A stretch of 24,558 nt of DNA from a virus (taxonomy: Duplodnaviria; Caudoviricetes): the IMG/VR virus record IMGVR_UViG_3300025396_000072, positions 1 to 24,558 of that record. One strand, given 5' to 3'. The notes below the pieces were generated by a model that saw only the letters and a program-made list of their open reading frames with translations, was not told where the DNA came from and made no database searches. Of this stretch, positions 1 through 24,558 are shown piece by piece; the stretch's first letter is position 1; each line of letters begins with the position of its first letter. The position numbers and the translations under genes are program-made.

Positions 1-129
1 CAGTTTGGCAAAGGCTTTAAGAAAATCACGCACTTCGCCGACAGTAATTTGGTCGCTGTAAATATCAACCCATGTTTTGCTGCCAACATGAGCCTGTTTT
101 GCCATCTCAATAATTTGTTCGTCAGTCAT
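1..129 (-). CDS. small phage hypothetical protein (partial, runs off window start)
   Basis: Read by hand: ATG at 129 overlapping the TGA of the upstream ORF (ATGA); MTDEQIIEMAKQAHVGSKTWVDIYSDQITVGEVRDFLKAFAKL..., typical of small early phage ORFs. Confidence 0.7.
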   Translation of the reverse strand, partial: MTDEQIIEMAKQAHVGSKTWVDIYSDQITVGEVRDFLKAFAKL

Positions 130-320
130 TCAACGACCCTCCCGCTGTAACGCAGAACCTTGGCTTCAAATGTCACTGGCTTCTCAGGTGGTGGCGGCGT
201 CATCGACTCGCTTGGTGGAACCCAGCCGTATTTGCGCCAAACAGCCTGCACGTCGCTGCCTGACTTCCACTTAAAGTCAACTGGGGGAAAACAAATTTTT
301 GAATAAGGTACGGTGTTCAT
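126..320 (-). CDS. phage hypothetical protein (64 aa)
   Basis: ORF track 126..404; start moved to ATG at 320 (MNTVPYSK...), which overlaps the stop of 317..646 as ATGA. Confidence 0.7.
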   Translation of the reverse strand: MNTVPYSKICFPPVDFKWKSGSDVQAVWRKYGWVPPSESMTPPPPEKPVTFEAKVLRYSGRVVE

Positions 321-646
321 AGTGTTGCTCTCATTTCTCCACGATTGTTTGCTTGCTCTGTTCTCCAAATGTCCACACGGGCCATCGCCGCGGTTAGGTT
401 CCACTTGAATGTCTCTTCAATCTCAACGGCCTCTTTCAAACCATTGAGCAGTTGCACATACTCTGGGTCAGCATAAGCCTCACGCTCTTGTGCCCCGATA
501 GCAGTCTCTAAACTTCGCTTCATCAGGATTGCCTTCAAGGACTTGCGATATTCCTCGATATGCACCCGGTTGGCTTTAGCCTGTGCGTAGTGTTTGCCGT
601 GTTCAATGATGTAGTCCACGGCCTTGTGTGGATCAGTCTCCCGCAT
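317..646 (-). CDS. helical phage protein, possibly UvsY-like recombination mediator
   Basis: 109 aa, predicted all-helical, 'EREAYADPEY' motif recalled from phage early proteins; coupled to neighbours; the UvsY-like assignment is tentative. Confidence 0.6.
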   Translation of the reverse strand: MRETDPHKAVDYIIEHGKHYAQAKANRVHIEEYRKSLKAILMKRSLETAIGAQEREAYADPEYVQLLNGLKEAVEIEETFKWNLTAAMARVDIWRTEQANNRGEMRATL

Positions 647-752
647 GATTCAACCCCATCCAAATAACAACCAAAGTCATACCGATACCGATCCAAGTCA
701 ACATGCCTGTCAGGATGAAGACCCACATCAAAATGTTAATCATCGCTTCCAT
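633..752 (-). CDS. small single-pass membrane protein (39 aa)
   Basis: Not in ORF track. AGGAGG RBS then MEAMINILMWVFILTGMLTWIGIGMTLVVIWMGLNHAGD*; fills the gap between 646 and 736; alternative start at 743. Confidence 0.65.
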   Translation of the reverse strand: MEAMINILMWVFILTGMLTWIGIGMTLVVIWMGLNHAGD

Positions 753-1299
753 CAGTCCTCCTTGGTTCTTGATACCAGTTGTAGTCGGTACGCATCATCT
801 CGTCATAGTCAAATTGTCTCGACAAGGCATCCTTGAATGTAGTGTCTTCATCTACCCAGCCAAACAATTCATCGTTGTAAACAATTGCGGCAGCCGGTAC
901 GCGCAAATGTCCTTTCAAAAACTCATAGCCCTTCGCAGTTACCCTCCAATCCCCACTCGTTTTAGTTTTCATACCAATTGCATTGCGCTCATGAATCGTC
1001 ATCTTGGGAGCCGGTTCAACAAAACCCCAGAACTTCATGGTGCTGAATGCTTTGCTTGCCAATATCCAAGCCGGAGCCTTCTTACCCATCTTCACCCAGC
1101 CACTATCTAAGGTCACCGTTCTGCTCATCCAAAGCAGTGCAGCCACCCTAGAACTGTTGAGCGTGTACTTGTTCAAACGCCCCATACGGTCGCAGCACGG
1201 GCACACCGAGCCGCCGTCTGGTAACGAGTCAAAGAACTTGTCTCGGGCCTCCTGAAGAGGGTTAAATTCGCCATCAAATAAATCTGGTTGCTTCATCAC
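736..1299 (-). CDS. phage hypothetical protein with CPCC motif, possible winged-helix DNA-binding protein
   Basis: 187 aa, AGGAG RBS, CPCC motif, 'GDWRVTAKGYEFL' wing-like segment. Confidence 0.7.
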   Translation of the reverse strand: MMKQPDLFDGEFNPLQEARDKFFDSLPDGGSVCPCCDRMGRLNKYTLNSSRVAALLWMSRTVTLDSGWVKMGKKAPAWILASKAFSTMKFWGFVEPAPKMTIHERNAIGMKTKTSGDWRVTAKGYEFLKGHLRVPAAAIVYNDELFGWVDEDTTFKDALSRQFDYDEMMRTDYNWYQEPRRTDGSDD

Positions 1300-1490
1300 T
1301 TTCTCCTTCCAATGGTTTTAAAAATTCGCTGTGTGATCATGGTCTTGTATCTTTCGTCGTATCGCTTCAATGTCGCTCTTACTTCGCTCCTTTCCCAGTT
1401 AATCGCTGATGACCAAGCAGTCCATAAGTCCAATCTGTCATCCGGCGGGAAGCCGTAATAAAGTTCAAACGCCTGCCTACTCGTCAACAT
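1296..1490 (-). CDS. phage hypothetical protein (64 aa)
   Basis: AGGAG RBS before ATG at 1490; overlaps both neighbours in the operon. Confidence 0.65.
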   Translation of the reverse strand: MLTSRQAFELYYGFPPDDRLDLWTAWSSAINWERSEVRATLKRYDERYKTMITQRIFKTIGRRK

Positions 1491-1653
1491 ACTTTCTCCT
1501 TTCTTCCATCATTGCTCTCGCCATCATGTAGGCATCCATTGCCGTCATGTCGCAATAGTCAATCCATGTTTCATCCTTGTCGCACGGGTTCGCTGTCAAT
1601 GCATGCATCGCAAACATCGCAAAAATATCAATCAACTCAGGTTCCTGCTGCAT
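1477..1653 (-). CDS. phage hypothetical protein (58 aa)
   Basis: AAGGA RBS before ATG at 1653; 'DIFAMFAMHAL...AYMMARAMMEER' resembles a common small phage family. Confidence 0.7.
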   Translation of the reverse strand: MQQEPELIDIFAMFAMHALTANPCDKDETWIDYCDMTAMDAYMMARAMMEERRKYVDE

Positions 1654-1990
1654 ATTCAATCCTTACTTTCAACATGCCACCCACTTCGTTGGCCCAAAAG
1701 ATTCGCAGGTCAACAATCTGTGAGTCGTCGTTGTAAACACCTGCATGAGTTAATCCATCCAGCGTTGCCTTGAGCAAGTTGTCAAGGTCACGCTTACGCT
1801 TGTCTGGCCGGTAAGCCTCGATCACCACAATCAGCGGGCCAGTGAAGTGACAGACCGCCTTCTGGAGAATGATCTGCTCACCCACCGCCTCACGGTACGC
1901 ACGGCCCTCCTGAGAGATGATCATGCGACCCTGAAAGGTGCGCCAATAACGATTGACCGATGGTGGCCAAGGTAGGGTGAATTGAATCAT
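1637..1990 (-). CDS. rusA: RusA-family Holliday junction resolvase
   Basis: 'LPWPPSVN.YWR' N-terminus; 'RPDKRKRDLDNLLKATLDGL' and 'DDSQI' carry the RusA catalytic Asp/Lys motifs. Confidence 0.93.
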   Translation of the reverse strand: MIQFTLPWPPSVNRYWRTFQGRMIISQEGRAYREAVGEQIILQKAVCHFTGPLIVVIEAYRPDKRKRDLDNLLKATLDGLTHAGVYNDDSQIVDLRIFWANEVGGMLKVRIEYAAGT

Positions 1991-2241
1991 TGCATTTGGC
2001 TCGGGATACGGTTTCGGATGGCCTCAGAGAGTTCCTCTTGGCTCCATTCAAGGGCGATGTCAGCACAAGCGTTGCGCTCGATAAATATCGCCTGCTTGGT
2101 TGTCTGCACGGCAACGTGCATGATCTCGGCCTTTGCCAAAGCAAGCGCCTCATCAAACTCCTGCTGGGTGAAAAACTTCACCGCGCCGGCGTTACCTAAT
2201 AACTGTCTAGCCAAAGGGCTAAGTTCTGCGTCTTTACTCAT
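1987..2241 (-). CDS. phage hypothetical protein (84 aa)
   Basis: GGAGAG RBS before ATG at 2241; 'ERNACADIA' motif common in small phage proteins; ATGA overlap with rusA. Confidence 0.7.
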   Translation of the reverse strand: MSKDAELSPLARQLLGNAGAVKFFTQQEFDEALALAKAEIMHVAVQTTKQAIFIERNACADIALEWSQEELSEAIRNRIPSQMQ

Positions 2242-2468
2242 TACTCTCTCCAATCGTTAAATTCACCACGGTTGCCTTTGTTCCACTGATCGACGACGTC
2301 CTTGAGAAGAGTGGACTCGGGGTGCATGTCAACCCACCCTTTGACCCAGCCACGCTCTCCTTCATACCCTTTGAGCCATCGCCATGCGTGGGCACGGTCT
2401 CTGATTCGCATTCGGATGACTTCCCGAACAAGGCACTGATGTCGGAAAAGTTCTTCACTTTCATTCAA
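2241..2468 (-). CDS. phage hypothetical protein (75 aa)
   Basis: ATGA overlap with the helicase stop; 'RHQCLVR...DQWNKGNRG' pattern. Confidence 0.7.
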   Translation of the reverse strand: MNESEELFRHQCLVREVIRMRIRDRAHAWRWLKGYEGERGWVKGWVDMHPESTLLKDVVDQWNKGNRGEFNDWRE

Positions 2469-3415
2469 AATCTTCCTTTCATATCAAATGACATAACCAC
2501 TTTCTCTTTGGAGTCCACGAACTGCTGACTGTTGTTGTCGTACCAAAGTTGATACCAACTCTCAGACTCCCCGTTACGCTGCTTCTCACACATCAACATC
2601 GCGTCGGGTGTCTTTTCATCGACAGCCTTTCCGTTATGTTGGTCATGCTCCTTCTTCTTGTTTCTCCACATCAAGAACACGTTGTCCACTTGGTCAGCGA
2701 TAGCACCAGTGCCCTTCACGTCGTTCTTGTTCGGCATCAACTCCTCATTTGCCAACTTACGGATGTGGTGGATCAAATGGATGTGAATGTCGTTGTCACG
2801 AGCCAGACTGGTCAGGTGATCCACAAAGTGCTTCTGGGCGTTGTAGTCATCCTCACCGGGTACACACTTCATCAGCGAGTCAATGAAGATGTGCTTGATG
2901 CCCAACTCAACCGCGCAGTAACGTGACATTGCAATCACCATGTTCATGTCCACGGTTCCTTGTTGGTCGTACAACCACAGATGATCTTTTGTGAAGATAT
3001 GGAATCGATCGGTCAACCGTTTAAAAAACTCAACCTTGTTTGCATACATCGGCCGTTCAATATTCTCACCAGCAAACTGGCGCATCATCCGATACAGGGT
3101 TCGCTTAGGCTTCATCTCAAACGAGGCGATGCAGATCTTTTGCTTTTGACGTATCAAACCCAATGCCACTTGGCCAGTGATCAATGACTTGCCGCCACCA
3201 TTCGAGCCGGCATAGAGGGTGACCTCACCGGGGCGAAAGTTAAACGTGGATTCAGTCTTAGACCAAGGCAAGGTGCAGACAACCTCTTTCGGTGGCTTGA
3301 TAACCTCTTGCACGATCTCGTCCAACCACTCTTTTGGTGGCCGAACCTTTTGCTTATGCTCGGTGACCTCAAGGTAAAAGTTGAAGTCGATGTCGTCTTC
3401 AGTGATTGTGTTCAT
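2465..3415 (-). CDS. SF4 (DnaB/T7 gp4-like) replicative helicase, without primase domain
   Basis: Walker A GSNGGGKS, 'SFEM', Walker B 'IFIDSL', 'HHIRK', 'KGTGAIADQVD', arginine finger 'KQRNG'. Confidence 0.92.
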   Translation of the reverse strand: MNTITEDDIDFNFYLEVTEHKQKVRPPKEWLDEIVQEVIKPPKEVVCTLPWSKTESTFNFRPGEVTLYAGSNGGGKSLITGQVALGLIRQKQKICIASFEMKPKRTLYRMMRQFAGENIERPMYANKVEFFKRLTDRFHIFTKDHLWLYDQQGTVDMNMVIAMSRYCAVELGIKHIFIDSLMKCVPGEDDYNAQKHFVDHLTSLARDNDIHIHLIHHIRKLANEELMPNKNDVKGTGAIADQVDNVFLMWRNKKKEHDQHNGKAVDEKTPDAMLMCEKQRNGESESWYQLWYDNNSQQFVDSKEKVVMSFDMKGRF

Positions 3416-3734
3416 CAAACTTTCCTAGTGAGTCAATGATGGTGTCCCCAATGGTGGCCACTACCCAACTGGCCTTGGCGCGCTTAAACGCCTCATACGC
3501 CTTTTCCATACGCTCGGTGGCATCTGTACCATGAATCATCACAATCAGGCCCACAGACCACCGCAAATCGAGGCTATCGATGTTTTCGTTGGGCAGGATG
3601 TCTACTTCTGGGCCGGTGTTATGCAAATGCCAGTCTTTGGCAGAACTATGCAAAGGCTTGCCAACCCAAACATGGACGGCGGCCGGCTTCTTGCGATTCA
3701 TACGCATGGAGATGATGGGTTCATGGCCAATCAC
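3399..3734 (-). CDS. hypothetical protein between initiator and helicase (possible helicase accessory factor)
   Basis: 111 aa, GTGA overlap with the initiator stop, alpha/beta pattern; function inferred only from position. Confidence 0.65.
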   Translation of the reverse strand: MIGHEPIISMRMNRKKPAAVHVWVGKPLHSSAKDWHLHNTGPEVDILPNENIDSLDLRWSVGLIVMIHGTDATERMEKAYEAFKRAKASWVVATIGDTIIDSLGKFDEHNH

Positions 3735-4390
3735 ACAACTCTCCGGTTGAAATGGGGGGCGGCGACCTCTTGGTCTTCCCAGCGGCGCTGGTTGAGATAG
3801 GTAAGGGGCGCTGGGTCAAAACCTGATGTCCACTGTTCTGTGCTTCTCAGAGTCTCCACATGGGCAATGATCTGGTCGGCCACGGCGTCCAACTTGTTCT
3901 TGTCCCACTTTGCTTTACAGGTCACCTTTGCGACCTTCCTCTTGCTGGATGGCCATACTGACCAGAACTCGTCGAATCTCGACGATATATTCTTATTCTG
4001 TATCTGTATCTTCTTAGGGTTATGGTTCGGTTCCGATTCGGTTTCCACTTCGGTTTCTAACTTGATAACATTGGATGCCTTCTTTGGACGGCCGCCGCGC
4101 TTGCCGAGTTCACGGTTGGTTGCAACCTGAGCCTGATACTTCGCAATCTCTGCATCGCAACGGCTGTTGTGATAGCCATCTTCCTCTTTGTCAAAGAATT
4201 CCTTTAAAACCGTTTCGGTTATGTCTTGGTCAAGCCTAATCTTCCTTGAAACCAATTCGGTATCTAAGGGGATAGGTTCCTCGTTCATGTAATACATGTC
4301 GAGTAAGCGACGGTACGCAAGATCCTCTGCATCCGCTAAGTGCAGGGTGTGTGTGATGTAGTCTCCGAGGTGAAATTTGTACCAAATCAC
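3731..4390 (-). CDS. DUF1376/YdaU-family phage replication initiator
   Basis: 'WYKFHLGDY...AYRRLLDMYY...HNSRCD.EI...GKRGGRP' N-domain; C-domain 'FDEFWSVWP...P.TYLNQRRWED'; lies directly after the Cro-like gene. Confidence 0.88.
   Translation of the reverse strand: MIWYKFHLGDYITHTLHLADAEDLAYRRLLDMYYMNEEPIPLDTELVSRKIRLDQDITETVLKEFFDKEEDGYHNSRCDAEIAKYQAQVATNRELGKRGGRPKKASNVIKLETEVETESEPNHNPKKIQIQNKNISSRFDEFWSVWPSSKRKVAKVTCKAKWDKNKLDAVADQIIAHVETLRSTEQWTSGFDPAPLTYLNQRRWEDQEVAAPHFNRRVV
3984..4060. other. putative replication origin (iterons plus AT-rich tract) inside the initiator gene
   Basis: TTCGGTT at 4026, 4037 and 4049 next to a strand-asymmetric AT-rich tract at 3984-4015. Confidence 0.55.
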
Positions 4391-4596
4391 TTAGTTCTCC
4401 CAAAAATGTCAGGTCGAAGATTGAACCGGCTAACCGCTGCGTCGGTGTACTTCTCAATGCGGACACACAGTTCTGGGCTTGCCTTGTGTGTGCCTGCGAT
4501 GAGGAGTGACAACCACGTCTTCGATATACCGAGCGCTCGGGCCATAGCGATCTTCGTCCCCCTTGGTTTGCCCTCAAAATACTTCTCAAGTTGCAT
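4387..4596 (-). CDS. Cro/YdaS-like helix-turn-helix regulator
   Basis: 'KIAMARALGISKTWLS' HTH and C-terminal 'LRPDIF' motif; first gene of the leftward operon. Confidence 0.88.
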   Translation of the reverse strand: MQLEKYFEGKPRGTKIAMARALGISKTWLSLLIAGTHKASPELCVRIEKYTDAAVSRFNLRPDIFGRTK

Positions 4597-4621
4597 CAAT
4601 CATACCCCTTTGTTTAAATAG

Positions 4622-4649
4622 ATGTTACACGAAATAAAATTATTTTCAA
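4622..4649 (-). promoter_or_regulatory. leftward sigma70-like promoter
   Basis: Minus strand TTGAAA (4649-4644), 16 nt, TAACAT (4627-4622), upstream of the Cro-like gene. Confidence 0.5.
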
Positions 4650-4654
4650 GCACA

Positions 4655-4683
4655 TTGTAAAATAAAATTAAACATGCTAGGAT
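4655..4683 (+). promoter_or_regulatory. rightward sigma70-like promoter with extended -10
   Basis: TTGTAA (4655-4660), 17 nt, TAGGAT (4678-4683) preceded by TG-n. Confidence 0.6.
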
Positions 4684-4711
4684 TTAGGCTCGTTTAACCC
4701 GAAAGCGAACT

Positions 4712-4852
4712 ATGACAGACGACAACGAAATTTACGAAATGTTGCGAGAGCAAGAGAAGATGCTTGAGGAGGCCCTTGACCGGGCTGAATCTGGTGTAGC
4801 GACCGAGGATGATTGGAAGATCATCCGTTCTGCCTGTGGTCTAGGCGTTTAA
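4712..4852 (+). CDS. small acidic early protein (46 aa)
   Basis: Not in ORF track. MTDDNEIYEMLREQEKMLEEALDRAESGVATEDDWKIIRSACGLGV*; fills the space between promoter and SSB-like gene. Confidence 0.7.
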   Translation: MTDDNEIYEMLREQEKMLEEALDRAESGVATEDDWKIIRSACGLGV

Positions 4853-4868
4853 CTTTTAGGAGCGAATT

Positions 4869-5522
4869 ATGGGATTAGTAGCGAAAGAAACCGGCGGTAC
4901 AAACTTTGTGCCAGTGCCAGTAGGAATGCACCTTGCACGGTGCTACCGAGTTATCGACTTGGGTACTCAGAAGACCACTTGGCAAGGCGCTGAAAAGCAT
5001 TTGCCCAAAGTGATGCTTCAGTTCGAGGTACACGGCAACGACGACTCTGGTAAGCCAATCGTCACCAACAAGGGTGAGCCGATGACCATCAGTAAAAACT
5101 ACACCAACTCTCTTGGTGAAAAAGCAACACTCCGACAAGATCTTAAGTCTTGGCGCGGTCGTGACTTCACACCATTGGAACGTGAAGGCTTTGAACTCAA
5201 GAACGTTTTGGGTATCTGGGCCATGATCACCGTGGCCACCTCGACTGGCCAAGACGGCAAGGAATACACCAACATTGCCAACATCAACCCAGTGCCTAGC
5301 ATCATGAAGCAAGCAGGTCTTCCTGAAGGCTTTAACAAGACGGGTGTGTTCTGGATTGAGCAGCCTGACATGGAGATGTTTGAGACCTTCAGCGATAACC
5401 TCAAGAAGAAGATTCAAGCCGCTCCAGAGTGGAAAGACGCTTATAACACCATCTACCAAAAAGAGCAGATCGCTGGAGCCAATTCGGGCTTTGACGATAT
5501 GGCAGACGACATGCCCTTCTGA
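4869..5522 (+). CDS. putative ssDNA-binding/replication protein (SSB-like acidic tail)
   Basis: AGGAG RBS; beta-rich core 'ARCYRVIDLGTQ...SLGEKATLR.DL.SWRG'; C-terminus 'DDMADDMPF' like SSB tails; adjacent to exonuclease. Confidence 0.75.
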   Translation: MGLVAKETGGTNFVPVPVGMHLARCYRVIDLGTQKTTWQGAEKHLPKVMLQFEVHGNDDSGKPIVTNKGEPMTISKNYTNSLGEKATLRQDLKSWRGRDFTPLEREGFELKNVLGIWAMITVATSTGQDGKEYTNIANINPVPSIMKQAGLPEGFNKTGVFWIEQPDMEMFETFSDNLKKKIQAAPEWKDAYNTIYQKEQIAGANSGFDDMADDMPF

Positions 5523-5530
5523 GGTAAACC

Positions 5531-6298
5531 ATGACAATCATTGCAAAAGAACTACGCGCCAGCGAATCCAATCACTGGTACACACGCGATGGGCAACCTC
5601 AGTACACTGTGCCCTCAAAGAAGGACGGCTCCCCTCGGAATGCCACCCTTCGTGATGCACGGGAATTGAACCTTGTCCCATCGGTCACCACGATCCTCAA
5701 CATTACGGCTAAACCGGCCCTGACTCTCTGGTTACAAAAGCAAGTGTTGCTGGCCGCCCTGACGCTGCCGCGCCGCACTGAGGAACCAGAAGAGGACTAC
5801 ATCGACCGGATCATCAAGGATGCAAAGGAAGAGGGCAAACGCGCTGCGGATGCCGGTACAGACATCCACGCGGCCATACAATCCTTCTATGAGGATGGCC
5901 ATACCCAACAACATCAAAAGACTGTGCAAGCGGTTCATGAGGCTTTGCAGGAACACTTCAAGCGCCGCGAGTGGAAGTGCGAGAAGTCCTTCGCTCACGA
6001 TCTCGGTTTTGGTGGCAAGTGCGACCTCTATACCCCCGCGGGTGTGGTGGTTGACATCAAGACCAAAGAATTCACAGATCCGACTAAGGTTGACGCTTAC
6101 GACGAGCATTTAATGCAACTCGCAGCCTACCGTGTTGGACTGGGAATCCCCGACGCCCGGTGTGCAAACATCTTTGTTTCGCGCAATGTCCCCGGTTTAG
6201 TTCGGATCATCGAGTGGACACAAGATGACCTCAACCGAGGTTTCGACATGTTCATGCATCTTTTACGTTACTGGCAACTGAAGAACAACCATGTTTAA
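5531..6298 (+). CDS. PD-(D/E)xK exonuclease (Cas4/RecB-like recombination nuclease)
   Basis: 'PSVTTIL', 'GTDIH', 'E...GKCD...VDIKT', 'QLAAY' motifs; GAGG RBS. Confidence 0.88.
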   Translation: MTIIAKELRASESNHWYTRDGQPQYTVPSKKDGSPRNATLRDARELNLVPSVTTILNITAKPALTLWLQKQVLLAALTLPRRTEEPEEDYIDRIIKDAKEEGKRAADAGTDIHAAIQSFYEDGHTQQHQKTVQAVHEALQEHFKRREWKCEKSFAHDLGFGGKCDLYTPAGVVVDIKTKEFTDPTKVDAYDEHLMQLAAYRVGLGIPDARCANIFVSRNVPGLVRIIEWTQDDLNRGFDMFMHLLRYWQLKNNHV

Positions 6299-6452
6299 AT
6301 TCACCGAAGAAGAAGCGAAAAAAATCTATTTCCAAACCGATGAGAAGCGCCCCGGCGCTCTCCTTGCCCAAGAAGTAGACATCCTTGACTTTGCTAACAA
6401 GGTCTTGGAATACGTCGCTGAGAAATACGGCGTCGAGTTCGTTCAAGAGTAA
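6291..6452 (+). CDS. small hypothetical protein (53 aa)
   Basis: Not in ORF track. MFKFTEEEAKKIYFQTDEKRPGALLAQEVDILDFANKVLEYVAEKYGVEFVQE*; overlaps the nuclease stop and ends at the terminator. Confidence 0.65.
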   Translation: MFKFTEEEAKKIYFQTDEKRPGALLAQEVDILDFANKVLEYVAEKYGVEFVQE

Positions 6453-6476
6453 AAAAAGCCCCCAGTTACGGGGGCT
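6451..6476 (-). terminator. intrinsic terminator of the late operon at the convergence point
   Basis: Minus strand AGCCCCC-GTAACT-GGGGGCT stem-loop running into a T tract. Confidence 0.85.
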
Positions 6477-6504
6477 AATCGTGGCAACTGCGAATTGCAC
6501 GAAA

Positions 6505-8166
6505 TCAAGGGTTTGGTTGGGCGGCTTGTAGACCAGCAGCCCTTGAAAGTTCAGCGGAGGCTCTCGGTTGCAGAGCCTTCATCCAATCTGGGCGCTCGGT
6601 AGCCAATTTAGTCAAGGCTCCCAAAACAGGCTTATTGTAGATCGCACCGGCTGTCAGTGTAGGAACGGCCACAGCGTGTAGCGCGCCGGGGATACCGGCC
6701 AACCCAGCGCCACCCAAACCAAGAAGGCTCATAACGCCTGTACGCTCGGCTGTACCACTGCTTGGCAGGTTACGACCCAAGACATCCAACGCAGCCTGAG
6801 ATTCGTCATACAAAGGAGCCTGACCCTGCAAGAAGGCGTTTTTGCCGCCCTTTGCTTTGATGCCTGACTCCAACTGACCCGGCGTGAAGACTCGGCCCTC
6901 AGCCCCCAGCATAGAGGCTGCCTGCTCGATAGGCAAGTGACGGCGGAAAGCCAAGTGAATGCCTTTGAGTTCTTCGGCCAGTTTAGGGTTTTGAATGGCC
7001 AACTCTTTACGCAACTCGCCTTGTAGGTCACGAAGAGCCACACCAACATCATAAGTCTGAGGGTTCTTCAGATAGTTGTAGGCAGTAGCGCCGAGGTTCT
7101 TCTCAGCGTTGCGGAACTCTTCGCCGGTCATTGACTTGCCCTGAGCCATGTTGGTCAGAGGGTCGAGGATGTGCTTATCGAATTCCTTCTTGACCATGCC
7201 AGCAAGGTCGTAACCGGGGGCAGAGGGCAACCCTTGAGTCACGTCAGCCAGTTTGTCATTCAGCACCTTCACCGTGCTTGTGAATCCGCTTGGGTTCGTT
7301 GGGTCTTTATAGACCATGTTGCCCAAACTCAACTTAGGCGTGATGGTGTCATAAGCGTTTGCAATCGCATCATTCATGACCTTCATCATGTCTTCGCCGG
7401 CCTTAACACCCTTACCCAGTTGTTGACCCATAGGAGCCAGCACACGGTTGACCATCGCGCGGTTGAAGTCCTCGTTGACGCCCCTGAAGGCGTTCTGGAT
7501 CATGCTACCGGCCACCGGCAGGCTAGTCATGGCCTTCTCGGCTTTCTGGATGCCTTCGCCGATAAAAGGAACGTCGCTCAATAACTGGCCCGGAGTGAAC
7601 CGAGTCATGCCCAAATCCTTCAATTTTTGAACCGAAGCGGAAACGATTGGGTTAAGAATCGCTTGTCCGGCCTTGCCTAAAACAGCGCCAGCACCAGCAC
7701 CTTCAGCCGTTTGGATAGCCTTGTTTTTGAGGAAATCACCATATCCCTCTTCTGTACCCTCAGTCGGGGTCAGGGCTGCCGCCTTAGCGCCTTGGAGTGC
7801 CATTCCACCCAGAGTACCAACAGCCTTGGCCTTACCCAAAGGAATTGGGTTTGCGATCTGGCCAGCGATGTCTGCCACGGTTCCCGGAGTACCAGCGCCG
7901 AGGTACTGCAAAGCCTCTTTGGCCTCGTTAAGTTTCTTGGCAGGGGTATTGATACCAAAATACTGAAGCGCCCCAGCCATAGGGGTTGCAAGGCCAAGAA
8001 TACCGCTCTCAGCAACATTAAGAGCCTTTTCACCCATTGAGGGCTTGTAAGGCTCACCCATGTGGATAACTTCATGTTCTGGCGGAGTATAGGGAACCGC
8101 CCCCTCGGGTGGTGGAGGGAGCGAATCAACTGGAACCGCGCCGGCAGGGGGTGGTGGCAAACTCAT
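6505..8166 (-). CDS. internal virion / DNA ejection protein (553 aa)
   Basis: Start moved to ATG at 8166 (ATGA overlap). Gly/Ala-rich helical protein with hydrophobic C-terminal segment; last gene of the structural operon, the position of podovirus ejection proteins. Confidence 0.65.
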   Translation of the reverse strand: MSLPPPPAGAVPVDSLPPPPEGAVPYTPPEHEVIHMGEPYKPSMGEKALNVAESGILGLATPMAGALQYFGINTPAKKLNEAKEALQYLGAGTPGTVADIAGQIANPIPLGKAKAVGTLGGMALQGAKAAALTPTEGTEEGYGDFLKNKAIQTAEGAGAGAVLGKAGQAILNPIVSASVQKLKDLGMTRFTPGQLLSDVPFIGEGIQKAEKAMTSLPVAGSMIQNAFRGVNEDFNRAMVNRVLAPMGQQLGKGVKAGEDMMKVMNDAIANAYDTITPKLSLGNMVYKDPTNPSGFTSTVKVLNDKLADVTQGLPSAPGYDLAGMVKKEFDKHILDPLTNMAQGKSMTGEEFRNAEKNLGATAYNYLKNPQTYDVGVALRDLQGELRKELAIQNPKLAEELKGIHLAFRRHLPIEQAASMLGAEGRVFTPGQLESGIKAKGGKNAFLQGQAPLYDESQAALDVLGRNLPSSGTAERTGVMSLLGLGGAGLAGIPGALHAVAVPTLTAGAIYNKPVLGALTKLATERPDWMKALQPRASAELSRAAGLQAAQPNP

Positions 8167-9740
8167 TTGACGGCCTCTCCTGTGTCTTGATAGACCCAAC
8201 CGGTGTTGGATTGGTTGGGAACAATTACACGGTTATTGTAGAAGTGAGGGACTGCTGCCGCTGCTGGGGCTTGATTGGCGGTAGGGCCAGCACCAAGTCG
8301 AGCAGCGCGCGCCTTTGCTCGCTCCATAGTTTCAGTGATGGTTTTGAGTTGCTCATCAAAAGCGGCCCGCGACATGCCAGTATTGAGTTTGGCAATCGCG
8401 TCGGTGATCTTGTCGCCTTCCTTATTGGACAAGGAACCGAGGCCACGCATGGCTTGAACGTTAGACAAGAATGCAGCCGACTTGAGAGATTGCAACTCGT
8501 TTTGGTAGTTGTAAGTGTCAGTGCCGGGGATCAACTGAGTCGGTGTCAATGAAGACAAACCATTCACTCGACCGGGGTGGTTAGCAATAACCTTGACCTT
8601 GTCGATCACACTTTGAGCGGCATCCCCAGCCTGACGTGCAGCCTCTTGTGACTGTTGCGCTTTATCGTTGTACTTGTCTTGCTCAATCTTGAGTTGGGCG
8701 CGACGAATCTCGTCTTGATTTTGCGCCGTAGTCTGATGCAGTTGAAGCGACAGATTGGCCATCATTTGGCGGAAGGCGCGCTCGTCTTCTTTACCTGATA
8801 AAGTACGCTCGTCATTGCGGTGGGCAATTTCAAGTTGCATGTACTTCTCAGCCAACTTATCGGCCTCTTCTTCTTTGCCAGCGTATGCGCCATTCTTAAA
8901 TTGCTTGGCAAGACGTTCTGCACCGGCCTTAACGGCTGGGTCAGTAGCAGTCATCACCAAGGCATCAAAAGGCGTACCGGCGGAGTCTGCACCGAAAATA
9001 CCAGCCTTACGCAACTCAGTAACCGACTTAGCAAACTCAGCGGCCTCTTTAGTACCACCGATCTTGAGCAAGTCAGAAACGGCCATCGGATCAACCGAGT
9101 AACCTGATTTGGGCTTGCCGTTCTCGTCAACACCAGAATTAGGAACAATGGCCTTGGCGCGCACATCTTGCAGTTGCTGTTCTTTCTGCTGTGCAAGGGC
9201 TTCCATCATGTACTTGGGATCACCCGTCAACTGAGACAACTGCTTGGCCGCTTCTGGGTTGTATTGAGCCGTCACTACACCAGTCTGCGGATTAGTAGTC
9301 TGAGTGATCAAGTTGTTGGATGCCTCACCCAAAGCGCGCTGCTTGGCCGTGTCAACCATGCCTTTACGCAGTTCCAATTCCAACTGGTTGCGGCGAATCT
9401 CTTCAGCGTTTTGTTGATCAATTGACTTTTGGTAGTTGCCAGCAGCAGCGCCCAAGGATTCACCAAAGCCACCAGTGCGAGTGGGGGCCAGAAAGCCTGC
9501 GGCCAACGCCATCAAAGATGGGTCAAAGACCTGACTCTTGCGGGTCTCCAAAGAGTTGGCCATCTTCTGCATCTGAGCATCAAGTTTGGCCTGATAAGCG
9601 GCCAAATCTTGCTGTGCAGTAGAAGCCTGTTTCTCAGGAAGACTTGCCCCTTGAATGTTAGAAGCCTCGGCTGTATCCGCCTCAGCGGTGGCTGCACCAG
9701 AGGGCTGGGCAGCAGAAACTTGTGATAAACCACCAGCCAT
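8163..9740 (-). CDS. internal virion / DNA ejection protein (525 aa)
   Basis: GAGG RBS; 'ALAAGFLAPTRTGGFGESLG.A' segment followed by Gln/Ala-rich coiled coils. Confidence 0.65.
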   Translation of the reverse strand: MAGGLSQVSAAQPSGAATAEADTAEASNIQGASLPEKQASTAQQDLAAYQAKLDAQMQKMANSLETRKSQVFDPSLMALAAGFLAPTRTGGFGESLGAAAGNYQKSIDQQNAEEIRRNQLELELRKGMVDTAKQRALGEASNNLITQTTNPQTGVVTAQYNPEAAKQLSQLTGDPKYMMEALAQQKEQQLQDVRAKAIVPNSGVDENGKPKSGYSVDPMAVSDLLKIGGTKEAAEFAKSVTELRKAGIFGADSAGTPFDALVMTATDPAVKAGAERLAKQFKNGAYAGKEEEADKLAEKYMQLEIAHRNDERTLSGKEDERAFRQMMANLSLQLHQTTAQNQDEIRRAQLKIEQDKYNDKAQQSQEAARQAGDAAQSVIDKVKVIANHPGRVNGLSSLTPTQLIPGTDTYNYQNELQSLKSAAFLSNVQAMRGLGSLSNKEGDKITDAIAKLNTGMSRAAFDEQLKTITETMERAKARAARLGAGPTANQAPAAAAVPHFYNNRVIVPNQSNTGWVYQDTGEAVK

Positions 9741-9742
9741 AA

Positions 9743-10759
9743 TTACCTCACTAAGTTGCCGTTTAGATCATAGATATGACCTTTGCCATCATGATAGGCA
9801 ATGACTTTTCTTGGAACCGCGCCATGTGCATGGCAGATCTCGCCGCCTTCTTTGTAGCCAACAGAACCACCGGCAGCGCATTTTGTGGCCTTGGCCCCGG
9901 TGAATGCGCCGATCAATGAACCCAGACCAGCGATCTGAGACAGCGGTGAATTGGAATATGCACCGGGGATAGGGCCGCAGAGTTGGCTGACTGAACCGGT
10001 TGGGACTTGATAGCCCTGCAACAACTTGGCGTACTGCTGAGTCTGTGTCATTGGATAGCACAACTCTTTTTGGCCCTGAGCCTGACACGCAGCACCCAAG
10101 GTATTGAGTTCGTTCAAACCAGCAATACCGACTTGGTTTTGTTGAGCGCCGAGATTACCCAAGGCTTGGCCAGCAGACAACTCACGGGACAAGCAGGTCT
10201 GAGCCTGACCGATCGCCTTGTTGTATTGGCAAGAAAGGTATTGAGCCTCTTGGCCGGTCAAGTTGGCTTGGATGCAACGCAAGGCGTTACCAGTAGCCTG
10301 AGCCTGACGTTGAGAACCGAATTGGCCTGTAGATGCACCAGCGGCATTCAGGACAGGCAAAACGTTCTGTTGCAGGTTTTGCTGAGACAGGCGTTGCATG
10401 TTGCCGATTACGGCGCAAGCATAGGGGTTTAGATAGCAGCCCACAACTTGATTGGCCGTTGTTGCTCCTGCCTGACCAGTCAACTGGCCAGCAGCGCCCA
10501 TAGTTCCAGCGCCCGAAAATGCGGCGCAAGGAGCCATTGCAAATGCTTGCTGCTGTAATGGGCTTAAACCAGCCACTCCGCCCTGTTGTACGGCGTTTTG
10601 ACCAAGATTAGCAATATCTTGGAGGTAGTTGGTATAGAACTGAGGCGCAGTGGTCTGCTGGCTCGTCGTTTGGGTAACCGATGGAAGGGCAGACCCTTGA
10701 AATAAAGAGCCGCCGGAGCAGAACTTAGGCAACCCGCCTTTAGTTTTACGCTTTGCCAT
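9743..10759 (-). CDS. Gln/Gly/Ala-rich DNA ejection/pilot-type protein (338 aa), unusually Cys-rich
   Basis: 'YLNPY', 'GQFGSQR', 'SPLSQIAGLGS' motifs typical of podovirus pilot-like proteins; 12 Cys. Confidence 0.65.
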   Translation of the reverse strand: MAKRKTKGGLPKFCSGGSLFQGSALPSVTQTTSQQTTAPQFYTNYLQDIANLGQNAVQQGGVAGLSPLQQQAFAMAPCAAFSGAGTMGAAGQLTGQAGATTANQVVGCYLNPYACAVIGNMQRLSQQNLQQNVLPVLNAAGASTGQFGSQRQAQATGNALRCIQANLTGQEAQYLSCQYNKAIGQAQTCLSRELSAGQALGNLGAQQNQVGIAGLNELNTLGAACQAQGQKELCYPMTQTQQYAKLLQGYQVPTGSVSQLCGPIPGAYSNSPLSQIAGLGSLIGAFTGAKATKCAAGGSVGYKEGGEICHAHGAVPRKVIAYHDGKGHIYDLNGNLVR

Positions 10760-13454
10760 GTTTGTACCCTTTCATGTATTCCAAAGGAGACTTAGCCTTT
10801 GGTGGAATTTTATCGACCGGCGCGGATCGTTTGTGCGCTCGGATCTGCTCACGCATGTGATCCAGCATCTTGGAGCCAGCCTTGTTAGAACCATCACCCA
10901 AAGCGGCCACCGTGTCGGCATCAATCACATATTCGCCGTCAGCCAAGAAGGCTGGGATGTCGTCTGATTGACCTGTACCGGGTCCATTTACAGCAGAACC
11001 AGCCTTGAAGTCAATCCGGCCCTCACGAACTGGATTAGTTTGGTGGCTATGCAAAGTGTGAGGCATATCACCCCCGTGCTTCATGCCGGGAGTAGGCATA
11101 TTCAGATTCTCAAGCGGATCTTGAGGGATGCCATAGGTGTAGTGGGCAGAACCACCGGTTGCTTTGTGCATTGGCTCATAGATTGGGATCAAGTGAGCGG
11201 GATCCATGCGGTGAGGGGCGTGAATACCACCACCATGAGCCTGATTGATCGGGGCGTATGTACCACCACCAACTTGAGCCGGCTCTTGATAGGGAGCGTT
11301 ATAGCCAGTCACGCCGAGGTTAGACATCAACTGTGCATTTGGCGTGTAGTTAGTGCGGTTGTTATATTGGCAAGCCTGCACAATACGGGCTGGGCCAACA
11401 CCAAATGAGGTGCATTCTCCGGGGATTGCGGCCAGTTTGGCCATGCAAACTTTGTAAGGGGCAGAACCAGAAGAACCGCCACCAAAACCGCTAGTCAAAG
11501 CGCTACCGAGCAAAGTACCAACCAAACCACCTTGAACCGTGCTATTCCCAAGCAAACCCTTGATGGTATTCAACAAGGAAGTATTCTGCGGTGTCTGATC
11601 ATTTGCGTTTTGTTTTAACGTTGCATCTACTTGCTTATTAGTTGGCACTGAAGTGGCCAAGTTACTTGCGCCGGTGCTACTAATAACGTTGCCATCTGCA
11701 CCGGTAACCGTTGTGCTTCCATCGGATTTAGTCGTAACCGTTGTGCCGTTGGAATAGGTTGTCACCATATTACCGTTGGCATCAGTTGTTGTGGTTGCGT
11801 CGGCAGATGAAGATGTGTAGGGAGTTGCGGTAGACAAAATCGTTCCATCGCTTGCAACCAAGTCACCATTGGCGTTGTACGAAACAGCATTGCCGCTTGA
11901 GTCAACCTGCTCGCCAGAACTGTTGTAATACAGATTAGGGTTGCAGCAATCTTGAACCAAACCGCCATCATCATAATGATGTAAGCGGCCGCCATGAGCA
12001 TATTTGTGGATACCGAAGCCGGCAGGCATAGCGCCACCGGACTTCATACCGTAAACACCGCCACCCATAGCCATCATGGTGACCAATCCGCCTTCTTTGC
12101 AACCATAATCACTGCCACCAGAAGGCAGGTTAAAAAGGGTATCTGTTGATGTGTTATCAGTGCTGCTAGTGTTATCCGTAGTATTTTGAGCGTTGTAATC
12201 AGCGGCAGATACATAAGTACCGTTATCGTTAACAGCAACCAAAGTACCGTCAGACGTATATACATTACCGTTTGCGTCTTGGAAATAACCTTTGGCTCCT
12301 GTGTCGGTATTTGCGGCGGCGCTTGTATTAGTAGCGCTACCGGCATTTGCGGCAGATGTCGCACCAGTGTTGCCGTCTGTGGAAACTTGATTCAAACCGC
12401 CCTTGCTAGTCAAATCTGTGCCAGTTGCATTTGTTTGATCGGTAACAGCATTTGTAGTTGCACCTGTGGACAATGAATTACCGTTGGCATCAACTGGTAA
12501 ACCAGTAGCAGCATCTACATAACCGCCATAACCATCAGGATTAACCTTGACTTCTTCGCCGTTGCTATTGGTGACGGTCTGAGTTGTGTCGGTGACGTTT
12601 GAAGAAGATCCCTTTTCGCCACCAGACAAAGTTGTATTACCGTTTGCATCAGTCGAGTACAAAATCTTGCCATCAACTTGGCTATAAGTAGCAGAACTGC
12701 CATCAGGGGCAGTAATCGTGTAGGTCTGGTCGCCGTTGTCAGTAGCGCCTTCAGGAATGGGAAGCAAGTTTTCGGTGCTTGTTCCACCAGAAGTTCCACC
12801 TGAAGTACCGCCGGATGTACTACCAGTGCCACCCTTACCGCCACCAAAAATAGAACTTAGTGCACTACCAATAGCGCCGCTGTTATTAGCGGCAAGGTAA
12901 CCAAGCCCACCTAAACCGGCGGCCGTAGCAAGAGTATTTAGGACGTTAGAGCCGCCACCAGTAGTGGATTTTGTACCGGTTGTAGTGGTTCCGGTGGTGG
13001 AGCCTTTGGTGCATTTGGTGCACTTAACGCCTGTGCCGCCTCCAGTTGTACCACCAGTTGTGCCGCCAGTATTTGTTGTCCCGGGCTTGGCAACCGTAGC
13101 GCCAGTAGCAGTTGTAGCAGGCAGATTTGTTTTGCCAGTATTCTGATTAGCCAGATTGGAAACGGTTCCCAGACCACCAGTTCGTGTACCGGTCATTGCG
13201 CCAGCATTACCTGCGCCACCAGAAACAGAGCAAACGTAATCCTGTCCGACTCCAGTACCACCGGGGCGTCCAGCGTAGTTCAAACCGCCGGGAGATACGT
13301 TGCCGTACCAAGTAACAGCAGGGGGCGCATTCATCGGTGTGCCGCAACCCTGATATTGGGAGTTGTAAATAGCAGAACCGGGCTGTGCCAATGGATTAGC
13401 ACCCATGTCAATCGTAGGTAATGGGCTTCCAACCCGACTTGTCAAAATAGCCAT
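10746..13454 (-). CDS. large low-complexity internal virion protein (902 aa) with repeated xxxGG motifs and C-terminal tape-measure-like GPGTG.SD domain
   Basis: Thr/Gly/Asn-rich; DANGN repeats; C-terminal 'GPGTGQSDDIPAFLADGEYVIDADTVAALGDGS'. Confidence 0.65.
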   Translation of the reverse strand: MAILTSRVGSPLPTIDMGANPLAQPGSAIYNSQYQGCGTPMNAPPAVTWYGNVSPGGLNYAGRPGGTGVGQDYVCSVSGGAGNAGAMTGTRTGGLGTVSNLANQNTGKTNLPATTATGATVAKPGTTNTGGTTGGTTGGGTGVKCTKCTKGSTTGTTTTGTKSTTGGGSNVLNTLATAAGLGGLGYLAANNSGAIGSALSSIFGGGKGGTGSTSGGTSGGTSGGTSTENLLPIPEGATDNGDQTYTITAPDGSSATYSQVDGKILYSTDANGNTTLSGGEKGSSSNVTDTTQTVTNSNGEEVKVNPDGYGGYVDAATGLPVDANGNSLSTGATTNAVTDQTNATGTDLTSKGGLNQVSTDGNTGATSAANAGSATNTSAAANTDTGAKGYFQDANGNVYTSDGTLVAVNDNGTYVSAADYNAQNTTDNTSSTDNTSTDTLFNLPSGGSDYGCKEGGLVTMMAMGGGVYGMKSGGAMPAGFGIHKYAHGGRLHHYDDGGLVQDCCNPNLYYNSSGEQVDSSGNAVSYNANGDLVASDGTILSTATPYTSSSADATTTTDANGNMVTTYSNGTTVTTKSDGSTTVTGADGNVISSTGASNLATSVPTNKQVDATLKQNANDQTPQNTSLLNTIKGLLGNSTVQGGLVGTLLGSALTSGFGGGSSGSAPYKVCMAKLAAIPGECTSFGVGPARIVQACQYNNRTNYTPNAQLMSNLGVTGYNAPYQEPAQVGGGTYAPINQAHGGGIHAPHRMDPAHLIPIYEPMHKATGGSAHYTYGIPQDPLENLNMPTPGMKHGGDMPHTLHSHQTNPVREGRIDFKAGSAVNGPGTGQSDDIPAFLADGEYVIDADTVAALGDGSNKAGSKMLDHMREQIRAHKRSAPVDKIPPKAKSPLEYMKGYKHGKA

Positions 13455-13455
13455 T

Positions 13456-15273
13456 TCAGCCCCCTTGTTTCAAAATTGCCGACAAACCAGAGATGTTCGT
13501 TATCGGCGTTAATGTGCTGACATTCACCTTGGCTGGAGGCGCTGTCGTGGTTGTTGCTGCCGTCTTAGCCGCTGTGCTTGTTGTTGCTGGGCTTAGACCT
13601 GTAGAGTTTACTGCGGCAGGCGTCAAACCGGAAATGTTTGTTCCAGTAGATACGGCCTGACTTGCGTTTGCTGGTGCGGCAGTTGCTGCCTGTGAAGCCT
13701 GCGCTAACGGTGAAATTTCTTTCATCACAGCGGCAGTTGCCGGGGCAGCAAGCAAAGAGAGTGGGTTCGTGCCACCAGTATTTGGGTTTAATTCATTTAA
13801 ACCGGTATTGACTAGACTACTGATCCCAAGGTTTTCCAATTTTGCTGTCGGGTCTGTACCACTAATCACACTCTTTGACAGAATCTTGGCGGCATTGCTG
13901 GCCAAGTTGGAACCAGTCAAATCTTTGGTTTCCTGACCAACGACGTTGCCTAAGACATCTGTTCCAATGTTTCCAGTCTTTCCGGTCAATACATCCGATG
14001 TTATTGCCTTAGTAGCAGCGCCAGCCAAGTCAGAGCCGGTCAAGTTAGTGGCTTCTGTTCCTGCAATACCTGTAAATGCGCCAATACCAGCGTTTTCTAA
14101 TGCTTTGGTGAAGTCACCGCCATTGGTTACAGTATTCAAGGCCGTTTGGGCAACCAACTTCTGAACTACTGGGTTGGCATCAGGCAACAACGTTGACCCA
14201 AGGTTTTGAGTGATCGAAGAAAGAGGGTTGGTCAATAAAGAACCATTGACCGATCCGTTTGTGGCGGCCGTCACAGCGTTGCTCAATGATGCGCCGTCAG
14301 TCGTCATTGTGGCGGCTGTGCTGGCATTTGAGATGGCTGCGGCGTCAACAGTAGCCGAGTTGTTAATGACCGTGGCAGCGGCGTTTTGAGCGGCTGTGTT
14401 GGTGGCCAAGGTATCGCCAGTTGCTGTTAATGTGGCCTGACCATTCGTAACGGCTGTCGCTGCATCTGGAAGATTTGTAGCGGCGGCTGTAGTGCTAGTT
14501 GTTCCTGCGGCTCCTGTAGCCGCTGTAGTGTCGGCTCCAGTAGTTGCAGCGGCGTTAGTACCAGCAGCGGTAGCACCAGTTGCAGTTGTGCCTGCTGTGG
14601 TGGCTGCGGGGACTGTACTAACAGTGCCATCTGCGGCCGTTGTTACAACCGATCCATCCGGCATATAAGAAACAACGCTGCCATCAGAAAATGATTGCAC
14701 CATTGCGCCGTTTTGCATCGTTGTTGATGTAAGCGATGGAGCCGCATTTGTTGCGGCGGCAGTATCGGTTGCTCCTGTTGCTGCCGTAGTATCTGTTGCG
14801 CCTGTAGTCGTTGCGGCCGTAGTGTCAGTCGCTCCCGCAGTGGTGGCGGCAGTGTCAGTTGCTCCAGTTGCAGCCGTGGCGTCTGTAGCACCGGTGGCCA
14901 ATGTGGCGTCAGTAGCAGCCGTTCCTCCGGCTACCGAAGCAGATCCAGCACCGGCGATTGTTGTGCCATCAGCGGCGATGATAGAACCATCGGCGGCTAC
15001 GGTCGCGCCGTTTGCTAATACGGAGCCGGGAATAAGACTACTGCCGGCATCTAAAGCCGCCCCGGTTCCCGCAGCAGCGGCATCCCCCCCTAAAGCAGCA
15101 AGTATTTCCGGCCCGGCAAATAGAGCAGCGCCAGCGGCTACCAACATGACTGGATTAGAGGCAACTTGCTCAACAACTTTGCCTGCCGCCTGCACGACGT
15201 GAGAAACAACATTGCCAACAGATTCAACTACGTTGCTGATTGCTTTACCAATATCATGAAAAACGTGGGTCAT
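13456..15273 (-). CDS. Ala/Thr-rich putative virion protein (605 aa)
   Basis: AGGAG RBS and ATGA overlap; amphipathic then hydrophobic N-terminus; GATD[AT] repeats; ends in LKQGG. Confidence 0.65.
   Translation of the reverse strand: MTHVFHDIGKAISNVVESVGNVVSHVVQAAGKVVEQVASNPVMLVAAGAALFAGPEILAALGGDAAAAGTGAALDAGSSLIPGSVLANGATVAADGSIIAADGTTIAGAGSASVAGGTAATDATLATGATDATAATGATDTAATTAGATDTTAATTTGATDTTAATGATDTAAATNAAPSLTSTTMQNGAMVQSFSDGSVVSYMPDGSVVTTAADGTVSTVPAATTAGTTATGATAAGTNAAATTGADTTAATGAAGTTSTTAAATNLPDAATAVTNGQATLTATGDTLATNTAAQNAAATVINNSATVDAAAISNASTAATMTTDGASLSNAVTAATNGSVNGSLLTNPLSSITQNLGSTLLPDANPVVQKLVAQTALNTVTNGGDFTKALENAGIGAFTGIAGTEATNLTGSDLAGAATKAITSDVLTGKTGNIGTDVLGNVVGQETKDLTGSNLASNAAKILSKSVISGTDPTAKLENLGISSLVNTGLNELNPNTGGTNPLSLLAAPATAAVMKEISPLAQASQAATAAPANASQAVSTGTNISGLTPAAVNSTGLSPATTSTAAKTAATTTTAPPAKVNVSTLTPITNISGLSAILKQGG
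14745..14915 (-). repeat. degenerate coding tandem repeat (GATD[AT]xAxT units)
   Basis: Protein 'ATDATLATGATDATAATGATDTAATTAGATDTTAATTTGATDTTAATGATDTAAAT': five GATD units; boundaries approximate. Confidence 0.75.
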
Positions 15274-15716
15274 TTGGCGCTCCTTGCTGGGCCTAAAGTG
15301 ATCGTCACTTGATAAGAACCGCGGTTGGTGCGCTGGACTACATAACCAGTTTTACTGGTATCCATGCCTTTAAAAACATACTTGAGCGTTTGTAAAACGG
15401 CAGGGTCTTCAATTTGCGCCACCAAGTTATCAAAACCGACCTTGTAGGCAGCAGCGAAGAACGTGCGAACGTTCTGGATAACGTTGCGGATTGTGTCAGC
15501 GTTGTACATCGCAAAGTAACCAAATCCGGGGATGCTTGACTTATGGACGATGAAGATCGAATTTCCTTCTTGCAACTGCCAAGTGTTAGGCAAAGAAAAT
15601 TCAAGTTTGACGCGCGCCAAAGCCTCGTTAAGAGGCATTTTTGGGTTTGAATTCCTGCAAGCAATGGCCAAGACATTCAAACTGGGTAGTTTTTTAATCT
15701 TACTGTTAAACAGCAT
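15270..15716 (-). CDS. hypothetical protein (148 aa), possibly GNAT-like assembly factor
   Basis: ORF track 15270..15746; likely start MLFNSK at 15716; sits between nozzle and ejection genes, where podoviruses often carry a GNAT-fold protein (inference). Confidence 0.55.
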   Translation of the reverse strand: MLFNSKIKKLPSLNVLAIACRNSNPKMPLNEALARVKLEFSLPNTWQLQEGNSIFIVHKSSIPGFGYFAMYNADTIRNVIQNVRTFFAAAYKVGFDNLVAQIEDPAVLQTLKYVFKGMDTSKTGYVVQRTNRGSYQVTITLGPARSAK

Positions 15717-15987
15717 TGGTATTCCCATTTCCATTGGTTTGGTCAATGTTGGCGTTCACCTGATTCACCAACGCTGTGGCCCAATCCTCCCAATTTTCAA
15801 AGAGGTAGGGGTTTGGAGCCTGCTCATTTGTAAAAAGATCGATGCCTCGGATACCGACAGCAAAGTCTTGCCAGTTCATGTCGGCGGTTGGGATCTGCAA
15901 ATTCTGAGCAGCATAGCCCTCGCACATGAGCGAAGCCCACGACTCGAACGTGTGATACCGTGGGTCGTAGACAAGAGCCAGTGCCAT
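15706..15987 (-). CDS. small hypothetical virion-associated protein (93 aa)
   Basis: TGATG coupling to the nozzle stop; Trp-rich 'P.PY.FENWEDWA' motif. Confidence 0.7.
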   Translation of the reverse strand: MALALVYDPRYHTFESWASLMCEGYAAQNLQIPTADMNWQDFAVGIRGIDLFTNEQAPNPYLFENWEDWATALVNQVNANIDQTNGNGNTNAV

Positions 15988-18062
15988 CAGTAACCCCGCA
16001 CGTCACCGAAGTCTGCATCCACCAAGATGCGACCACATTGATAGTCGCCGTTTTGCTGGTTAGAAACAAACTGTAGTTTCAACTCGCGGCGCTGTTCCTT
16101 CATGTCGATCTTGCCCGTAGACATATCAAAATCATAGGGTTGGCTAACCACGTCATCTTCTTGAGAATATGGCCGCCCAACAACGTAGAGAGTCATCGCG
16201 CCGTTACCGATAAAGTCCGGCTCTACGCGCTCTAAACGACACCACATGTTGTCACCGGCCAAAGATTTCTGAGCAGGGCCGCCACCGATCCAGCCAAGGT
16301 CTGAAGTAGTGAATGATGACTTGATTGCATCATCTCCAGCCAACGAAACCGAATCAGTTCCAATTTCATGCTGCCAGAGGCTAACCTTACCCGATTGGGT
16401 TTGGAAGGTAGCCGTCACGGTAGCGGTAGCCGTAGCATTAGCAGACAGCGTGACAGCAAAATACCCGGCCGTTGAACTGGGGGCGATTGCGGTCACATAG
16501 GAGCCGGTTGGTACACCAGAAGCAGAAACAACCTGACCCAAAGCGATCTGGTTGGTTTGAACCATCTGAATGACGTTGCTGCTGGTTGCCGTGGTAATTG
16601 ACTCAACAAAGATGGTTTGAGCCGTGCTTAGATCTTCTCCGGCGGCAACTGGATACCTAAATACTTGTGAGAAATAGCCAGCAGTTCTTGTAGCACCAAC
16701 AGCCGATCCGGCGTCATACCAACAATTCTCGCGGACGTTGTAGATGATGGCGTCGTTGCATTCGGTGGCAGTTCCTCTAGGATAAAACCACCATATTTCA
16801 CCAAAACGGGGAACTTTGGTAGCCCATACTTTTTGCCGCTGTGCATAATTTAAATTATCGAAGAAGTAGTTCTGGTTCATATTGTTCGGGATCTCCTTCA
16901 CAACACCGCTGTAAAGCAAGAACCGATCAGTACCAATCCAGTAATAGATGCCGTCATACTCGATCACGCACTGTGATGACAAGATCGAAGTCTGACTAGA
17001 AATAATGTCGTAGCGCCAATAGAAGGTGCTGGAAGTTGTTCCAGTTGTTACCGTGGTCGGCGTATAAGACACGCGAATCAGCGAATCCAAGGCCCAAAAC
17101 AATCCCGAGGGGGCGTTAGAACCACCGCGAACAGGCAAACCCTTGACGATCTTCGTTGAGGCCACGTTGTTGGCGTTTGAATCAGCGCTGTTCCAATTGT
17201 AAGGGTCGCCGGCCGCACAGTTTTGAATCAAACCGTTGTTACCGTACACAAAAACGTATGGATAAAGAACAACCACGCCACCAGAAACCGAGATCACGTT
17301 ACCGGTTGGGTTTGGGCCGTTGGTGTCTGAAAGCGGGGCCAAGGCCGTGCCGGTGTTCAAACCGGCAAAAACAGGCGAATTAGTGGAACTGTCGATGGCC
17401 GCCAAGTTCTGGCCGGGATGAGCCAACAAAAGGCTTGTGCCGCTGCCCTGAGAGTCGTAAACGGCGTCGATTTGCCAAAGATTAAGGTCAGTAGCCGTGA
17501 ACTGGTTACCCACCGTAGCAACGGTCAAAACGAGGCCAGAGCCTGAGCCGCCCAACTTGGTGTTGCTGGCGCTCAGAGTGTTACCCACAGCATATCCACT
17601 GCCGTAGTATGTGATCTTGACGGCGGTAATGACACCACCGGCCACCGTGATGTTGGCTAGTGCGCCTGACCCCGAACCCGTTGTAGTCGTGAGTGGGACG
17701 GCATAGTATGTGCCGGCAGTGGTGTAGCCTGTGCCTGCGTTGGTAATCGTGACCGATAGCAAGCCAACAGTAAAAGTGAAATCATTAACAGCCCCACCAA
17801 TCCCGTTGCCATCCACCTGAATAACCTGAAAGCCATTGTTGTAACCGCTGTAGATGTAGTTGCTACCATTGAGCGAATTAACGTACATCCCGCGCGAATA
17901 ACCAGACAAGTTATTAGTGATCTGCCGATAACCCAAGATCTTGCGTGGTCGGCCTCGCTGAAACCGAACCCAAAGTCCGTCGGTGTAATAGGCTTTATCA
18001 AAATACGTTCCATCCCGTTGGATACCGGGCAACGTATTGATACTGAAGACTTTCTTTGTCAT
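15987..18062 (-). CDS. tail nozzle / stabilization protein (P22 gp10 or T7 gp12-like beta-propeller)
   Basis: 691 aa, beta-rich; 'PGIQRDGT...WVRFQRGRPRKI.G', 'GEIWWFYP...CNDAIIYNVRENCWY'; follows adaptor and tail protein. Confidence 0.72.
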   Translation of the reverse strand: MTKKVFSINTLPGIQRDGTYFDKAYYTDGLWVRFQRGRPRKILGYRQITNNLSGYSRGMYVNSLNGSNYIYSGYNNGFQVIQVDGNGIGGAVNDFTFTVGLLSVTITNAGTGYTTAGTYYAVPLTTTTGSGSGALANITVAGGVITAVKITYYGSGYAVGNTLSASNTKLGGSGSGLVLTVATVGNQFTATDLNLWQIDAVYDSQGSGTSLLLAHPGQNLAAIDSSTNSPVFAGLNTGTALAPLSDTNGPNPTGNVISVSGGVVVLYPYVFVYGNNGLIQNCAAGDPYNWNSADSNANNVASTKIVKGLPVRGGSNAPSGLFWALDSLIRVSYTPTTVTTGTTSSTFYWRYDIISSQTSILSSQCVIEYDGIYYWIGTDRFLLYSGVVKEIPNNMNQNYFFDNLNYAQRQKVWATKVPRFGEIWWFYPRGTATECNDAIIYNVRENCWYDAGSAVGATRTAGYFSQVFRYPVAAGEDLSTAQTIFVESITTATSSNVIQMVQTNQIALGQVVSASGVPTGSYVTAIAPSSTAGYFAVTLSANATATATVTATFQTQSGKVSLWQHEIGTDSVSLAGDDAIKSSFTTSDLGWIGGGPAQKSLAGDNMWCRLERVEPDFIGNGAMTLYVVGRPYSQEDDVVSQPYDFDMSTGKIDMKEQRRELKLQFVSNQQNGDYQCGRILVDADFGDVRGY

Positions 18063-19306
18063 CAGAAAGTACCACCAGAAACACCACCCGTGAAGGTTCC
18101 AGATCCATTGATCTGCAAACCGCCTGCTGTCAGAGCAAACAAGTTTACGCCAAGAATGGAGATGTCAAACTCACCTGAGTTAGCGCGGTAAACCCCAGTG
18201 GTCGGCTCCGAGGAGAAATAGAGGGATGGTGCGCCAGCAGTACCATTAGGCAATGAGAGCGAACTAGAACCAGCCAAGATCGTGTTGGCGTTCACTAAGT
18301 TGATCGAGTCGCAGATCAGAATAGATTGCAGGTTTGAGCCGATGGTGGCATTTGCACCACCAGAAACGCCTGTGGTGATCGTCACGGTGTAGTTGCTAAC
18401 ACCGCCGACCGTTGCGTTCTCAATGTAGTACACCTGCACCGAAGGAGGTACTTGGATCGTCACGTTGGCCGTCAGCGTACCGACAAACTTCATGATGACG
18501 TTAGACGCCTCTGTGGTTGTCAGGACGTATGTGCCATTCGTAACCGATTTGGTTAATTGAGTAAAGGCGAAGTTGGTATTGCGGCCCAAACCCACGGTAT
18601 AGAAAGCGCCACCAGAGCAAACAACGATGGCCGAGTCACCGGGATTGAAGTACAGATTAGCCGAGCCGTTAATCGTGTCAGAGCCTTGGCAAAGCAGGTT
18701 TAAAGCGCCTGTACCGGAGTTTCGGACATTCATGTACCAACTGTTGCCCAAAGAGGCCGCAGACCCCAATGTGAGCGTTCCTGCGCCACCAACCCAGACA
18801 TAGGTCTGGGCGAGATAGGTGGAGTCAGTTGTTTGGCTGGCCGAGAAGGTCGTGACCGGCGTGACGGTATTGAGCGTGTTGGAGATTGCCAACAAGCCAT
18901 ATCCAGCCAAGGTGGCCGCTTGAACCGAGGAGGCTCCAGAACCAAAGGCAAGGTCGTTCCAAGTGCCTGCATCGGTGCTGACGTTTGTCAGGTAGATGTA
19001 AACCGCACTACTGGGGGCGATGCTTGCGATCAGCGTTGAACCGCCATAAGCGTAGACATTGAGAGTTGCAGACCCGTAGTTGCGGATCATTGCATCTTGG
19101 CCGACAGAAGCCTGAGATGCTGGGGGCATGATCAGGTGGTATGCCGAATTGGATGTCGAAACATCCATAATCCGAGCCGCATACGTTTCGGTTCCGTTGC
19201 CGTCGAATGACCAGAACAACTGAGTCGTTGCGGTCAATGTGATGTTGTTGTAGGAAACGTCTGTTGGCTGAATGACGTCGCCGGTGAATGGGCTTAAATA
19301 ACTCAT
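18062..19306 (-). CDS. tail structural protein (fibre/spike-like, 414 aa)
   Basis: Ser/Thr/Gly-rich beta protein; 'GTAGAPSLYFSSEPTTGVYR' motif seen in tail fibres; between adaptor and nozzle. Confidence 0.65.
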   Translation of the reverse strand: MSYLSPFTGDVIQPTDVSYNNITLTATTQLFWSFDGNGTETYAARIMDVSTSNSAYHLIMPPASQASVGQDAMIRNYGSATLNVYAYGGSTLIASIAPSSAVYIYLTNVSTDAGTWNDLAFGSGASSVQAATLAGYGLLAISNTLNTVTPVTTFSASQTTDSTYLAQTYVWVGGAGTLTLGSAASLGNSWYMNVRNSGTGALNLLCQGSDTINGSANLYFNPGDSAIVVCSGGAFYTVGLGRNTNFAFTQLTKSVTNGTYVLTTTEASNVIMKFVGTLTANVTIQVPPSVQVYYIENATVGGVSNYTVTITTGVSGGANATIGSNLQSILICDSINLVNANTILAGSSSLSLPNGTAGAPSLYFSSEPTTGVYRANSGEFDISILGVNLFALTAGGLQINGSGTFTGGVSGGTF

Positions 19307-19965
19307 GTGTCAAGTACCGATGCTTGTCTGTCACCAATACGCTGCGTATCCTCGGCTTTGAGGGCACTCATCGCTGCTGTATATTGCTGTTGCCACATCG
19401 GGATTCTGTCATCGTTCTTTAAAAACGGCATAGCCTGAAGGAGCGAACCATACAACAGCGCTTGCGGCGCATACTGGGTGAACCAGTTGGTTTGGTTGGA
19501 AGAATCAAGCGGCTGTACCCGCTCGTAGTAGAGAACCTCAAAAGCGTAGGCTTGATCAGGTGTCGGTGCTACTAACCAGTTGTCGTAGTTGTAGTCACCG
19601 TAGTACAAAGGAAGTCCCTCTGTCGTGGCATTTTGGTCATAAAACCGCAGATACTCATACTTGCGTAAAAGGACTGGGTTTCGATTCCCTGACGAATCGG
19701 TTACGTTCATCGACACTGTTTTGTGCCAGCGAACGGGTTTTGCAATGATTGGATTGCCGGGAACCATCGTGCTGGTAGCAACGTTCAAATTCCCGAGGAA
19801 CTTGATGTCGATAGAGATGGTTTGCTCCGCCAACATGATGAAGAGCGGAATGTTTTGGAGCGTCACCGCATCGGAGCGCTCAAGGTAGTTCTGGATATTT
19901 ACCGTCAGCGAGTCATAGGTCATTACAGACGCTGTACTAGCAATCGGAGATGCTGTCGTGGTCAT
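19303..19965 (-). CDS. head-tail adaptor / tail tubular protein
   Basis: 'MTYDSL...I.NYLER.D...IP.FI.LAE', 'P.YY', 'APTPD..Y..EVLYY', 'NW....P..LLYGSL' pattern of podovirus adaptors. Confidence 0.78.
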   Translation of the reverse strand: MTTTASPIASTASVMTYDSLTVNIQNYLERSDAVTLQNIPLFIMLAEQTISIDIKFLGNLNVATSTMVPGNPIIAKPVRWHKTVSMNVTDSSGNRNPVLLRKYEYLRFYDQNATTEGLPLYYGDYNYDNWLVAPTPDQAYAFEVLYYERVQPLDSSNQTNWFTQYAPQALLYGSLLQAMPFLKNDDRIPMWQQQYTAAMSALKAEDTQRIGDRQASVLDT

Positions 19966-20002
19966 AACCTATAACCCCAATAAATATGAATCACATTTCG
20001 CC

Positions 20003-20031
20003 ATTTTATATGCCTTTATCCCTCTAAGCAA
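20003..20031 (-). promoter_or_regulatory. sigma70-like promoter upstream of the adaptor gene
   Basis: Minus strand TTGCTT (20031-20026), 17 nt, TAAAAT (20008-20003), in one of the few intergenic gaps. Confidence 0.55.
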
Positions 20032-20617
20032 GGACGGCCAAAGCCTGTCGGGTCAAGGCGACACGCTCATTGAGGCCAAAAAGACCACCATTGATACGTT
20101 TGGTCAACCCTTCCCAGTTTTCTGCCTCTGCCAAGGCATTACAGCCGTGCGTTTGCCAGAACCAGCCACCACTCATGGCAGCGTACATCGGCTGGGATAC
20201 TGGGGCTGGGTTATGCACGAAATTCATGCCTACAGCCTGCCCAAAGTGCCAGAAATTGTCGTGCCCGGTCAACTGGATGATGCCGCGCCCGTGGTACAGC
20301 CACCCATCCCCTGACGCCTCATCACGGTTTCCCATACGGTTCGAGTAAATCCGGTTGGCAATACGCTGAGGCTGGTGGGCGTACTGCTCGATCTCACCCG
20401 GCTTGAATTTATGCCCAAATAGGCGGTTCAGGGTATCAGCCGAGTAGTTGAGGTTTTCCTCTAACTTCCTAAAGTGGCCAGATTCGTGGGAGCATTGGCC
20501 AATAAAAGCGGCCTGTTTAGGCAAGTCATCGATGCCAAACTTCCTAAAAGTGGCTTCTAAAGGTTCAACCCATTCAGCACCAATACCCAAGGCGTGGAGT
20601 TTCTCAGCGGTGATCAT
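20024..20617 (-). CDS. glycoside hydrolase family 19 endolysin
   Basis: 'AAFIGQCSHES', 'ENLNYS', 'GDGWLYHGRGIIQLTG..N', 'TKRINGG..GLNER'. Confidence 0.93.
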   Translation of the reverse strand: MITAEKLHALGIGAEWVEPLEATFRKFGIDDLPKQAAFIGQCSHESGHFRKLEENLNYSADTLNRLFGHKFKPGEIEQYAHQPQRIANRIYSNRMGNRDEASGDGWLYHGRGIIQLTGHDNFWHFGQAVGMNFVHNPAPVSQPMYAAMSGGWFWQTHGCNALAEAENWEGLTKRINGGLFGLNERVALTRQALAVLA

Positions 20618-21192
20618 TTGACCCCCTCATTGACTGTCTGCCTTACTTGGTTGTAGGTGGTGATGCAGGCGTTGAGTTGGGTGATGGCTGTGTCGCCTTC
20701 TGCTGCGATGGCGATAAGATCTTTGATAGCCTGTCGCTCAGTGTCGGACTCATTGGTTGGATTTCCTCCGGCAGCGGGGGCATCTGCACCGGCTTGTACA
20801 CCACAGGAGGAGGGGAGGCGCAACTCGCCAGAGTCAGCGCGAGAAACAAGATCATTCTGCTTGGTTTTGACATCATTTTTCGCTTTCCTAAGTGCTGAAT
20901 TGGCGGTTGCTAACTTGCCGTTTAGTTCGGCTTCTTTGGCTCTTGCTTCGCCGTTAAGTCGTTCAATTTCTGCTTTATCTTCGTCAACACGGCGTTGATA
21001 ACCTCGATGATCTGCGACATAAAAACCTCCCAATAGGACTAACACGATTCCCACAACCTTCAAAACGAGGGCATGGGGCTTTAGCATAGGTATAAACCCT
21101 ACGAAAAAACTCAGGGCATAACCTACAGCCCCGACCACCAAAGCGGCCACGGCGAGGACATAAAACAGGTCGTCAAAGAACCAACTAAGCAT
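20614..21192 (-). CDS. Rz: Rz-like inner-membrane spanin
   Basis: Likely start MLSWFF at 21192; N-terminal TM helices, coiled coil, 'GELRL...C...A.EGD.AI.QLNACI..Y' C-terminus; contains an embedded lipoprotein ORF. Confidence 0.82.
   Translation of the reverse strand: MLSWFFDDLFYVLAVAALVVGAVGYALSFFVGFIPMLKPHALVLKVVGIVLVLLGGFYVADHRGYQRRVDEDKAEIERLNGEARAKEAELNGKLATANSALRKAKNDVKTKQNDLVSRADSGELRLPSSCGVQAGADAPAAGGNPTNESDTERQAIKDLIAIAAEGDTAITQLNACITTYNQVRQTVNEGVK
20643..20876 (-). CDS. Rz1: Rz1-like outer-membrane spanin lipoprotein, embedded in Rz
   Basis: Signal peptide with lipobox LASC, Pro-rich mature part, wholly nested in another frame of Rz. Confidence 0.78.
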   Translation of the reverse strand: MMSKPSRMILFLALTLASCASPPPVVYKPVQMPPLPEEIQPMSPTLSDRLSKILSPSQQKATQPSPNSTPASPPTTK

Positions 21193-21658
21193 TGTGGGCC
21201 TCTGCTCTTGCTTGGGCCATGCGTTCACGTTCGTGATCTGGCTCCAAATTAGGAGGGGCAGCCGGCATAGGTGGGGGCGTCCAACTTGGAGCCATCATAA
21301 CCACCGGAGCCGGCGGAGGGGGTGGTGGAGGCGTATAGGCAGCCGTATTGTTCTTGGCTGCTGTGATCATGTTGGATGCCTCTGTCGTGATGCCCTTGGT
21401 CAGAATGCCACCAATACCGCCCACAATCAACAAAACGATGTCGTTGAGCATCTTGGTATACGCTTGGTCGATCGGAGCCATAGCCTTCATTGGCTGAGTC
21501 ACGAACGTCACCGAATACAGCAAAGCAATGGTGATAAAACCAAAGATCAACGTCACCATGATGATGACAAACGCCCGAACTCGGGTGTCTATTTCATCGG
21601 CAGTTAGTCGCTGCTGATCCGGGTTGCGCGTTAGGAGGGCTAACAGAAGTTCCTTCAA
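21185..21658 (-). CDS. two-TM membrane protein with polyproline tail (holin candidate)
   Basis: Two hydrophobic segments ('AFVIIMVTLIFGFITIALLYSVTFV', 'IVLLIVGGIGGIL'), P7 run; directly upstream of spanin and endolysin. Confidence 0.65.
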   Translation of the reverse strand: MKELLLALLTRNPDQQRLTADEIDTRVRAFVIIMVTLIFGFITIALLYSVTFVTQPMKAMAPIDQAYTKMLNDIVLLIVGGIGGILTKGITTEASNMITAAKNNTAAYTPPPPPPPAPVVMMAPSWTPPPMPAAPPNLEPDHERERMAQARAEAHNA

Positions 21659-21836
21659 TTTTCTTCTCCAGAATAGGGGCTATAAGATAGTCAGGACAGG
21701 TCTGCGAGAACTCACAGGCAGGCTTTTGACACTGAGCATCACCAAAGTGCTTTGGGTCTTGGCAGTGGTAACGATATTCGTCACCGCAGCCGTTAATGCT
21801 TAGAGTGATGAACAGGATGGCTATTCTTTTTAGCAT
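21594..21836 (-). CDS. Cys-rich lipoprotein (80 aa)
   Basis: Start moved to MLKRIAIL at 21836; lipobox-like INGC; 'RYHCQDP...C.KPAC...TCP'. Confidence 0.7.
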   Translation of the reverse strand: MLKRIAILFITLSINGCGDEYRYHCQDPKHFGDAQCQKPACEFSQTCPDYLIAPILEKKIEGTSVSPPNAQPGSAATNCR

Positions 21837-22302
21837 AGTCAACACTCTCCTGAACAAATAAAAACCCAACATACCCAAGGACGATAACTAAGACCGCAAT
21901 CAAAGCAAAGATCATGAATTCTTCTTGTTCTTTTTTCTTAGCCTTGGCTCGGTCTTCAGCAGCCTGAGTCGCAAACTTGTCGGCCTTATCCATTTGACCG
22001 GCACGGGCTTTAATTTTGTTCCAGACATCAATCTTGCCGGCTTGCATAAAGAGCATCTGCAATTCAGCCTCAAATTGCTTAGCCTGCTCAAGCGCCATCT
22101 CAATTTGGATGGCCGTGCCCATGTTGGAGGACTTGCCTGAATCCTTGGCTTCTTGAACCGCCTGCACCGCATTGGTCTTGGCGTCAAAATACTTACCCAG
22201 AACAGGGCCGAGAGAACCTACATCATCAACAGTCGCACTGATCTTTTTGACGAGTTTTACTGCTGATTGAATCGCCGCTAGAGCGGTTAGTGGATCGATC
22301 AT
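21793..22302 (-). CDS. helical protein with C-terminal transmembrane anchor (169 aa)
   Basis: GGGGG RBS; amphipathic N-terminus, coiled coil, TM 'FMIFALIAVLVIVLGYVGFLFV'. Confidence 0.72.
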   Translation of the reverse strand: MIDPLTALAAIQSAVKLVKKISATVDDVGSLGPVLGKYFDAKTNAVQAVQEAKDSGKSSNMGTAIQIEMALEQAKQFEAELQMLFMQAGKIDVWNKIKARAGQMDKADKFATQAAEDRAKAKKKEQEEFMIFALIAVLVIVLGYVGFLFVQESVDYAKKNSHPVHHSKH

Positions 22303-22336
22303 TTGCCACCCCCTTTCTAGACAGCAATTTTAAGTC

Positions 22337-22531
22337 TTACAACCCAAAAAATTTGTGAAAAAACGTACCAGCAACACCGGGGCCGAGAAGAACTAAAAGC
22401 ATGACACCGTAGAGCAAATACTCTATCTTGGTCATGCGTTTATCGCCGTCCTTGAGCATCTGGAAGATATGGTTGTATCTCTCAGTGCAAATGGCCTCAT
22501 GAACGGCCAAGTCCTTCTCGATGTCGCTCAT
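22337..22531 (-). CDS. small coiled-coil membrane protein (XhlA/holin-like)
   Basis: 'HEAICTERY' motif, short coiled coil, C-terminal TM. Confidence 0.68.
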   Translation of the reverse strand: MSDIEKDLAVHEAICTERYNHIFQMLKDGDKRMTKIEYLLYGVMLLVLLGPGVAGTFFHKFFGL

Positions 22532-22707
22532 CAGTCAAAACCCCGAAGAGTCTTGGCCAAACGAGCGCGTTGCCCCATCTTTCCGGGTTTCTTGGCAGCG
22601 GCTTCCAGTTTCTTGGCAGGAATCTTCTTGCCTTCAGGAACGTGCAAAGCCTCTTTCAAAGCGCCGGGGTGCTTAATTGCACCAGCAATCCAGTTCTTTG
22701 TGGCCAT
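22531..22707 (-). CDS. small basic phage protein (58 aa)
   Basis: AAGGAG RBS before ATG at 22707; 'NWIAGAIKHPGAL...GKKIP..KL..AA...G..G.RARLA.TL'. Confidence 0.75.
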   Translation of the reverse strand: MATKNWIAGAIKHPGALKEALHVPEGKKIPAKKLEAAAKKPGKMGQRARLAKTLRGFD

Positions 22708-22709
22708 GA

Positions 22710-23108
22710 TCAAGACTCCTTGGGTGGCTCTACCACCGCTGGTTCATCAGCCACAGCAGGGGTGCTATCAGGAAGAACCTCAGCAGCGGGTGCTTCACCA
22801 GCATCATTACTACCAGCATCAGCAGAAACGGCAGGAGCATCGGCAGGGCTTGCCTCAGCAACTGGAGCATCAGGCTCGGCGGCGGGAGCCACTGGAGCAA
22901 CGCAAGTAAAGACTCCACCGGTGGCTACCACAGGGGCTGTAAAGGTATTAAGGGGCACGGGAACCGTAGCGGGCTGGGGTGGGTTAACCACGGCAGGCTT
23001 TGGGTCACCGGTACGGCTATCCAAGAAGTCGATGAACTTGTGGATTTCATCAGAAACTTCGGTCTCAAAGTCTTGGAGATGCAAGCGCAAATTGTCAATG
23101 AAGGACAT
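22710..23108 (-). CDS. acidic Pro/Ala-rich, probably disordered protein (132 aa)
   Basis: AGGAG RBS; helical N-terminus then low-complexity A/P/D/E tail. Confidence 0.7.
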   Translation of the reverse strand: MSFIDNLRLHLQDFETEVSDEIHKFIDFLDSRTGDPKPAVVNPPQPATVPVPLNTFTAPVVATGGVFTCVAPVAPAAEPDAPVAEASPADAPAVSADAGSNDAGEAPAAEVLPDSTPAVADEPAVVEPPKES

Positions 23109-23111
23109 AAA

Positions 23112-23279
23112 TTACTCCTGAGTTAGTTGAACTGGGGTTTCTACAGGGGGTGGGGCCAATTGTGATTGAGCCTCTTGTTGGAGAGATTGGATCAACTGAA
23201 ACACTTCATGGAAAGGGCGGTTGCCCAAATAAGCCAATACTTGGTTAAGCAGTTGTGTGCTGACTGTGATCTTGTCCAT
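23112..23279 (-). CDS. small hypothetical protein (55 aa)
   Basis: Not in ORF track. MDKITVSTQLLNQVLAYLGNRPFHEVFQLIQSLQQEAQSQLAPPPVETPVQLTQE*; AGGA RBS. Confidence 0.7.
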   Translation of the reverse strand: MDKITVSTQLLNQVLAYLGNRPFHEVFQLIQSLQQEAQSQLAPPPVETPVQLTQE

Positions 23280-23538
23280 GTTCAATTCCTAATTTGTTAA
23301 GGGTTAAAGGTGACTTAAAAGTGGCTGTAGAAGTTTCTCGGTCGATCGTCATGTCTGCATCACAGCAAACGTTCCAATCCTCAGAACCCTCTTGTTTTTC
23401 GCTGTAGGAGAAGCACTCAAGACGAAAATGCTTGACGATGTATTCCTTCTCGCCCTCAAAGATGCGCCAGACATGCTCCATAGACCCACGGCCGGGAGCG
23501 CCTCGGGACTTGTTGAACCTGATGCGGTACTTAGCCAT
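23245..23538 (-). CDS. hypothetical protein coupled to the dioxygenase gene (97 aa)
   Basis: TGATG coupling; 'YRIRFNKSRG.PGRG..EHVWR.FE' motif. Confidence 0.72.
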   Translation of the reverse strand: MAKYRIRFNKSRGAPGRGSMEHVWRIFEGEKEYIVKHFRLECFSYSEKQEGSEDWNVCCDADMTIDRETSTATFKSPLTLNKLGIEHGQDHSQHTTA

Positions 23539-24263
23539 CAGACAATCTCCGCCTTTGACTCGGGAACTACAGCGTTGATTTGCTGATCATTCATTTTGAC
23601 ACCGATGTTGAAGTGGATAAACGTCAATGGTTTCAGAGAACCGTGACGAGTAAATGAATGTGGCAACCAAGAATTGGCAAAAAATATCATGCCGGGTTCT
23701 GGCGTGAAGTTAACCATGTTGCTGGCCTCAGACACATTAGCAATGTTATCTTCAGGCATGTGAGCCATCACCTTGCCGGGGCGAGGGTCATGGATCACCA
23801 CGCGCGAAGAGTCTGGGGGTACATCAATGAAGTAGAACCCTACGATTTGAGCGCCGTATGGGTGTACATGCTCATCCATAGCAGAGTGCTTATGGTGTTC
23901 TTGACCCCAAAACTCGGTGAAGAAAGTCACCTTGTCGATCATCCGAAAACCCTGAGCCTGAAGGATGTTCCAAGCGGTTCCAGCAATATACGAACAAAGA
24001 CCCTGCATACGAGGGTCATTGAATAGGTTACCAGTCATTACGACTGGATAGAGTTGGTTACCTAACTTGTCGCCGCTTTTCTTCTTTTCCTTCTTAATCG
24101 GGGCAATGTTCTCACTGAAAACAGCCCGAGCATCGGCTAAGAACTCTTCTTTCTTGATCGTATATATTGGGGTTGGGAAGTAGATGCCGGTGCTGAGTTG
24201 CTCCTGCGGCTTCTCTTCCTTTACCTCAACATCACCAACAACTTCGGTATTCGCAGTGCACAT
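23538..24263 (-). CDS. TIGR02466-like Fe(II) dioxygenase (double-stranded beta-helix fold)
   Basis: 'YFPTPIY', 'HVH', 'GFYFI', 'HDPRP', 'PEPG.IFF.NSWLPH', 'IHFN'; AAGGA RBS. Confidence 0.85.
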   Translation of the reverse strand: MCTANTEVVGDVEVKEEKPQEQLSTGIYFPTPIYTIKKEEFLADARAVFSENIAPIKKEKKKSGDKLGNQLYPVVMTGNLFNDPRMQGLCSYIAGTAWNILQAQGFRMIDKVTFFTEFWGQEHHKHSAMDEHVHPYGAQIVGFYFIDVPPDSSRVVIHDPRPGKVMAHMPEDNIANVSEASNMVNFTPEPGMIFFANSWLPHSFTRHGSLKPLTFIHFNIGVKMNDQQINAVVPESKAEIV

Positions 24264-24302
24264 GTTCTTCCTTATTTAGTTAAGTGGGAATTACATTATG
24301 CA

Positions 24303-24557
24303 CTAGGACTTAGGAGTTATGGCGGCAATTTGTGCTTGCAAAATGGTCAATTGAGCAGACAGTTCTTCCGGCGTTGGCGCAGCCGGAGCAGGCGCTGGTG
24401 CAGGCAATGCAGGTGCTTCAAAAGCATCATTTACATAGGTATAACCAATGTGAACATTAACATTGTCAACATTGATGGCTATAAAACCACTCGGCGGAGA
24501 CCACTCTGGGCCGCCGTCCCACTCAATGATGTTTTCAACAACATTTGTCTTGGTATT
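24303..24557 (-). CDS. tail-fibre-associated / assembly-type protein (partial, begins beyond window end)
   Basis: Read by hand: ...NVVENIIEWDGGPEWSPPSG...HIGYTYVNDAFEAPALPAPAPAP...ITPKS*; pattern typical of small ORFs following tail fibres. Confidence 0.62.
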   Translation of the reverse strand, partial: NTKTNVVENIIEWDGGPEWSPPSGFIAINVDNVNVHIGYTYVNDAFEAPALPAPAPAPAAPTPEELSAQLTILQAQIAAITPKS

Positions 24558-24558
24558 C

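Follow-up and report, generated by a model that had tools for sequence, protein, structure and literature searches.

A gene block resembling the ejection locus of a short-tailed phage

The window that we analysed is the whole of the IMG/VR record IMGVR_UViG_3300025396_000072, a partial phage genome of 24,558 bases. On its minus strand, lysis genes are followed by the virion-structural genes g220 (phrog_2941), g414 and g691 (phrog_3287), and then by two small genes, g605, g902, g338, g525 and g564 (Table 1); the portal gene lies outside the window. The block comes after tail nozzle- or adaptor-like genes, and two of the neighbours (g525 and g564) match PHROG ejection families. Gene order and neighbour families are both those of a podophage ejection or internal protein block, similar to the blocks of P22/T7-type ejection proteins, and the locus looks like such a block from a short-tailed phage. 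Judged by this context, g902 and g338 are probably internal virion proteins. (Note that for the P22/T7-type ejection proteins no tag-and-reader pair of the kind discussed below was described in the literature that we searched.) In Caulobacter phage RW, which we take to be a short-tailed phage, a similarly placed gene carries the same C-terminal module as g902.

Table 1 Positions of the genes and of the features within g902 (all on the minus strand)
Feature	Position	Strand	Description
g605	13456..15273	-	Upstream low-complexity protein, 605 aa; ends LKQGG
g902	10746..13454	-	Low-complexity internal (cargo/ejection-type) protein, 902 aa; PHROG tape-measure matches only over aa 814-872
Motif cluster 1	11961..12101	-	CKEGG, MAMGG, MKSGG, YAHGG, YDDGG; aa 452-498 of g902
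Motif cluster 2	11070..11243	-	QAHGG, KATGG, MKHGG; aa 738-795 of g902
C-terminal module	10749..11009	-	aa 816-902 of g902; FKAGS first strand, G-P-G-T-G-Q-S-D-D loop, G-E-Y-V strand, two helices
g338	9743..10759	-	Next internal protein, 338 aa, 12 Cys; pilot-like by position and by its first-pass label
g525	8163..9740	-	Ejection-type protein, context gene; phrog_2534 (released on infection), E 5.5e-26; no Cys
g564	6505..8199	-	DNA ejection-type protein, context gene; phrog_26400, E 3.2e-07; no tag; no Cys

The g902 protein contains the module with G-P-G, Ser-Asp and G-E elements, preceded by a motif, that is found in the tape measures of siphophages. We considered whether it might be a full siphophage tape measure and rejected the idea: its tape-measure matches are restricted to one short stretch, its body is rich in Gly and Thr, and its neighbours belong to ejection-type and virion-structural families. 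A scan of 25 window proteins gave no match to a tail tube or full tape measure family, and g338 matched no family in the PHROG and family scan of the window proteins.

A Gly-Gly motif confined to two adjacent proteins

The first-pass annotation of the window had proposed that x-[AK]-x-G-G motifs in g902, in g338 and at the end of g605 act as recognition or cleavage tags. All of those listed for g902 are where they were placed, the coordinate given being the last base of each 5-mer: CKEGG starts at residue 452 (12101-12087), MAMGG at 461, MKSGG at 470, YAHGG at 485, YDDGG at 494, QAHGG at 738, KATGG at 764 and MKHGG at 791, with FKAGS at 816 (11009-10995). FCSGG (aa 13, 10723-10709), CAAGG (aa 294, 9880-9866) and YKEGG (aa 302, 9856-9842) are likewise present in g338. 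The description of the g902 motifs as two tight clusters is unconfirmed, the first group having five motifs in 47 aa and the second three in 58 aa. Moreover, a comparison with shuffled Gly-rich sequence, which the annotation had itself proposed, went against the loose pattern; with Gly positions kept, there were 7 occurrences in g902 when 5.2 were expected (p=0.26). A stricter pattern, [FYML][AK]xGG, passed the same comparison, with 4 occurrences against 0.66 expected (p=0.002).

The strict motif is conserved, and it is confined to the protein that carries the C-terminal module (the domain protein) and the next protein (the pilot). We collected 80 related IMG/VR loci, 69 of which were non-redundant after removal of duplicates. 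The motif occurs 131 times in the domain proteins (23.7 expected), 63 of the 69 carrying it, and 40 times in the pilots (8.4 expected), where 24 of 64 homologues carry it, an enrichment of about 5-fold; note that the loci are related, so that these counts are not independent. Observed and expected numbers for the neighbour groups were 1 and 6.6 (group +2), 0 and 5.4 (group +3), 1 and 5.5 (the long upstream group) and 1 and 8.8 (the g691 group), and homologues of g525 showed no enrichment. The small g158 group was the sole neighbour group above expectation (1 against 0.4). These low neighbour counts do not indicate avoidance, since control patterns are also low there; nowhere did a control pattern show enrichment comparable to that of the strict motif. 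In 74 more distant loci we counted 123 motifs in 69,299 aa of domain proteins versus 28 in 141,234 aa of neighbours. A logo built across homologous loci, as the annotation had suggested, reads [MYFL]-[AK]-[DKERN]-G-G-x-[VAP].

Two of the proposed tags fell away in these comparisons. None of 35 upstream homologues ends in GG and only one has the motif, so that the LKQGG of g605 is attributed to chance and was dropped. FKAGS, which reads GG in none of the 69 loci of the window's clade, is rather the first strand of the module than a free tag. Motifs occur in runs, 31 of 84 spacings being 13 aa or less, and some lie at the ends of proteins: in three pilot homologues the motif is 6 aa from the C-terminus, and in gp66c of phage RW it is at the very end. 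A 42-aa basic protein of phage HTVC103P also bears it.

The suggestion that motifs mark the boundaries of exchangeable segments was borne out, as the clusters flank segments that relatives have gained, lost or split. The g902 protein consists of a variable N-segment, cluster 1, a conserved core with a Gly-rich apolar stretch, cluster 2 and the C-terminal module, and within the window's subclade this order is constant while segment lengths vary. At three loci (L033, L056 and L064) the protein begins at the core, and in the case of L056 the gene upstream stops 12 residues beyond a motif, so that the split falls after cluster 1. Some other loci have N- or C-parts like those of g605 fused in front of motif and module. 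In the pilots the motifs come after a conserved apolar helix, where many homologues end, and the N-terminal insertion of g338 ends in FCSGG, where most aligned homologues begin. This pattern of gain, loss and splitting would fit a tag and a cut site alike.

Cysteine gain is a second trait common to the domain protein and the pilot and absent from the other ejection proteins. The g902 protein has 10 cysteines, and g605, like g525 and g564, has none; 63 of 64 pilot homologues lack cysteine, and several of the cysteines in g338 align to conserved Asp, Gln or Thr. Among 65 non-redundant loci in which the module occurs in tandem, cysteine exceeds 1% of the domain protein in 18, reaching 114 of 577 residues (about 20%). 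At those 18 loci the pilot contains 4.8% cysteine, group +2 none in 6,836 residues and group +3 two in 4,916, and the module itself is spared. Our literature search found no paper on cysteine gain in this protein pair.

The C-terminal module and its relatives

The C-terminal domain of g902 had been taken for a tape-measure-type module, and this proved correct. It matches PHROG tape measures and 228 cultured phage records, the 60 listed ones being mostly annotated as tape measures; among PDB sequences it matches gp16 of Douge (two copies), gp46 of JBD30 and, weakly, gpH of lambda. In all, 2,622 database proteins match the module, and one exact module pattern occurs in approximately 1,700 IMG/VR stretches; no Pfam or NCBIfam model for it was found. 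In an alignment of 73 sequences the only invariant polar columns are S830, D831 and E841, a result that is partly fixed by the search pattern. The placement of the motif relative to the module was counted in 111 non-redundant copies from a pattern search. Of the 64 internal, tape-measure-like copies, 52 have GG directly ahead of the module and 40 have a second motif behind it; for the 47 C-terminal copies, the corresponding numbers are 13 and 1. The arrangement in the internal copies argues that motif and module form one unit, and in tape measures the motif is the module's own first strand.

Neither Pfam, NCBIfam nor Foldseek assigned the module to a protease family or fold. We considered membership of the S24/S26, S74, Hint, C5/C48 and C39 proteases and rejected each, there being no family profile or fold match. 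With S, D and E as the only invariant polar columns (in the same 73 sequences, partly pattern-fixed), an invariant Ser-Lys, Cys-His or N-terminal Cys/Ser catalytic set is absent. A model of the single-copy module (pLDDT 78.5) contains no sheet, a model of the tandem pair (pLDDT 70) forms four strands, and Foldseek returned nothing meaningful for either.

The tandem form is found in 118 of the best 120 database homologues. All 74 loci that could be parsed, of 80 collected, show a Ser-Asp loop together with G-D in copy 1 and G-E in copy 2, a sample that is biased in that the loci were fetched with a tandem query; a 47-row alignment shows copy 2 to be without the loop. The same division between G-D and G-E is seen in the 15 listed of the 118 matches from a single-copy query. 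This reciprocal loss, with one copy keeping Ser-Asp and the other Glu, suggests a dimer whose site is composite, and we infer that the single-copy module of g902 would likewise be a dimer, one unit supplying the loop of the site and its partner the Glu.

Homologous modules are present in two tape measures for which structures are available. In JBD30 gp46 (PDB 8RK3) the module corresponds to a predicted 'hook' of residues 1022-1066 (profile E 2.7e-12), the stated start of which is the last Gly of a motif, and gp16 of mycobacteriophage Douge (PDB 8ZDO) has two copies (profile E 2e-28). As in the motif-module unit described here, F/Y-A-x-G-G precedes the module in both. The g902 case differs in that the module occupies the C-terminus of a short-tailed phage's internal protein and has GS in its own first strand, and in that free motifs recur ahead of it and on the product of the next gene. 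In the parts of the JBD30 paper available, the authors report finding no peptidase motif and mention cleavage at 1066 only as speculation (PMC11445458); the available text on Douge describes only the last 42 residues of the tape measure as resolved and does not mention cleavage (PMC13033339). The C-terminal region of lambda gpH (PDB 8IYK) is a weak profile match (E 0.004), with a G-E-F-V strand at 754 and motifs at 733 and 778, but it is without the G-P-G and Ser-Asp loop of the g902 module. During tail assembly approximately 14 kDa is removed from the glycine-rich region of gpH, giving gpH* of approximately 78 kDa, and a 2025 paper lists, in the part available, both the site and the catalyst of this cleavage as unknown, its own estimate being near residue 710 (PMC12617516). 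By mass arithmetic, a cut after the motif at 733-737 would yield 80.1 and 12.2 kDa, and a cut after that at 778-782 would yield 84.9 and 7.4 kDa.

An ESM feature search also returned PF25725 (crAss cargo protein 1; score 0.85), which we treated as a lead only. This family includes crAss001 gp45 (cargo protein C1; PDB 7QOG chain M), an internal cargo protein with eight motif-like x-x-x-G-G sites. Residues 425-552 of gp45 were modelled as a domain on the portal wing, in 12 copies (Bayfield 2023, PMC10172136, as far as available). This portal-bound domain begins inside a motif, residue 425 being the second residue of the motif and PF25725 starting at 424, and has a G-[ST]-H-E loop and a G-E-V strand. 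It shows no direct sequence match to the g902 module, is larger and has His in place of Asp. HH probabilities were 87% from the module to an intermediate G-P-S-H-E family, which was found with a pattern sharing G-P with the g902 module, and 49% from that family to gp45, compared to 1% and 0.2% for the direct comparisons. Foldseek did not return 7QOG for the module models. Homology of the module to the portal-bound domain is thus a tentative and purely transitive proposal.

Docking or cleavage at the motif

The explanation that we favour, and to which we give close to an even chance, is that the motif is a docking tag on two internal proteins that is read without cutting by a small dimeric module. 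The C-terminal module of g902 would be the reader, binding [FYM]-[AK]-x-G-G-x-[VLA] peptides by strand addition such that the invariant Glu and the Ser-Asp loop grip the Gly-Gly backbone, and would tether tagged segments of both proteins together, perhaps to the portal, in head assembly and until ejection. We favour docking because the motifs are clustered, at extreme ends and on tiny proteins, because no protease fold was found, because lambda gpH is without Ser-Asp, and because in gp45 the model passes through a motif. Motif runs, terminal motifs and tiny tagged proteins would suit avidity better than the release of useful pieces. Against docking, the link to gp45 is transitive only, the PF25725 profile matching neither g902 nor the 73 aligned members, nor locus L001, phage RW or HTVC103P; the role is harder to picture for a tape measure; the tail tips of JBD30, Douge and lambda do not resolve the module in the available accounts; the cut in lambda gpH falls near a motif; and the reciprocal loss in the tandem copies is equally expected of a composite catalytic site.

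The main rival reading makes the module a self-processing protease, a small dimer with a composite Ser-Asp/Glu site that would cut at Gly-Gly motifs both in cis and in the adjacent protein. Cutting would occur in the head or after ejection, g902 would be a polyprotein, as the first-pass annotation had proposed, and tape measures would have the module excised between flanking motifs; we regard all of this as a serious possibility, if short of probable. Besides the tandem copies, the first lambda motif speaks for it, the predicted fragments lying near the reported ones, but the gel masses are imprecise, the paper places the site elsewhere (PMC12617516, in the part available) and lambda lacks Ser-Asp. 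The split at L056, the proteins that start with the core and the g338 insertion that ends in a motif would all fit cut sites, whereas the L064 pilot has an N-terminal extension without a motif. The module gene of HTVC103P, which has several motifs, lies between portal and scaffold, yet scaffold and capsid are without the motif. We also matched the available crAss001 MALDI peak lists, from 13 gel bands (PMC6235969), to 34 crAss001 proteins. Portal (gp20), tail, capsid and polymerase proteins were recovered, and gp45 did not rise above shuffled background in any of bands 1-12 (band 13 is gp29), as might follow from cleavage; however, the motif-free gp46 is equally missing, and only selected bands had been cut. 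Similarly, among 17 tryptic peptides of gp45 residues 1-421, none of the 4 that span motifs versus 5 of the 13 others fall in ranges that the 2023 paper, as far as available, names, a small and non-significant contrast; the long peptides are those with motifs, and the named ranges are only examples. Cutting after ejection would reconcile cleavage with the gp45 structure, which is modelled through a motif. The module has a core of only about 50 aa, no known protease fold and no invariant His, Cys or Lys. The wider claim, that this dimeric module of about 50 residues represents a protease class of its own, self-processing through a composite Ser-Asp/Glu site and cutting at [FYM]-[AK]-x-G-G, with podophage and crAss cargo as polyproteins and the module self-excised from tape measures, seems to us rather unlikely.

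Gly-Gly-directed processing by separate proteases occurs in adenovirus and African swine fever virus, and a separate phage or host protease might cut at the motif here, the module being an adaptor or anchor only. Although the window is a partial genome and the protease gene may lie outside it, none was found among the 25 window proteins scanned, and motif and module go together in unrelated phages and hosts, mostly in cis; we consider this very improbable. Scarcely more plausible is that the free motifs have no reader, being duplicated first strands of the module that have decayed, or turns acting as flexible hinges. Such an origin would account for the identity of motif and first strand in tape measures, and for the absence of the strict motif from 6 of 69 domain proteins and 40 of 64 pilots. 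Against it, the motif persists where the surrounding sequence cannot be aligned, it occurs on a second protein and on tiny ones, and control patterns are not similarly enriched.

The motif and the module are constant partners across phages, and in the literature that we searched, which included few subscription papers, we found no description of the pair. New here are the natural tandem with divided Ser-Asp and Glu, the approximate mass agreement for lambda gpH and the cysteine gain confined to the two tagged proteins. The pair is present in long-tailed tape measures and in internal proteins of abundant aquatic short-tailed phages, and probably in crassvirus cargo. Docking, if that is its function, would account for the loading of cargo into heads and provide a portable loading tag; if instead the module is a protease, the site (near residue 737) and the catalyst of lambda gpH cleavage would be identified. 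Under either reading, the residues and sites to be mutated are now specific.

Tandem copies of the module and motif-rich proteins

The C-terminal module of the 902-aa domain protein is naturally duplicated in tandem in related loci (L204-L283; proteins P0004-P0123). The loss is reciprocal: copy 1 has the Ser-Asp loop together with G-D, and copy 2 has G-E and lacks the loop. A decayed GG motif is often present in the linker between the copies.

In Pelagibacter phage HTVC103P, an acidic multi-motif protein with the module at its end is encoded between the portal and scaffold genes, and a single motif lies on a basic 42-aa protein. With a looser pattern, between 5 and 11 motifs are counted in each of several very long tape-measure-like proteins (2,000-3,500 aa); the count of 11 belongs to L106.

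Other genes in the window

The 158-aa protein had no match in Pfam, PHROG or NCBIfam. Its homologues occur in 26 of the 69 loci, and its gene sits where acetyltransferase-like genes are typically found. The window's 132-aa protein has one x-A-T-G-G.

Features and their coordinates
Feature	Location	Strand	Remark
Domain protein	window 10746-13454	-	Cys gain
Pilot	window 9743-10759	-	Cys gain
Cys-gain example loci	L266:4669-6402; L276:4381-6402; L280; L278; L211
HTVC103P gp79, gp75	L082:6136-7431 and 9718-9846
Very long tape-measure-like proteins	L095, L100, L104, L106, L119, L130		around locus position 6000
158-aa protein	window 15270-15746	-	between tail and internal-protein genes
2OG-Fe(II) oxygenase (PF13759)	window 23538-24263	-	upstream of lysis and tail genes
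132-aa acidic protein	window 22710-23108	-	rich in Ala/Pro/Val

Cysteine gain in the domain protein and the pilot

A lineage-specific gain of cysteine was seen only in the domain protein (10 Cys in the window) and the 338-aa pilot (12 Cys); it was not found in the two ejection proteins that follow the pilot. In relatives, Cys reaches 20% of residues. The gained Cys stand in place of Asp, Thr or Gln within low-complexity segments, and the module itself is spared. These Cys-rich segments resemble metal-binding or cross-linking polymers.
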